In this document: positions 1 through 39,188 of the stretch, one piece after another
Position numbering within the stretch: position 1 is the stretch's first letter
How the letters are laid out: each line of letters starts with the position of its first letter
Source: a virus
Virus record (IMG/VR): IMGVR_UViG_3300028830_000027
Coordinates: 1 to 39,188 of that record
Length of the DNA stretch: 39,188 nucleotides
Strand: one strand, 5' to 3'
Translations under genes and position numbers: made by a program
Notes under the pieces: model-generated
Told to the model about the DNA's origin: nothing
What the model saw: the letters and a program-made list of their open reading frames with translations, nothing else
The model's database searches: none

Positions 1-141
1 GAAGTCATAGAGCCGCTGAGCGCCGACGCAAGATCATTAATCGACTTGAGCGCGGTTCCATCAAAGACCTGTTGTGTACGCTGTTGACCGGGCGACCGCT
101 TCACGCTCATATCCGCACGTAACGGGCGCATCAGCTCGGCC
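1..141. repeat. Terminal exact direct repeat, copy 1 (identical to 39048..39188)
   Basis: Bases 1-141 (gaagtcatagagccgctgag...gcatcagctcggcc) recur base-for-base as the last 141 nt of the window. The repeat lies inside the portal ORF, so it reads as a circularisation/assembly overlap. Confidence 0.95.
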
Positions 142-236
142 ATACGTTGCCAACCCTGCTCAGTCGTCATGCGCTGTTGCACCAGGGTCTCATAACGCTT
201 CACTACGCCTTCAGCACGTTTATCAATCGGGGGCAT
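1..236 (-). CDS. Portal (head-to-tail connector) protein, N-terminal segment, joined to 37637..39047 across the circular junction
   Basis: ATG at 236..234 is preceded by AGGAGGG 7 nt upstream. It reads MPPIDKRAEGVVKRYETLVQQRMTTEQGWQRMAEL and runs in frame into MRPLRADMSVKR, the start listed for ORF 37637..39178. Position 131 equals 39178 in the repeat, and 105 nt is 35 codons. Confidence 0.8.
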   Translation of the reverse strand, partial: MPPIDKRAEGVVKRYETLVQQRMTTEQGWQRMAELMRPLRADMSVKRSPGQQRTQQVFDGTALKSINDLASALSGSMT

Positions 237-237
237 A

Positions 238-930
238 CTAGAACCCTCCTAGAACAGAGCGGCTTGCAGTTCGGTTTTCAACTAAGGCCGCCGTGAGATC
301 TTCCTCACCTGGGCCCTTCTTGCGGAATGACCCGGCAACCTTACGCGCACGATCCGTACGGGCTTGTGATTCAGCAGAAGCACGGTCCTGTTCAAGCTGC
401 TTGGCGATTTCGTCCGGTGTGGGACCTGCGTTTATGTCGGGGGCTGAGGGTGCTTTCTTCCCGGCGTTCATGAGGGCGGGGATACCGGCTGCAAGGGGCG
501 CGACAGCACCGAGCGTACTCAACACAGACCCACCGCCGCCACTCCCGGCAACACCTGCTGTCAATGCACCGGGGGCGAGCCCTGCACCGGCTGTCCCACT
601 TGCACTACCAGCGGCACCTGCGGCGGCACTGCCAGCACCAAGCGCACTGGACGCGACCCCGAGGCCTGTTCCGACACCAGCAGCGGCACCGATTGCAGTT
701 CCCGCTATTTTCGCTGCCTTTGAACCAAGTACCGAGTCGATCTGCTTATCGAGGAGACCGCCTGTCAAAGCCTTTGCGTTATTACCCGCGAGAGACCGCA
801 CCGCACCGCTACTAAACGGCACATTAATTCGCATCTTGTTGATGTCCACGGAGCCGCCCGTGACTGTAGAAACTGCGCCAGCCGCAATATTCTTAACGGC
901 TTTTCCAATCCCTGACGCTACTTTTCCCAT
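238..930 (-). CDS. Gly/Ala-rich low-complexity protein (230 aa), function unknown
   Basis: GGAGGA SD 6 nt before the ATG at 930. The stop at 238-240 sits 1 nt from the portal start. The central ~110 aa are almost only G/A/S/T/L/V, and the C-terminus is charged. Confidence 0.6.
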   Translation of the reverse strand: MGKVASGIGKAVKNIAAGAVSTVTGGSVDINKMRINVPFSSGAVRSLAGNNAKALTGGLLDKQIDSVLGSKAAKIAGTAIGAAAGVGTGLGVASSALGAGSAAAGAAGSASGTAGAGLAPGALTAGVAGSGGGGSVLSTLGAVAPLAAGIPALMNAGKKAPSAPDINAGPTPDEIAKQLEQDRASAESQARTDRARKVAGSFRKKGPGEEDLTAALVENRTASRSVLGGF

Positions 931-1193
931 CGTGAATCCTCCAACGAACCTGTATAGGCGAAGTACCAGTTACACGGTAAGCTCTGATGCCATAGTTTAA
1001 CACTGCCGTTATGACCGTGTCCATTATGTTGCGTGTACAAGTGCGGACCATACACGGGCTTGTGGACCGCATGGAATAACGGACCGTACACCGCGCACAG
1101 GAGGTCCAAGTCGCTGTCAAGGGGCACGCGGAGTCCGTCACATAGCGTGACAAACCAGGCCAGAGCCATGGCTTCGTCGTACTCAGTTGTCAT
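918..1193 (-). CDS. Hypothetical small protein (91 aa; MTTEYDEAMALAWFVTLCDG...)
   Basis: Fills the otherwise empty 250-nt gap between TerL and the G/A-rich gene. Its ATG overlaps the last TerL codons and its stop overlaps the next gene by 13 nt. Composition is balanced, but there is no clear SD. Confidence 0.35.
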   Translation of the reverse strand: MTTEYDEAMALAWFVTLCDGLRVPLDSDLDLLCAVYGPLFHAVHKPVYGPHLYTQHNGHGHNGSVKLWHQSLPCNWYFAYTGSLEDSRWEK

Positions 1194-2574
1194 ACAGAGG
1201 GTTCTCGTCCTCGGCAGTGTACACAGCCTCGACATCGTACAGCGGATTGTAGGCCGTTTTGTACAGCGTTTCCAATGTGGGCTTTGCGATACGGCTGAGT
1301 CCTACGCACAGGTACCGCAACGAGTCGGCGCTATGTGAGGACCAATCGTGCAGCGGTTTATCGCTGAACACATGTGTCTCGTCGTCCCACTCTTTGTGAT
1401 AGTTGACGATGGCGTCGAGTGCGGTGTGTCCGGCCCACTTGGTCTTCCCGACGGTGTGCTCATCGAATCGGAAGCGAGGGAAGGACCGACGGACGATCTC
1501 GATACCCTCGTTGATGCTGAGCTTATCGACCACTGTCACACCGATGTTCCGGCTCCTGAATGCGCGAGTGACAAGTTCCTCTGTACTAAGGCCTGACTCC
1601 CACTGTCGCTGCTTGACATCGTGCGGGAAAAACATTCGCTCGTAGGTGTACGGCTTCTCCATCACATGCTTAAAGTAGTGGTCGAAGGATTGCGAGTGTC
1701 CTTGGTAGTAGTCTATGATGTGCACGTCGTCACCCACCAACTGCGCGAACCATATGGCGGTGCTGTCTCGTACGCCGATGTCCCACGCGGTGTAGACTGG
1801 AAGGCCTGGCTTGTACGCGACGGGTTCGATACGGCCTTGACTGTACAGCGCGTTAACAAGGTGCCCGTAGTACGAGCCCTGCATGGGAGCTTCGAAAGAA
1901 CAGTAGTACTCCTGCTGTGCCAAGTCAGGATCCATGCCGTCGTAGATTTCCTGCTCGACTTGGGCACGCGTGACAATTGGCGTTCCGTCGTGTCGTCGCG
2001 AATCCTCGATCGTAATCAACTCGGAGTACCATACGTCCGGGTTTGCTTTCGCCCGCTGGTACAAGTCGTACCCATGATTACGTCCGCGTGGAGTGTACAC
2101 GAACATCGCCCACCCGCCATTTGCTGTGAGGATCGGACGTGTGAGTTCCCACGCTTGCGGGTCACACAGAGCGTACTCACTGAAGATGACGCCACGGGGG
2201 TTAATGCCGACAAGGTTCTTCGAGATATTCTCGGTACCAATCACGTTGATGATGGAACCCATCTTGAGTTCAATACGTAGGTCTGACTCGTTGATATCCT
2301 TGATAATCTCACGCGGGATGTAATCAATGAAGCGCGTGCCTTCGTTATCCATGCCCTTGAAGATGACGGACTTACCGAGCTTGAACGTCGGCCAGTAGTA
2401 GTTGTATGTGCCTTTCTCTCGTAAGGCCGCTAACCACATCATGTTCCATGCGCGTAGGTCCTTGCCCCAACGCCGGTGAGCGACCGTGACGAGACGCTTG
2501 TACCCACGCAAGAACGCGTCGATAGCCGCTTGTTGGCCGTAGCGTGGTTTAAAGATCGGGACTATATCGCTCAT
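1183..2574 (-). CDS. terL: Terminase large subunit
   Basis: 463 aa. N-terminal ATPase with a Walker-A-like AHRRWGKD. Nuclease-half motifs TAWDIG and a C-terminal HDWSSHSADSLRY are typical of phage large terminases. ATGA overlap with the upstream gene. Confidence 0.9.
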   Translation of the reverse strand: MSDIVPIFKPRYGQQAAIDAFLRGYKRLVTVAHRRWGKDLRAWNMMWLAALREKGTYNYYWPTFKLGKSVIFKGMDNEGTRFIDYIPREIIKDINESDLRIELKMGSIINVIGTENISKNLVGINPRGVIFSEYALCDPQAWELTRPILTANGGWAMFVYTPRGRNHGYDLYQRAKANPDVWYSELITIEDSRRHDGTPIVTRAQVEQEIYDGMDPDLAQQEYYCSFEAPMQGSYYGHLVNALYSQGRIEPVAYKPGLPVYTAWDIGVRDSTAIWFAQLVGDDVHIIDYYQGHSQSFDHYFKHVMEKPYTYERMFFPHDVKQRQWESGLSTEELVTRAFRSRNIGVTVVDKLSINEGIEIVRRSFPRFRFDEHTVGKTKWAGHTALDAIVNYHKEWDDETHVFSDKPLHDWSSHSADSLRYLCVGLSRIAKPTLETLYKTAYNPLYDVEAVYTAEDENPLYDN

Positions 2575-2897
2575 TCGGTAGGTCCTTCAAGCTGTGGGGT
2601 CACGTCGATTGCGGCTTGTTCAGCGGCGGCAGCGGCGACCTGCTTTTCCTCCGTCGTCATGAACCAGTCCGGCATTTTAAACGTGTGTTCAACGGTGACT
2701 TTCGTGGAGGCAGGTGGGGCCAGTACGCCTGTCATACGGTCGATGGCTTCACAGGCCCGTAATTGGATATCAAGAGCGGGGTCGGTCTTCGTGTCCACCA
2801 CTGCGCCCTCGAACGCAAAGTACTGGTTCTTCTTCGCGTCAAGGAGTGCCACTTTCTTGTCGAATGAGGCCTTGATAGCCTCGGCTTGCTTTTCCAT
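2571..2897 (-). CDS. Small protein immediately upstream of TerL (108 aa from ATG 2897); candidate small terminase subunit or its C-terminal part
   Basis: ATGA-coupled to terL. The segment ALDIQLRACEAIDRMTGVL resembles the conserved helix of small terminases. Third-position G+C is only coding-like downstream of ATG 2897, and no SD precedes that ATG. Confidence 0.5.
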   Translation of the reverse strand: MEKQAEAIKASFDKKVALLDAKKNQYFAFEGAVVDTKTDPALDIQLRACEAIDRMTGVLAPPASTKVTVEHTFKMPDWFMTTEEKQVAAAAAEQAAIDVTPQLEGPTE

Positions 2898-3369
2898 TGT
2901 TACTCGAGCCAAGCTCAGGAGTAGCGAACGGGGATCGGTGGCCGGTGCACCCACAGTTCCGGCAGGGCGCGCTGCCTGTCGGGTGGATGTAGTCAAGGGT
3001 CGGGTCTGGGGTATCGGTGTACGCGGCTGGGTCACGATAGTAGATCCTTTGTAGAAAGAGTACCTCTGACGCGAACAGGACACGGGCGCGGATGTTGCGA
3101 GTTACACGACGGTACCGCTTGGGAATCCGGTACTTACGGCACAACGCGCTGAAGTGGTCACGGGTGCATACTACATAGTACGTGTAGGCCGTCTTGTAGT
3201 CAATAGGGACATCAGGGACAGGTGGAGGCCAGGTCGTCGGCGGTTGCAGTGTGCGGACGTTCGGCGGGAACGTGTTCAACCATTCGATTCGTTTCGCAGC
3301 CTTCTCAGCCGGTGTCAGCTTCTTGTACTGCTTGCGTGCCTCGGCTGCCTGGCGTGGTGAATTACTCAT
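2839..3369 (-). CDS. Basic protein (176 aa), possible DNA-binding or packaging-recognition protein
   Basis: AAGGA SD. The ATGAGTAA start overlaps the stop of the upstream gene. The N-terminus is Lys/Arg-rich, and this frame keeps a high third-position G+C to about 2900. Confidence 0.6.
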   Translation of the reverse strand: MSNSPRQAAEARKQYKKLTPAEKAAKRIEWLNTFPPNVRTLQPPTTWPPPVPDVPIDYKTAYTYYVVCTRDHFSALCRKYRIPKRYRRVTRNIRARVLFASEVLFLQRIYYRDPAAYTDTPDPTLDYIHPTGSAPCRNCGCTGHRSPFATPELGSSNNGKASRGYQGLIRQESGTP

Positions 3370-3994
3370 ATGCGTCCTTTACATGTGGGGGTCTGGGGTA
3401 CGCTGTCGAAGGCCAACGTGCGCGTTCAGTTGTGATGTCAAGGCCAACGAGAGCCGCTAAGTCCTCGTATGGGACACGCTCGTACGGGAACGTCTTCAGT
3501 CGGCGGGGGTCTGTCTGGAACACTTGGAGGACGCCGTTTCGAGTCGCCGTGAGTTTCAAGCGAGCGATGCCTTTTAAGCCTGTGAGGGCCGGGGAGACGT
3601 CCGCCACACGCCCACCCTGCTTTTCAACGAGGTACCGCACAGGCACCTCTACCGCGCCGACACGGTACCACGCGTACGGCGGGGGCATCACGGGACCAAG
3701 GGCGTAGTAGCGTAACGTGTTGCCGTAGTCGTGCCAGGTGTAGCCATTGTACGCACAGGTGTAGTAGATGAGGTTGAGTTGTTCGACTGTGGCGATGGTG
3801 CCGGGTGGGTACCCTAGCTTATACAGAAGCTCGCGGTAGTGAGCGTGTGCGGTCCGGCCTAGCGAGGGTTGTTCGGTGTGAAAGATGTACGCACGGCCGG
3901 GGTTGGAGGCGCGGCCCCAATGAGCGGGGGACAGAGGGGTGATCCACTTCGGCGTGGTGGCCTTGGTGCCGTCATTGAATACGACGAGGGACAT
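3362..3994 (-). CDS. Hypothetical protein (210 aa), first gene of the minus arm
   Basis: ATG at 3994 with CAGGAGG 9 nt upstream, which I prefer to the TTG at 4015. It lies directly downstream of a CGGTATAAT motif. Confidence 0.7.
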   Translation of the reverse strand: MSLVVFNDGTKATTPKWITPLSPAHWGRASNPGRAYIFHTEQPSLGRTAHAHYRELLYKLGYPPGTIATVEQLNLIYYTCAYNGYTWHDYGNTLRYYALGPVMPPPYAWYRVGAVEVPVRYLVEKQGGRVADVSPALTGLKGIARLKLTATRNGVLQVFQTDPRRLKTFPYERVPYEDLAALVGLDITTERARWPSTAYPRPPHVKDAYE

Positions 3995-4017
3995 AGCGAG
4001 AGACCTCCTGTGCAAAG

Positions 4018-4030
4018 ATTATACCGCGTG
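4018..4030 (-). promoter_or_regulatory. Promoter-like motif cacgcGGTATAAT (proximal, minus arm)
   Basis: The reverse complement of attataccgcgtg gives TATAAT about 7 nt before a purine, followed by the SD and ATG at 3994. One of 8 copies of this motif. Confidence 0.6.
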
Positions 4031-4077
4031 GAGGCGAGGCGGGTCAGGCTGTGGACAGACCGGTGGGGAGTACCGGC

Positions 4078-4092
4078 ATTATACCGTGCGTG
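4078..4092 (-). promoter_or_regulatory. Promoter-like motif cacgcacGGTATAAT (distal, tandem with 4018)
   Basis: Second copy 60 nt upstream of the first, in the same orientation. Confidence 0.5.
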
Positions 4093-4170
4093 CTAGTAGG
4101 TCTTTCGGCCTATCAGATGGCATAGGCCTAATGTGACGCACACGGAAAAGTGTTGTGGGGGTTGAAGTTA

Positions 4171-4253
4171 AGGGGGGTCCATACCCCTCCCCAGTAATAA
4201 GAAGAGTTAAGATCTTAATTAAGAGTGTGTGGGGAGGGTCAAACCACCCCCCT
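4171..4253. repeat. 83-bp imperfect palindrome centred on TTAAGATCTTAA
   Basis: AGGGGGGT..ACCCCTCCCCA..TTAAGATCTTAATTAA..TGGGGAGGGT..ACCCCCCT. GC-rich arms flank an AT-rich perfect 12-bp palindrome at 4207-4218. It sits between the outward-facing promoters. Confidence 0.85.
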
Positions 4254-4320
4254 AAGTGTAGGCGCCATCAGCCTTTTCCGCGTGTGTCGGGTAGGGGCGA
4301 CAAGGGCCCGGACACACTCC

Positions 4321-4330
4321 ACGGTATAAT
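4321..4330 (+). promoter_or_regulatory. Promoter-like motif ACGGTATAAT (start of plus arm)
   Basis: TATAAT at 4325-4330 with the conserved CACGG prefix. It faces the early genes, and the first SD-led ORF starts about 1 kb downstream at 5369. Confidence 0.55.
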
Positions 4331-4761
4331 CACGGTACCTACCCTCCGTCTGTCTTGAGGGTGGTGTGCGGTGGCGCACAGTGGGGTACGCGGCCCACAT
4401 GCCCAGGAAGGCCCCTAGCTGGCCTCAGGTGCGACGAGGGGCCCTCATGCGGGTCTTCGGTCGGTCTGCGGTGGGATCGCGCTGTGGCGGGCAAGGGCGT
4501 GCGGGGCCTGGGGTGGGCTGCGGTGTACTAGACAGATTCGCTGCGCTCATCTGTCGGTCCGGGGTACAGGTAGGTACAGGCAGGTAAAGGGTCAGCCAAG
4601 GCAGGGGGTAGCAGGGTACGCAGCCCTCGAACCTTTAGGAGGGTCAAAAGTACCTGTCCATGGCCGCACGCCTCCCTCGCCCTGGCACGCGAATTGCATT
4701 CCATGGGTATACCCCTCCCCTCACACTACAGGTAGTGGTCCAACAGGGTCCCCGGCCACTA

Positions 4762-4933
4762 CATGTGGGGGTACGCCGGGCACAAGCATTGCAGGGCACG
4801 ACACACAAGCACCCACGCTTGCAAGCATGTGAGGGGTACGCACTGCAAGCATGGACACGCTGCATGTGAAGCTTGGACAACACTGGACACGCGCACCCCT
4901 CCACTAACGGACACTAACAGACATGTGAGGGGT
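4762..4933. repeat. Cluster of short direct repeats (CATGTGRRG x4, GCAAGCATG x2, GGACAC x3)
   Basis: catgtgggggtacgc at 4762, catgtgaggggtacgc at 4826, catgtgaag at 4863, catgtgaggggt at 4922; gcaagcatg at 4821 and 4845. Confidence 0.7.
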
Positions 4934-5077
4934 TTAGGTGCAAGTGTGGTAAAAAGGAGACAGGGGCGTGTAACCAATGGCTACTCCACTCGCCCCCACT
5001 TCCGCCCACAAGCTACCACGGCTCCCCTCTCACCTACGCGCCTCTGCTAACCTTCTCAACCACTTACACCACTCCGC

Positions 5078-5134
5078 ACCCCTCCCCGGTAAGAGAAGAG
5101 CCCCTCTTAACTCTCTCTATTATCAGGGAGGGGT
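5078..5134 (+). repeat. Second copy of the ACCCCTCCCC..GGGAGGGGT element (long hairpin)
   Basis: acccctccc (5078-5086) pairs perfectly with gggaggggt (5126-5134). The 5' part, acccctccccggtaagagaagag, matches 4183-4206 (acccctccccagtaataagaagag). Confidence 0.8.
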
Positions 5135-5368
5135 ACCGACATACCTAACTCCTTGTAATCACACACGGTAGCGGCACTGTCACGTCATCCCCCATTTCAA
5201 CCCTGTGACACATTTGCGCCCCACACCGCACACAATCGCCCCACCCCTCTCACTCCTAACCCCCACCCAACGTGCCCGGCAACCTCACCACCACAACCTA
5301 TAACCGCCTCCCCTTGGCCTGTCGATTGCAATACACCTTATCAACGACGGTAAACAGAGGAGCCCACA

Positions 5369-5539
5369 ATGACGTACAACGAAGCAGCAGCCTTAATAGG
5401 GAAAGTTCGAGAGATAGAAGTGAACGGGTTAGCGGTCGATGTAATGGTCAACGATGTGAAACAGGCTTACGGCCGTACACGGTACCTTGTCAGCCCTGTA
5501 GCCGGCCGAGGGCAAGTGTGGGTCGAACGGTTGGTATGA
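5369..5539 (+). CDS. Small protein (56 aa), paralog of 6862..7050
   Basis: GAGGAG SD 6 nt upstream. MTYNEAAALIGKV...YGRTRYLVSPVAGRGQVWVERLV aligns with ...YMGKV...FGRPSFLVEPVAGEGQMWLEHV. Confidence 0.65.
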   Translation: MTYNEAAALIGKVREIEVNGLAVDVMVNDVKQAYGRTRYLVSPVAGRGQVWVERLV

Positions 5540-5568
5540 GAAACACAACAGTATAACCGGAGGAACCA

Positions 5569-5898
5569 ATGCACACACCGACACCTTGGAAGGTAGACAA
5601 AAATTGGATGGGGCCTGAATCTTACGGGGATGGAGACGGTATTCCAATTTTCCCAACTAGTGGCGGAGTAGCAATCTGCGATATTGTCGCGAGAAATGCA
5701 CACGGCCTTTCCCGCCCTGATATTCAGCAACAAGCTGAAGCTAACGCCGCCCTCATCGTCAAGGCTGTGAATTCGTATGAGGCGATGCTCGAGGCGCTGA
5801 AGGGTGCGCAAAATGACATCAATTTCCATGGCGGGAAATTATCCGGAGGAACGATTGATGCAATTAAGAAGGCTTTTACCCTAGCAGAAGGAAAGTAA
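5569..5898 (+). CDS. Hypothetical phage protein (109 aa)
   Basis: GGAGGA SD. The N-terminal HTPTPWKV and the later AEANAALIVKAVNSYEAMLEALK are a pattern I recognise from small conserved phage proteins of unknown function. Confidence 0.7.
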   Translation: MHTPTPWKVDKNWMGPESYGDGDGIPIFPTSGGVAICDIVARNAHGLSRPDIQQQAEANAALIVKAVNSYEAMLEALKGAQNDINFHGGKLSGGTIDAIKKAFTLAEGK

Positions 5899-5899
5899 T

Positions 5900-6106
5900 A
5901 TGAAGCAAAAAACGCGTCCATATGATGAACTTGAGGCATGGCTCCGTAATTACCTACGTCCGTTCCCTTTCACCACAGAGGAACGGCACGCGCTGTATAC
6001 AGCGTACCTCCGTATCGGTGTCGACGAAGGCTACTGTATTGAGAACGGGCGACTGTACCTCGGCCCAGGTACGAACCATACAACAACAAAGGAGCACGCA
6101 CAATGA
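5900..6106 (+). CDS. Hypothetical protein (68 aa)
   Basis: AAGGAAAG SD, tight spacing, ATGA overlap with the next gene. Confidence 0.65.
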   Translation: MKQKTRPYDELEAWLRNYLRPFPFTTEERHALYTAYLRIGVDEGYCIENGRLYLGPGTNHTTTKEHAQ

Positions 6107-6636
6107 GCAAACCTTACGCACGGTATAAGTTGCCAGCGAACATCGGTAACGGCAAAACAGTTTCCTTATTCCCCTCGTATGTATCCAATGGACACTGGGC
6201 CGTCGCAAAGGCACGGCTCACTAACGCACCCTTGTTCGCGGATGAAACCAGTGTGAAGGCCTACCTTAAAGGCAAGACTCTCATACACACCCAAATAGCA
6301 GACGAATGGATCCACCAGATCAATACGGCCATACAGGCACCAAAAAAGTACACGGCGACCAAGTTTGTACAGGTTTTGGGGAGGGTTGAGTGCCGTATCT
6401 TCCGGTGCGCGGAGACTGGCGACCTTGCTCAATTTGATCGGAGCTATCTCGCGTTATTTGAGTTAGATCAAGTAGATAGCGTGTTGTGGGGCACGTCAGA
6501 TAAGACTGCATTTCGTGACACCGAAGACGCAGAGGACATGTCTTTAATCGTCATGCCCGTTCGCATGGACTTTGCACATGTCACAAGTATATTCGGCAAG
6601 GCAATAGAAACCTTCACGAAGGAGTCAGCAAAATGA
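6103..6636 (+). CDS. Hypothetical protein (177 aa) with weak sliding-clamp-like motifs
   Basis: AAGGAG SD. SNGHWAVA, FDRSYL and a C-terminal LIVMPVRM recall the DnaN motifs TDGHRLA, FN.YL and MPMRL. The resemblance is at motif level only. Confidence 0.7.
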   Translation: MSKPYARYKLPANIGNGKTVSLFPSYVSNGHWAVAKARLTNAPLFADETSVKAYLKGKTLIHTQIADEWIHQINTAIQAPKKYTATKFVQVLGRVECRIFRCAETGDLAQFDRSYLALFELDQVDSVLWGTSDKTAFRDTEDAEDMSLIVMPVRMDFAHVTSIFGKAIETFTKESAK

Positions 6637-6860
6637 CAAACAGAAAGTTAGGGCTCGCAATCATTGGCGGGTTTCTTCTTGGTACCGTGTTAGGCGTTGG
6701 CATTGGAGCGGTTGACGTGAGTGTTCACGTGTACGTCAGTGAAGGACCTACGACACAAGAGGACTTCTCAGATGAAGGTGTCGGTTGCATAGACGATTGC
6801 CTTGACGCGGAGCTGAGCACCGATCTTGCAACCCCTAGCGTACCAGAGGAGGGTATCTAA
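6633..6860 (+). CDS. Small membrane protein (75 aa, one TM helix, acidic tail)
   Basis: AAGGAG SD and ATGA overlap. The hydrophobic segment is LGLAIIGGFLLGTVLGVGIGAV. Confidence 0.7.
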   Translation: MTNRKLGLAIIGGFLLGTVLGVGIGAVDVSVHVYVSEGPTTQEDFSDEGVGCIDDCLDAELSTDLATPSVPEEGI

Positions 6861-6861
6861 C

Positions 6862-7050
6862 ATGCGCGTCGCTGAATTGATGGAATACATGGGGAAAGTA
6901 GGCCTTGTGTACTACGGAGATATGCAGGTAGAGGTACGTGTGAAGGACATTCAGTACAAATTTGGTCGTCCTTCGTTCCTGGTCGAACCCGTTGCAGGTG
7001 AAGGGCAAATGTGGTTAGAGCATGTCATGTTTAAAGGAGATGTGTTATGA
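6862..7050 (+). CDS. Small protein (62 aa), paralog of 5369..5539
   Basis: ATG 6862 with GAGGAGGG upstream, which I prefer to the longer listed ORF starting at 6826. Confidence 0.7.
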   Translation: MRVAELMEYMGKVGLVYYGDMQVEVRVKDIQYKFGRPSFLVEPVAGEGQMWLEHVMFKGDVL

Positions 7051-7211
7051 ACCTGACGCAATTTGTTCGCGCTCAAGGCGAGCTAGTCGCATGGTTACGC
7101 GATGGCGGCACCATCGAGACGTACTTAGCAGAACGACAGAGGCAAGCGTACAAGACAGGCAATCTAGAGTCTGTCCGATGCGTGCACCCTACAGACGCGA
7201 ACACCCATTGA
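7047..7211 (+). CDS. Small protein (54 aa; MNLTQFVRAQGELVAWLRDGG...)
   Basis: AAAGGAGA SD and an ATGA stop-start overlap with the preceding gene. Below the ORF-track length cutoff. Confidence 0.55.
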   Translation: MNLTQFVRAQGELVAWLRDGGTIETYLAERQRQAYKTGNLESVRCVHPTDANTH

Positions 7212-7224
7212 GAAAGGAGCCGCC

Positions 7225-7884
7225 ATGTTACCTATAAGCCGATTGACCAAAGACCAGTCGTTAACTGAGTTCAAAACTTGGACAGAAAATAAGCAGCGTT
7301 ACAAACTCACAGTGACCATTCGCTACGATGACCGCTGTGGAAATGGGCACAATACTTTTTCGGTCACTGGCGTGTTACACGTCAACGGGCGCTGGGATTC
7401 ATGCGGGTGCTTGCATGACCTGATACAAGAGCGGGTTCCTAAATATAGTCATCTCATTAAATGGCACCTTGTCTCGTCTGACGGACCGATGCACTACATC
7501 GCTAACACCCTCTATCATGTGAGTGACCGGGATTGTTGGGGACTCCGTAAGGGCGAACGGCGACAAATACGCAATGGAAAGACAGGGAAACTTTCGTGGA
7601 GGTCTGCAATACTCGATAGTCAAGGCCAGGAAGTAGAACCCGATAAGTACTTTGACAGTGACACAAAGCCGCCCATTACGTACACGGTCGAGTATGTGCC
7701 GTGGGAGCACATCGGCGAAGGCAAGGCCTGTGAGTTAGACCTTGCTAGATCAACGGCAGTTTGGCCGGACGCCACGGACACGGAATTACTCGCACCGGAC
7801 CTAGAGGCGAAGCTTACCGCGCGGTTGCCTCGGCTACTAGACGAGTTCAGACGAGACATTGAAGCACTGGGTTTTACGTACTAA
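7225..7884 (+). CDS. Hypothetical protein (219 aa), Cys/His-containing
   Basis: AAAGGAG SD. Contains DDRCGNGHNTFSVTG...DSCGCLHDLI. Confidence 0.75.
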   Translation: MLPISRLTKDQSLTEFKTWTENKQRYKLTVTIRYDDRCGNGHNTFSVTGVLHVNGRWDSCGCLHDLIQERVPKYSHLIKWHLVSSDGPMHYIANTLYHVSDRDCWGLRKGERRQIRNGKTGKLSWRSAILDSQGQEVEPDKYFDSDTKPPITYTVEYVPWEHIGEGKACELDLARSTAVWPDATDTELLAPDLEAKLTARLPRLLDEFRRDIEALGFTY

Positions 7885-7910
7885 GGCCCTTACACGAGGA
7901 GTCACGATAT

Positions 7911-8111
7911 ATGAGCTGTCAAGACTGTGCCTATTGGGATCGACAATCAGAGGCGTACACACAAAAAGGCAAGCATGGAGCCCCCGATATTCAGCTACCG
8001 GCGTCCGGCTTATGTACCTATCCGGTGCCGATATGGATAGGACATGGCCTGACAGCTGCGGAGGACGGCGTTGCGTGCCCCACGTTTAAGGAAATGGAGG
8101 ACTCAATATGA
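7911..8111 (+). CDS. Small Cys-containing protein (66 aa)
   Basis: GAGGAG SD. N-terminal CQDC, with further Cys residues later. Confidence 0.6.
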   Translation: MSCQDCAYWDRQSEAYTQKGKHGAPDIQLPASGLCTYPVPIWIGHGLTAAEDGVACPTFKEMEDSI

Positions 8112-8281
8112 GCTTACCGGACCACTTGCTAGACATTGATGAAGTGGAGTATGACGCCTACTGTGACCGGCACGGTCAAGCGTACTTTGAACGGCAAGGG
8201 TGCGTAGAGTGTTACGCAGAGCTGATCGATGACGTGGCGGATGAAGCAATAGAGGACCGTAAACTAACCAGAGGAGTGTGA
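8108..8281 (+). CDS. Small acidic Cys/His protein (57 aa; ...YCDRHGQAYFERQGCVECY...)
   Basis: ATGA overlap with the previous gene, GGAGGA upstream. Below the ORF-track cutoff. Confidence 0.5.
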   Translation: MSLPDHLLDIDEVEYDAYCDRHGQAYFERQGCVECYAELIDDVADEAIEDRKLTRGV

Positions 8282-8284
8282 ACT

Positions 8285-9376
8285 ATGGCGAAAAAGACAG
8301 CATCCACAACAGCAACCGTAGAACCGACCGAACCTGTACCAGCTATCGTGTCAACTGACACATTACTGACCGCACTAACCGTACCACAAGCGGAGACTCC
8401 GCGTGTATGGCCTTGTCTACTGGGACCTACAGGCTGTGGTAAGACGGCGCGTGTCCGTCAACTTGCGGCGACCATGGGGCGGCGACTTGTCAGCCCTCCC
8501 TTGACTCAAGGCCTTCCCGAGGACTTCACCGGACTTCCGCGTGTGACGGCAAGTGGCTATAGCTGGCATTTACCGCCATGGGCCTTACACGCAATCAACG
8601 AACCGACGCTTGTGTTCTTGGACGAAATCGACAAGGCTTGTGAGGACCACCAGAAGATACTCTTGCCCTTGCTTCATGAGCTGGAACTGCATGGAGTCCC
8701 ACTCCACCCGGAGACTACCTTTGTATGCGCCATGAATCAACCCTCGGCCTCATGGCAGCGTACGGAGACAGGAAAGGCGTTGCTCGCACGTGTGGTGGTC
8801 GTCCCCGTGGCACCATCAATTGACTGGCTAAGTGAAAAACATAAGGTTGATTTGTCGGGCGTGTCGTTCAGTTCGACCTGTGATTACACGCCGCAAGCGC
8901 CCTCTATGCGTATGGTTGACTGGTTGCTCGGGTTCTATACGTCGCATAGCCAGCACGCGGACCTGTGTAAGCATGTGGGTGCGTTGGCACTCGGCACGAC
9001 GATCGCGGACAACCTCTATCAACGCTATACGGAAACGTTGCGCCTGTCCCCGCAAAATGTGTGCGAAGCTCTGAATAGCGACGTGGAACTCTTAACCCGT
9101 ATGACTGTACGCGAAGTGGTCAACCTGGCAGCGTCCGCGTGTCGCTGGTGTGAAGGTCCGGCCTACAAAGCAGTCCTCAAAAAAGTGATACTAGAAGGCA
9201 CGGTCGAGGATGGTGAAGAATTCTTCCGTGTCCAAAATGAGTATGTCAGTACCGCCCTGGCTGCGTCGCCAGCAGGTATTAATCTGTTCGGGGACGCGTC
9301 AGAAAGCGACATGATGAAAGCGTTGCGGGAGGCGGCGGAGGATATCGCGGCTGTCTGGCAAGCCGCCTCAAAGTGA
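8285..9376 (+). CDS. MoxR-like AAA+ ATPase
   Basis: Walker A GPTGCGKT, Walker B LVFLDEIDKA, sensor-1-like FVCAMNQ. GAGGAG SD. Confidence 0.8.
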   Translation: MAKKTASTTATVEPTEPVPAIVSTDTLLTALTVPQAETPRVWPCLLGPTGCGKTARVRQLAATMGRRLVSPPLTQGLPEDFTGLPRVTASGYSWHLPPWALHAINEPTLVFLDEIDKACEDHQKILLPLLHELELHGVPLHPETTFVCAMNQPSASWQRTETGKALLARVVVVPVAPSIDWLSEKHKVDLSGVSFSSTCDYTPQAPSMRMVDWLLGFYTSHSQHADLCKHVGALALGTTIADNLYQRYTETLRLSPQNVCEALNSDVELLTRMTVREVVNLAASACRWCEGPAYKAVLKKVILEGTVEDGEEFFRVQNEYVSTALAASPAGINLFGDASESDMMKALREAAEDIAAVWQAASK

Positions 9377-9702
9377 GGGGACACATGTTTGCAAGTCGTT
9401 TAAAATCGAACGTTGTATTTATTTCGGTTGGAATTGGAGTTCGCGTGCCTTTGGTTCCGAGGTGGGTTTGGATTGAAACAACCAAAATTCGACTAATGTC
9501 GTCACAAGGCGACGTTGTACGGCCCATCGCGAGGTGAGGGTAGATATGGTTTATAAAAAATCGAGCACATTTTGGGTTGGTCATCGTGAGTTATTTGTTC
9601 GAGGCCTCTTGGATTCTAGTTATACGTGGATAAGTGTGCTAAACGGTCGTCCGGCATTTGAGTACTATCCTATATCACGACCGACCAAAGAAAGGACCCA
9701 CC

Positions 9703-10776
9703 ATGGAACGTGATTGGGTTGCCTTACGTGACAACATACTCGCGGTGATGGCGTGGGCGAAAATCAAATTTGTGCACACCGCAGAGTACCCTCGGCCTTG
9801 TGTGTACTGGCGTGAAGGCGCGTTCACCATTGACGGCGGGCAAGCCTGGGGCACCTACACGCCCGCTGAACAATACTTTGTCCTCTTACACGAGTACGCG
9901 CATGTGACACGTGGGGACCTGCGTATGAAGAAGGTCGATCATCGACGCTGGAATATCGCCGCCGACGCAGTGATTAACCATAGTTTGCAAGGTCTGACCG
10001 AGGGGGCGTTGTGGGAAACGGTCATAACTTATGACAAGCTCCGGGCACAATACCCCGCATTACCTGTTACAATCCCGACAACCCGCGCGATCTATGAGGT
10101 GTTACAGGAGGACGCCGATCAGAGCCCCGATGACTACACGCCCTGTGGGGGTGACGAGAAAGACGACAAGGCAATCATACAAGCCACTTTTCGGGCAATC
10201 CTCGGCGCGAAGCAGTTACCCGACGGCGCAAAGGTCTGTATAGAAGGCTCTGGGTGGTCCCTGTCGGAAGGTCCGGCCCGTGCCTTAGCGTTGCCTGACG
10301 TTGCAGCGTGTACACAGCTCATGGAAATCCTACGCTTGATCCGTAGTAAACCAGTCGGGTATAAACAAACGCGGTCATATATGCGCGAAGGCCGCGTAGC
10401 GTCGTTACGGGGGGTTCAAAGGGTCCCTCGTCCGTCCGTTGCCGTCGCCTTGGATGTGTCAGGGTCCGTGAGTGACGGAGATATCCAGCGTGCCCGTAAT
10501 ATTGCGGAGTACTTACACGAGAACGGGTACACAGTCCGGTATGTGGTGTGGGCGTCTAGTGCCGCTATCTGGCCTGGGATCGGTCCGTTACCAGCGGTCG
10601 GTTCCACTACCGACATGCGCCCGGCCATTGCGTTGACACAGGACGATGAAGTTGTGGTGTGGTTAAGTGATGGCCTGTGCGCGTCGAACCCGGTCGAAGG
10701 CCAGCGTCATATCTGGGTAGGCCCCGCGAGTATCACGCAGCAACCGGGCGAACACGTCGAATGGGCACGGGGGTGA
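9703..10776 (+). CDS. VWA-domain protein with an N-terminal HExxH metallopeptidase-like domain (DUF2201-type architecture)
   Basis: LLHEYAHVTRGD (HExxH) followed by NIAADAVINH. MIDAS motif ALDVSGSVSD and a late VVVWLSDG. ATG 9703 preferred to TTG 9658. Confidence 0.75.
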   Translation: MERDWVALRDNILAVMAWAKIKFVHTAEYPRPCVYWREGAFTIDGGQAWGTYTPAEQYFVLLHEYAHVTRGDLRMKKVDHRRWNIAADAVINHSLQGLTEGALWETVITYDKLRAQYPALPVTIPTTRAIYEVLQEDADQSPDDYTPCGGDEKDDKAIIQATFRAILGAKQLPDGAKVCIEGSGWSLSEGPARALALPDVAACTQLMEILRLIRSKPVGYKQTRSYMREGRVASLRGVQRVPRPSVAVALDVSGSVSDGDIQRARNIAEYLHENGYTVRYVVWASSAAIWPGIGPLPAVGSTTDMRPAIALTQDDEVVVWLSDGLCASNPVEGQRHIWVGPASITQQPGEHVEWARG

Positions 10777-11076
10777 GATGACATACTTTAAACGGAGTCC
10801 AGCAGTCTCGATAAAACCGTACGGCGTTATCTTAGTTTTTACACGCGTGCAGTCAGGAGCCGTATGTATCAATATGACGTGGACAGTCAGGCCAGACCTA
10901 CGATGAGTGAGAAATGACCTATACAGCGAACCATACAACAACGCGGCTTACAAGCACATTCGTACGGGTACTTACTCGAAGCTGTTATACTAGCTTCATT
11001 TTCGTGTATAGTGTTCAAACGTTTGACCGTTCCGTTCGTCGCCCAAACTGTTAACATTCACCATAAGGAGGTTCCT

Positions 11077-11274
11077 ATGCGTTGCCCACGTTGCCAAGGT
11101 TTACTAGTCCGTGACTCATTCAACAATGTTCGCTTAGAAGACGCGCAGGTACACGCTGCCGTCCGGTGTGTCAACTGCGGGTTCATCGCTGACCAACTCA
11201 TACTCGCGCGATGGCTGAGTTACCGGCAACAAGCGTCCGCCGAGGTGCCTGTATCCGAGGTGTCCCATGCGTAA
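11077..11274 (+). CDS. Zinc-ribbon protein (65 aa)
   Basis: AAGGAGG SD. CPRC...CVNC spaced about 30 aa apart. Overlaps the next gene by 8 nt. Confidence 0.7.
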   Translation: MRCPRCQGLLVRDSFNNVRLEDAQVHAAVRCVNCGFIADQLILARWLSYRQQASAEVPVSEVSHA

Positions 11275-11587
11275 GGGCGCAGTGAGCCGATCGAATACGC
11301 TTGAAGAATGGTACTTGGACGCGTTGGCGTTCTTGTACCAGCGGTATAGGTACGAAAACGATGTGTTCCTTGACGATGTAGCTGGTCGTTTTGCTGTGCG
11401 TGCGACCTGTGCTTGGAAACGCTTTGACCCAAGTAGAGGCAAAGCCTTCACGTTCCTGTGTTGGATTGCGCGTGCGGCCTACAGTGATGCCGTCACGCAC
11501 AGAAAACGGGGCCGTGACCTCATGGGGGGCCTACACCGGGAGCGTATGACAGAGGAGTGGTTACATCAGTGTGTTGGCAGTGAATGA
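11267..11587 (+). CDS. Sigma-70 region-2-like protein lacking region 4 (106 aa)
   Basis: DDVAGRFAVRATCAWKRFDPSRGKAFTFLCWIARAAYSDAVTHRKRGR fits the ECF/sigma-70 region 2 pattern (FDP..G.F..WL..IA.N...D..R..R). Only about 25 aa follow. Confidence 0.6.
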   Translation: MRKGAVSRSNTLEEWYLDALAFLYQRYRYENDVFLDDVAGRFAVRATCAWKRFDPSRGKAFTFLCWIARAAYSDAVTHRKRGRDLMGGLHRERMTEEWLHQCVGSE

Positions 11588-11603
11588 GCCGGAAAGGAAC
11601 CAT

Positions 11604-11768
11604 ATGACGTATAACCCACTCCGTCTTATCATCGCTGTCACAGGCCGTGGTATTTGGTTCGATCCCCCAAGGTATCGACTAGTTATTCACGCAAACGAGG
11701 TGTTAAGTGAATTTCAAAGGACGCCCGTGCGTCGTCCGTGTGACCAGGCGAACGTAGGTGGCACATGA
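11604..11768 (+). CDS. Mini-protein A (54 aa; MTYNPLRLIIAVTGRGIWF...)
   Basis: AAGGA SD. The stop overlaps the next ATG (ATGA). Confidence 0.5.
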   Translation: MTYNPLRLIIAVTGRGIWFDPPRYRLVIHANEVLSEFQRTPVRRPCDQANVGGT

Positions 11769-11920
11769 CCTACCGCTGTTACCATCGTTGGTTTACCCAT
11801 ACTGCGATGTACGTGTCCATCGCGAAAGAAGACGGTTTATATAGTATTGCCTCGTTTAACGTGCGTTATGGGCATAGTCGCTACGCACTTCGGGTTGAGC
11901 CTAAAAAAAGCGTGAGGTGA
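11765..11920 (+). CDS. Mini-protein B (51 aa; MTYRCYHRWF...SIAKEDGLYSI...)
   Basis: ATGA overlap upstream, AGGTGG 3 nt before the ATG. The stop is 1 nt before the next ATG. Confidence 0.45.
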   Translation: MTYRCYHRWFTHTAMYVSIAKEDGLYSIASFNVRYGHSRYALRVEPKKSVR

Positions 11921-11921
11921 T

Positions 11922-12074
11922 ATGAGGTACGCAAGTGGCAGGAGATTAGCAATTGGTTCGCTTGGGGTATTTAGTTATTCATACAACATTTTGGTGACAG
12001 TTACACAGGTGTCTCATGGAAAAGACGGCTACAAGGCACACAAACGCCCGGCACAGGAGGCCGCCTCGAAATGA
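11922..12074 (+). CDS. Mini-protein C (50 aa; MRYASGRRLAIGSLGVFSY...)
   Basis: GAGGTG just upstream. ATGA overlap with mini-protein D. Confidence 0.45.
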   Translation: MRYASGRRLAIGSLGVFSYSYNILVTVTQVSHGKDGYKAHKRPAQEAASK

Positions 12075-12253
12075 CGTACACCACGGAGTATAAGCGTACA
12101 GGGCCTATTATTATAGGCGTTAGTGGTATCTACGTAAACCAACTATGCGATTTATCTAAAACGATATACATATATGCCTGTGGAATGCGTACCTTAATCA
12201 AAGTGGGTCATCAGTATGTTTGGGGACCGAGGGAGGGGGATGATGTTATATAA
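12071..12253 (+). CDS. Mini-protein D (60 aa; MTYTTEYKRTGPIIIGVSGIYV...)
   Basis: AGGAGG 10 nt upstream. Listed in the ORF track. Confidence 0.55.
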   Translation: MTYTTEYKRTGPIIIGVSGIYVNQLCDLSKTIYIYACGMRTLIKVGHQYVWGPREGDDVI

Positions 12254-12419
12254 GTACAATCGACGGGTTTTCATCGGTGTCGCCGGTCTGATAACGTATC
12301 CACAGTCCTGCGCCATCCCCCATTTCGCGTGTAACCGCGTCTGTTTTCACTCGGTACGGTTGGCGGAGGTGGGGCAAATAGAACGGCCTATGTGCGGGCG
12401 AGACCGGAGTAAACGATGA
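12240..12419 (+). CDS. Mini-protein E (59 aa; MMLYKYNRRVFIGVAGLITY...)
   Basis: AGGGAGGGGG directly upstream. Overlaps D by 14 nt. ATGA overlap with F. Confidence 0.55.
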   Translation: MMLYKYNRRVFIGVAGLITYPQSCAIPHFACNRVCFHSVRLAEVGQIERPMCGRDRSKR

Positions 12420-12577
12420 TATACCACATGAAGTCGCCCATTATGACCAGCACCAAGGGCGTACGTGTACTGACCCGAGTGCGCGGTTGTACAGTCCTTC
12501 TTGAGGCTCCTTGTGTGTTTTGTGCTGGAATGTATGTTGTGGTTCGCCCTGGTACTCGGAAAAAGTTTACACCATGA
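12416..12577 (+). CDS. Mini-protein F (53 aa; MIYHMKSP...GCTVLLEAPCVFCAG...)
   Basis: GGAG 6 nt upstream. ATGA overlaps at both ends. Confidence 0.45.
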   Translation: MIYHMKSPIMTSTKGVRVLTRVRGCTVLLEAPCVFCAGMYVVVRPGTRKKFTP

Positions 12578-12765
12578 AATATATACAAGGTTTTATTCAC
12601 CTGGGAGTCGCGGGGGTACACGTGAGGACTGTACCTGGTATGACTAACATGTCGTTCTTGCATAGCGTTGGCGTGCACTATGTACGGATAGGGCGTAATG
12701 GCGAGGTTTTACGCTATACCGGTCGCGACGACTTCGATGGAGACCAAACCCATGACTTATACTAG
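12574..12765 (+). CDS. Mini-protein G (63 aa; MKYIQGFIHLGVAGVHV...)
   Basis: ATGA overlap with F. This is the C-terminal part of the listed ORF 12511..12765. Confidence 0.5.
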   Translation: MKYIQGFIHLGVAGVHVRTVPGMTNMSFLHSVGVHYVRIGRNGEVLRYTGRDDFDGDQTHDLY

Positions 12766-12895
12766 TAAGACCCTCTATATTGACCAAGGCGGGCTGTTTA
12801 CCGCTCACATAAGCGTCAGGGTGCAGCTTGTCAGAAAACGAGAGAGGTACCTGTATCGACCTGACCCAAAGCCGCTTACGTCGCCGCGCTCGTAA
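12752..12895 (+). CDS. Mini-protein H (47 aa; MTYTSKTLYIDQGGLFT...)
   Basis: GGAG 9 nt upstream. Overlaps G by 14 nt. Confidence 0.45.
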   Translation: MTYTSKTLYIDQGGLFTAHISVRVQLVRKRERYLYRPDPKPLTSPRS

Positions 12896-12972
12896 GGTCT
12901 GGTAAAACCCTCAATCCATTATTCCGTGAACCGCGCCGCCAAACAAGCACGCAGGCAACGAGGTAGTAAAAA

Positions 12973-13149
12973 ATGGTCTATACGAATATGTCCGTGCGAA
13001 TTGACAACGACGGGATCTATTTTAACTCAGAGTTAGACGATGTGGCGTGTAGTATAGCTGTAGATATGTCGATCTTTAACGATAATATTGGATGGGCCTA
13101 TCGCCCCGACGCCCTCTCAACCCTTCGCGAGACTATCAAGATCCGGTAA
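12973..13149 (+). CDS. Mini-protein I (58 aa; MVYTNMSVRIDNDGIYF...)
   Basis: GAGGT 8 nt upstream. Its 3' end overlaps the convergent gene 13117..13848 by 33 nt, which lowers confidence. Confidence 0.35.
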   Translation: MVYTNMSVRIDNDGIYFNSELDDVACSIAVDMSIFNDNIGWAYRPDALSTLRETIKIR

Positions 13150-13848
13150 CACCCACAACCCGTTATTCCGAGCACCTCTCAACATGATTTGATCGGCAAA
13201 CCGAGGGATCGTATACAAGTTGTTATCCATGAGGCACCAGATTGTCTCCGCCTTCCCGGTCAAGTAACTCGAACCTCGCGCTAGGTCAATCACGCGAATC
13301 TCTTCCTTATTGGAGATCTTGACGGTGTGATGTATACCGATGACCGCGCTTGAACCGGTGACACCTAGGACCTTATCAAGTACGGTTTTCATTTCGGTGC
13401 TAGATTCTTCCTTTTGCGAGTGAAGTTCGCGCAACACGTCGATGATGATGAGGTCCGGTTTGAGTGTCGAGATAGCGTCTCTGAAGGATCGTTGCACATT
13501 ATCAGCCATGATATTGCACGGGCGAATCTCATCTTCCGGGTGCACGAAATGGATACGATCTTGCAACACAAACCCATTGTTCTTCATGGAGTGCAAGCGG
13601 AGGTTCCAACTATCATCAGCAGCATCGAGGTTCAAGTACAGCACCGAGGATCCAGACTGACACTGACGACCAAGGAAGCGACCACCAGATGCCACCGCAT
13701 TAGCCAACTGTAAGGCGAAGTAACTTTTGCCCGCTTTGGGTTCACCGATCAGGAGCGCGAAGGAACCAGCAGGGAGAAAACCGTCAATTAACCAGGGCTT
13801 CTGTGGTCGTTCCAAGGCCATGTACTCTGTAGCGGATAGCAAGCGCAT
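13117..13848 (-). CDS. RecA-fold ATPase of the RepA/DnaB-C-terminal (AAA_25-like) type; candidate replicative helicase
   Basis: Walker A GEPKAGKS, Walker B DLIIIDVL, followed by IGIHHTVK. TAGGAGA SD. It is the only minus-strand gene inside the plus arm. Confidence 0.75.
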   Translation of the reverse strand: MRLLSATEYMALERPQKPWLIDGFLPAGSFALLIGEPKAGKSYFALQLANAVASGGRFLGRQCQSGSSVLYLNLDAADDSWNLRLHSMKNNGFVLQDRIHFVHPEDEIRPCNIMADNVQRSFRDAISTLKPDLIIIDVLRELHSQKEESSTEMKTVLDKVLGVTGSSAVIGIHHTVKISNKEEIRVIDLARGSSYLTGKAETIWCLMDNNLYTIPRFADQIMLRGARNNGLWVLPDLDSLAKG

Positions 13849-13874
13849 AGTGAGGTCTCCTATGGACTACGGCC

Positions 13875-13884
13875 ATTATACCGT
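13875..13884 (-). promoter_or_regulatory. Promoter-like motif ACGGTATAAT for 13117..13848
   Basis: attataccgt on the plus strand, with the SD and ATG 13848 about 25 nt downstream. Confidence 0.6.
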
Positions 13885-13891
13885 AGTAACC

Positions 13892-13901
13892 ACGGTATAA
13901 T
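13892..13901 (+). promoter_or_regulatory. Promoter-like motif ACGGTATAAT for the nuclease/recombination operon
   Basis: Forms a perfect 10+7+10 palindrome with 13875..13884. ATG 13928 lies 27 nt downstream. Confidence 0.6.
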
Positions 13902-13927
13902 ACAGGCGAAAGGAACGGTGACACGCC

Positions 13928-14734
13928 ATGCCTAAAGTCTATTCGCCTTCCCAGACCGTCATTTTCAGTGAGTGCCCGTTTAAGTGGTATACCCAATGTG
14001 TCCTTCGGTACTCCCATGAGAGCGGTCAGACAGAGCCTCAACGGCTTGGTCAGGCCGTTGCATCCGCTATGGAGCATTTTAACAACGTGTGGAAGGACTC
14101 GGGAGTTAAACCAAGCGGTCCTGACGTGATCGCCGCCGCACTGAGCAAAGCGGAGATCCCTGAGCTTGTGGATAGCCCGGCCTACAATGCGATGCGGAAA
14201 GTGCTGACAAAGCACCTATCCGCTGAGCCGACCCCGGATAGCTGGCTACCTATAGCCGTAGAGACTCCGCGCCCTGACCACGGGCACTGCCGCGCGGATG
14301 TCGTGTACCAGACCCCGAGCGGGCGTGTGGTACGCGACTACAAGTACACCACAAGCTGTGAGTCTCGGTATGTGGTCGGGCGCTTACAGGGGTACGGCGA
14401 CCACCCACAACGGTACCACTACGCGTGGTCAGAGGACGCGGCATTGTTTCAGATCGTACTCATCAGCGGGCAACCCGTCAAAGTGCATGAGCAGGTATGG
14501 AGTTGTGATCCGGCTGACGTGACACGTTGGCTTACGTCACAGCAGGGCAAGTGGGCCGTCATGGAACAGATGGAGCGTGGTGAGATCGCACCGTGGCTCT
14601 CTGACCTCCATAGCACCAAGTACGGCCCGTGTTCTCTGTATGATTGGTGTCAGAATCACAAAGGAGACCACACATTACTTCCGATGCTCGGGTATGTGCA
14701 ACGTCCAAAGTCCGATGCAACCACCTCACTATAA
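13928..14734 (+). CDS. PD-(D/E)XK nuclease (Cas4/RecB-like exonuclease)
   Basis: N-terminal SPSQ..FSECPFKW, a core D...RDYKY (D/ExK) and C-terminal Cys residues (YGPCSLYDWCQNH). Confidence 0.65.
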   Translation: MPKVYSPSQTVIFSECPFKWYTQCVLRYSHESGQTEPQRLGQAVASAMEHFNNVWKDSGVKPSGPDVIAAALSKAEIPELVDSPAYNAMRKVLTKHLSAEPTPDSWLPIAVETPRPDHGHCRADVVYQTPSGRVVRDYKYTTSCESRYVVGRLQGYGDHPQRYHYAWSEDAALFQIVLISGQPVKVHEQVWSCDPADVTRWLTSQQGKWAVMEQMERGEIAPWLSDLHSTKYGPCSLYDWCQNHKGDHTLLPMLGYVQRPKSDATTSL

Positions 14735-14750
14735 AAAAGGAGACCAACGT

Positions 14751-15554
14751 ATGCTCGCACCGTTAGACCTCGCAAATAATGAGTCCGCGTGGGATGCTAT
14801 GAGGGCACGTATCTTGCTCGTGGGCGGCCCTAATACTGGCAAGACCGCGTCGCTTTCTACGTTCTGTCTAGAGGGGGAACGTATGGCGTACATCCAATTA
14901 CCGGGGGAACAAGGCTCCGGTTCATTCCCGGCAAAGGCCCTTGGTGATCGCGTAGTTGTGTTCGTGGATCAGGGGGACGGCGGGGCCTCCAACACGATCG
15001 ACTACGCGAAGGAACTTGCCACCATCAAGACCGTAGTGTTTGACGTGATCGCCGGGAAGTACGGGAAGATTGATGTCATCGCATTAGATGGTCTCCACAA
15101 AGGCTACGATATCTTCCTTGCGAAAGTCACAGGCGGCGTAAGTGCGCGTACCCTGGAGTTTGACGCGAAATTGTACGAGGACGCGCGAAAAGAATTCCTC
15201 GGGTTCCTTCAGATCATTTTCAGAGCGGTAGCAGCAGGGAAGCTGAAACGAGTAGTGGCGACGATATGGGACGGACGCGAAAAGGATGACCCTGACGACA
15301 AGAGCAAGAACGCAGCCTCCCATCTGTTTCCTGAGCTACCCGGCAAGCTCGCCAAAGGGATCGTAGGCGAGTTCGGCGTGGTCCTTGCCACCAAAACGCA
15401 AGGCATGGGGAACGGCATGAAGTACACGTGGCTCACTCGCCCGTTTGGCAAGATCGCAGGTGTCGGTGTCAAGGCTCCGATCGATGTCATGACCTCGGTT
15501 CCAATGGAAGTTGAGCAGTCGTGGGGGAAGCTGTCGGTATTGTTGAACGCTTAA
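14751..15554 (+). CDS. RecA-like P-loop ATPase (AAA_24/Sak4-like recombination protein)
   Basis: AAGGAGA SD before ATG 14751; the listed ORF start at 14577 overlaps the nuclease gene. Walker A GGPNTGKT, Walker B-like VIALDGL. Confidence 0.65.
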   Translation: MLAPLDLANNESAWDAMRARILLVGGPNTGKTASLSTFCLEGERMAYIQLPGEQGSGSFPAKALGDRVVVFVDQGDGGASNTIDYAKELATIKTVVFDVIAGKYGKIDVIALDGLHKGYDIFLAKVTGGVSARTLEFDAKLYEDARKEFLGFLQIIFRAVAAGKLKRVVATIWDGREKDDPDDKSKNAASHLFPELPGKLAKGIVGEFGVVLATKTQGMGNGMKYTWLTRPFGKIAGVGVKAPIDVMTSVPMEVEQSWGKLSVLLNA

Positions 15555-15565
15555 CCAGGAGGAAC

Positions 15566-15673
15566 GTATGAAATCGTCGTTAAAACATTACGTTGTTCAG
15601 GAAGTTGAATCTGAAGTTCGCATACCATACAAGCAGTTACTAACGCTGTGTGGTATCCCCAAAAAAGCCGTAA
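15566..15673 (+). CDS. Small ORF (35 aa) ending just after an A8 run; the -1 frame stays open to 15729
   Basis: AGGAGG SD. The zero frame reads ..CCC AAA AAA AAG CCG TAA. The -1 frame would add AVILSVKGDEENGLTISYSR. Confidence 0.45.
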
Positions 15674-15730
15674 TTCTTAGCGTCAAAGGCGACGAGGAAA
15701 ACGGCCTCACGATTTCATATTCACGGTAAT

Positions 15731-15740
15731 GCGGTATAAT
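15731..15740 (+). promoter_or_regulatory. Promoter-like motif GCGGTATAAT
   Basis: Preceded by a degenerate half copy (tcacggtaat). About 45 nt upstream of ATG 15785. Confidence 0.55.
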
Positions 15741-15784
15741 GCGGGCATAGTCACTTTTTTAAACCTTTTTGTTTGGAGGATCAT

Positions 15785-16267
15785 ATGTCAAATTCACCTT
15801 GGGCTGCAGAAGAAGTGATGACGGAAGAGGACGTGCGTGAGATCAGCGCAACGGACTTGATTCCGGCTGGCAACTACGAAGGTCAGATCATGCCGTTGAC
15901 AGATGAGAGCTTCCGCGTGGTCCAGACGGACAACGGAACGCACCCACTCGAAGGCAAGACCGTAGTACGCTTGCATGTGGTCCTGTACACGGATGCTGGT
16001 GAGCGACACCTCTTCACCGACGCGTTTCCAGGTACCATCAAGGCTGTCAGCAAGAAAGGCAACGAATACGTCCGGCCAGAATCGCGTATTGCATCGATGC
16101 TCTACAAGGCAACCGGCATGTTCGGTCAGGACTTCTTGGCCGTGTGCGAGTTCGCTGCTGCCAACCGATTGGAGTATCGAATCACCGTGAGCAAGGAAAA
16201 GGTTGACGCGGAAACCGGCAAGGTGTACGAGGCTCAAAACAGGATAGGAGGTATCACCGCTATCTAG
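15785..16267 (+). CDS. Candidate ssDNA-binding protein (DUF669-like), 160 aa
   Basis: GGAGGA SD before ATG 15785. LIPAGNYEGQI...GKTVVRLHVVL resembles the DUF669 proteins that usually follow Sak4-type ATPases. Acidic N-terminus. Confidence 0.5.
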   Translation: MSNSPWAAEEVMTEEDVREISATDLIPAGNYEGQIMPLTDESFRVVQTDNGTHPLEGKTVVRLHVVLYTDAGERHLFTDAFPGTIKAVSKKGNEYVRPESRIASMLYKATGMFGQDFLAVCEFAAANRLEYRITVSKEKVDAETGKVYEAQNRIGGITAI

Positions 16268-16287
16268 TCCGTGTCAGCAGTTCACAT

Positions 16288-16311
16288 GCGGGGGTCTTCT
16301 ACGGCCCCCGC
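16288..16311 (+). promoter_or_regulatory. GC-rich hairpin between the SSB-like and polymerase genes
   Basis: GCGGGGG / CCCCCGC 7-bp stem with a 10-nt loop. No adjacent U-run, so an attenuator or processing site is more likely than a strong terminator. Confidence 0.35.
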
Positions 16312-16335
16312 TCACCCCCTTCGAGGTTTTCCCCA

Positions 16336-17907
16336 ATGCTACAAACCAGACCGAAACCCGCGACATGTGCCGCGTGTCCTGCCGCGAAACTAGGTACACC
16401 TCTTATCACAATCGATCAACAAGACCCTCATGCCGTCGCCACAGTTGTCCATTTCACGCCGGTTGCGATCCATGCGGGTCTTGAGGCGATGTATAAAAAG
16501 CAGGTGGCACCCACTACCGCTGTCAATCATGCGTGTCTCTTAAGGTGTGCGGGTGCGGCGGGACTCAAAGGGACTACTCGAGATGCCGCCGTCCATGCGT
16601 GTCGTCAGTATGACCACTGGACTACCAAGCTTGTCATGATTGCCGGTCGTGACGCCTGGGGGGCGCTCCACGCCTCACACGTCAGGTACACCGATTGGCT
16701 TGGCTACGTGTCCCCGAATGTACTCAACGGGCGTGCCATGCTTGCGACCATCGAAACGCGCGACTTGTATGACACCGACCGCATTGTCGAAGCCCGCGCT
16801 CACCTTCGCCGTGCCCTCTCATGGGTAGCGGGGACTTGGCCCGAGCAACTTCCAGAAAGCACACGGCAGCACACCGCGTTACAAGACCTACACGCCCTGA
16901 TACACGCGGAGCCCTGTACTATCGCGATTGACACGGAGTTTAACTGGTCGAAGGATGCTGTACCCGGCCACCACCCTTTGACCTTGCTTGGCCTTGGATG
17001 GCGTTCACAGACCGGTGTGCATCTCACCCAGTTCACTCCTGATGATGACTGGTCAGTTGTCCTCCCTCTACTCGCCCGTGTCGTCGGTCGCCATACCATA
17101 GTCTTTCAGAATGCAGCGGCGGACGTGCCTGTCATTGCGTTCAATGGTGGACCGGTATGGGAACAATACACGCACGTTGAGGACCTCATGTTGGCACATG
17201 CGACCTTGTACGCCGGGTGGCCGCATGACCTCGGCTACTTGCGGTCGATCGGTGGACACCTCAATATGCCGAAGACCTTCCGAGAAGCACACGAGGGCGG
17301 GGCGGCATCCTTCGCCAAGTACAACGCGGGCGACGTGTATGAGACACTGTGCCTCTGGGAAGACATGAGCCCTCAAGTGTTCAAAGATAAAGGGCTCACA
17401 CACACGTACCACACCCTTGTCAAGTTGGTACCGGTGCACACTCGAGCTACACAACAAGGTGTAGCGGTCTACAAGCCCGCTGTCGTGAAGGCCCTGGATG
17501 AATTACTCGCGGATGTCACGGAGTCCTTGCGTATTGTCGAAGCGTACACGGGTACCCCACTCCCGATGACCGGAAAGCCGTTTGTCACCTGGCTTGTATG
17601 CGTGGAAGGGGTCAAACCTGTGATTCACAAGATAAAAAAGCGTGTCACCTGGGATAAGGACGCGTTGGTAGTATTGCGGTCGCGCTACTTGTCTGTGGAC
17701 GCGGAGTATGAACAACGTAATCCGCTCACGATTGACGCAGTACGTGCCCGTATCGAGCAAGGCGCACACCCCATGTTAGAGGCACGCGCTCTCTATAACC
17801 GGGCGTTCCAGGCCTTCACGCACTATGTCCTGCCGCTTGTAAAAGGAGACTCAAACGATGGCGACGATCAAGACACTGACGGAACTGAAGGCGAGACTGG
17901 ATCGTGA
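16336..17907 (+). CDS. Family-A DNA polymerase, N-terminal ORF: unknown N-domain, 3'-5' exonuclease and thumb
   Basis: Exo I IAIDTEF, Exo II VFQNAAADVPV, Exo III YNAGDVYETL, then helical thumb-like sequence up to ..AFTHYVLPLVKG. Confidence 0.8.
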   Translation: MLQTRPKPATCAACPAAKLGTPLITIDQQDPHAVATVVHFTPVAIHAGLEAMYKKQVAPTTAVNHACLLRCAGAAGLKGTTRDAAVHACRQYDHWTTKLVMIAGRDAWGALHASHVRYTDWLGYVSPNVLNGRAMLATIETRDLYDTDRIVEARAHLRRALSWVAGTWPEQLPESTRQHTALQDLHALIHAEPCTIAIDTEFNWSKDAVPGHHPLTLLGLGWRSQTGVHLTQFTPDDDWSVVLPLLARVVGRHTIVFQNAAADVPVIAFNGGPVWEQYTHVEDLMLAHATLYAGWPHDLGYLRSIGGHLNMPKTFREAHEGGAASFAKYNAGDVYETLCLWEDMSPQVFKDKGLTHTYHTLVKLVPVHTRATQQGVAVYKPAVVKALDELLADVTESLRIVEAYTGTPLPMTGKPFVTWLVCVEGVKPVIHKIKKRVTWDKDALVVLRSRYLSVDAEYEQRNPLTIDAVRARIEQGAHPMLEARALYNRAFQAFTHYVLPLVKGDSNDGDDQDTDGTEGETGS

Positions 17908-18829
17908 CGGTGAGGACTTGTGTAAGGAGGTCGTACACCCGCGCCACGGCACCCACGCCCAGGCCACATTGCGCTGGTCTACGACGGACCCCCCAATGGC
18001 GCAGGTTCCCGGTGCTATGGAAGGTATGTTTGGCCCGGCAGAAGGCTACGGGTTCTTCCGTTACGATTGGGCCGCGTTGCATCTCTGGCTGACGGCAGCG
18101 TACGCTGACGATACCAAACTCCTCACCTTGCTCCGTACGGGGGCCGACCTCCACACGGTCAACTGTTGTGACCTGTTCGGCTTACCGTACCCCGCGAACC
18201 TCGTCAACCCCCACACGTCCCCGGAGTGTGCTGAATGGCGGACACTCGTCAAGTGGGAAAAGAAGGATGACCCTCGGAGAACGTTCGCCAAGCGGTTCCT
18301 GTATCGGGTGCTCAAGGGAGGCGACGTGAACAGCCCACCCGCCGGTATCCCGATGACCTTGTTCGGTGGCTCTGCAACCGGTTTCATCAAGGCTAGTCGT
18401 GCCTGGGCTTTGGCAAACGCGAAGGTCATGCAATGGCAGAACAACGTCAAGGCGCAAGTGCTCCGGGATGGTGCCGTCCGCACGGCCTGGGGTAAGATAC
18501 GCCGGTTCAGTAAGCGAGACGCAAAGGCACAACGGGGCGGGATTGACTTCTTGTGCCAAGGGACGGAAGCGGAGATCTTGAACGAGACGGTACTACTCAC
18601 AACCGCTGCGTTTGACCCGGCCCATGTACGCTTTGTGTACAGCCGCCACGACTGTATCATCTGGGAAGTCGCACACTCGGTGTGGTCCCCAGCGTTCCTC
18701 AAACAGATCGCGGACATTGCAACCCGACCTATCACCATCTATCAACACACGTTCAACCTGGAAGCGTCCTTCCATACACGGTATAATGCTGCTACAAAGA
18801 AACAAGATTGGACTCCCACGCAATCCTAG
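17858..18829 (+). CDS. Family-A DNA polymerase, C-terminal ORF: palm and fingers
   Basis: Own AAAGGAGA SD and ATG. LRWSTTDPPMAQVP (like TGRLSS.PNLQNIP), motif A DWAALHLWL, motif B RTFAKRFLYRVLKGG, motif C SRHDCIIWEV. Confidence 0.85.
   Translation: MATIKTLTELKARLDRDGEDLCKEVVHPRHGTHAQATLRWSTTDPPMAQVPGAMEGMFGPAEGYGFFRYDWAALHLWLTAAYADDTKLLTLLRTGADLHTVNCCDLFGLPYPANLVNPHTSPECAEWRTLVKWEKKDDPRRTFAKRFLYRVLKGGDVNSPPAGIPMTLFGGSATGFIKASRAWALANAKVMQWQNNVKAQVLRDGAVRTAWGKIRRFSKRDAKAQRGGIDFLCQGTEAEILNETVLLTTAAFDPAHVRFVYSRHDCIIWEVAHSVWSPAFLKQIADIATRPITIYQHTFNLEASFHTRYNAATKKQDWTPTQS
18777..18787 (+). promoter_or_regulatory. Promoter-like motif CACGGTATAAT inside the 3' end of the polymerase ORF
   Basis: TATAAT at 18782-18787, 55 nt before ATG 18842. 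Confidence 0.5.
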
Positions 18830-18841
18830 AAAGGACCACTC

Positions 18842-19738
18842 ATGATTATCACCCATACAGAAGTGCCCTTGTCGCGTAACCAAAAGTTGATCGTGGTACC
18901 CATCGGCGACATTCACTACAATGCGAGTAGCTGTGACCAAGACCGCTTTGCTGAGACGGTCAAGTGGATCGCGGAGACGAGCAAGCGTCCTGATCGAAAA
19001 GTGGTCACGATCCTCATGGGGGACTACCTTGACACGTTCAGCCGTAGCGAACGTGCGCGTCTGTCGTTCGGCACCGGCCTCCACGAGAGCACCCATGAAT
19101 GGTTTGAAAAGCAGGTCCAAACTAACATTCTCGAACTCTACAACGCTCTCAAACCAATCAAGCATACCATCGGGTGTGTGCTTGCGGGCAACCACACCTA
19201 CAAGTTCCAAGAACGCGCGATGAAGTCGTTGGTTGGTAAGACCTCTGATATGTACCTGGCTGAGCTGTTAGAGGCCCCGTTCATGGGTATGTGTGGGGTG
19301 TATGTGTTGAACCTCGCATCGGGCTCTGCACGGTTCCCCTTCAAGATCTTCATGCACCATGGGTTTGGTTCCAGCAGCAGCAAGCCTTCGTCAGTCAAGC
19401 AACTACTTGACTTGCGGGCGAAGTTCCCTGCGATGAACTTGTATATCATGGGACATAATCACGTCAAGATCTGTACGACGCAGGAAGGAATCGACGTACG
19501 TTTCAATAACAAGAGCGGTGAATGGCGTATGGTATCGCTGGTACAAGGGTTCTTGCGTTCTGCGTCGTTCCTCAAGGGGTATGTCGAAGGCGAAGTGGTA
19601 GACGGCTACAGCGGGTCCTACGCAGAGGAAAAATGTCTCGCGCCCGCTTCACTCGGCGTTGTGTCCGCGAACATCCGCTTGAAGATCAACAAGGACACCA
19701 ACCAGGCTGACGGTTATGTGCTCCACGTTCAAGAGTAA
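18842..19738 (+). CDS. Calcineurin-like metallophosphoesterase (Mre11/SbcD-like)
   Basis: Motifs GDIH, GDYLD, GNH, HHG and GHNH in the canonical order. Confidence 0.8.
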   Translation: MIITHTEVPLSRNQKLIVVPIGDIHYNASSCDQDRFAETVKWIAETSKRPDRKVVTILMGDYLDTFSRSERARLSFGTGLHESTHEWFEKQVQTNILELYNALKPIKHTIGCVLAGNHTYKFQERAMKSLVGKTSDMYLAELLEAPFMGMCGVYVLNLASGSARFPFKIFMHHGFGSSSSKPSSVKQLLDLRAKFPAMNLYIMGHNHVKICTTQEGIDVRFNNKSGEWRMVSLVQGFLRSASFLKGYVEGEVVDGYSGSYAEEKCLAPASLGVVSANIRLKINKDTNQADGYVLHVQE

Positions 19739-19748
19739 GGGGGATACC

Positions 19749-19970
19749 ATGGCGAAGAAACCAGCACGAGTCATGCGGTTAGTCGCGACTGATGGCGCAA
19801 CCTATCTCATGCTTCAACGGCTTCCGAACCAAGCGCATTACGAGATCACGTTACAAGCGATCCCTGGTGAACCTGACATGATCCTCGGCGCGAATTGTTA
19901 TCGGACGTACCCCGAACTGGAAACGTACACACAACAGCTCATCCGCAACAAAAAGGAGGACCTCGTATGA
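19749..19970 (+). CDS. Hypothetical protein (73 aa)
   Basis: AAGGGGGA SD before ATG 19749. ATGA overlap with the next gene. Confidence 0.6.
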   Translation: MAKKPARVMRLVATDGATYLMLQRLPNQAHYEITLQAIPGEPDMILGANCYRTYPELETYTQQLIRNKKEDLV

Positions 19971-20314
19971 AACAATCGAAGCCCGCGTTCCCGGCAACCC
20001 TCACACCAATGCAACGGTTCATACAGGAGGAAGCGGACCTCCACGCTCGCAAGGCTGCTGACTACAGCGGCGGGAAGGACCCTCTCGGGAATTTCAAACG
20101 CGTGTCAGCCCTCTTCGCCTTGTACCCAGGGCTCAACCCAACGGACCCACGCTTTGTTGCTATCGCGTACATGTTGAAGCAGTTTGACGCGTACCTGTTC
20201 ACAGTCGCCAACGGGCATCAACTCAAGGTCGAAGGGGTACATGAGCGACTGAAGGACGTGAGTATCTATGCCAAGCTGCTCCGGGCCATTGAAGAGGAGA
20301 TGAGCCTGTCATGA
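19967..20314 (+). CDS. Hypothetical protein (115 aa), possibly DUF1599/MazG-like helical
   Basis: AAGGAGGA SD. ARKAADYSGGKDPLGNFKR resembles the nucleotide-modification-associated DUF1599 pattern; this is a weak call. Confidence 0.6.
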   Translation: MKQSKPAFPATLTPMQRFIQEEADLHARKAADYSGGKDPLGNFKRVSALFALYPGLNPTDPRFVAIAYMLKQFDAYLFTVANGHQLKVEGVHERLKDVSIYAKLLRAIEEEMSLS

Positions 20315-20391
20315 GAACATTCGGTGTGTTACTGGTGATTGCCGCACTCCTATTCATCGTGTGGGACATGTGCCAGTGCGATAAGAAATAG
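20311..20391 (+). CDS. Tiny hydrophobic peptide (26 aa; MRTFGVLLVIAALLFIVWDMCQCDKK)
   Basis: ATGA overlap with the preceding gene and a single TM-like stretch. Confidence 0.35.
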   Translation: MRTFGVLLVIAALLFIVWDMCQCDKK

Positions 20392-20399
20392 GGGGTAGT

Positions 20400-20483
20400 A
20401 TGGGGTGGGAATTTGTACACATAGTTATCGATATCGCAGTCATCTACATGTTAGTCGTTGTGTATCGTTCGACCTATCACTAA
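20400..20483 (+). CDS. Tiny hydrophobic peptide (27 aa; MGWEFVHIVIDIAVIYMLVVVYRSTYH)
   Basis: GGGGG-rich SD-like sequence 4 nt upstream and a single TM-like stretch. Confidence 0.35.
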   Translation: MGWEFVHIVIDIAVIYMLVVVYRSTYH

Positions 20484-20496
20484 CAGGAGGTGTTCT

Positions 20497-20658
20497 ATGA
20501 CGGTTGTAGAGTTACGGGAGAAGTTGGCAGATTGTGCGCCTGGTGCCACGGTATTCTTTGGTACCGAACACCTAGACGAGACTGAAGTTCAAACGGTACT
20601 CTCACATGAGGTCGAGGACGAAGCAGGAGAACCAACGCAGATTGTGTCATTGTACTAG
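20497..20658 (+). CDS. Small acidic protein (53 aa), last gene of the plus arm
   Basis: CAGGAGG SD before ATG 20497. Confidence 0.6.
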   Translation: MTVVELREKLADCAPGATVFFGTEHLDETEVQTVLSHEVEDEAGEPTQIVSLY

Positions 20659-20669
20659 ACAGGCATCAA

Positions 20670-20708
20670 CACTCGGGGCTCACGGTTTGACGTGGTGGGC
20701 TCCGAGTG
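20670..20708 (+). terminator. Hairpin at the convergence point of the two arms
   Basis: cactcggggctc / gggctccgagtg gives a 12-bp stem, with two G-U pairs in the plus-strand RNA, and a 15-nt loop. It starts 12 nt after the plus-arm stop. There is no U-tail. Confidence 0.3.
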
Positions 20709-20880
20709 ACGCAATAGCCACCCACGCCGCCCCAAGCACCCACTTCAAGTAGTTCACCGCCGTATGCGCTTCAACAGCTTTATCCAACTTCTTATCAATG
20801 TTCGCAAGGAGCCTGTCTTGGTTCGCGAGTACCGCGTCTTGCCGGGCCAGGCGTACCAGTATCTCTGTCACGTCCGGCAT
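20680..20880 (-). CDS. Small coiled-coil protein with a C-terminal TM helix (66 aa); lysis accessory candidate
   Basis: Last gene of the minus arm, directly after the holin. WVLGAAWVAIASLGA lies near the C-terminus. Confidence 0.55.
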   Translation of the reverse strand: MPDVTEILVRLARQDAVLANQDRLLANIDKKLDKAVEAHTAVNYLKWVLGAAWVAIASLGAHHVKP

Positions 20881-20881
20881 G

Positions 20882-21289
20882 TTACTTCCCTACCTTTGCA
20901 ATATTCTCTTGGCCTCGAGTCCACGCGGCTACACCCAGCACCGCCATAATCATAATCCAGACTTCAGATGGCACCTCTATAGGGACGATCCCCACGGGTT
21001 TCAAGTACGGAAGGAGGATGTAGTTATTGACCAGCACACCACAGGCGGTATAGCCAAACAGCGGTCGCCAGCTCCATTGCATCCAGTGCTGAGAGCCCGC
21101 CTCAGCTCGCATGGTCTCATTGACCGCGGTGATGACCGTCTGCTGATACGCGACGGTGGCTTGCGCAATGGCGGCTTCCAGCTCGAGAACCTTCGTCGGG
21201 TCCGCTTTGAAGGCTGAGACAGCATCCTTGACCGCTTCCCCAAGACCCTTGACTGCGCCTTGCGCGGCATCTGAAAACGGATTCCACAT
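20882..21289 (-). CDS. Holin (3-TM, GTA-holin-like)
   Basis: An N-terminal amphipathic segment is followed by WSWRPLFGY and two or three hydrophobic helices. It sits in the lysis cluster. Confidence 0.65.
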   Translation of the reverse strand: MWNPFSDAAQGAVKGLGEAVKDAVSAFKADPTKVLELEAAIAQATVAYQQTVITAVNETMRAEAGSQHWMQWSWRPLFGYTACGVLVNNYILLPYLKPVGIVPIEVPSEVWIMIMAVLGVAAWTRGQENIAKVGK

Positions 21290-21301
21290 AACCGAAGTCC
21301 T

Positions 21302-21817
21302 TTACTGTACCGTCCAGAGAATAATTTCAGACGGCTCTGAGCGTTTGTCACTGGCAATCGACTGGACGTAGGCTTCGTACGTCGCACCCACTTGTACCGA
21401 CGCGAACACCACACGTAAGTCTGACCCGACTAGGACCGGGCCGAACCACGCCGATACCGTCCCACCTGCTGTAGGTACCTGACGCCAGAATACCACATAT
21501 TGTACAACCTGTCCTTCAAAATCAGGCACACGCGACCACGAGAGGGTGGTTCCAAACGGGACCGGGGTTCTAAAGGGTGAAGGACGGTCAGGGACCGGTT
21601 GTGGAGGCGGTGTTGCAGCCTCAATCAGCATACGGGTTTTGCCCCCAGGGTTCGGCCAGCTCTTCCCTGCAAAGGTCCCTGAGTGACACTCGTACACATT
21701 GAGCACGGTGTTATTATGACACCCGTATGAGTCCGTGGGGTACTTATGCGCGTCTGCTTCGACACACACCAGCACCGCCGCTAGTACTAGACCAGCGAGC
21801 TTACTGCCTGTACGCAT
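21302..21817 (-). CDS. Secreted protein: signal peptide, Cys/His-rich module, Pro-rich linker and FN3-like domain (171 aa)
   Basis: GGAGGA SD before ATG 21817. MRTGSKLAGLVLAAVLVCVEADA, then HKYPTDSYGCHNNTVLNVYECH, PPPQPVPDRPSP, and a beta-rich LSWSRVP...YEAYVQSI. Confidence 0.6.
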   Translation of the reverse strand: MRTGSKLAGLVLAAVLVCVEADAHKYPTDSYGCHNNTVLNVYECHSGTFAGKSWPNPGGKTRMLIEAATPPPQPVPDRPSPFRTPVPFGTTLSWSRVPDFEGQVVQYVVFWRQVPTAGGTVSAWFGPVLVGSDLRVVFASVQVGATYEAYVQSIASDKRSEPSEIILWTVQ

Positions 21818-21899
21818 AGATCCTCCGTACGTCGTCTTCGTCAAGTTCGTCGTTCTCCCACCATCCAAGCATTTCGTCAAGCCACCCCTTTTCCGGCAT
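21801..21899 (-). CDS. Possible tiny acidic peptide (32 aa; MPEKGWLDEMLGWWENDELDEDDVRRIYAYRQ)
   Basis: GGGAGGGA SD 3 nt upstream. Overlaps the next gene's start by 17 nt. Confidence 0.3.
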   Translation of the reverse strand: MPEKGWLDEMLGWWENDELDEDDVRRIYAYRQ

Positions 21900-21910
21900 A
21901 CGTCCCTCCC

Positions 21911-22105
21911 CTACGCGGTCGTTTTACTCGTATGTATACATTGCACCGTGTAATCAGTACCGGGGTACGTCTTTTGCAACGACTTGTACAACGCGTCGGC
22001 AGCTGGGGCACACTCTTTATACTCGTGGTACTTCGCGACTTGGTACGCAGGGTACTGTCCTTGCGGCGTTGTCACCAGAATGATGATAAAGAGGACCCAC
22101 ATCAT
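21911..22105 (-). CDS. Small N-terminally anchored membrane/periplasmic protein (64 aa)
   Basis: GAGGGGG SD before ATGATG at 22105. MMWVLFIIILVTT is followed by a soluble Cys-containing tail. The long listed ORF (to 22339) overlaps the endolysin. Confidence 0.55.
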   Translation of the reverse strand: MMWVLFIIILVTTPQGQYPAYQVAKYHEYKECAPAADALYKSLQKTYPGTDYTVQCIHTSKTTA

Positions 22106-22115
22106 GACCCCCTCG

Positions 22116-22430
22116 TTAGTACAGCCAGAGAACCGATTGCGGATGCGTCGGACTGGTGTCCATATGCACGAAGGTCTTGGCGACCCCGACCCGTGTGACA
22201 CCGTGCGCCAGGGCCCACGCGACAATTTTGAACCGGGTCGCACTGTCCGTGCACGCGATATCCACGGCGTACCCGAGTGTGTGCGCTGAGCCCTTGACAC
22301 CACCGACCGCCATATTCTTTGCGGGGTCTCGGTAGCCACTGGTCACAGTAATCTCAGTACCAAGATACGCTTCGAGCTTCTTCGCGACTTCAAGAATACA
22401 GGGTTTCAGCTTGTCCAAGTTACCTTTCAT
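22116..22430 (-). CDS. Endolysin, peptidase M15 (VanY/D-Ala-D-Ala carboxypeptidase-like)
   Basis: AAGGAG SD before ATG 22430. TSGYRDPAKNMAVGGVKGSAHTLGYAVDI and VHMD match the zinc-binding H/D/H layout of M15 peptidases. Confidence 0.8.
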   Translation of the reverse strand: MKGNLDKLKPCILEVAKKLEAYLGTEITVTSGYRDPAKNMAVGGVKGSAHTLGYAVDIACTDSATRFKIVAWALAHGVTRVGVAKTFVHMDTSPTHPQSVLWLY

Positions 22431-22557
22431 GATGCTCCTTCTGGTGTTGCCGGTCCAGGTACCACGCGAAGACAGCCGTACCGACTTCACCGATACACAC
22501 GACCGTGACAATAATCCCTAACGCAAGTAACGAATTAAGTACTAAGTCTTCTGTCAT
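22420..22557 (-). CDS. Small single-TM protein (45 aa) just upstream of the endolysin; holin/antiholin-like candidate
   Basis: TAATG stop-start overlap with the tail fibre gene. LLALGIIVTVVCIGEVGTAVFAW is followed by a charged tail. Confidence 0.45.
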   Translation of the reverse strand: MTEDLVLNSLLALGIIVTVVCIGEVGTAVFAWYLDRQHQKEHHER

Positions 22558-24245
22558 TAGTAGGTCTCCGCTTCCGCTAACCAGTGCAGCCCGTTCATTT
22601 GCTGTTCACTTGATCCTGTGGCGGACTCGAACGCCATACGAAAGCCCTGCTCGCCGACGATGCTTTGCGAGTTCACAGCCGTGTCAGCACCGAGGATGAC
22701 GTTTCGAACCAGCGCGTTTGTGGCAGACGGGTTGTATGTCGTGATGATGGGCACCGCTCGTTTCATGACTTTGAACGGAATGTACATATAGGTCCCGACG
22801 TTGCCTGGAACGCCCTGGATCTGCATGGAGCACGCCCCAATGTTCCCCGCGTTCTGTGCGGGTGCCACATTGTACGGGAAGGACTTTTCGCAGTACCGTA
22901 GACACCGCAGAAGGGTCTGTTCAAAGGGCTCAAATGTATAAGGGGTCGCTAGGTTCCCTGCTTCTAATTTCACGTTGGTCAAAAGGAATTGGTTCGCAAC
23001 CGTGTCCATGACATTCACCTGACCTGGGACACCTTGGAAATTGCCGTCTTGCCACACATTAGGCGTACCGATCAAACTGCTGCCAGTCAACAAACTGAAG
23101 ATGATATTAGCCCCGCCGCCGTCGGTGTAATTCCAAACACCGGTTGACGGTGACGCTGGAATGGAGACGGTTTTGTACTCCCACGTATCGGCGGCAATAA
23201 CCGTGAAGCCTGCGATAAAGCTCTTGGTTGCCGCGTTATTACTGACGGCTACCCCGTGCGTTCCGGTCTTTGACGACTTCACCCAGAAGGACAATGTTAA
23301 CGGACGTTGGGCAAGCTGTCGCCAGTTAAACCCTTCGATCTTTTGTACGATCTGGACAAACTCGGTTGCACCGATCGTATTGTCAAGTGTGGTGACAAGG
23401 ACCCGATGGCTGTAGTTAACAAGCATACCCGCTTGAGCCACCGTAGGCACGTCGGTGCTTCTGGATACCGTACAGACCGCCCCACTACTACCAATACTAA
23501 ATATCCAACGATCCGCAAAATAGCGAGACCCTGGGTCAGCAGACGAACGGTTCGGGAATGACGTACCCCGTTGCCATACGTCAAAGTTCCCGTTAATGAT
23601 GCTGTTTGGCACAGGTAACGAGATTGCCGTCCACGCAAGCCCGGTGCCCGCGACACTAGACGCACTCAGGACTTGGCCGTCTGTGCCGACAGGTAATCGA
23701 GCCGCAGCACTGCTAAAGGTGTACAGGTCGCCTTTTGTCGTGAGTGGACTTGTGACCGGCGACGTTTCAATGTTGTACAGGTCAAACCCGGTTCCGTCGT
23801 CCTTAATCTTGAGGCCCTTTCCGTAGTTCGCCGGGTCTGACACGTCAGGGAATAAGGACGTGGGGAGTGTAGAACTGACTGAGAGCTGAATCGACCGATC
23901 GAGGCCTTCCTGTATTTGCTGAATCGCCATCGTCGCAAGGTCAAAGTTTTTCTCGACCGTTTTCGCAGGGAACGCGCCGCCTGTGGCATACGTACTCAGT
24001 TGAGTCACCGGTACCACGCGTTTAATGGTCAGTTTCACGCCGGACGCAGGGGGAACCGCGAACGTGACAGTAGGAAGCGCCCCTTCGGGTGGAATAGAAC
24101 TCACAGTAAAACCGGTTAACGTGAGAATGTCGTCAAGGTAGACTTTCACGTGTTCCGTGTTGTAGGTCAGGTACGGGAACGAGAAGACTGTCGTAACACT
24201 ATCCCCGATATGCTGAATGGTATTTGAAGATGACGGTAAAGACAT
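22557..24245 (-). CDS. Tail fibre / receptor-binding protein
   Basis: The N-terminus (..IGDSVTTVFSFPYLTYNTEHVKVYLDD...FAVPPASGVKLTIKR) matches the conserved podoviral tail-fibre adaptor domain. The C-terminal region is long and beta-rich. Confidence 0.8.
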   Translation of the reverse strand: MSLPSSSNTIQHIGDSVTTVFSFPYLTYNTEHVKVYLDDILTLTGFTVSSIPPEGALPTVTFAVPPASGVKLTIKRVVPVTQLSTYATGGAFPAKTVEKNFDLATMAIQQIQEGLDRSIQLSVSSTLPTSLFPDVSDPANYGKGLKIKDDGTGFDLYNIETSPVTSPLTTKGDLYTFSSAAARLPVGTDGQVLSASSVAGTGLAWTAISLPVPNSIINGNFDVWQRGTSFPNRSSADPGSRYFADRWIFSIGSSGAVCTVSRSTDVPTVAQAGMLVNYSHRVLVTTLDNTIGATEFVQIVQKIEGFNWRQLAQRPLTLSFWVKSSKTGTHGVAVSNNAATKSFIAGFTVIAADTWEYKTVSIPASPSTGVWNYTDGGGANIIFSLLTGSSLIGTPNVWQDGNFQGVPGQVNVMDTVANQFLLTNVKLEAGNLATPYTFEPFEQTLLRCLRYCEKSFPYNVAPAQNAGNIGACSMQIQGVPGNVGTYMYIPFKVMKRAVPIITTYNPSATNALVRNVILGADTAVNSQSIVGEQGFRMAFESATGSSEQQMNGLHWLAEAETY

Positions 24246-24257
24246 AGTGTTTCCCTT

Positions 24258-27200
24258 CTATCGTACTATACTGAGTTCTGAGGCCCCCTGTCTAGGCTCG
24301 CGAATGCTTTGTTTGTACTGGTGCGCTCGAAGCAGGGGTTCACCGCTTTGTTCGGCTAACCAGGCTTTATTTCCGCGAGCTTGCGCCTTGCGGATCATAC
24401 TGGCAATGAGTTCCTTTTTGTACGGATCTTGTAGCGTTTTGTCAGTCATCACCTCGGCCACCTGGCCCGAGTCCGCGAGTTCCTTGACGGCTTTTCCTAC
24501 GTGGATCTGCCGGGATTCATACTCGGCATCCGTGAGGGGTTGGCCTTGGAACATACGGGTAGGACCGGAGATCGCAATGCCCAGCGTGTTCGCCGCGTCA
24601 AGGAACGGGTCCGCCGAGCCGGGCACATATCGGAGGTGCATATCGACCGGCACAGGTTCGCCGTAGAGGTCGCGCGAGGTGATGACGTTACCGCGTAAGT
24701 ATGGGATACGCGCCATGAATTTCTCAAGGGCCGAGTTCGCGTCCTTCAAGGTAGTATTGAAGAGTTGTTCATCAACTTTACGGAGCGATAAGGGAACCAA
24801 AGTCCCTGCGAACCTGCCGAGCTTATCCGCGAAGTTCTCAGCCGTGAACATGCGGGCCTGGTCACTCGCAAGGAATGAGAGCAACGTGGTGCTGTCTCGG
24901 AGGAAGCTGTAGTTCAACAAGCCGTTCACACTGGCTAACGCGAGGTTCATGCCTTCGTCTAGGGTCGCATTATCTTGTTCTGCCAAGTTGAACAACGCGG
25001 CTACGTTGGTACTCATGCGGAGAAAGTTCCCCATCACGCCGAGGTCGTCAAACTTGACATGTGAGCCGTCCGCGACTGTGATGCTGTAAGGTTCAAAACC
25101 GCGTGCTTGAAGTTGTTTTTTGAGTGTCGGGTTCGAGGGCGCGGCACCATTGAGCACGCCGTTCATGGTGAGCCCGACACCGCCAGCCACCAACGACGCC
25201 CCCACCATTGCGCGGGCATGGGCGAGTTGACGTTCAGCGGGATCGGTGGCCTTGAGGCTCTCCTTGAAGCGGTGCGTGAGGAGGTGAAGGCCGGGGGAGT
25301 ACTCGATTGTGCGCGTCGCACTGTTGGCGAGTGTACGGAAGAACGGTTGAACCATGACGCGAGCGACAGGCCCCCCTTTGTCTACCAACTCCTGCAAGCT
25401 CTGACCAGTCGGCCCGAGGTCATTGTTGAACGTGAAGTAGTCGGCGAAGTCGTTACCTTGCTTTTCGATATCACTCGCAGGGTTCGTGAGGTACTCTTCA
25501 ACCTTAGCTGAAAGGTTCTTCTTGAATTGAGCGGTGGTGTGGCCGAGCCGCACTTGTTCCTCGTAGGCGTCACGGTAGGCCTTGGCGTAGGTCGCGCCCC
25601 GTTTCGCCATCAACGCAATGAATTGGTCTCCGGCTAGCAAGAGCCGGGTAGTCGATCCGGTCGCTTGCCCGATGAAATCCACGCCCTTATTCAGCCAACT
25701 GGCGGGATCACTTAATAAGCGGCTTGAGCTTGGCGTGACCGCGTTCGGAATTGTACGCGCGTTCAACGCGTGTTCAATCGGAAGTTGGTTAGCAGCGGTC
25801 CCGACCTCACGTTGACCTGTGCGAGCCACGCGACCTGCCACACCCAACGCTTCCCACATAGACGCCATCGCACCGTAGACCGCCGCATTTGCCTCACCTG
25901 GGGCGATGGAGCCCGGTGCGGGGGTTTTACCAGCGAACTGCTTGAGCGCGGTGTAGCGGCCAGCTCCGAGCCTTGCCGCGTACTCTAACGGGGCCATCGT
26001 GAGCGTGGTACCCAAGTTGACCAACGAGGACCCGTAGTTAATCATTTGGTTAATGGTGTACCATTGGAACGCTTCACCCATCGTGGCACCCTTCGGGGCC
26101 TGGGGAAACGCGTCTTGCTGAGTCCCTTGCACCGAAGACCGCTTTGTTTTGGCCTTCGGGTCAACTGGCCTGAACTCCTGGGGGAACGCGTGTTGTTGAA
26201 TACCGGACATACTCGTTCGCTGTGGAGGTGCGGTGTCAGGAGTCGGGAACTCCTGGGGAAATAGTTGCTCTTGAGTCCCTTTCACAGCGGTACGCTGTGG
26301 AGGCGCTGGAATGTCAACATGCTTCGCAGTCTGTGCCAGAATGTTCGCCACTTGGCCGGGTGTCGCGTCCGGTACAAGCGTCAAGGTATCGAGAACCATT
26401 TCAGGGGTGACAGGCCGTCCAATGTTCCCAGGCTGCACCAAGGCCTTCAATCGCTCGAAGGACTGAGCGAAGGGTTCACTTGGGCCAGACGCGGCGGTGT
26501 CGAGTTGACCGAGGAGTTTGCTGAGATGGGTCTGCGTCGCGGCGGCATCCTTTGCTGCCACAGCCTCTTGTATGTCACGAATGGAGGACGCGAGATCCGG
26601 TACCATTGCAGCGTCGTTAGTCAGCTTACCCGCGAGGTCCATCGGTTCGTGTGCGGTGAGCACAGGTAACGCGGTGTCAGGGTTCTTCAGGAGGTCTTGC
26701 GGGGTCTTGAGGGCCTTCAACGTGTCACTGATCGCGTTCATCTGGGCAACTTGCACCGCTTGCTTGGCCGTCTTGCCCTCAGCTACCAAGGCCTTCAAGC
26801 CAGCTTTCTCTGCGTCACTCAAGGCATGGGTAGCGGGGGTGAACACGTGAGCCGGTAATGTAGACTTTCCGGCTCGCATGGCACCCTCAAGGCGACCGTT
26901 GCCCGAGAGTACCGTGAAGGAGCCATCAGGATTCGCTTGGACAACGATGTTGTCTGCACCTTCACCAGCCTTGAACGCCGCTTCATGCTTGGCTGCCGAC
27001 TCCTGGCCTTTCGCGGTGTCAAGCGCGTGCCCTGGCTTCGTTCGTGACAGCGGTACCATCGTCGTACCGGCTTCCTGTAACGTCGGGTCGGCACGGAACA
27101 GATCTAACGCGCGGTCAGGTCGGTCTGGTATCGCTTCGTTAAACTTTGCGAACGTGCCCGCGTCAGTCGAACCGGTCAACGCTTTCTCTAACACAGCATT

Positions 27201-28253
27201 CATTTGATCTGGGGGAGCTGCGTTGATGTCCTTGGCAAGGGCCTGTAAACTTGGTGATAACCGCTCTTTCAAGAATGTTTTACTGTCGGCGAATGACTTC
27301 GACCAAGCGTTGATGCGGGCCTCGATCGGGGCGTCAGGGGGTAACGCTTGGAGTCGCTGTAACGCCTTCATACCCGCCTTCACGCCGTTCAATGTCACTT
27401 TCTCGGTCGACAACTGAGCCATCGCAGACTGCCGTGCACCACTCATCAAGTGGGGGGTATCGAGTATAGCGGTATACTGTTTCAGGGCTTCCTGTGTCAG
27501 TGCGGGGCTCTTAGTGGCCTTGGCTTCTTGCGCGAGGCCTTGGAAGTGCTTGACGTTGCTGGTCATTGCAGTCGCGACCGCCGCTTTTGCGACAGGGGGC
27601 GCGTCTTTCTGACCGGTCAATACGGCCGCGTCGTCAGGGGTCACACCACCTTTCTTCACATCGGCAGCGGACGCTGCTAGCACGGCCTCTGCATCTTGCC
27701 CGGTCTTCGGGGCACTATGAACCGCTGACTGGATATCTTGCGCGACGGTCTCAGGCGCTTTACTAAAGGGGTGTTCAAGGGGGCCTTTACCGGCCACCTT
27801 CTGAATCGCTTTGATAGGGAGCTTCATGGCGGCACCGAGCACCGGCACCATAGCGAAGGCCGTCGCGATCGCACCAAGGCCTGTGTTTGATGACGCAAGT
27901 TCTTCTTCCGGTAAGCCTGTCACAAGACTAGTATACTGGCGGGTGAAGTCAAGACCTTCCTTGTCAGGTACCCCTAGCCCCGCCGCTTGCATCCCTTTGA
28001 GAAGCCCTTTCGCGCCTACTTCGGTCGCGGCGGCACCTGTCTCAGCCACCGCACGAATACCGGACGCAATGGGAGGCGCGGGGTCAACAGAGCCTACCGT
28101 GCGGTCGAGAAGGTTCTTAAACGCGGTACCCACCACGCCACGCTCAGGGCCTACCGGCTTCTCCTCGATAGGAGGCAAGCCGAACTTCTCTCGCGCGGAT
28201 GCTACTTGAGCTTGGTCAATACTTTCCTTGGCATAGATACTGAGGTCGTCCAT
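24258..28253 (-). CDS. Very large virion/ejection ('polyvalent') protein with an embedded ParB-like domain (1331 aa)
   Basis: Sits in the internal-protein block between the core proteins and the tail fibre. Residues ~395-475 read ..VPLSRTKPGH...NIVVQANPDGSFTVLSGNGRLEGAMRAGKSTLPAHV. Three peptide repeats lie at residues ~650-722. Confidence 0.75.
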   Translation of the reverse strand: MDDLSIYAKESIDQAQVASAREKFGLPPIEEKPVGPERGVVGTAFKNLLDRTVGSVDPAPPIASGIRAVAETGAAATEVGAKGLLKGMQAAGLGVPDKEGLDFTRQYTSLVTGLPEEELASSNTGLGAIATAFAMVPVLGAAMKLPIKAIQKVAGKGPLEHPFSKAPETVAQDIQSAVHSAPKTGQDAEAVLAASAADVKKGGVTPDDAAVLTGQKDAPPVAKAAVATAMTSNVKHFQGLAQEAKATKSPALTQEALKQYTAILDTPHLMSGARQSAMAQLSTEKVTLNGVKAGMKALQRLQALPPDAPIEARINAWSKSFADSKTFLKERLSPSLQALAKDINAAPPDQMNAVLEKALTGSTDAGTFAKFNEAIPDRPDRALDLFRADPTLQEAGTTMVPLSRTKPGHALDTAKGQESAAKHEAAFKAGEGADNIVVQANPDGSFTVLSGNGRLEGAMRAGKSTLPAHVFTPATHALSDAEKAGLKALVAEGKTAKQAVQVAQMNAISDTLKALKTPQDLLKNPDTALPVLTAHEPMDLAGKLTNDAAMVPDLASSIRDIQEAVAAKDAAATQTHLSKLLGQLDTAASGPSEPFAQSFERLKALVQPGNIGRPVTPEMVLDTLTLVPDATPGQVANILAQTAKHVDIPAPPQRTAVKGTQEQLFPQEFPTPDTAPPQRTSMSGIQQHAFPQEFRPVDPKAKTKRSSVQGTQQDAFPQAPKGATMGEAFQWYTINQMINYGSSLVNLGTTLTMAPLEYAARLGAGRYTALKQFAGKTPAPGSIAPGEANAAVYGAMASMWEALGVAGRVARTGQREVGTAANQLPIEHALNARTIPNAVTPSSSRLLSDPASWLNKGVDFIGQATGSTTRLLLAGDQFIALMAKRGATYAKAYRDAYEEQVRLGHTTAQFKKNLSAKVEEYLTNPASDIEKQGNDFADYFTFNNDLGPTGQSLQELVDKGGPVARVMVQPFFRTLANSATRTIEYSPGLHLLTHRFKESLKATDPAERQLAHARAMVGASLVAGGVGLTMNGVLNGAAPSNPTLKKQLQARGFEPYSITVADGSHVKFDDLGVMGNFLRMSTNVAALFNLAEQDNATLDEGMNLALASVNGLLNYSFLRDSTTLLSFLASDQARMFTAENFADKLGRFAGTLVPLSLRKVDEQLFNTTLKDANSALEKFMARIPYLRGNVITSRDLYGEPVPVDMHLRYVPGSADPFLDAANTLGIAISGPTRMFQGQPLTDAEYESRQIHVGKAVKELADSGQVAEVMTDKTLQDPYKKELIASMIRKAQARGNKAWLAEQSGEPLLRAHQYKQSIREPRQGASELSIVR

Positions 28254-28262
28254 AGTGGTAGG

Positions 28263-30038
28263 CTACTCCTCTAAGTTATCACCCGATAATTCAAGCGTAG
28301 GACCGAACGAGAACGGTTGTAGTTGTCCGACCGCGGAAGGGGGGACATCAGACAACGGGGTCTTGCTTACTGGTGCATCCTTAGACTGTAGTTTACCCTG
28401 TTTATCAAGTGTAAATCCAGCCGCATTTGCGCGGTCTTCAAGCGTGGCGAGAGCCTTCAGGCGCTTGTTTGCTTCTTGGATAGATACCTTTCCTTCACCG
28501 GCGGCTTTCCAGAGATCCTGAGCGTTCTTATACGGTTGTGTGTTCATCTCGAGCTGAATCGCGTGCTTAGTGGCGGGAACCACGCGCGCGTAGGCTTGCT
28601 CTGTCATCTCCGTAAGCTTCTTGAAGATATCTTGTTTCGGTAAGGTACCCCGCTTCCGTTGTTCCATGTACCAGTCAAGGGCCTGACCTTTGATCGCGGC
28701 GACCGCTTGACGGTTCTCGGCCGCACCGAACTGTGTAAAGGTTGCCAGGCGTCCATCCATGTACTGAAGGCCCCGTTGAAGGTCTTGCTGTTGTACACGA
28801 TCTTCTTGGCTGGCTGCTGTTCGTGTCTCCTGAATCAAATGAGACATATCAGAGATCGACAACTTGGACGAACTGTTAATGATGTCCGTGGGGTCCGTCA
28901 GGTCTCCCACTAACACGCGACTGAGGAGCGCGTTGTACGTCGGTCGGTCTGTAGCAACGTCGTTCCCTTCTTTCGTCATGAGCCGAGCGAAGTCTACGGC
29001 GGCTCTGTAGTGTGACCCGAACACACGCTGGTTCTCAGGGTCCGTGATGAATGTGAGCCCCTTCGTCGGCGACCATCGTTTCTTCGGATCAGGGTTCGTC
29101 ATGTCACCGAGGAACTTATTATAGGAACCCTCGGACAACTGCTTATGGTCTCGGTCATCTTGTTGCACGCGCTCGCTGTCTTGTGTTCGTTCTTCCGCCA
29201 TGACACTCTTCGCGGTTTCCAGTAAGGCGTTCTGCACGTCAGGCCGAGTGAGATACTGTTGGTACCGCTTGTCACTCAGTTCACCCGGTAGTGCCGAGGA
29301 CTTCCCGCGTACGTAGTCAAAGAAACCATGTGGGTCTCGCATCACTGAGGCCTTTGCCCGCCCGATGTACACGTCGTCGCGTACCTTATTCATAGCGGTG
29401 GTAGCCGCGCCTGGGGTCACTCCATCCAACACGTTCATACTAAAGGACGAGAACACCGCTTTCAGGTGGGTCTCGGCATCGTTCAAGGACGGCGCACTGA
29501 GCGCATTCGCCTTGAAATCCTCCACTTGCTTCTCACGGGTGAACACTTGGAAGTCCTGTTGGGCTTTCAACTTTCCACGTACGTACTGGTGATAGCCTTC
29601 CCCTGCGACCGTCGAGCGGAAGGCCGTCGCAAAGTACGCGTCAGCATGTGGTCCAAGCTTCTTCGCTTCTTTTGAGAAATCCGTGTACGCCTGGTTGATC
29701 CCCTCGGTATACTTATTGACCGCTTCGTTCGGTGTGATGGCCGGTCGAGGGCGGCCTTGGTCATCAGGTGTCGGAGCCGTCATCTCCTGGTCAAGGGACT
29801 GTTGAAGCTGTTGCGCGTGCTGTTGCGCTTTGATGACAAGTTCCTTCGCACCGAGTTCTTCTTGGAACTTCTGTTGACGTAAGTTGTCTCGTTGCACGGC
29901 GACGTAGGCCGCTTGAGCCGACTGTGACAAGTGGTCAAATGCGGGGCCGAGGCCAAGTGAACCCACAGCCGGGTTCACAGGCTGTATCCCCTGATCGGCT
30001 AACGGACGCTGACTGATGAAGGTATCGAGTTGCGGCAT
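28263..30038 (-). CDS. Internal virion (core/ejection) protein, 591 aa
   Basis: GAGGAG SD. Long Gln/Glu/Lys-rich helical sequence. Its position after the small core protein follows T7-like gene order. Confidence 0.6.
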   Translation of the reverse strand: MPQLDTFISQRPLADQGIQPVNPAVGSLGLGPAFDHLSQSAQAAYVAVQRDNLRQQKFQEELGAKELVIKAQQHAQQLQQSLDQEMTAPTPDDQGRPRPAITPNEAVNKYTEGINQAYTDFSKEAKKLGPHADAYFATAFRSTVAGEGYHQYVRGKLKAQQDFQVFTREKQVEDFKANALSAPSLNDAETHLKAVFSSFSMNVLDGVTPGAATTAMNKVRDDVYIGRAKASVMRDPHGFFDYVRGKSSALPGELSDKRYQQYLTRPDVQNALLETAKSVMAEERTQDSERVQQDDRDHKQLSEGSYNKFLGDMTNPDPKKRWSPTKGLTFITDPENQRVFGSHYRAAVDFARLMTKEGNDVATDRPTYNALLSRVLVGDLTDPTDIINSSSKLSISDMSHLIQETRTAASQEDRVQQQDLQRGLQYMDGRLATFTQFGAAENRQAVAAIKGQALDWYMEQRKRGTLPKQDIFKKLTEMTEQAYARVVPATKHAIQLEMNTQPYKNAQDLWKAAGEGKVSIQEANKRLKALATLEDRANAAGFTLDKQGKLQSKDAPVSKTPLSDVPPSAVGQLQPFSFGPTLELSGDNLEE

Positions 30039-30061
30039 GTCTTGCTCCTCTAAGTCGTACG

Positions 30062-30553
30062 CTAGAAGATGTCGCTCAAGGCGCTACTACGGGCACGAGC
30101 ACCTGTCGCAATGACGTTGAACCCACCAGACAACACAGATAACGGTAATTTCGTCGCCGCACTGATGGTGTTCATCCTGGCTTGGTACTGCATCATGTCT
30201 GCTTGGTACCGGGCATTCGTGGCTGACACAGTGCCATTATATACTGTTTTCGCGGCTTCGTACTCATACTGTAGTTCCTGTTCTCGCACATGGTCAAGGA
30301 CCGAACCGGTCTGTGCAAGGCCGGACGCGCCGTAGCCAGCTTTTGCCCGACCGATCGCCTTGGTACCCGCTATCGAAATCTGACGCCCTTGCTCACGGGC
30401 GGAGAATTCCATCATGTCTGCTGAGCGTCGGACTTGCCCGGCGTTCTGTCGGAGCACCTGAGACTGTGATAAGCTGTCGAGGAAGTCGAGCGAGGACCCT
30501 ACCAAAGAGGTACCAAGGGACGCTAATTGAAAGGCTAACGCCGGGAGTGCCAT
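30062..30553 (-). CDS. Internal virion protein, 163 aa
   Basis: GGAGGA SD. Ala/Ser/Gln-rich helical protein directly after tail tubular B. Confidence 0.55.
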   Translation of the reverse strand: MALPALAFQLASLGTSLVGSSLDFLDSLSQSQVLRQNAGQVRRSADMMEFSAREQGRQISIAGTKAIGRAKAGYGASGLAQTGSVLDHVREQELQYEYEAAKTVYNGTVSATNARYQADMMQYQARMNTISAATKLPLSVLSGGFNVIATGARARSSALSDIF

Positions 30554-30554
30554 G

Positions 30555-32765
30555 TTAATCCTCCACGTTCATTTGACCAAAGTACGCGCGGACATGCGCG
30601 GACAACGGTAAGGTCTGTCGAATAGTAAACGTCTTAACCCGGTCATTTCCCAGGATCGTGATAAGCTTTTCACCTGTGAAATACGGTACGGCGGTATCCA
30701 TAGCGTCACCTGGGGTGCGATACGGTATCTCGGTCTTCTCTATCGTCAAACCCATCGTGTCGATCAGGCTTACCCACAACTTAGCCCATTGTTTCCGACG
30801 CCCCCGTGTTGAACCAAATTGGTCGTCTGGAACTGGTTGCACAGGTACTAACGTAGGGGTCGGGATCATGAGCCCGCACTCAACGACGGTAGCGGCGGGT
30901 CCTAACGTATTGCCGTACGCAACACTGACATTACCTGCGGCGACGGTCTGTCGGTCATACACCGCGTTATCGCCGATAACCGCCACAGTCCCGCCTTCCA
31001 AATGCTCGAATCCGCTCAAGGCTGTTGTGTCAGGGGGCCCTGTGTATACAAGGTTCGAGTCGGTATTCGTTGAGACTTCTTCACGTTCGATGTACCGGTA
31101 CGTCACGGAGTTGACCACACGTTCGACAACAAACCAGGCCTGGTCCGAGGTACCATTCGCGTTCGCCATGACGCCCACATGTTTATACAAGCCGTTCGTG
31201 GTGAACCGGGACCATGCTTGCACTTTCTCGATCGGGTAGAAGGTGAATACGTTACAGGTGCCGTCGGACATCACAAAGTATGCGACGCGGTATGGTCGAG
31301 GTTGATATGCGCCCCATACGACCGTTGCGACACGGAAGTAATGTTCAGCCGGTAGCGAAGACTCCGTTGTCAGAAAGTTATCAGAGGCGAAGTCGTATTG
31401 AACCGAGCGAATCTCCCGGCCTGAACGCTGGACAAACACTGTCTGATTACCAACGCGAAAGGCGGGCACGTCAGAGCACCCTTCCGCCGAGTTCAAGCGA
31501 ACCAGCGGTGGGTTCGTCGCGCTGATCGCTTCGGCATTCGCACCGGTCAAACTGAATTCCTCACCGGCTGTTCCGATGAGAAGCTGTTGCCCGGTGACAA
31601 GCCAGCGGATCTTATTGACGCGGCCTGAACCGAGCTGGTACGTCACCGCATCAGACGCGCTCACGGTACCTGTGCTGAGTGAGGGGGAGAAGTCCGTGAA
31701 TGAACCGGTGGTACTGAACCACATCTTCTGAGCTTCCGCTGCTGTGGTGGCATACACAAGGCGCTGTTGGAAAAAACTGATGACTGATGGATAACCAGGG
31801 CCGGTCCCGAACGCGCCAAGACGCCACGTGAGTTTTGCCGCCGTCGAGGTCAGCGAATTCACAACCGTTGCGTTGACGACGGTTGACGACGTGAACCCTG
31901 CGATCCGAACGTATCCCCACGCCGTACCGGTCTGCATACGGATCAAACGGCCCACGTCGGACGCAACGAATAACGCGGCACTGGCGGTCACTGTGATTGC
32001 GGCGCCGGCAGCAAAGGCCGAGGGCGTGAGGGTGATGGTGGAGACAGGCTCACCTGGCGTGACCACATTCGCGTCATAGTACGGGCCGTCGATGAACACG
32101 ATCTGTGTCAAGGTCCACGAGGTATCCGACGCGCGTGTGAGACGTTGCGGCGGTACACTCGGGTGCACAAGATACAACGCGTCACTTGACTGAGCCCAGC
32201 GAACCTGCGAGAGTTGCGCGGCAGTGTACGGGGAACCAATTTCGACAGGGCGCACCCACACACCACCTGTAGTCCACCCACCGTTGTATACTGAGCTGTT
32301 CAACGTGAAGTTATTCGCGTCAATGACCGTGATGACCCACTCCTTATTGAGTGCTTGTGCGCCAAGTGCCCCACTAATAGACACGTAATGACCGGTGCTC
32401 AAACCGTGCCCTGCGCTTGTGATTTGCACGAGCCCCGCATTATTCACAACCGCCGTAATGGTGCCAGAGGACACGGCAATACGTCCATTCGGAGTGTAGA
32501 ACCTCATGTACTGGTCGCCTAGCTCGATCATGTACGGTTGAAGCGTACTGTACTCGAACGGAATGAGCACAGGCGTGCCATTGTTCTTCGCAGGTGCGAC
32601 AAAGCGAGTACCGGGGCGTGTCTTGGCACCACCGAACGGCAGCGGGATAAAGTTCTCGCAGACCTCAAGCCGATTCGTGTACCCTTCGAGGTCACTACGG
32701 GTTGCTAAGTAGGGTGAGAGTACCCCACCGTTCAAACTGTTCTGTACATACAGCAGCCGACCCAT
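30555..32765 (-). CDS. Tail tubular protein B (nozzle)
   Basis: 736 aa. The N-terminus NSLNGGVLSPYLATRSDLEGY...FIPLPFGGAKTRPGTRFV is typical of podoviral gp12-like proteins. An inserted ..ITSAGHGLSTGHYVSISG...NKEWVITVID module is present. Confidence 0.8.
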   Translation of the reverse strand: MGRLLYVQNSLNGGVLSPYLATRSDLEGYTNRLEVCENFIPLPFGGAKTRPGTRFVAPAKNNGTPVLIPFEYSTLQPYMIELGDQYMRFYTPNGRIAVSSGTITAVVNNAGLVQITSAGHGLSTGHYVSISGALGAQALNKEWVITVIDANNFTLNSSVYNGGWTTGGVWVRPVEIGSPYTAAQLSQVRWAQSSDALYLVHPSVPPQRLTRASDTSWTLTQIVFIDGPYYDANVVTPGEPVSTITLTPSAFAAGAAITVTASAALFVASDVGRLIRMQTGTAWGYVRIAGFTSSTVVNATVVNSLTSTAAKLTWRLGAFGTGPGYPSVISFFQQRLVYATTAAEAQKMWFSTTGSFTDFSPSLSTGTVSASDAVTYQLGSGRVNKIRWLVTGQQLLIGTAGEEFSLTGANAEAISATNPPLVRLNSAEGCSDVPAFRVGNQTVFVQRSGREIRSVQYDFASDNFLTTESSLPAEHYFRVATVVWGAYQPRPYRVAYFVMSDGTCNVFTFYPIEKVQAWSRFTTNGLYKHVGVMANANGTSDQAWFVVERVVNSVTYRYIEREEVSTNTDSNLVYTGPPDTTALSGFEHLEGGTVAVIGDNAVYDRQTVAAGNVSVAYGNTLGPAATVVECGLMIPTPTLVPVQPVPDDQFGSTRGRRKQWAKLWVSLIDTMGLTIEKTEIPYRTPGDAMDTAVPYFTGEKLITILGNDRVKTFTIRQTLPLSAHVRAYFGQMNVED

Positions 32766-33355
32766 TAGAACGTCCCTTCTTCGTCATACCATCGGCGCTG
32801 CGCGGCCAAGGGGTTATCATCTTCGTAGCGAGGCCCTTCTTCCTGGCCGTCGGCGGCTTTGGCTTCTTGGAGCTTCCCGAAGTACTGCTGAGTGAAGTTC
32901 GATGTATGTGTATCTCGGGCGCTGAGTGTGGTGCTGAACTCCATCGCGAGCCGGTACACCAGCGCCATTGAAAACAACGGGGTGAACATGGTGGTATCGG
33001 ATTCACGGCGCATGTACGTTACTACGGCAGGTGGAGCCAGATTACATAGGAGTACCCGACCGTTGATTTCAAACTGTGCGCCAAGTGGCTCAACACTGTG
33101 CACCCGAAGACAGTCATTCGGTAACTGATAGGCATAGGTCCACGCGTCACCAACTTGTGTGTAGGTCAACTGTGGCAAACTCACACGTTGGTTCGCGAAG
33201 TTCCACGGGTGCGCGGCCAACATATCGTCAAGGCACAAATCGTACACAGCACGCGCCGTAACCGCCACTTCGCTCTCGTCAAGGTCCAGAGAAATCAATG
33301 GCCCGTGACCGACTTTCAGCAACGCCATATTAACAATTTGTGTGGAGGACGCCAT
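32765..33355 (-). CDS. Tail tubular protein A (gatekeeper/adaptor)
   Basis: IVNMALLKVGHGPLISLD...AHPWNFA fits the gp11-like family pattern. It lies directly upstream of tubular B. Confidence 0.75.
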   Translation of the reverse strand: MASSTQIVNMALLKVGHGPLISLDLDESEVAVTARAVYDLCLDDMLAAHPWNFANQRVSLPQLTYTQVGDAWTYAYQLPNDCLRVHSVEPLGAQFEINGRVLLCNLAPPAVVTYMRRESDTTMFTPLFSMALVYRLAMEFSTTLSARDTHTSNFTQQYFGKLQEAKAADGQEEGPRYEDDNPLAAQRRWYDEEGTF

Positions 33356-33364
33356 AGATACCTC

Positions 33365-34246
33365 TTAGACCACGACGTAATTAATACCGAGTTGAGGGTG
33401 CATTTCGGCAATTTGCGGACTCAATTTCGCTTCAACTTTTGCCCCCGCGATACCGCCCACCGACCGTATATCAAATGTGTACGGCATGTGCTGGTTTGAA
33501 TCCGCTTCAATATCGTACACGCCTGGGTCTCGAACACCCGACAGCCGAAAGTACTGCTCGATCACCGTCAAGTTTGACCGTAAATGTTTTGACGAGGCCC
33601 GACCACAGACCACTAACGACCGTGTAATGTTCCCGTACAGATCCGCGTCAAAAATCTGAATCCCGCGCATCGTGGTTGCAAAGCAAGAATTCAATTCGAT
33701 CGCGCCGCCATTGGGTATCTCAAAGTTCACGTCTTGAAACGCGTTCCCGTAGATCCAGTTTGCTGTATGTGTACACCCTATACTAACACAAGGAGCCTGG
33801 GGCGTTCCATTCGTCTGAAACCGCATTTTTGACCACGAATTGTTATTATAGAAAGGGCCGTCAACCGACACGAGGACGATAGGCGTTGTCATGCTGGACG
33901 GCTTCGACCATTCACCGCCTATGACATGCGTGTCATAGCACTGGTTCGATCCCACACATTTCCAAAGGGACTTCGCCAACATCACACCGCTGCACCACAC
34001 GTTCAACACCAGGCCCATACTTGAATTCACGCATTCAAACAGGTCTCCGGTTTGCGCGTGAAGTTTTCCACCAGCGATGGTCCAATGTCGTCCGTTGATT
34101 TGTATACCGGGGGCACCGAACAGGCGAAGTGTTTTATCCCTCAACTGCAAGGAGGACATGTCACTGACGAGGATGGTCTCTGTTATATCGATAACAGTAT
34201 TAACAGAAATATCGATCAAGGCTTGTACGGTAGCTGTTGTGACCAC
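33365..34246 (-). CDS. Hypothetical structural protein (293 aa), Cys-rich and beta-rich, possibly beta-helical
   Basis: GTG start 6 nt after the upstream stop. It has 11 Cys residues, is rich in N/G/S/T/V, and looks visibly AT-richer than its neighbours. Confidence 0.6.
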   Translation of the reverse strand: MVTTATVQALIDISVNTVIDITETILVSDMSSLQLRDKTLRLFGAPGIQINGRHWTIAGGKLHAQTGDLFECVNSSMGLVLNVWCSGVMLAKSLWKCVGSNQCYDTHVIGGEWSKPSSMTTPIVLVSVDGPFYNNNSWSKMRFQTNGTPQAPCVSIGCTHTANWIYGNAFQDVNFEIPNGGAIELNSCFATTMRGIQIFDADLYGNITRSLVVCGRASSKHLRSNLTVIEQYFRLSGVRDPGVYDIEADSNQHMPYTFDIRSVGGIAGAKVEAKLSPQIAEMHPQLGINYVVV

Positions 34247-34252
34247 ATCGAC

Positions 34253-34594
34253 CTACACGCCAGGCTTCCGTTGATAGCGTTCATGCACGTCCGCGTCTAG
34301 CACGCCGACATAGAGGTCGCCGATGTTGATTTGAAGCAGTGTGAAGACAAGAGGCTCTGGGTACGTGCGTAAGGTCAATGTCCGTTCGGCTAGCGCGGCC
34401 CAACCCTCGATCACGCCTTGGTCAACCCACGCATGGGAGAAGGACTTACACCGGATGCGGCCCGTGTGCACAATGTCAAAGCCGTCAAATCGGCCTTCGA
34501 CAAACCGACGAGTCATATGCAACGACGGCGACGGTTGACCAAGCTGTTCCATCATGCACCTCTTGTGACGACACGGAGAGCCAGGGAAGATCAC
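34253..34594 (-). CDS. Hypothetical head/neck protein (113 aa; start uncertain, GTG 34594 or ATG 34555)
   Basis: Sits in the head-tail joining position. GAGGTG lies next to ATG 34555. Confidence 0.5.
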   Translation of the reverse strand: MIFPGSPCRHKRCMMEQLGQPSPSLHMTRRFVEGRFDGFDIVHTGRIRCKSFSHAWVDQGVIEGWAALAERTLTLRTYPEPLVFTLLQINIGDLYVGVLDADVHERYQRKPGV

Positions 34595-34791
34595 TAGGCA
34601 GTCGGACGATACCGATACAACCGATGATACTGTGCCCGCACTTTGTCAAGCCGATGAAGAACACGGCGGAGGTCTTCTTTTGCCTCTACCGTGTCCTTCT
34701 GACTGAGCACCCCTGCTTCTTTTGCAAGCATATCTACTTGCCGTCGTAGATCACCTGATCCGGCACGGTCAGGCAGCGGGGGTGCGTACAT
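34594..34791 (-). CDS. Hypothetical protein (65 aa), charged helical
   Basis: AAGGAGG SD 7 nt upstream. Confidence 0.6.
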   Translation of the reverse strand: MYAPPLPDRAGSGDLRRQVDMLAKEAGVLSQKDTVEAKEDLRRVLHRLDKVRAQYHRLYRYRPTA

Positions 34792-34807
34792 CCTTCAAAC
34801 CTCCTTG

Positions 34808-35236
34808 TTAGTCAACCACGTATTCAATGTAACCACGGAACGCAGCAGCCGTCCACGCCGCACCTGCGTTTGTCGCGATGATGGTCTCTTCAGTAGAGAT
34901 TTCAACGCCATGGTTGTTCGACAGGTTGATCCGATCTGCAAAGGTGAACGCGGTCGTGGCGTTCGTGAGACTTCCACCCATGTACTTAATCGTATTCGAG
35001 GCAATCCCAATCGCGGTTGTGGCCGCTGCACCTTGAGCCACCGAGTACACGAATTGGCCTCTCAGAATTCTAGCGCCTTTCGGGATCTTACACAAGGTCA
35101 TCGTGTCGCCAACGCCGGTCGTCGGCACAGCAGGGACTTCGAAAAACGCAGCGCGAATCTGGCCATGTGATTCGTTTGAACCGATTTTAGACGCCGCAAC
35201 GATCGCTGCAATCTGAATACTGTTCGTATTTGCCAT
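34808..35236 (-). CDS. Putative capsid decoration / minor capsid protein (142 aa)
   Basis: AGGAG SD. Follows the major capsid gene. Ala/Gly/Thr-rich beta-type sequence. Confidence 0.5.
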   Translation of the reverse strand: MANTNSIQIAAIVAASKIGSNESHGQIRAAFFEVPAVPTTGVGDTMTLCKIPKGARILRGQFVYSVAQGAAATTAIGIASNTIKYMGGSLTNATTAFTFADRINLSNNHGVEISTEETIIATNAGAAWTAAAFRGYIEYVVD

Positions 35237-35294
35237 GTTGTTGCTCCTGTCCCCTCAGCTTTCCGCAGTCAGAGACGTGAGGCCTGTGTAGGCC

Positions 35295-35326
35295 GGTGAA
35301 AAGTGGGGTCAGTTTAGGCCGACCCC
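35295..35326 (-). terminator. Intrinsic-terminator-like hairpin after the major capsid gene
   Basis: The minus-strand RNA has GGGGUC, a 10-nt loop, GACCCC and then ACUUUUC. It begins 15 nt after the capsid stop. Confidence 0.45.
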
Positions 35327-35340
35327 TGCGCCTACGTTAC

Positions 35341-36222
35341 TTACAAGGCACTGTCAATACGCATCCGGCACACACCGTTACCGAGAATACGCGTTGCACC
35401 GAAGGTACCACGGGCATAGACCTGAGTGCTGTAGTTCTTCCCAGGCAGCTCGCTCATACGGCCCGTGATTTCTGCATTGATGGCAAGGCCGATCGCCGAC
35501 TTATGCCACGCGTAGCAGTACACGTCCGTACCAGCAGCCACAGGCACCAACGTGCTCTGAATCCACTTGAACCCAACCCATGTATCGAGATCGCCCTGCA
35601 CCAAAGCCTTCACCGTATTGTAATCAGACGATGCAGCCAACGGAGCAGAGGTTGCACCGAGGAGCTGAGTCACAACGGCAGGGTGCACAACGATGTATCG
35701 GTCTTCCATCGGAACTTCTTGGACATCCAAGGCTTTCTTGAGTGCGAGAACGTTCGCAGTCGTCACAGCAGCAGCAGACGGATCGGTGTCAGCAGCAGCT
35801 TCAGACGCGAAAGTAATCGCGCTTGTTCCAGACTCACCGCCAGCAGCATCCGCATCAAAGGCCGTCAGGATGACCCGGTCGAGTGAACGGTTCAACGCAC
35901 TTGAGGCTGCAATGGCGTACTCGCTCGCAGCACTGATGATGTGTCGCAGCTTATCGGGGTCCCAGACCTTCGCAGACCACGCATAGTCCTTGGGGACCAC
36001 CATGCGTCGGCTGTGGGCCGGGTCAAGCTGGGGGGTATCTGCGTGTCGTGCAACCAACTCAACGGCATCTTCAGCGGCCAACCGCTCGAAGAAATGCGCC
36101 TTACCCTTCAATGACTCTTCCCGAACCAACCCGCGCAATTTTGAACCCTTCTGTTGAAACAGATGGGTCACATTCGCGGCAAATTGTAGAACTCTCGCCT
36201 GGTCAATCGATTCAAACGCCAT
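35341..36222 (-). CDS. Major capsid protein
   Basis: 293 aa, downstream of the scaffold, flanked by its own promoter-like and terminator-like signals. The N-terminal ..FAANVTHLFQQKGSKLR.. and DTPQLDPAHSRRMV fit podoviral HK97-fold capsid proteins. Confidence 0.8.
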   Translation of the reverse strand: MAFESIDQARVLQFAANVTHLFQQKGSKLRGLVREESLKGKAHFFERLAAEDAVELVARHADTPQLDPAHSRRMVVPKDYAWSAKVWDPDKLRHIISAASEYAIAASSALNRSLDRVILTAFDADAAGGESGTSAITFASEAAADTDPSAAAVTTANVLALKKALDVQEVPMEDRYIVVHPAVVTQLLGATSAPLAASSDYNTVKALVQGDLDTWVGFKWIQSTLVPVAAGTDVYCYAWHKSAIGLAINAEITGRMSELPGKNYSTQVYARGTFGATRILGNGVCRMRIDSAL

Positions 36223-36360
36223 GATAGCACCTATGAAAATTCGCCCATGTGAACGGTTAGGAACGGCGGTAGGTTCCCGGTATCCGGCCCACCATGGGCT
36301 GTGTCGTCGCCCTTACGTCACGTTCGAGACAGGCTTTGTGAGAAGTTCCCTGTAGGAGTC

Positions 36361-36390
36361 ACTATACAGCGGGTGGTAGTAGGGAGTCAA
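36361..36390 (-). promoter_or_regulatory. Sigma-70-type promoter candidate for the capsid gene (TTGACT, 18 nt spacer, TATAGT)
   Basis: On the minus strand the -35 TTGACT is 36390..36385 and the -10 TATAGT is 36366..36361. The leader to ATG 36222 is about 130 nt. Confidence 0.4.
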
Positions 36391-36420
36391 GAACCCACTA
36401 CGCGAGCAGGCTCTTGACTC
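36384..36420 (-). promoter_or_regulatory. Perfect 9-bp hairpin (GAGTCAAGA / TCTTGACTC, 19-nt loop)
   Basis: Lies between the scaffold stop and the capsid promoter candidate. One arm contains the -35 hexamer. Confidence 0.5.
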
Positions 36421-36425
36421 TCGGG

Positions 36426-36448
36426 TAACCGGGGGAGGTGCCCGGTTA
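36426..36448 (-). promoter_or_regulatory. Perfect 8-bp hairpin (TAACCGGG / CCCGGTTA) that includes the scaffold stop codon
   Basis: No U-tail follows. It could be an attenuator or an RNA-stability or processing element. Confidence 0.4.
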
Positions 36449-37375
36449 TGCTTGTTTCGCGATGAACCGGCGAAGGTCTAGCGCACGATTGATGGTTTCC
36501 TCGTGCTTCGGGTGCCGGTCATTAAAGTACGGACCCTTGGCGTCACTCATGATCTTGTCGAGTTCCTGTTGGGCGGTGAGAGCCCCTGTCGAAGTGTCCA
36601 GCTCTTCACCCACGAGGACATTATCCTCAACCAAGGCGCGGCCCATTTTGTACATACCTCGGATGAAGTTCGGGTCGTTAAAGAACCCTGCCTTGTCCAG
36701 TGCGCCCTGGACTTCCGGTGAGAAGTGCATGTCTACTGCTCGTTTTGCCAGCGCAACGAACTTCGGCATAGTAGAACCCCACCCTGGGTTCAACTCGTCA
36801 CCGGTCTTCAAGGCCTCGACACAGCTAGAAGCGGCAGCGTGTCTGTCCGGCTGTGCGGCGACTTCCTGTTGCGCTTGCCACGCGACGATATCACGTACTT
36901 GGTCATTCGTCAGGCCCATCTTATGCGCGGCTTCTTTGAACGCGGTCAACTGCGCTTCGTTCGCTTGCAAGCCAAGCTGCTCGTACGCGGGTAAGTCAAA
37001 TTTGTAGTCAGCGGGGGTTGCCGGGCGACCAAGCTCCTGTTGTAGGCGCTGTATTTTGGCCGCGCGTTCTTCCGGTTTGTCCGTCGGTAAGGGTACCGGC
37101 AACCTGCTCCCGAATGACTTCTGCGCTTGAACGTAGGACTCGACAACGGCTGAGATCGGCTTCCCCTTGAAGGTCTCCAAGGTCTTCTCAGCCTTGAGCC
37201 CGTCTGGTAAGCCGTCGAACCAGTTAATTTCTAGATTACCTGACGACGCAGCAGCACTACCCCCACTAGCTGTTCCCTGTGCGGGGGCTGAAGTAGAGGT
37301 GCTGTCGGTCGCTGTCTGGGCTGGCTGGCCCGCTAGAATACTCGGTGTCGTACCTGCTGGTGTCACTGGATCCAT
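36446..37375 (-). CDS. Scaffolding (capsid assembly) protein
   Basis: CAGGAGGA SD. Low-complexity N-terminus, then ..NWFDGLPDGLKAEKTLETFKGKP..SYVQAQKSFG and ELGRPATPADYKF, which are typical of podoviral scaffolds. Lies between the portal and capsid genes. Confidence 0.75.
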   Translation of the reverse strand: MDPVTPAGTTPSILAGQPAQTATDSTSTSAPAQGTASGGSAAASSGNLEINWFDGLPDGLKAEKTLETFKGKPISAVVESYVQAQKSFGSRLPVPLPTDKPEERAAKIQRLQQELGRPATPADYKFDLPAYEQLGLQANEAQLTAFKEAAHKMGLTNDQVRDIVAWQAQQEVAAQPDRHAAASSCVEALKTGDELNPGWGSTMPKFVALAKRAVDMHFSPEVQGALDKAGFFNDPNFIRGMYKMGRALVEDNVLVGEELDTSTGALTAQQELDKIMSDAKGPYFNDRHPKHEETINRALDLRRFIAKQA

Positions 37376-37610
37376 TGCGATTGTCCTCCTGGTTAAGGGT
37401 CGTGGTTCTACGGATCATATCGAAAATGCTTGTCACCACATGACGCATACCTTCGTTAAAGGCGGTCGCGTGGGGGTCGCCGGGTGTAAAGGTTGTCTTG
37501 TACACGAAGCAGCTACGCGCGAGGTCTTCTAGTACCGTTTGCCCTGCCGGGGTACTAAACGCCTCGTTGTAGCTGTTCACGATGGCTTGGAACTTTTCGT
37601 CTTCATCCAT
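37266..37610 (-). CDS. Bbp19-like small conserved protein (114 aa as listed)
   Basis: ..AGQTVLEDLARSCFVYKTTFTPGDPHATAFNEGMRHVVTSIFDMI fits the small protein found between portal and scaffold in BPP-1-like podoviruses. Its 3' 110 nt overlap the scaffold gene out of frame. Confidence 0.65.
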   Translation of the reverse strand: MDEDEKFQAIVNSYNEAFSTPAGQTVLEDLARSCFVYKTTFTPGDPHATAFNEGMRHVVTSIFDMIRRTTTLNQEDNRNGSSDTSRYDTEYSSGPASPDSDRQHLYFSPRTGNS

Positions 37611-37619
37611 AGTGACTAC

Positions 37620-37634
37620 ATTATACCGCGTGTG
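37620..37634 (-). promoter_or_regulatory. Promoter-like motif cacacgcGGTATAAT, 9 nt upstream of ATG 37610
   Basis: attataccgcgtgtg on the plus strand. There is no SD between the motif and the ATG, so the transcript would be leaderless or nearly so. Confidence 0.5.
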
Positions 37635-37636
37635 CC

Positions 37637-39188
37637 CTAGGCCCCACCTCCCGCCGCTTGTGGTCCTATCTCCGAGGCGGTCTTCATCGCCTTGAAGGAC
37701 GACTCAGCGGTGGACGCATTCGAGGACGCTAAGGCAGCTTCCTCGGCCTGTGCTTGCCGGGCGGCGGCTTCCTCACGTTTAGCGTCACGGGCCTCGATTG
37801 GCACCAACCAGCGGGAAGGAACTCCTGTGTTGACAGACGCCTCTCGGATGATCGCGTCACCGTCATAGTTATCCATCAGACCTGGATTACTCGCTACAAG
37901 AGTCTGTGTCGCGGCAAGGACCTGCTGGAACGCGCCGACTTCGTTTGCCCTCTGCGATCGGGTTAGTGGAGACGTGTACACCACCGCGATGTCCGTGAAG
38001 CCCTGCGAGACGGCTTCGATCACGGGTTGCGGAGGTGGAGGAAGAACACCCGCCGTCATCAGCGCATCAAAGGCGTAGTCAATGAGAGGGTTGAACAACT
38101 CAACCTTGAGACGCGTGGTGGAGGGTGCTAGCATACGTTGCATCTGCTCGATATGCGAGGATACCTCGAAGGCCGTCATAAAGCTTTTGTTCGGGATCAA
38201 GAGTTGGTCACTGAAGAAGTAGTTCCTGATGGCTTGTCGGATCTGTTCTTCTTGAAAGTTCGCCACGTCAAACTTTGCGCCGGACTCAAAGGGAGCGACC
38301 GCATCACGGCTACGAACAACCGTACGCGTGCCTGACATCAGACGCAACTTCCCGATCACGCCGTCGTCAATTGTAAGCACAGGTGGATCAATCGCCTTTG
38401 CCCATTGGCGTAAACGCAACTCAACAGCGCGGTTCAAGGTCGCCACGTCCGGGTAGGCAATGTGACCTCTGCCGGTCCCATACACTTCCTCACTGGCTTT
38501 GTCCCAGCGCGGGGCGAGCACACGTAACTGCTTCAAAAAGGACTCCCGCAAGAGCGCCTTTGATTCCTTCTCAATGAACAAGAGGCGGTACTTACGACGC
38601 GGGGTTGCCTCGTTCGGGGGAAGGGGTTCAACAAACCGTACGATGCTCAACGGTTGGTCCGGGTTCTTTGCGGCGACCTTTCTCGTCTGTTCACTGACGG
38701 CAGAGCCAAACTGTTCAATAGCCGACGCGTGAGACATCGTGATTTCGCTGCCGACCACATTCGGGCGACCTTCGTGGTCCTCGGCAAGGACGTAACGGCC
38801 CGGTGCGATCGTCTTGAACACGAACCCGTTGAACTTCGTGGAGCGAATCGGCCTTTCGTCCATCCACATACACGCGGTTCCGAACACAATGAGGTCCTGG
38901 TACAACTCGTGAATCTCAGAACCGAAATTGCTCTGTTGGAAGGCCAGGTAGATCCGGCGTGAGCAATCCTCAAGCCACGTACGAACTTCCCATATCTCAT
39001 TCAAGGGTTCAAAGCCCATTTGTAAATTGAACCACTGATAGTCCACGGAAGTCATAGAGCCGCTGAGCGCCGACGCAAGATCATTAATCGACTTGAGCGC
39101 GGTTCCATCAAAGACCTGTTGTGTACGCTGTTGACCGGGCGACCGCTTCACGCTCATATCCGCACGTAACGGGCGCATCAGCTCGGCC
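37637..39188 (-). CDS. Portal (head-to-tail connector) protein, main body; 5' end continues at 142..236 by circular permutation. Full length about 548 aa.
   Basis: Long ORF directly upstream of the Bbp19-like, scaffold and capsid genes, with the packaging genes upstream. Size and N-terminal pattern fit podoviral connector proteins. Confidence 0.8.
   Translation of the reverse strand, partial: AELMRPLRADMSVKRSPGQQRTQQVFDGTALKSINDLASALSGSMTSVDYQWFNLQMGFEPLNEIWEVRTWLEDCSRRIYLAFQQSNFGSEIHELYQDLIVFGTACMWMDERPIRSTKFNGFVFKTIAPGRYVLAEDHEGRPNVVGSEITMSHASAIEQFGSAVSEQTRKVAAKNPDQPLSIVRFVEPLPPNEATPRRKYRLLFIEKESKALLRESFLKQLRVLAPRWDKASEEVYGTGRGHIAYPDVATLNRAVELRLRQWAKAIDPPVLTIDDGVIGKLRLMSGTRTVVRSRDAVAPFESGAKFDVANFQEEQIRQAIRNYFFSDQLLIPNKSFMTAFEVSSHIEQMQRMLAPSTTRLKVELFNPLIDYAFDALMTAGVLPPPPQPVIEAVSQGFTDIAVVYTSPLTRSQRANEVGAFQQVLAATQTLVASNPGLMDNYDGDAIIREASVNTGVPSRWLVPIEARDAKREEAAARQAQAEEAALASSNASTAESSFKAMKTASEIGPQAAGGGA
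39048..39188. repeat. Terminal exact direct repeat, copy 2 (identical to 1..141)
   Basis: Same 141 nt as the window start. Confidence 0.95.

What the first reader, a model, noticed from the sequence alone, without database searches (positions are those of the whole stretch)
4016..5368. 1.35-kb ORF-poor control region between the two divergent arms
Elsewhere genes are packed with ATGA or short overlaps, yet about 1350 nt here have no SD-led ORF. The listed ORFs (4155-5171) are low-complexity Arg/Pro/Gly products of biased composition.
- Two leftward and one rightward CGGTATAAT motifs
- An 83-bp dyad
- A duplicated hairpin element
- 10-bp-phased GGTA(C/A)AGG repeats at 4561-4590
- Perfect 7-bp hairpins (4107-4128 and 4531-4555)
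- A short-repeat cluster
The rightward promoter candidate at 4321 would give a roughly 1-kb untranslated, highly structured leader before the first early gene at 5369. This is the best candidate for the replication origin, the physical genome ends, and/or a long regulatory or non-coding RNA.
Basis: partly seen in the sequence, partly recalled or inferred. Interest (0 to 1): 0.7.

Follow-up and report, generated by a model that had tools for sequence, protein, structure and literature searches.

The report
Gene-free control hub of a phage
A 1.37-kb stretch without genes between the two oppositely read halves of an uncultured phage genome holds three genuine promoters, an almost invariant 83-bp mirror-symmetric DNA element and unusual G-run and C-rich tracts, so it is the phage's control centre and a plausible but unproven replication origin rather than a highly folded RNA.

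Summary
Nearly every listed feature is present. The window is a circular ~39-kb T7-like-structured podophage with no phage RNA polymerase. The 3995-5368 gap has no credible gene.

Shown:
- It holds 3 of the genome's 8 exact CGGTATAAT boxes. All are -35-independent. P_R (4323) is invariant in 13 of 14 relatives.
- The 83-bp dyad E1 (4171-4253), between the divergent promoters, is the most constrained sequence locally (pi 0.0013 versus 0.099 at synonymous-like sites). Its centre ties as the genome's most AT-rich 30-mer.
- E2 (5073-5140) is an inverted copy and the genome's strongest local hairpin.
- Downstream of P_R lie the genome's densest G-runs and its only canonical G4 motif, kept in 14/14 relatives.
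- Next comes the genome's most C-rich, least structured tract. Its composition is conserved although its sequence turns over.
- Patches of 9-11-bp phased repeats are hypervariable.
- 5150-5290 is a cassette-swap hotspot; relatives carry an HNH gene there.

Not supported: a "highly structured" leader (z=+0.5, no Rfam hit, 0/72 covarying pairs).

Untestable here: origin versus packaging site or genome ends.

Best reading: a transcription-control hub with an E1-centred, transcription-activated origin and a Rho-sensitive leader. It is a new member of a known kind, of moderate interest.

The parts
4018..4026 (-). P_L1: extended -10 box CGGTATAAT, 24 nt upstream of the ATG (3994) of the first leftward gene. 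The only site here that also has a -35-like hexamer (CTGACC).
4054..4088 (-). P_L2: box CGGTATAAT (4078-4086) plus a conserved initially transcribed sequence. The 35 nt are 77% identical to P_R in inverted orientation. Five relatives carry an 11-22-nt insertion just upstream, so the promoter is -35-independent.
4109..4128 (.). H1: 7-bp inverted repeat GGCCTAT/ATAGGCC at the left edge of the conserved core. Marginal significance; uncompensated stem change in 3 relatives.
4171..4253 (.). E1: 83-bp nested dyad (G/C clamp arms, AT-rich centre 4193-4230, palindrome TTAAGATCTTAA 4207-4218). It lies between the divergent promoters and is not transcribed from any CGGTATAAT box.
   Evidence: pi 0.0013; 1 variable site in 100; 80% A+T centre
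4319..4353 (+). P_R: box CGGTATAAT (4322-4330) plus an invariant +1..+24 segment. The -35 zone varies freely. It is the only promoter of this class upstream of the early gene block in this genome.
4394..4555 (+). Conserved G-run block transcribed from P_R. It has the highest GGG+ run density in the genome and contains the genome's only canonical G4 motif (4489-4513). It ends at hairpin H2 (4531-4555), where conservation stops abruptly.
   Evidence: (pi 0.025)
4556..4632 (.). Variable patch 1: GGTACAGGCA x2.8 (4563-4590). Replaced by different 9-11-bp phased units in other lineages.
   Evidence: (pi 0.35)
4633..4724 (.). Conserved block carrying the third direct copy of ATACCCCTCCCC (4709-4720). 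Read on the - strand, this copy mimics an SD for the non-conserved 58-aa ORF (4704->4528).
4800..4935 (.). Variable patch 2: arrays of (A)AGCWTSGACA / GGACA units at 10-11-bp or 22-bp spacing. The units differ between lineages.
   Evidence: (pi 0.29)
4960..5072 (+). C-rich, G-poor, unstructured tract, part 1 (rut-like in the P_R transcript). Composition is conserved across the hypervariable patch 5025-5054.
5073..5140 (.). E2: inverted partial copy of E1. It is the strongest local inverted repeat in the genome. The hairpin is kept in all variants, including one with a rewritten centre.
5141..5300 (+). C-rich tract, part 2, and cassette hotspot. The window-type filler (5210-5286) is replaced in relatives by a 370-486-nt HNH-endonuclease cassette with its own TATAAT boxes, or by an unrelated ~318-nt version of the spacer. 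All types rejoin at about 5277-5299.
5301..5368 (+). Shared proximal leader with SD GAGGAG ahead of the first early gene (ATG 5369).

Best explanation
The stretch is the phage's non-coding control hub.

SHOWN
- Two tandem leftward promoters (P_L1, P_L2) drive the packaging/structural arm. One rightward promoter (P_R) faces the early arm.
- All three belong to an eight-member, -35-independent C(A/G)CGGTATAAT promoter family read by the host RNA polymerase. No phage RNA polymerase gene was found.
- Between P_L2 and P_R lies E1, a two-fold symmetric, almost invariant 83-bp DNA element with an AT-rich centre. A second, inverted copy (E2) lies about 890 bp to the right.

INFERRED, most likely mechanism
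- E1 is a protein-bound unwinding element of the replication origin. Divergent transcription from P_L2 and P_R drives negative supercoiling into it.
- P_R transcription through the adjacent G-run/G4 block, which is on the non-template strand, favours a persistent RNA-DNA hybrid. The phage's family-A polymerase could extend that hybrid.
- The same P_R transcript then enters a ~340-nt C-rich, G-poor, unstructured tract with the E2 hairpin in its middle. This tract acts as a Rho-loading attenuator or gate in front of the early genes.
- In this genome the early genes have no other promoter of the family.
- The interspersed 9-11-bp phased repeats and the 5150-5290 segment are recombination-prone and exchange cassettes between strains.
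For: PROMOTERS
- 8 exact copies, each pointing at a gene. The -10 box and +1..+24 are invariant while the -35 zone varies or is interrupted.
- Classical -35/-10 matches are at chance level.
- No RNA polymerase, integrase or invertase was found.

NON-CODING
-.

E1
- pi 0.0013, versus 0.0098 at codon positions 1+2 and 0.099 at position 3 of the adjacent gene.
- The centre ties as the most AT-rich 30-mer and is the 5th least stable 40-bp duplex.
- The symmetry centre (4212) is 8 bp from the midpoint between the two -10 boxes.
- The E1/E2 core occurs only in this phage lineage.

G BLOCK
- The top 11 G-run-dense windows and the only loop<=7 G4 motif of the genome lie here; the motif is kept in 14/14 relatives.
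- Conservation has a sharp boundary at 4555/4556.
- A family-A polymerase is present.

C TRACT
- The 18 most C-skewed 80-nt windows and 8 of the 20 least structured 100-nt windows lie here.
- Composition is kept at C 0.45-0.63, G 0.07-0.14 although 60% of the columns vary.
- No intrinsic terminator was found in the leader.
Against: - No initiator or any DNA-binding protein could be identified.
- The repeats are not classical iterons: they are short, have 2-3 copies and are hypervariable.
- E1 lies upstream of P_R, not downstream as in the T4 or ColE1 origins.
- By 80-nt GC skew the G block is not exceptional.
- The cumulative GC-skew minimum is at about 1-2.5 kb, not at E1.
- Other AT-rich spots exist at 12-13 kb, near the replication genes.
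- The G block is more sequence-conserved than an R-loop function alone requires.
- The non-co-occurrence of the two G-run-destroying substitutions is not statistically significant.
- The host, and hence whether it has Rho, is unknown. Strong Rho termination would starve the early genes of this promoter-less genome type.
- The nearest sequenced relative with the same arm layout has only about 30 nt between its arms, so such a hub is not a requirement of the genome type.
Confidence: 0.45

Rival explanations
1. Packaging site or genome ends. E1, possibly with E2, is the terminase recognition or cutting site. It could be a cos-type site at the symmetric centre of E1. Alternatively E1 and E2 could be mirror-image cut sites delimiting a ~950-bp direct terminal repeat. 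The mature linear genome would then have convergent early and late arms, as in LUZ24/PaP3-type podophages.
For: - E1 lies 177 bp upstream of the operon that contains TerL.
- Nested two-fold symmetry suits a dimeric nuclease.
- The inverted E1/E2 pair sits 890 bp apart.
- The window is a circular assembly, so the ends are unknown.
- The ~1.3-kb gene-free junction with promoters and short repeats resembles the circularised T7 end region (own knowledge).
- Two contigs stop inside E1's left arm 8 nt apart.
Against: - 17 contig ends in the region are scattered and share no coordinate. Nine contigs read straight through E1 and E2.
- Breaks coincide with strain-variable junctions, for example 5265/5292.
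- The TerL class is uninformative.
- E2 is about 30-fold more diverse than E1, which is unexpected for two equivalent cut sites.
- This does not explain the G-run block or the C tract.
Confidence: 0.25
2. Pure transcription switch. E1 and E2 are operator or enhancer sites for a phage or host regulator that co-controls P_L2 and P_R, which share their first 25 transcribed nucleotides, possibly by looping. There is no origin or packaging role.
For: - Symmetric sites are typical of dimeric regulators.
- P_L2 and P_R are duplicated, including their initially transcribed sequence.
- E1 is roughly centred between them.
- All arms use one promoter class, so some extra factor must set the timing.
- The phage encodes a sigma70-region-2-only protein.
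Against: - E1's centre is 115-131 bp from either -10 box, too far for simple occlusion.
- An 83-bp element with 1 variable site in 100 is far larger and more constrained than a usual operator.
- No HTH or other regulator was detected.
Confidence: 0.2
3. Functional non-coding RNA. P_R makes a discrete ~220-nt RNA (4337-4555) or a long regulatory leader whose E2 hairpin, embedded between two C-rich segments like boxB between rutA and rutB at lambda tR1, recruits an antiterminator.
For: - Sharp conservation boundaries run from +1 to hairpin H2.
- Four one-sided changes keep pairing through wobble.
- The E2 hairpin is kept in all variants, and a rewritten centre re-pairs.
- E1 read leftward equals E2 read rightward, the nutL/nutR geometry.
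Against: - No Rfam match even at E<=1.
- Stability does not exceed shuffles.
- 0 of 72 pairs are compensatory and three pairs are broken.
- The 5' helix of the transcript is disrupted in relatives.
- H2 has no U-tract.
- E1 lies upstream of both leftward promoters, and no leftward box exists to its right.
Confidence: 0.1
4. Hidden small protein genes, for example frame +4355 (58 aa) or the SD-led 58-aa ORF on the - strand, explain the conservation.
For: - 7 of 11 variable sites in 4394-4555 share one codon phase. 6 of 10 changes are synonymous in frame +4355, and the neighbouring indels are 9 and 6 nt.
- The - strand ORF has an SD and ATG and stays open in all variants.
Against: - Frame +4355 has a TTG start, no SD and a premature stop in 5 of 14 relatives. 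P is about 0.03 before correcting for six frames (my arithmetic).
- The - strand ORF has a frameshifted or replaced C-terminal half, radical N-terminal changes and no leftward promoter.
- No family hits.
- Arg/Pro/Gly/Cys-rich composition.
Confidence: 0.06
5. Invertible promoter switch or mobile element. E1 and E2 are the inverted repeats of a recombinase-flipped segment or of a MITE-like element carrying P_R.
For: 36-nt inverted repeats (78% complementary) flank an ~890-bp segment that carries a promoter.
Against: - No recombinase or transposase gene.
- All nine spanning contigs have the same orientation.
- The core motif occurs nowhere outside this phage lineage in IMG/VR or metagenome contigs.
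Confidence: 0.02

Closest known systems
Phage T7 end/concatemer-junction region (terminal repeat, SRL/SRR short repeats, host promoters A1-A3, phiOL); own knowledge, Dunn and Studier 1983
   Same: - About 1.3 kb without genes once the genome is circularised.
- Several strong host-polymerase promoters in tandem.
- Arrays of short repeats.
- Adjacent to the first early genes.
- T7-like structural module here: portal PF12236 and the gp11-gp17-like gene order and sizes.
   Different: - T7 is read in one direction and has its own RNA polymerase.
- Here the arms diverge, and no RNA polymerase gene was found.
- No terminal repeat has been demonstrated.
- T7 has no E1-like dyad.
Transcription- or R-loop-primed origins (ColE1 RNA II, T4 oriF/oriG, T7 phi1.1A/B, mitochondrial LSP-CSB II); own knowledge
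   Same: - A promoter reads into G-clusters or a G4 on the non-template strand, next to an easily melted AT-rich element.
- A family-A polymerase is available.
   Different: - The unwinding candidate (E1) is upstream of the promoter, not downstream.
- There is no sequence similarity to these origins.
- No RNase H or processing signal is known.
- All of this is inference.
Lambda nutR/tR1 (boxB hairpin between rutA and rutB; nutL and nutR inverted in the DNA); own knowledge
   Same: - A strong hairpin (E2) is embedded in a C-rich, unstructured leader downstream of the rightward promoter.
- A second copy in inverted orientation lies on the other side.
   Different: - E1 lies upstream of the leftward promoters, so it is not in their transcripts.
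- E1 and E2 are 70-83 nt, against 15 nt for boxB.
- No N, Q or boxA equivalent was found.
LUZ24/PaP3-type podophages (convergent early and late arms on a linear genome, with short terminal repeats or cos ends); own knowledge
   Same: If linearised inside this region, the genome has the same layout. The early arm would read rightward from the left end and the structural arm leftward from the right end, both transcribed by host polymerase.
   Different: - No sequence relationship: no GenBank phage DNA match, and the best TerL identity is 43%.
- The ends are not determined here.
T4 late promoters and gp55 (a -10-only 8-bp promoter read by a phage sigma that has only region 2); own knowledge
   Same: - An 8-9-bp extended -10 motif without a -35.
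- The phage encodes a 106-aa protein matching only sigma70 region 2.
   Different: - The motif contains the canonical host TATAAT.
- Nothing shows which sigma reads it.
- No gp33- or clamp-type co-activators were identified.

Membership tests
-35-independent (extended -10) bacterial promoter | Consensus -10 hexamer with a conserved upstream extension, over-represented and sharply defined | tested here: met
   8 exact CGGTATAAT copies; variants with up to 2 mismatches occur at chance level (74 versus 71.6).
-35-independent (extended -10) bacterial promoter | Correct orientation and distance to downstream genes | tested here: met
   The five copies outside the region lie 9-54 nt upstream of start codons on the matching strand. 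P_L1 lies 24 nt from ATG 3994.
-35-independent (extended -10) bacterial promoter | The -10 is conserved while the -35 zone is free to vary | tested here: met
   P_R -17..+24 is invariant in 13 of 14 relatives and its -35 zone has 6 variable sites. P_L2 tolerates an 11-22-nt insertion at about -18.
-35-independent (extended -10) bacterial promoter | Mapped transcription start | not testable with these tools
   Needs 5'-end mapping during infection.
Rho-dependent terminator / rut site | At least ~80 nt of C-rich, G-poor RNA | tested here: met
   The 18 most C-skewed 80-nt windows of the genome lie here: C 44-55%, G 9-12%.
Rho-dependent terminator / rut site | Little secondary structure, and untranslated | tested here: met
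   8 of the 20 least structured 100-nt windows lie here. No credible ORF.
Rho-dependent terminator / rut site | Rho-dependent 3' ends | not testable with these tools
   The host is unknown. Needs Term-seq with and without Rho inhibition.
Iteron-type origin (lambda ori, P1, theta plasmids) | Three or more conserved direct repeats of about 17-22 bp | tested here: not met
   Units are 9-11 bp with 2-3 copies. Unit sequences differ between lineages and pi is 0.29-0.35.
Iteron-type origin (lambda ori, P1, theta plasmids) | Adjacent AT-rich unwinding element | tested here: met
   The E1 centre is 80% A+T, tied for the top 30-mer of the genome.
Iteron-type origin (lambda ori, P1, theta plasmids) | Initiator gene at or next to the origin | tested here: inconclusive
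   No initiator family was detected, but the flanking genes are ORFans.
Transcription/R-loop-primed origin | Promoter reading into G-clusters on the non-template strand | tested here: met
   P_R is followed by the top-11 G-run windows and the only G4 motif of the genome, kept in 14/14 relatives.
Transcription/R-loop-primed origin | RNA-to-DNA transition or persistent hybrid | not testable with these tools
   Needs DRIP and nascent-strand mapping.
Structured non-coding RNA | Match to a curated family | tested here: not met
   0 hits at gathering score; only two chance-level hits at E<=1.
Structured non-coding RNA | Stability above shuffles | tested here: not met
   z = +0.5 (+ strand) and -1.7 (- strand) for 1 kb. 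Locally only E2 stands out.
Structured non-coding RNA | Compensatory base changes | tested here: inconclusive
   0 of 72 pairs, but only 11 variable sites in the block.
Physical genome termini (cos or terminal repeat) | Independent contigs or reads ending at one coordinate | tested here: not met
   17 ends are scattered with none shared, and nine contigs read through. This is a weak test, because terminal repeats assemble through.
Physical genome termini (cos or terminal repeat) | Read-start pile-up or a two-fold coverage step | not testable with these tools
   No read data are available here.
Invertible DNA switch | Site-specific recombinase encoded, and both orientations found | tested here: not met
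   No recombinase. 9 of 9 spanning contigs are collinear.
Lambda-type nut site | Hairpin copies lying downstream of both divergent promoters | tested here: not met
   E2 is downstream of P_R, but E1 is upstream of P_L1/P_L2 and no leftward box lies to its right.
Protein-coding gene | Start signal plus amino-acid-level conservation | tested here: not met
   A weak codon-phase hint in frame +4355 is not significant.

The most novel reading that the evidence does not exclude
This is a compact origin-plus-gate module of a kind not described for phages.
- Divergent host-polymerase promoters flank an ultra-conserved symmetric unwinding element (E1).
- P_R transcription through the genome's only G-quadruplex motif leaves an R-loop that primes the phage's family-A polymerase.
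- The same transcript is then stopped or licensed by Rho at a C-rich tract carrying the E2 hairpin. Replication priming and early-gene expression would thus be two alternative fates of one transcript.

An equally unexcluded variant is that E1 and E2 are mirror-image terminase cut sites bounding a ~950-bp terminal repeat that contains the early promoter.
Probability: 0.15. Interest if true: 0.65.

Novelty: new member of a known kind. Interest (0 to 1): 0.4.

Why it matters
This lineage of uncultured podophages has almost no annotatable early genes. For such a lineage the region supplies the first concrete handles on regulation:
- a defined promoter motif that predicts the whole transcription map
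- a single element (E1) under stronger constraint than the neighbouring protein's replacement sites
- a promoter / G4 / C-tract arrangement that makes transcription-coupled origin firing and Rho gating directly testable

It also shows how a phage control region can be a mosaic. Invariant cis elements are interleaved with fast-evolving phased repeats and a cassette-exchange hotspot, which fragments metagenome assemblies exactly here. If E1 is the origin or the packaging site, it is the natural target for building vectors, or for host-linking assays, for this phage group.

Tried and rejected
- DNA searches of GenBank phages, near and distant modes: no match.
- tRNA/tmRNA scan: none.
- Rfam at gathering score and at E<=1: nothing credible.
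- Global and sliding RNA folding: no excess structure except at E2.
- RNAalifold on 11 variants: no covariation.
- Six-frame ORF integrity and synonymous/non-synonymous counts: no gene.
- Pfam and PHROGs on ten region ORFs: none.
- Mobile-element or MITE idea: the E1/E2 core is absent from IMG/VR, and in metagenome contigs it occurs only in relatives of this phage.
- Invertible switch: no recombinase and no inverted orientation.
- Classical intrinsic terminators in the leader: none.
- Classical -35/-10 promoters: at chance level.
- Distant relatives (IMG/VR L001-L010, MW202742, a Brocadiales MAG): different GC content, no such gap, no shared motif, so uninformative.
- The 210-aa flanking protein has a single homolog cluster, so no intermediate-distance relatives exist for covariation.
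- TerL class from PDB and tblastn: uninformative.
- PDB sequence searches of the three genes upstream of TerL: nothing.
- Structure prediction: the 210-aa model failed (pLDDT 33). The 56-aa protein is a generic SH3/Tudor-like barrel.
- Literature search for the sample accessions and for comparable architectures: nothing useful.
- Contig-end clustering as a proxy for termini: scattered.
Full report
**Context**

- The window carries a 141-nt terminal overlap inside the portal gene, so it is a circular assembly of a 39,047-bp genome.
- The leftward arm starts at ATG 3994. It runs through three ORFan genes and the large terminase (1183-2574). It continues across the window join into a T7-like structural module: portal PF12236, capsid, and gp11-gp17-like gene sizes.
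- The rightward arm starts at 5369 and carries small ORFans plus:
  - an AAA ATPase
  - a 106-aa protein matching only sigma70 region 2
  - a helicase
  - a PD-(D/E)XK nuclease
  - a Sak4-like protein
  - a split family-A DNA polymerase
  - an Mre11-like nuclease
- No RNA polymerase, integrase, invertase or initiator was detected.
- No GenBank phage matches at the DNA level.
- The best TerL relatives are uncultured 'Manatee Spring' phages at 43%. These have the same divergent layout but only about 30 nt between the arms.

**Observation check**

Nearly every listed feature is present at the stated coordinates.

- Three CGGTATAAT boxes.
- The 83-bp nested dyad E1, 4171-4253.
- Its second copy E2, 5073-5140, which is an inverted copy.
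- The 10-bp-phased GGTA(C/A)AGG triplet.
- Two 7-bp hairpins, which are marginal at z about -2.
- A short-repeat cluster: 4 of the genome's 11 TRF arrays lie here.

Two statements fail.

- The leader is not 'highly structured'. It gives z = +0.5 on the transcribed strand, and only E2 stands out.
- One ORF, 4704->4528 on the - strand, does have an SD-like sequence. That sequence is a copy of the repeated TACCCCTCCCC motif. The ORF's C-terminal half is frameshifted or replaced between lineages.

**Relatives**

- Exact-protein look-ups and one metagenome DNA scan recovered about 20 contigs from other samples that are 88-98% identical.
- No relative of intermediate distance exists in the collections.
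- The alignments show a mosaic:

| Segment | Nucleotide diversity (pi) |
|---|---|
| Adjacent 210-aa gene, third codon positions | 0.099 |
| Adjacent 210-aa gene, positions 1+2 | 0.0098 |
| E1 core (1 variable site in 100) | 0.0013 |
| P_R with its first 24 transcribed nt | 0.0038 |
| Block 4394-4555 | 0.025 |
| E2 | 0.043 |
| Patches 4556-4632, 4800-4935, 5025-5054 and 5141-5209 | 0.24-0.35 |

- The conserved core has sharp edges at about 4096 and at 4555/4556.

**Coding and RNA tests**

- No frame behaves like a gene.
- There is a weak codon-phase hint in frame +4355. Seven of 11 variable sites share one phase, and the neighbouring indels are 9 and 6 nt.
- Against that hint, the frame has a TTG start, no SD and a premature stop in 5 of 14 relatives. 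It is not significant after correcting for six frames.
- Rfam gives nothing.
- RNAalifold finds 0 compensatory pairs among 72, and the predicted 5' helix is broken in relatives.
- A structured long RNA is therefore not supported, although variation is too low to exclude a small one.

**Promoters**

- The exact 9-mer CGGTATAAT occurs eight times, while near-variants occur at chance level.
- Each copy points at a gene.
- In relatives the -10 box and the downstream sequence are invariant. The -35 zone varies (P_R) or is interrupted by an 11-22-nt insertion (P_L2).
- Classical -35/-10 matches are at chance level.
- This is therefore the phage's one clear promoter class.
- In this genome P_R is the only copy upstream of the early block.
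- P_L2 and P_R also share their first ~25 transcribed nucleotides.
- Which sigma factor reads these boxes, the host's or the phage's region-2-only protein, is unknown.

**E1 and E2**

- E1 lies between P_L2 and P_R and is not transcribed from any box of this class.
- Its symmetry centre (4212) is 8 bp from the midpoint between the two -10 boxes.
- Its centre is 80% A+T, tied for the most AT-rich 30-mer in the genome, and it is the fifth least stable 40-bp duplex.
- E2 is the strongest local inverted repeat in the genome.
- E2 keeps its hairpin in every variant, including one whose centre is rewritten and re-pairs.
- The shared core occurs only in this lineage.
- Because E1 is untranscribed, recognition at the DNA level is the simpler reading for both elements. 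An additional RNA role for E2 is not excluded.

**Mirror-image tracts**

- Downstream of P_R, the + strand carries the genome's highest density of G-runs; the top 11 windows lie at 4281-4700.
- It also carries the genome's only canonical G-quadruplex motif (4489-4513), which is retained in 14/14 relatives through redundant runs.
- Further right, 4960-5300 is the most C-skewed stretch (top 18 windows) and among the least structured (8 of the lowest 20) in the genome.
- Its composition is preserved while 60% of the columns in patch 5025-5054 vary.
- In the P_R transcript, the G block is the arrangement that favours R-loops and the C tract is the signature of a Rho-loading site.

**Variable patches and hotspot**

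- Each lineage has its own short arrays at 9-11-bp period: GGTACAGGCA, GGGCACAGGC, AAGCATSGACA, TCGACAACCT and TGGACAGGG.
- Spacings between successive GACA words peak at 10-11 and 22 bp.
- So the phasing is shared but the sequence is not. This argues against classical iterons.
- The spacer between E2 and the first gene exists in three unrelated versions:
  - this window's 233-nt C-rich filler, with no promoter box
  - an HNH-endonuclease cassette with two TATAAT boxes
  - a ~318-nt alternative
- Assembly breaks coincide with these junctions; the 5265/5292 break is one example.

**Genome ends**

- 17 of 44 whole-contig ends fall in the region, but they are scattered.
- Nine contigs read through E1 and E2 collinearly.
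- This fits fragmentation at strain-variable patches. It gives no support for a fixed terminus, but it cannot exclude terminal repeats.
- The TerL class is uninformative.

**Mechanism**

Shown:
- The region is a non-coding hub with three real promoters.
- E1 is an extremely constrained, symmetric cis element.

Inferred, and my preferred model:
- E1 is an origin unwinding or binding element activated by divergent transcription.
- P_R transcription through the G-run/G4 block supplies an R-loop primer for the phage's family-A polymerase.
- The C tract with E2 gates the same transcript before the early genes.

Rivals, in order of weight:
1. E1 and E2 as a packaging site or genome ends
2. a pure regulator-binding switch
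3. a functional RNA
4. hidden small genes
5. an invertible switch

Evidence against the preferred model:
- No initiator was found.
- E1 lies upstream of P_R, not downstream.
- The GC-skew minimum is 1.5-3 kb away.
- Alternative AT-rich spots exist at 12-13 kb.
- The host is unknown.

**Comparison and verdict**

- Functionally the region resembles the gene-free end or junction region of T7-like phages, transcription-primed origins (ColE1, T4 oriF/oriG, mitochondrial LSP-CSB II) and, for E2 in the C tract, lambda nutR/tR1.
- It fails the tested defining features of iteron origins, nut sites, invertible switches and structured RNA families.
- It is best filed as a new, lineage-specific member of the known kind 'phage intergenic control/origin region'.
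- Interest is moderate. Nothing here overturns expectations, but the module is well defined and directly testable.

Noticed in passing
window 1-141 and 39048-39188: Exact 141-nt terminal direct repeat inside the portal gene. It is an assembly overlap of a circular contig, so the genome is 39,047 bp and the window ends are arbitrary.
   Followed up: yes
relatives L017-L020, L024, L026, L028, L029, L033, L035 at the position of window 5210-5286: A free-standing HNH endonuclease gene (123 aa, PF01844), with its own CGATATAAT box upstream and a TCATATATAAT box downstream, replaces 77 nt of the window. L019 has an internally deleted version. A third, unrelated ~318-nt version of the spacer occurs in L031, L032, L036 and L037.
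   Followed up: partly
window 13875-13901: Two promoter boxes sit back to back, 12 nt apart, forming the near-palindrome ATTATACCGTAGTAACCACGGTATAAT between the helicase (-) and the PD-(D/E)XK nuclease (+) genes.
   Followed up: partly
window 37266-37610 (-): A 114-aa ORF with a normal-looking N-terminal ~75 aa starts only 9 nt after the -10 box of the 37627(-) promoter, making it a near-leaderless candidate gene. It is absent from the public gene calls and overlaps the start of the 309-aa scaffold-like gene.
   Followed up: partly
window 16336-17907 and 17858-18829 (+): The family-A DNA polymerase is split into two ORFs overlapping by 50 nt. The nearest GenBank relative has a single 815-aa gene. 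This could be a split gene, a frameshift or an assembly error.
   Followed up: no
window 11267-11587 (+): A 106-aa protein matches only sigma70 region 2 (E = 1.5e-6). The next ORF has no region-4 hit. It may be relevant to the -35-less promoter family.
   Followed up: partly
L036 1207-2140: One relative carries a ~900-nt insertion holding a 70%-identical second copy of the first early gene plus extra ORFs, placed ahead of the normal early operon.
   Followed up: no
window 4092 (insertion in L020, L028, L029, L030, L037): A GTGTGGTGC-type unit of about 11 nt is present in 0, 1 or 2 copies immediately upstream of P_L2. It shifts E1 relative to P_L2 by about one or two helical turns.
   Followed up: partly
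window 4183-4190: Contig L016 ends at 4190 and contig L036 starts at 4183. Both are inside E1's left arm and overlap by 8 nt (ACCCCTCC). With n=2 this may be chance, but it is the pattern that a filled-in 5'-overhang cos end would give.
   Followed up: partly
window 5292-5297: The window has TATAAC where every relative has TATAGC. The window type is also the only one lacking a promoter-like box between E2 and the first early gene.
   Followed up: no
window 5369-5539 (+): The first early protein (56 aa) models confidently (pLDDT 88) as an SH3/Tudor/chromo-like beta-barrel (TM 0.7-0.78 to PDB chains). Its function is unknown.
   Followed up: partly
window 12100-13100: A zone of small ORFs upstream of the helicase contains three of the five least stable 40-bp duplexes of the genome and several top G-skew windows. 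It is an alternative origin candidate.
   Followed up: no

What the first reader, a model, noticed from the sequence alone, without database searches (positions are those of the whole stretch)
11077..11587. Zinc-ribbon protein translationally coupled to a sigma region-2-only protein: a possible minimal phage sigma (gp55-like logic)
The 106-aa ORF carries a convincing sigma-70/ECF region 2 pattern (FDPSRGKAFTFLCWIARAAYSDAVTHRKR) but stops about 25 aa later. It therefore lacks region 4, the -35-binding domain. It overlaps by 8 nt a 65-aa CxxC...CxxC zinc ribbon that could be a partner, an anti-sigma or a co-activator. Established precedent: T4 gp55 is a truncated, region-2-related sigma that reads a -10-only late promoter. 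The -10-only CGGTATAAT family in this genome is a natural candidate target. Against this, the motif precedes both early-arm and late-arm genes, so host sigma-70 use is equally possible.
Basis: partly seen in the sequence, partly recalled or inferred. Interest (0 to 1): 0.65.

Follow-up and report, generated by a model that had tools for sequence, protein, structure and literature searches.

The report
Phage mini-sigma paired with zinc ribbon
An uncultured phage with no RNA polymerase of its own encodes a 106-residue protein that is only the promoter-melting domain of a bacterial sigma factor, coupled to a small zinc-ribbon protein; the pair may be an unusually small two-piece device for taking over the host polymerase, but no function has been shown.

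Summary
ORF 11267-11587 (106 aa) matches Pfam Sigma70_r2 above the curated cut-off (28.3 bits, E 1.5e-6). Its AlphaFold model is a three-helix domain whose best PDB matches are E. coli sigmaE region 2. It ends 25 residues later, and no sigma region 4 was found in 60 other window ORFs. ORF 11077-11274 (65 aa, CxxC...CxxC) overlaps it by a conserved 8-nt ATGCGTAA. Both genes are under strong purifying selection (dN/dS about 0.05-0.065).

An exhaustive search found about 11 clusters of 105-161 aa proteins, all on metagenomic contigs and syntenic where long enough. One member is a natural zinc-ribbon/sigma-2 fusion. Two further lineages keep the ribbon nearby, so the two are probably partners.

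The protein is not a T4 gp55 homologue (hhalign probability 0.1%).

The genome has one enriched promoter-like motif, GGTATAAT with no -35 element, present on both arms and conserved in relatives. This suits a sigma lacking region 4, but the early-arm copy must first be read by host holoenzyme.

The best reading, at about 0.4 confidence, is a two-piece, -35-independent initiation factor. A decoy, an anti-sigma pair or an elongation or priming role are not excluded. It is a new variant of a known kind.

The parts
11077..11274 (+). Zinc-ribbon gene (65 aa). CxxC knuckles at Cys3/Cys6 (nt 11083-11094) and Cys31/Cys34 (nt 11167-11178). C-terminal helix IADQLILARWLSYRQQ at nt 11185-11232.
   Evidence: The four Cys are invariant in homologues. 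dN/dS is 0.065. The AF2 model of the fused homologue shows two beta-hairpins. Only weak Pfam zinc-ribbon hits were found.
11065..11071 (+). Shine-Dalgarno sequence AAGGAGG, five nt upstream of the zinc-ribbon ATG.
   Evidence: Read directly from the sequence.
11267..11274 (+). The 8-nt overlap ATGCGTAA, containing the sigma-2 start and the zinc-ribbon stop. This indicates translational coupling.
   Evidence: Conserved in 9 of 9 distinct relatives.
11267..11587 (+). Sigma-2-only gene (106 aa, 12.5 kDa, pI 9.2).
   Evidence: dN/dS is 0.049.
11321..11509 (+). Match to Sigma70_r2 (residues 19-81; regions 2.1-2.4). It includes the conserved loop FDPSRGKAF (nt 11423-11449) and the aromatic residue F63, which aligns with the Trp of R. 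sphaeroides RpoE and M. tuberculosis SigC.
11510..11584 (+). A 25-residue tail with low model confidence. It starts with the family-conserved [KR]-[DC]-[LM]-M motif and is too short to be region 4.
4018..4026 (-). CGGTATAAT, a -10-only promoter-like site at the head of the leftward (virion/packaging) arm. Candidate target; not shown to depend on sigma-2.
4078..4086 (-). CGGTATAAT, in tandem with the 4018 site. Candidate target.
4322..4330 (+). CGGTATAAT at the head of the rightward (early) arm that contains the zinc-ribbon and sigma-2 genes. Host RNAP must read it first.
13875..13901 (.). Back-to-back CGGTATAAT sites (13875-13883 on the - strand, 13893-13901 on the + strand) between the AAA_25 helicase and PD-(D/E)XK genes. 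They form a 9-bp inverted repeat. The arrangement is kept in L004, L005 and L006.
15732..15740 (+). CGGTATAAT upstream of gene 15773-16267.
18779..18787 (+). CGGTATAAT upstream of the Metallophos gene at 18842.
37620..37628 (-). CGGTATAAT nine nt upstream of the ATG at 37610, which implies a near-leaderless mRNA. It heads the scaffold/capsid genes.

Best explanation
The 106-aa protein is a free-standing sigma-2 domain of ECF type, covering regions 2.1-2.4 plus a short linker stub. The proposed mechanism has three steps.

1. It is made from the early arm together with its zinc-ribbon partner, at or above equal amounts because of translational coupling.
2. The pair docks on host core RNAP.
3. 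It acts as a -35-independent initiation factor at the phage's -10-only GGTATAAT promoters. Sigma-2 would supply contact with the beta-prime clamp helices and capture of the non-template -10 strand. The ribbon would supply an extra contact with RNAP or DNA that substitutes for the missing regions 3 and 4.

Every recognisable phage promoter is of the same -10-only type, including the one that drives the pair. The model is therefore a positive-feedback takeover: host holoenzyme fires the first round, then RNAP carrying sigma-2 and the ribbon favours phage promoters over host promoters that need a -35 element. It is not a switch between promoter classes.

Shown here: domain identity, absence of region 4, reality and coupling of both genes, the fusion in a relative, the -10-only motif, and the lack of a phage RNAP. 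Inferred: binding to core RNAP, DNA recognition, the role of the ribbon and the feedback logic.
For: The sigma-2 domain is identified by Pfam above the gathering cut-off and by the AF2 model plus Foldseek matches to sigmaE region 2.

The family consistently lacks region 4. All members are 105-161 aa with no region 4. No Sigma70_r4 hit was found in 60 other window ORFs or in the precomputed Pfam annotation of related contigs.

The best-conserved family positions include the loop between helices 2 and 3, FDP.RG.AF. They also include an aromatic residue (F/Y/W) that aligns with the Trp of R. sphaeroides RpoE and M. tuberculosis SigC. This suggests the DNA-melting surface is retained.

The ribbon looks like a partner. 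The 8-nt overlap is conserved in 9 of 9 relatives. P0009 is a ribbon/sigma-2 fusion with a linker of about 10 residues, found in a syntenic contig. The ribbon lies within about 350-550 nt upstream of sigma-2 in L004 and L022. The RWLSY(R/K)(Q/E)Q helix occurs only in ribbons encoded next to a separate sigma-2 gene; the fusion and the distant ribbons without sigma-2 lack it.

The promoter context fits. GGTATAAT is the only strongly enriched motif. There are 8 exact copies, each at or just upstream of a gene start and pointing at the gene. No -35 information is present. The motif is conserved at equivalent places in relatives whose sigma-2 is 40-59% identical. No phage RNAP gene was found.

Precedent exists for a split sigma: T4 gp55 plus gp33 (PMC2988020) and SigO-RsoA (PMC7826278).
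Against: The same motif heads the early arm (4322+), 6.7 kb upstream of the sigma-2 gene, so host holoenzyme must recognise it. G at -14 with a perfect TATAAT is close to an extended -10 promoter. No second, sigma-2-specific promoter class was found.

In the alignment to M. tuberculosis SigC, the Q-E pair of SigC region 2.2 aligns with G-R here, and the family shows (G/S/A)-R at this position. From my own knowledge this pair is important for core binding in sigma-70.

The ribbon is absent from several family loci (L005, L006, L023, L025, L007/8), so it is not an obligate partner across the family. The fusion rests on a single contig. The pTM of the fusion model is only 0.57, so it gives no confident view of how the domains pack. 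Nothing here tests binding.
Confidence: 0.4

Rival explanations
1. Sigma decoy or host shut-off factor. The free sigma-2 domain occupies the beta-prime clamp helices, or another surface that binds sigma-2, and blocks host sigma factors without supporting initiation itself. The ribbon stabilises or targets it.
For: The domain is only the core-docking and melting module. It is expressed from the early arm among small genes of host-takeover type. Many phage proteins inhibit RNAP by displacing sigma (bioRxiv 10.64898/2025.12.17.695035).
Against: The phage has no RNAP of its own, so a general competitor of sigma would also shut off phage promoters. The strongest family conservation lies in the -10-binding loop and wedge aromatic, not in the canonical core-binding Q-E positions.
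Confidence: 0.2
2. A sigma/anti-sigma pair. The zinc ribbon is a small zinc-dependent anti-sigma, working like CsfB/Gin, that holds sigma-2 inactive until a cue such as redox state, zinc or proteolysis releases it.
For: Small zinc-binding proteins with two CxxC motifs can inhibit sigma factors by binding region 2 (CsfB; PMC5890618). Co-transcription and coupling are typical of sigma/anti-sigma pairs. The ribbon is not universal in the family.
Against: The gene order is reversed relative to the usual sigma-then-anti-sigma arrangement. A natural covalent fusion through a short Gly linker (P0009) is hard to reconcile with a releasable inhibitor. No Pfam hit to Gin or to the ZAS zf-HC2 domain was listed at E up to 10.
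Confidence: 0.15
3. The sigma-2 fold is used outside initiation. It could be a factor that recognises -10-like non-template or single-stranded DNA and loads onto elongating RNAP. That would affect sigma-type pausing or antitermination over the roughly 22-kb late operon, using the clamp-helix site also used by NusG and RfaH. Or it could direct RNAP to prime DNA replication at the inverted GGTATAAT pair next to the helicase gene.
For: The gene sits directly upstream of the replication module in all long relatives. No primase was recognised. The 13875/13893 sites form a 9-bp inverted repeat that is kept in relatives. The late arm appears to be served by only three promoters.
Against: This is purely inferential, and I know of no precedent for a free sigma-2 domain in these roles. 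The inverted repeat is explained more simply as two divergent promoters.
Confidence: 0.15
4. A decaying remnant of an acquired ECF sigma gene with no function of its own.
For: The architecture is truncated. The family is very rare: 13 hits among 1.84 billion representative proteins.
Against: dN/dS is 0.049. The length class is the same (105-161 aa) across lineages down to about 30% identity. The family has its own conserved N-terminal motif, RPNTxEEWYxD. Coupling and a fusion to the ribbon are conserved.
Confidence: 0.03

Closest known systems
T4 gp55 (late sigma) with gp33, the 'split sigma' (PMC2988020)
   Same: A phage-encoded protein related to sigma region 2 only, with no region 4. It works with a second small phage protein. 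Its target promoters are -10-only. The host RNAP is reused.
   Different: No detectable homology: hhalign probability 0.1%, no tblastn hit in 50,697 phage genomes and no PHROG. The window protein is much smaller (106 aa against 185) and closer to canonical region 2 (28.3 bits against 13.1 bits on Sigma70_r2). The partner is a zinc ribbon, not a gp33-like protein. No phage sliding clamp was found. The promoter motif is not restricted to late genes.
ECF (group 4) sigma factors, sigma-2 domain (E. coli sigmaE, M. tuberculosis SigC, R. sphaeroides RpoE)
   Same: These are the best sequence and structure matches. The fold is the same three-helix sigma-2 domain with the FDP loop and aromatic wedge position.
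   Different: There is no sigma-4 domain. No auto-regulated promoter with -35 and -10 elements lies upstream of the gene. The Q-E pair of SigC region 2.2 aligns with G-R. The family has its own N-terminal motif, RPNTxEEWY. No cellular sigma appeared among the phmmer hits at E up to 1e-3.
B. subtilis SigO-RsoA two-subunit sigma (MacLellan et al. 2009, as cited in PMC7826278)
   Same: Sigma function is divided between two small co-expressed polypeptides, one of which carries region-2-like sequence.
   Different: In SigO-RsoA one of the two subunits supplies sigma-4. Here the partner is a zinc ribbon with no similarity to region 4. The system is cellular, not phage. Homology to RsoA was not tested because no sequence was at hand.
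CsfB/Gin, a small Zn-binding anti-sigma (PMC5890618)
   Same: A small protein with two CxxC motifs that is functionally tied to a sigma domain.
   Different: CsfB is a treble-clef dimer and an inhibitor. Here the model is a beta-hairpin ribbon, there is no Pfam Gin hit, the gene lies upstream of its sigma, and the two are fused in one lineage.

Membership tests
Sigma-70 family / ECF sigma factor | Sigma-2 domain (regions 2.1-2.4) | tested here: met
   Pfam Sigma70_r2 at 28.3 bits, above the cut-off of 24, covering profile positions 8-70 of 71. AF2 model plus Foldseek top hits to sigmaE region 2.
Sigma-70 family / ECF sigma factor | Sigma-4 domain (regions 4.1-4.2; binds the -35 element and the beta flap) | tested here: not met
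   The protein ends 25 residues after region 2. All family members are 105-161 aa. No Sigma70_r4 hit in 60 other window ORFs or in the annotated genes of related contigs.
Sigma-70 family / ECF sigma factor | Binds core RNAP and confers promoter-specific initiation | not testable with these tools
   This needs biochemistry or a multimer co-fold. The Q-E pair of SigC region 2.2 aligns with G-R here, which leaves core binding uncertain.
Sigma-70 family / ECF sigma factor | A cognate promoter upstream of its own operon (auto-regulation, typical of ECFs) | tested here: not met
   No GGTATAAT or other enriched motif lies in 10777-11076. The nearest upstream site on the + strand is 4322.
T4 gp55-type late sigma | Sequence membership in the gp55 family | tested here: not met
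   hhalign of A1 against T4 gp55 gives probability 0.1%. No tblastn hit in the phage collection. No PHROG hit.
T4 gp55-type late sigma | Region-2-only architecture | tested here: met
T4 gp55-type late sigma | A distinct -10-only promoter class confined to late genes | tested here: inconclusive
   A -10-only class exists, but it heads both the early and late arms, and no second class was found.
T4 gp55-type late sigma | A gp33-like co-activator and a phage sliding clamp (gp45) as activator | tested here: not met
   No clamp or gp33-like family appears among the Pfam and PHROG results for window ORFs. The partner here is a zinc ribbon. Very divergent proteins could have been missed.
Two-subunit sigma (SigO-RsoA) | The partner subunit carries sigma-4 | tested here: not met
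   The zinc ribbon has no Sigma70_r4 hit at E up to 10.
Two-subunit sigma (SigO-RsoA) | Homology to RsoA or SigO | not tested
Zn-dependent anti-sigma (ZAS zf-HC2; CsfB/Gin) | An HxxxCxxC anti-sigma domain or a Gin treble-clef signature | tested here: not met
   The Pfam scan at E up to 10 lists only generic zinc-ribbon families. The model shows a two-hairpin ribbon.
Zn-dependent anti-sigma (ZAS zf-HC2; CsfB/Gin) | Binds and inhibits its cognate sigma | not testable with these tools
   This needs binding and transcription assays. The natural fusion argues against a releasable inhibitor.

The most novel reading that the evidence does not exclude
The zinc ribbon and the 12.5-kDa sigma-2 module together form the smallest known sigma: a two-piece factor, or a one-piece factor in the fused lineage. 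It would suffice to make host core RNAP melt and initiate at -10-only GGTATAAT promoters. The ribbon would replace the RNAP or DNA contacts normally made by regions 3 and 4. This would be an independent, ECF-derived reinvention of the T4 gp55/gp33 solution.
Probability: 0.25. Interest if true: 0.8.

Novelty: new variant of a known kind. Interest (0 to 1): 0.58.

Why it matters
If sigma-2 and the ribbon work as proposed, they would define the minimal protein needed for promoter-specific initiation by bacterial RNAP: about 75 structured residues plus a zinc ribbon. This would also be a second, evolutionarily independent case of a phage 'split sigma'. It would explain how a podovirus clade without its own RNAP runs a genome whose promoters all lack a -35 element. 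A factor this small would also be a compact orthogonal transcription part. If it is instead a decoy, it would be a natural peptide-sized blocker of the docking site for sigma on core RNAP. Either outcome can be tested directly with two small proteins and one 9-bp motif.

Tried and rejected
- PHROGs gave no family for sigma-2 and only noise for the ribbon.
- NCBIfam gave only sub-threshold sigma hits.
- The INPHARED phage collection gave no nucleotide or tblastn match for the region, sigma-2 or the ribbon.
- IMG/VR held no relatives of sigma-2 or of the neighbouring PD-(D/E)XK gene, even with alignments as queries.
- GTDB genomes held no sigma-2 relatives, so no prophage or host copy was found.
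- A profile re-search of the 5.8-billion-protein set added no new members.
- A search for a second, sigma-2-specific promoter class by k-mer enrichment (8- to 12-mers) found only GGTATAAT.
- The sigma-70 consensus scan found nothing convincing upstream of the pair.
- A frameshifted or downstream region 4 was rejected. Synteny with relatives at about 90% identity breaks right after the stop, the downstream ORF has no Pfam or PHROG hit, and the whole family is short.
- Rfam and tRNA scans of the window found nothing.
- Foldseek on the fusion model gave only generic zinc-ribbon or MqsA-like matches.
- Homology between the ribbon and the other small Cys protein found upstream of sigma-2 in L023 and L007/8 was not supported (hhalign probability 0.3%).
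- Host identification through the LuxI gene of relative L004 was ambiguous: Pseudomonadota MAGs at about 41% identity, and a Nitrospira MAG at 59% over a partial match.
- The 141-nt terminal repeat was considered as a true terminal repeat. It more likely reflects an assembly overlap of a circular or permuted genome, because the portal gene start lies inside it and 141 is a common maximum k-mer (the k-mer point is my own knowledge).

Full report
**What is there.** The window is a roughly 39.05-kb podovirus-like genome. Its two ends repeat 141 nt, which most likely reflects an assembly overlap because the portal gene start lies inside the repeat. The - strand carries a T7-type virion module: portal, protease/scaffold, major capsid protein, tail tube, internal virion proteins and tail fibre. 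The large terminase lies at 1183-2574. The + strand carries an early and replication arm: an AAA_5 ATPase, a DUF2201 protein, PD-(D/E)XK, AAA_24, a split family-A DNA polymerase and Metallophos. An AAA_25 helicase lies on the - strand at 13117-13848. No RNA polymerase, primase or sliding clamp was recognised. The portal is only about 35% identical to any cultured phage. The region of interest has no nucleotide or protein match in 50,697 phage genomes.

ORF 11077-11274 encodes 65 aa with CxxC at residues 3-6 and 31-34 and has a strong Shine-Dalgarno sequence. ORF 11267-11587 encodes 106 aa. They overlap by ATGCGTAA. The 106-aa protein matches Pfam Sigma70_r2 above the gathering score (28.3 bits, E 1.5e-6) over almost the whole model. 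With a 12-sequence alignment, AlphaFold gives three helices (12-26, 32-48, 60-81) at pLDDT above 90 and a poorly defined 25-residue tail. Foldseek ranks E. coli sigmaE region 2 first, followed by SigH, SigL and SigK. Alignments to R. sphaeroides RpoE and M. tuberculosis SigC place FDPSR on the FDP loop and F63 on the conserved Trp. Nine distinct relatives at about 90% nt identity give dN/dS of 0.065 for the ribbon and 0.049 for sigma-2, against about 3 in the wrong frames. All nine keep the overlap. Both ORFs are therefore real, selected genes.

**It is truly region-2-only.** An exhaustive phmmer search of 1.84 billion representative proteins found 13 hits. Apart from one low-complexity false positive and one chimeric fragment, they are 105-161 aa proteins with the same layout. 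That layout is a family-specific N-terminal motif RPNTxEEWYxD, the sigma-2 helices, the loop FDP.RG.AF, an aromatic-L-C stretch, a [KR]-[DC]-[LM]-M motif and a variable tail. None has region 4. No other ORF in the window hits Sigma70_r4 among the 60 scanned, and no annotated gene in the related contigs does. Synteny with close relatives breaks immediately after the stop codon, which rules out a frameshifted continuation. Every contig long enough to judge (L001-L004, L006) shows the same early/replication synteny; the others are 0.7-7 kb contigs with few or no annotated neighbours.

**The zinc ribbon is probably a partner.**
- P0009 (161 aa, contig L003, same synteny) is a single ORF in which a CPKC...CVNC ribbon is joined through about 10 residues (HEGGGG) to the sigma-2 domain.
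- In L004 (sigma-2 59% identical) and L022 (58%) the ribbon gene lies about 350-550 nt upstream of sigma-2, with one small ORF between.
- Ribbons encoded next to a separate sigma-2 gene share a C-terminal helix, (A/D/E)RW(L/Q)(S/G)Y(R/K)(Q/E)Q. The fusion lacks this helix, and so do the more distant ribbons that have no sigma-2 nearby. This is what one would expect if the helix docks onto sigma-2.

The partnership is not universal. L023/L024 and L007/L008 instead carry another small Cys-containing protein upstream. The two are related to each other but not demonstrably to the ribbon. L005 and L025 share a helical ORF of 85-90 aa, and L006 has a different 106-aa ORF. The AF2 model of the fusion shows a two-hairpin ribbon followed by sigma-2, but pTM is only 0.57, so the packing of the domains is not resolved. 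Its Foldseek matches are generic zinc ribbons.

**Promoter context.** CGGTATAAT occurs eight times exactly: 4018-, 4078-, 4322+, 13875-, 13893+, 15732+, 18779+ and 37620-. Each copy sits at or just upstream of a gene start and points towards the gene. It is the only strongly enriched 8- to 12-mer. A profile of 14 instances from the window and relatives has no information at -35. (C/G)GGTATAAT is kept at the equivalent divergent position between the helicase and nuclease genes in L004, L005 and L006. All recognisable phage promoters therefore lack a -35 element, which fits a factor without region 4. However, the same motif heads the early arm that contains the sigma-2 gene. G at -14 followed by a perfect TATAAT is also close to an extended -10 promoter that a host primary sigma could read. 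No separate late class exists.

**How it most likely works (confidence about 0.4).** The free sigma-2 domain and its ribbon are made early. They bind host core RNAP and act as a -35-independent initiation factor at GGTATAAT promoters. This gives a feed-forward takeover rather than a switch of promoter class. Domain identity, loss of region 4, coupling, the fusion, the motif and the dependence on host RNAP are shown. Core binding, recognition of the -10 element and the role of the ribbon are inferred. One caution is that the Q-E pair of SigC region 2.2 aligns with G-R here. From my own knowledge that pair matters for core binding in sigma-70.

Rivals: a sigma decoy that shuts off the host (0.2); a CsfB-like pair of zinc anti-sigma and sigma (0.15, PMC5890618); a role in elongation or priming through binding of -10-like single-stranded DNA (0.15); a dead remnant (0.03, contradicted by the selection data).

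**Comparison with known systems.** The logic resembles T4 gp55 plus gp33, described as a split sigma in which gp55 docks on the beta-prime coiled-coil and gp33 on the beta flap (PMC2988020). It also resembles SigO-RsoA (PMC7826278). Membership in the gp55 family fails: hhalign probability is 0.1%, and there is no tblastn or PHROG hit. The protein is in fact closer to canonical region 2 than gp55 is, at 28.3 against 13.1 bits. It also fails the definition of a full ECF sigma because it has no sigma-4. Phage proteins annotated as carrying only sigma-2 have been noted in passing in the literature (PMC7826278), but I found no description of this family or of a zinc-ribbon partner.

**Verdict.** The gp55-like interpretation is plausible and partly supported but unproven. 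The finding is a new variant of a known kind: a phage region-2-only or split sigma. The family is rare and confined to an uncultured podovirus group. Interest is 0.58.

Noticed in passing
window 10778-13150 (+): A run of about 10 tiny ORFs (42-65 aa), each with its own Shine-Dalgarno sequence. Nearly all begin M-(T/I/V/R)-Y; ATGACSTA occurs four times in this stretch. They are not detectably homologous to one another. The ORF just after sigma-2 in relative L004 also starts MIY. This stretch is less conserved (about 80% nt) than the rest of the genome (about 90%).
   Followed up: partly
window 4100-4760: A 650-nt non-coding, G-rich stretch between the divergent promoters. It has repeated GGGGTAC and GGTACAG motifs and two GGGG...CCCC inverted blocks (about 4174-4195 and 4231-4255). 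It could be an origin, a packaging site or a long structured leader.
   Followed up: no
window 13875-13901: The two back-to-back promoters form a perfect 9-bp inverted repeat, ATTATACCG-N9-CGGTATAAT, between the helicase and PD-(D/E)XK genes. In L006 the arms extend to 12 bp. This may be an operator or origin as well as a promoter pair.
   Followed up: partly
window 1-141 and 39048-39188: An exact 141-nt terminal repeat that contains the first 131 nt of the portal gene. It most likely reflects an assembly overlap of a circular or permuted genome, not a true terminal repeat.
   Followed up: partly
window 37611-37628 (-): The CGGTATAAT site here ends only nine nt before the ATG of ORF 37266-37610, which implies a leaderless or near-leaderless mRNA for the gene that follows the portal.
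   Followed up: no
whole window: No primase, RNA polymerase or sliding clamp gene was recognised, although the replication module is otherwise complete (helicase, nuclease, AAA_24, split PolA).
   Followed up: partly
L010 6001-7095 and L011 1530-2624: In an unrelated phage contig, a distant homologue of the zinc ribbon (P0025) is followed by a Prok-JAB gene and then a 116-aa ORF that matches the RNA polymerase alpha C-terminal domain above the Pfam cut-off (25.7 bits).
   Followed up: partly
L004 9529-10137: A relative of this phage carries a LuxI-type autoinducer synthase. The nearest genomic matches are Pseudomonadota MAGs (about 41% identity) and a Nitrospira MAG (59% over a partial match). 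This is a weak clue to the host.
   Followed up: partly
window 10978-11007 (+): A weak terminator-like hairpin (7-bp stem, then ATTTTCGTGT) lies about 70 nt upstream of the zinc-ribbon start, inside the block conserved with relatives.
   Followed up: no

Follow-up and report, generated by a model that had tools for sequence, protein, structure and literature searches.

Judged from sequence, nine consecutive small open reading frames (ORFs) at positions 11604-13149 of the window, the whole 39,188-nucleotide stretch of phage DNA analysed, form together with four nearby copies one previously undescribed, lineage-restricted multigene phage family. The best explanation as a whole, to which we assign a probability of roughly 0.55, is that this is a real, fast-evolving family held together by a few anchor residues and that its products are accessory host-interaction proteins; we infer host takeover or anti-defence as their most likely role.

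A sequence-only reading of the window had described the array as nine plus-strand ORFs of 47-63 amino acids (aa), all starting M-x-Y, chained by ATGA or short overlaps and lying in an AT-richer stretch. Each of these points is borne out: the ORFs tile 95% of 11604-13149, an M-x-Y start is present in all nine products, and GC content is ~0.50 as compared to ~0.54-0.57 in the flanks. The array comprises the following ORFs:

11604-11768, plus strand: ORF1, 54 aa, start MTY, MTYNPLRLIIAVTGRGIWF..PVRRPCDQANVGGT, ending ..PVRRPCDQ..; only in the window-type array.
11765-11920, plus strand: ORF2, 51 aa, start MTY, MTYRCYHRWF..SIAKEDGLYSIASF..LRVEPKKSVR; ATGA overlap with ORF1.
11922-12074, plus strand: ORF3, 50 aa, start MRY, MRYASGRRLAIGSLGVFSY..AHKRPAQEAASK; SD GAGGTGAT.
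12071-12253, plus strand: ORF4, 60 aa, start MTY, MTYTTEYKRTGPIIIGVSGIYV..YVWGPREGDDVI.
12243-12419, plus strand: ORF5, 58 aa, start MLY, MLYKYNRRVFIGVAGLITY..QIERPMCGRDRSKR; SD GAGGGAGGGGG; 11-nt overlap with ORF4; an additional ATG lies at 12240.
12416-12577, plus strand: ORF6, 53 aa, start MIY, MIYHMKSPIMTSTKGVRVL..MYVVVRPGTRKKFTP; ATGA overlap.
12574-12765, plus strand: ORF7, 63 aa, start MKY, MKYIQGFIHLGVAGVHV..VLRYTGRDDFDGDQTHDLY; ATGA overlap.
12752-12895, plus strand: ORF8, 47 aa, start MTY, MTYTSKTLYIDQGGLF..RYLYRPDPKPLTSPRS; 14-nt overlap with ORF7; a clear paralogue of ORF9.
12973-13149, plus strand: ORF9, 58 aa, start MVY, MVYTNMSVRIDNDGIYF..GWAYRPDALSTLRETIKIR; its 3' end overlaps a convergent AAA_25 gene by 33 nt.

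ATGA overlaps join the ORFs at 11765, 12071, 12416 and 12574; the other junctions are a 1-nt gap before 11922, the overlaps at 12243 and 12752, and a 77-nt gap before ORF9.

Several lines of evidence indicate that these ORFs are genuine, SD-led, translationally coupled protein genes. Firstly, nine ATG-initiated ORFs that reach 47 aa or more occupy 95% of the stretch, as compared to a mean of 21 +/- 14% and a maximum of 72% in 2000 dinucleotide shuffles, which never contained more than six. Secondly, the SD-like tracts previously remarked upon withstand a strict motif definition, which is satisfied upstream of 10 of 13 family starts as opposed to 18.6% of other ATGs. Of the 132 remaining window ORFs that start with ATG and span 40-100 aa, three (2.3%) have tyrosine at residue 3; ATGNNNTAY occurs nine times in the 1.5-kb array, 30 times on the whole plus strand and 10 times on the minus strand, and M-x-Y starts are absent from the long phage genes. 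In addition, the ORFs are called by gene callers in several public sources. Thirdly, the conservation of frames in relatives, proposed earlier as a check, is evident from comparison with ~40 related metagenomic contigs, in which intra-ORF indels are multiples of three. Specifically, in the alignment of the window with contig L030 (83.6% nucleotide identity) the intra-ORF indels measure 9 and 3 nt, and the 1-nt and 2-nt indels fall upstream of the ORF3 SD and exactly at the ORF3-stop/ORF4-start junction. All six ORFs from ORF3 to ORF8 remain open at 16% divergence (P = 0.002 under random substitution), and orthologues of ORF4 carry in-frame indels of 3, 6 and 9 nt, as do orthologues of ORF5, which likewise differ by 3, 6 or 9 nt.

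These observations effectively refute a non-genic reading, in which the stretch would consist of chance ORFs in a spacer, a structured RNA or origin region, an antisense gene or the target of a diversity-generating retroelement, and which we regard as the least probable of all those considered. Consistent with such a reading are the non-coding-like composition, a pN/pS ratio near 1, patchy substitutions and a 96-aa minus-strand ORF (12388-12678) that is open in L030 also; however, the ORF tiling, SD sites, in-frame indels and ORF retention lie far above chance, and the minus-strand ORF has no SD and differs at 26% of its residues. A structured RNA or tRNA array is rejected as RNA folding energy is no better than that of shuffles (z = +0.14 and +1.73), and the stretch yielded 0 tRNAs, 0 Rfam matches and no tandem repeats. 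A retroelement target is rejected in turn: neither a template/variable repeat pair nor a long DNA repeat between copies was found in 9300-13300. No reverse transcriptase was seen among 20 long ORFs scanned, and the few substitutions listed are of mixed types. Integron-type cassettes were likewise rejected, the only inverted pairs being scattered ones of 14-21 nt, with none at the ORF borders.

The family extends beyond the array. In total the window carries 13 copies (2.1 kb, ~5% of the 39-kb genome), which are divided among three slots lying around the MoxR/VWA genes and the sigma-like gene. The additional copies and the genes beside them are as follows:

9385-9537, plus strand: family member in the MoxR/VWA slot, MFASRL..VVFISVGIGVRV..DVVRPIAR; the orthologue in contig L025 is open and keeps R-P, and in L012 it is called as a 50-aa gene.
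9546-9713, plus strand: family member, MVYKKSS..YYPISRPTKERTHHGT, 55 aa, with SD-like GGTGAGGG upstream.
10778-10906, plus strand: family member, MTYFKR..TWTVRPDLR, 42 aa.
10914-11054, plus strand: family member, MTYTAN..SVRRPNC, 46 aa.
11077-11274, plus strand: conserved core gene for a Zn-ribbon protein, MRCPRCQG.., called in relatives at 65 aa; pN/pS 0.14.
11267-11587, plus strand: sigma-like protein, 106 aa, sigma-70 region 2 only, directly upstream of the array; pN/pS 0.05.
13117-13848, minus strand: AAA_25 (RecA/DnaB-like ATPase) core gene, convergent, closing the array.

The first of these had been put forward as a possible tenth member, a suggestion upheld by its Gly motif and R-P end and weakened by its MFA start, which lacks Tyr3; the other three copies had been missed. 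The 10914-type gene is exactly 46 aa long and open in 11 of 11 matched loci, its aligned parts being free of indels. The neighbours scanned encode MoxR, VWA/DUF2201, Zn-ribbon, sigma region 2 and AAA_25 proteins and a PD-(D/E)XK nuclease. Co-transcription of the family with the MoxR/VWA, Zn-ribbon and sigma-like genes is probable, since all belong to the same plus-strand block and no promoter- or terminator-like signal rises above chance. The phage is a podovirus with portal, capsid, tail-tube and internal-virion genes of T7 type, its portal being only 33-35% identical to that of any cultured phage.

The sequence-only reading had divided the array products into two motif families, a division that does not survive alignment: both sets align on the same Gly column and merge into one loose family, which numbers at least 13 copies. 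M1, Y3 and a Gly column are shared throughout alignments of 24, 66 and 32 sequences, together with an Arg column, at a conservation of at least 90%. Once M-x-Y is taken out, individual clusters resemble the others only weakly, but the combined signal is significant; a leave-cluster-out HMM test is positive against shuffled sequences (~3e-5) and against control ORFs (~2e-7), both P values being Fisher combinations of the listed fractions. A second anchor, x-R-P at residues 36-49, had been overlooked. The common plan begins with M-x-Y (occasionally Phe), 3-10 variable residues and a hydrophobic strand, continues through a turn bearing the aligned Gly, [V/I/L] and usually an aromatic residue, a second strand and one or two more strand pairs, and closes with a hydrophobic residue, x, Arg-Pro and a short disposable tail, mostly charged. 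We accordingly define the family as SD-led ORFs in one of the three slots of this phage group that encode, in the window copies, 42-63 aa with M-x-[Y/F], a hydrophobic strand, G-[VIL]-h at ~12-25 and x-R-P at 36-49, and under this new MxY...RP definition the window copies show these features with the exceptions given below.

Among the window copies, Y3 is present in 12 of 13 and R-P in 10 of 13; orthologues of ORF4, which read VWRPMEG and in some cases use a GTG start, also carry R-P, as do those of ORF7, several of which end ..RRRPN(L/P), indicating that the window copy of ORF7 has lost this anchor. The Gly motif was scored in 8 of 10 copies tested and is discernible by eye in ORF5, ORF8 and the 9385 copy; both the Gly and R-P motifs were defined post hoc, from the sequences themselves. 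ORF6 has Y3 replaced by F in L025, and the cysteines of ORF5 and of ORF6, the latter previously singled out as Cys-rich, are not conserved in orthologues. Codons vary at the anchors: both TAT and TAC serve for Tyr, and R-P is encoded differently, for Arg as for Pro, from copy to copy. The use of both Tyr codons and several Arg and Pro codons implies that selection acts on the residues. Tyr3, which places UA at +7/+8 with a wobble base limited to C or T by stop avoidance, may nevertheless have its cause at the level of RNA or translation. An MTY start is also found in two small genes unrelated to the family, at 5369 in the window and at 1270 in L034.

Purifying selection, for which a dN/dS check had been proposed, is not apparent across these ORFs: pooled pN/pS for ORF3-8 is ~0.88 as compared to 0.05-0.14 in neighbouring genes, and two other family members give 0.87-1.46. 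The upper value belongs to 9546-9713 compared with L030, yet this ORF is open and of equal length. The three codon positions have changed about equally often (58:47:50), which suggests that most of each sequence may carry no function. GC1/2/3 is flat (0.48/0.45/0.49, versus 0.59/0.46/0.63 in long genes), and composition resembles that of out-of-frame ORFs, with Arg and Cys high, Ala low, and ATA, TTA and AGG over-used. Amino acid replacements match the neutral expectation in number but are more conservative (mean BLOSUM62 -0.32 versus -0.67 +/- 0.14, p = 0.006). The earlier proposal of old duplications kept at the protein level therefore stands for the diverged paralogues with differing codons and falls for purifying selection. 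Together these data indicate that constraint is limited to a few anchors and the alternating hydrophobic pattern, the remainder changing at a near-neutral rate, and that the reading frames are nevertheless held open and in frame.

Such data also bear on the main rival to the host-interaction reading, namely that these are filler ORFs in accessory DNA, in which ribosome traffic itself is selected, for example against Rho-dependent polarity or decay of a long operon mRNA, with M-x-Y as a translational-ramp signal and peptides of little or no function. This is a minority possibility, albeit the strongest of the alternatives. The pN/pS of ~0.9, the even substitutions, flat GC1/2/3, rare-codon use and out-of-frame-like composition would all be expected of fillers, as would the gain, loss, frameshifting and truncation of copies and the MTY starts of the two unrelated genes. 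In E. coli, moreover, K, N, Y or I at residues 3-5 raise protein yield through better early elongation, MVYKQ being among the starts tested (PMC6920384), an effect that fits M-x-Y. However, no plus-strand gene follows the array, which abuts a convergent gene and so has nothing downstream to protect or couple; Arg-Pro, 36-49 residues in and kept with differing codons, would not be selected by translation alone; and M-x-Y is not used by the long genes of the phage. The conservative replacements, the constant 46-aa length of the 10914-type gene and the sharing of a near-identical array by lineages with diverged flanks weigh against fillers as well.

Comparison among relatives reveals pronounced turnover of the copies. 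The array occupies a variable slot bounded on the left by the ORF1 start codon: sequence homologous to the L002 group breaks off at 11607 and restarts at 12884, and in that group the same slot holds a completely different set of family members. Features at the right side of the slot are the following:

12884-12972, plus strand: right border, a 3' remnant of an 80-aa gene (..SGKTLNPLFREPRRQTSTQATR*) that fills the position in L002-type phages.
12894-12932, strand not assigned: left copy of a 39-nt direct repeat, 79% identical, the pair bracketing ORF9.
13138-13176, strand not assigned: right copy, in the 3' end of the AAA_25 gene.

The presence of ORF9 varies among relatives, and in the L012 group, which lacks it, the gap falls exactly between the repeat copies. 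Across 11570-12687 only six sites differ between lineages whose sigma gene differs by ~10%; such near-identity despite diverged flanks suggests selection or recent spread. The tail of 10778-10906 goes back to a 164-nt deletion in which two paralogues that stand side by side in L012 were joined at their R-P codons, and the mapping of this unit deletion to R-P codons points to homology-driven exchange. Sequence P0051 is a chimera of the N-terminal half of ORF2 and the C-terminal half of ORF7, and P0054 carries an internal duplication. Copies occasionally decay, as ORF3 has a premature stop in L024, and in BLAST alignments of ORF7 with L024 and L028 a pair of 1-nt indels is consistent with a local frame change. 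Taken together, these comparisons indicate birth-and-death evolution through unit deletion, chimeras, internal duplication, occasional decay by frameshift or stop, and cassette replacement between co-circulating phages. The AAA_25 gene beside the slot, by comparison, retains 97-100% aa identity at ~90% nucleotide identity among relatives.

A HMMER search over 1.84 billion representatives returned matches only in this podovirus group. At greater distance, L042 (67% AAA_25 identity) has the same MoxR/VWA-block synteny with some four family-like copies, a finding which, along with the location of all three slots within or beside the MoxR - VWA - Zn-ribbon - sigma block, might suggest that family members serve the phage MoxR-type AAA+ ATPase and its VWA/DUF2201 partner as clients or adaptors, with Tyr3 and Arg-Pro as the handle recognised by this machine. 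We consider this improbable, the argument being one of gene position: L044 (48% AAA_25 identity) retains the MoxR/VWA synteny without a recognisable family member, and the MoxR protein has no match in cultured phages for comparison.

As the sequence-only reading had anticipated in not recognising it, the family has no match in Pfam, PHROGs, NCBIfam, PADLOC or PDB. Structure prediction, another check it had proposed, gave low-confidence all-beta models: AF2 places six strands in ORF9 (pLDDT 68) and two hairpins in ORF7 (pLDDT 58). Foldseek searches of the models matched nothing, the best E values being 2 (PDB) and 0.5 (BFVD), and listed no WW domain.

Gp2 of T7 acts on host RNA polymerase, binding its beta' jaw and blocking transcription. 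The family could by analogy comprise small beta-rich polymerase inhibitors of Gp2 type, encoded ahead of the replication genes and bearing an Arg-containing strand (..VRRPC.. versus ..TRVRPCVAPK in Gp2), the phage's own sigma-like factor redirecting transcription; size and a position like that of gene 2 in T7-like genomes, the ORF1 end (..PVRRPCDQ.. versus ..EVTRVRPCVAPK in T7 Gp2), and T7-like structural genes accompanied by a sigma-like gene, with no phage RNA polymerase seen among the genes scanned, agree with this. Such an identity is nonetheless very improbable, given that hhalign of a 66-sequence profile against T7 Gp2 (64 aa, ..FEVTRVRPCVAPK) gave 0.2% probability with one aligned column, that a PDB-wide profile search returned 0 matches at E <= 10, and that thirteen paralogues are hard to explain with one target.

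The host-interaction reading draws indirect support solely from the accessory-like behaviour of the locus in the phage population: copies present in some relatives and absent from others, replacement of entire cassettes, and the near-identical array in lineages whose flanking genes differ by ~10%. On this reading Tyr3 and Arg-Pro could form a structural clasp closing a minimal beta-sheet, or a common recognition handle, and each paralogue would acquire a host target of its own through strand faces and loops that are free to vary. A more specific version, which we advance only tentatively and hold to be rather unlikely, sees in the family a library, natural and driven by recombination, of minimal beta-sheet binders, each neutralising a different host factor or defence: the Tyr3/Gly/Arg-Pro framework would hold the fold or dock to a common partner, while the free faces would diversify by drift, gene conversion, unequal crossing-over and cassette exchange.

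The family couples firm selection on frames and a handful of anchors with nearly free change elsewhere, a pairing rarely documented, and dN/dS alone would wrongly discard these genes whichever reading holds. Should the products be effectors, they would provide a new scaffold for host takeover or anti-defence, and the anchor rule (M-x-Y ... G ... R-P in SD-led ORFs of 40-60 codons) could uncover analogous hidden families in other phages. Should they be translation-only fillers, they would offer a clear example of selection that acts on translation and not on the product, and possibly a Tyr3 ramp signal outside E. coli. If the binder library is real, their non-coding-like sequences would afford a rare view of very young genes arising and vanishing in a phage genome.

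Comparison with known systems places the family in perspective. In WW domains an N-terminal aromatic residue and a C-terminal Pro pack together, closing the sheet; the family shares, as a structural analogy only, ~40 residues of antiparallel strands, these two terminal residues and a Gly in the first turn, but more strands are predicted, and a WW domain is rejected by the lack of PF00397 or any other relevant Pfam match among 24 members at E <= 1. Multi-copy RiPP precursors such as the prochlorosins, and other peptide libraries that pair a conserved handle with a hypervariable body, likewise comprise many short paralogous ORFs with few invariant positions and a free remainder; unlike these, the family has no long conserved leader, its Cys, Ser and Thr patterns are not conserved and a beta-sheet fold is predicted, and with no recognisable modifying enzyme among the flanking genes scanned a RiPP array is rejected. 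T4 internal proteins (IP) carry as their signature ~10 residues that target them to the capsid and end in a prohead-protease site. The T4-like IP locus is reportedly, from work by Repoila and colleagues in 1994, hyperplastic, differing small ORFs interchanging while a short N-terminal signature is kept. The replacement of one small ORF by a very different one behind a retained N-terminal signature is thus common to both systems, but here the N-terminus shares M1 and Y3 only, with residues 4-10 variable and R-P as a second anchor near the C-terminus, and the family is located among replication genes; the absence of such a leader excludes a T4-type internal protein. The nearest parallel in layout is provided by the small class I/II genes of T7-like phages (0.4, 1.1, 1.2, 1.4-1.8, 2, 5.5, 5.7, 5.9), which also form packed or overlapping SD-led runs of 30-90 codons before or among replication genes. 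Several T7 small accessory proteins are host inhibitors with a single target. The present phage departs from T7 in pairing a sigma-like gene with no phage RNA polymerase seen among those genes scanned, and the family bears no sequence or profile similarity to Gp2; above all, whereas the T7 small genes are mutually unrelated, the 13 copies here have a common architecture and a birth-and-death mode of evolution.

The window, a complete contig of 39,188 bp, derives from a podovirus-like phage whose minus strand encodes a T7-type portal, a major head protein, a tail tube protein and an internal virion protein; the portal is 33-35% identical at most to those of cultured phages, of which Pelagibacter podophages are the nearest. 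The mini-ORF array occupies the following setting:

8285-9376, + strand: MoxR-type AAA+ ATPase, first in the plus-strand gene order
9658-10776, + strand: VWA/DUF2201 protein, a putative metallopeptidase, after MoxR
11077-11274, + strand: Zn-ribbon protein, after VWA, overlapping the sigma-like gene by 8 nt
11267-11587, + strand: 106-aa protein with sigma-70 region 2 only, directly before the array
11604-13149, + strand: the array, ORF1 to ORF9 (47-63 aa)
13117-13848, - strand: AAA_25 ATPase, convergent, closing the array
beyond AAA_25: PD-(D/E)XK, AAA_24 and DNA polymerase genes

This podovirus group has the MoxR ATPase and the VWA/DUF2201 protein among its core genes, and tblastn returned no match to the MoxR protein in ~50,000 GenBank phage records (cultured phages). 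Of those long ORFs that were scanned, none resembled a phage RNA polymerase, so the Zn-ribbon and sigma-70 region 2 proteins may together redirect transcription in the host. The family A DNA polymerase is apparently split into two overlapping ORFs, 16336-17907 (523 aa) and 17858-18829 (323 aa), and is called likewise in relatives.

The nine ORFs described in the sequence-only reading were recovered at exactly the positions proposed, and all nine products start M-x-Y. Four junctions are ATGA overlaps (11765, 12071, 12416, 12574), and the others comprise a 1-nt gap at 11921, overlaps of 11 nt at 12243 and 14 nt at 12752, and a 77-nt gap 5' of ORF9. ATG-initiated ORFs of at least 47 aa tile 95% of 11604-13149, as compared with a mean of 21 +/- 14% and a maximum of 72% in 2000 dinucleotide shuffles, and on this basis an origin as chance ORFs was rejected. 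Similarly, Tyr occupies residue 3 in 2.3% of the window's 132 other ATG-ORFs of comparable length, ATGNNNTAY occurs 30 times on the plus strand (nine of them within the 1.5-kb array) versus 10 times on the minus strand, and a strict SD-like motif is present at 10 of the 13 family starts versus 18.6% of other ATGs. A structured RNA was rejected since the array folds no better than shuffles (z = +0.14 and +1.73), and the window was scanned for tRNAs, Rfam families and tandem repeats with zero matches; a repeat search likewise led to rejection of a DGR target or cassette-site repeats. Promoter- and terminator-like sites were at background level in a scan that did not rise above chance. An antisense gene was also considered at 12388-12678, where a 96-aa minus-strand GTG-ORF lies opposite ORF6 and ORF7; lacking an SD and differing at 26% of residues, it is probably a chance ORF. 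It is also open at equal length in L030, a relative diverged by 16%.

Alignments of 24, 66 and 32 members indicate that the two motif families originally distinguished, hhhGVxGhxh and IDxxGG[LI][YF], share one Gly column and belong to one family. A second anchor, unnoticed in the sequence-only reading, is an x-R-P motif ~36-49 residues from Met1 that is followed by a short variable tail. Within the window it takes the forms VRRP, HKRP, IERP, VVRP, LYRP, AYRP, ISRP, TVRP, VRRP and VVRP, while orthologues of ORF4 carry VWRP and those of ORF7 finish in RRRPN; at least 90% of 66 sequences share the Arg of this column. Because the copies differ in their Arg and Pro codons and use both Tyr codons, selection appears to act on the residues themselves. 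Ten of the 13 window copies but only 15% of control ORFs have R-P in their final 22 residues, the motif having been defined post hoc. When M-x-Y was stripped and HMMs were built leaving out one cluster at a time, 15 of 16 left-out clusters had a median above the control median, and Fisher combination of the leave-cluster-out fractions gave about 2e-7 when control ORFs were the reference and about 3e-5 when shuffles were. Similarity between clusters beyond M-x-Y is thus weak for each cluster and, by these tests, real overall. The 13 window members comprise two between MoxR and VWA (starting at 9385 and 9546), two after VWA (10778 and 10914) and nine after the sigma-like gene; the first of these is the tenth member suggested earlier, which does belong to the family though it lacks Tyr3. 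Among relatives, such ORFs form ~16-25 sequence clusters depending on the BLAST threshold. At the level of sequence, the array ORFs and extra copies are shown to be one diverged family. Two paralogous proteins of 56-62 aa at 5369-5539 and about 6862-7050 (MTYNEAAALIGKV.. and MRVAELMEYMGKV..), well conserved among relatives, look like a separate, ordinary small-protein family: one begins MTY, yet other features of the mini-protein family are missing.

The clearest test of coding is provided by L030, which is 83.6% identical to the window over 11907-12936. Firstly, the indels within ORFs are of 9 and 3 nt, and the sole 1-nt and 2-nt indels lie 5' of the ORF3 SD and exactly at the junction of the ORF3 stop and ORF4 start, where the two genes shift in frame relative to each other and neither is harmed. 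Secondly, when substitutions matching the real ones in number and spectrum were placed at random, ORF3-8 all stayed open in only 0.2% of trials. Additionally, an orthologue survey independent of the M-x-Y filter found the frames open in almost every lineage: the 10914-type gene has a length of 46 aa at 11 of 11 matched loci, and orthologues of ORF4 and ORF5 differ by indels of 3, 6 or 9 nt. Exceptions include a premature stop in ORF3 of one relative (L024), frameshifted tails in two other family members and three orthologues with L, C or F in place of Tyr3. The frame conservation on which the sequence-only reading depended is therefore present, with an occasional stop or frameshift, and the mini-ORFs are shown to be real, coupled genes. 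Copies frameshifted relative to their orthologues were seen at L002 7895-8062, L030 1323 and L039 3272 (the C-terminal half is wholly changed, or IQTR replaces YRP), and decay of copies is ongoing in the family.

Selection within these frames is of an unusual kind. Between the window and L030, pN/pS is 0.88 for ORF3-8 pooled, 0.87 for the 10914 copy and 1.46 for the 9546 copy, as compared with 0.14 for the VWA gene; the Zn-ribbon and sigma-like genes are under strong purifying selection (0.14 and 0.05, respectively), and AAA_25 retains 97-100% protein identity at ~90% DNA identity. Purifying selection on the mini-ORFs, as a dN/dS-type comparison had been proposed to detect, is accordingly not what was found. 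Substitutions at codon positions 1:2:3 of ORF3-8 number 58:47:50, and 133 residues are replaced where 136 +/- 6 are expected under neutrality, although the replacements are somewhat more conservative than chance predicts (mean BLOSUM62 -0.32 versus -0.67 +/- 0.14, p = 0.006). Composition is also distinctive: GC by codon position is flat (0.48/0.45/0.49 versus 0.59/0.46/0.63 in long genes), ATA, TTA and AGG codons are over-used, and relative to long genes Tyr is 2.5x, Arg 1.9x and Ala 0.47x as frequent. These comparisons show selection that acts, as far as substitutions reveal it, on the frames and a few positions and leaves most residues free, so that the earlier statement that the copies are kept at the protein level is right for frames and anchors and wrong for the majority of residues.

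The main rival explanation holds that the peptides themselves hardly matter, and that selection acts instead on ribosome traffic or on a translational ramp that contains Tyr. In E. coli, residues of the K/N/Y/I type at positions 3-5 raise yield through early elongation (PMC6920384). UA at +7/+8, followed by a wobble base that cannot be A or G without creating a stop, would mimic a conserved Tyr. Such an account is opposed by the lack of a plus-strand gene downstream to be served, by conservation of the Arg-Pro anchor and by the bias toward conservative replacements.

Exact-protein look-ups supplied as relatives ~40 contigs from metagenomes that belong to this phage group; one metagenome scan yielded 7 close loci, IMG/VR gave zero relatives when AAA_25, sigma, DNA polymerase and MoxR served as queries, blastn of 9000-15000 matched nothing among GenBank phages and a genome scan did not find the host. 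Among these contigs the stretch from the sigma-like gene to AAA_25 varies. In L002, L003, L005 and others, the flanks and ORF9 are as in the window while four or five different mini-ORFs (MIFVRGRQ.., MKYAPNVP.., MRYTGNEC.., MLYKNTKF.., MRLIMARH..) replace ORF1-8, with homology breakpoints at 11607, the ATG of ORF1, and 12884; a 123-aa HNH endonuclease gene is called at L002 1814-2185, amid early small genes. The L012-L022 group, conversely, has ORF1-8 and lacks ORF9. ORF9 is bracketed by a 39-nt direct repeat (12894-12932 and 13138-13176, 79% identical), one copy being the 3' end of the AAA_25 gene, and the segment missing from this group lies exactly between the copies. Since ORF9-less relatives keep a single copy, ORF9 is evidently gained or lost via recombination at the repeat. 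Relative to the L012 group, ~10% of sites differ in the sigma gene, mostly at every third base, whereas 11570-12687 differs at only six clustered sites, a pattern indicating that the array has recently spread laterally. Two patches of substitutions, nearly all amino-acid-changing, interrupt the otherwise identical array at 11798-11840 (6 in 43 nt) and 12688-12807 (15 in 120 nt), and look like short gene-conversion tracts from other alleles.

Comparison of the copies themselves shows birth-and-death evolution combined with cassette exchange. By a 164-nt deletion the window lacks one unit present in L012, the Arg-Pro codons of two adjacent paralogues having been joined; the family protein P0051, found in 72 contigs, combines an ORF2-type N-half with an ORF7-type C-half fused at a common ..HSI.., and P0054 is an internal duplication. 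DNA similarity of paralogues is confined to ~15-25 nt around the start codon (ATGACNTAYAC), so the duplications are old relative to the rate of change. In the more distant L042 (AAA_25 67% identical), synteny is kept and ~four family-like ORFs are present, for example MIFNRSTCPIHVFDGGIAVY..SYILRPYIHTKGGR and MIYTGKESVYIWDDGISY.., and L044 (48% identity) has zero recognisable members; the family thus arose, or became recognisable, within this sub-lineage, with expansion in the window's clade. L042 also encodes at 1-492 (JGI 3300056589, Ga0499950_0000495), directly beside its replication genes, an autoinducer-synthase-like protein (LuxI-type, PF00765); this would represent a quorum-sensing gene carried by a phage, and it hints that the host is a proteobacterium.

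From 5.8 billion proteins in a word-indexed search and 1.84 billion representatives in a full HMMER pass, family profiles retrieved this phage lineage only, plus three repeat-protein false positives. For 24 members, no meaningful match emerged from Pfam, PHROGs, NCBIfam or PADLOC, a PDB sequence-profile search gave nothing, and Foldseek found no match below E = 0.5 in PDB or BFVD. AF2 models ORF9 as six beta strands (pLDDT 68, pTM 0.39) and ORF7 as two hairpins (pLDDT 58).

Taken together, these data favor a reading of the mini-proteins as accessory host-interaction proteins, in which the Tyr3/Gly/Arg-Pro framework would serve as a fold clasp or common handle and the variable faces would carry specificity. 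It draws on residue-level selection of anchors far from the start, on retention of length and beta pattern, on the slot being an accessory-like hotspot with recent spread, and on its position. Gene position suggests a much less likely alternative, in which the mini-proteins would be clients or adaptors of MoxR/VWA. The observation from which the analysis began is confirmed and extended to 13 copies and an R-P anchor, and its interpretation holds in part, with one family rather than two and most residues near neutral. What is surprising in the evolution of this family is that frames and a few anchors are selected while most residues are nearly free.

A search of the literature for comparable arrays produced nothing useful. 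T7 Gp2 shares V-R-P-C with the family, but the likeness fails a profile test and was rejected. In T7-like genomes, single-target host inhibitors are located at the position matched by this slot. The family is new and lineage-restricted and its evolutionary regime unusual, while the kind of locus is a familiar one, namely the small accessory genes of a podovirus.
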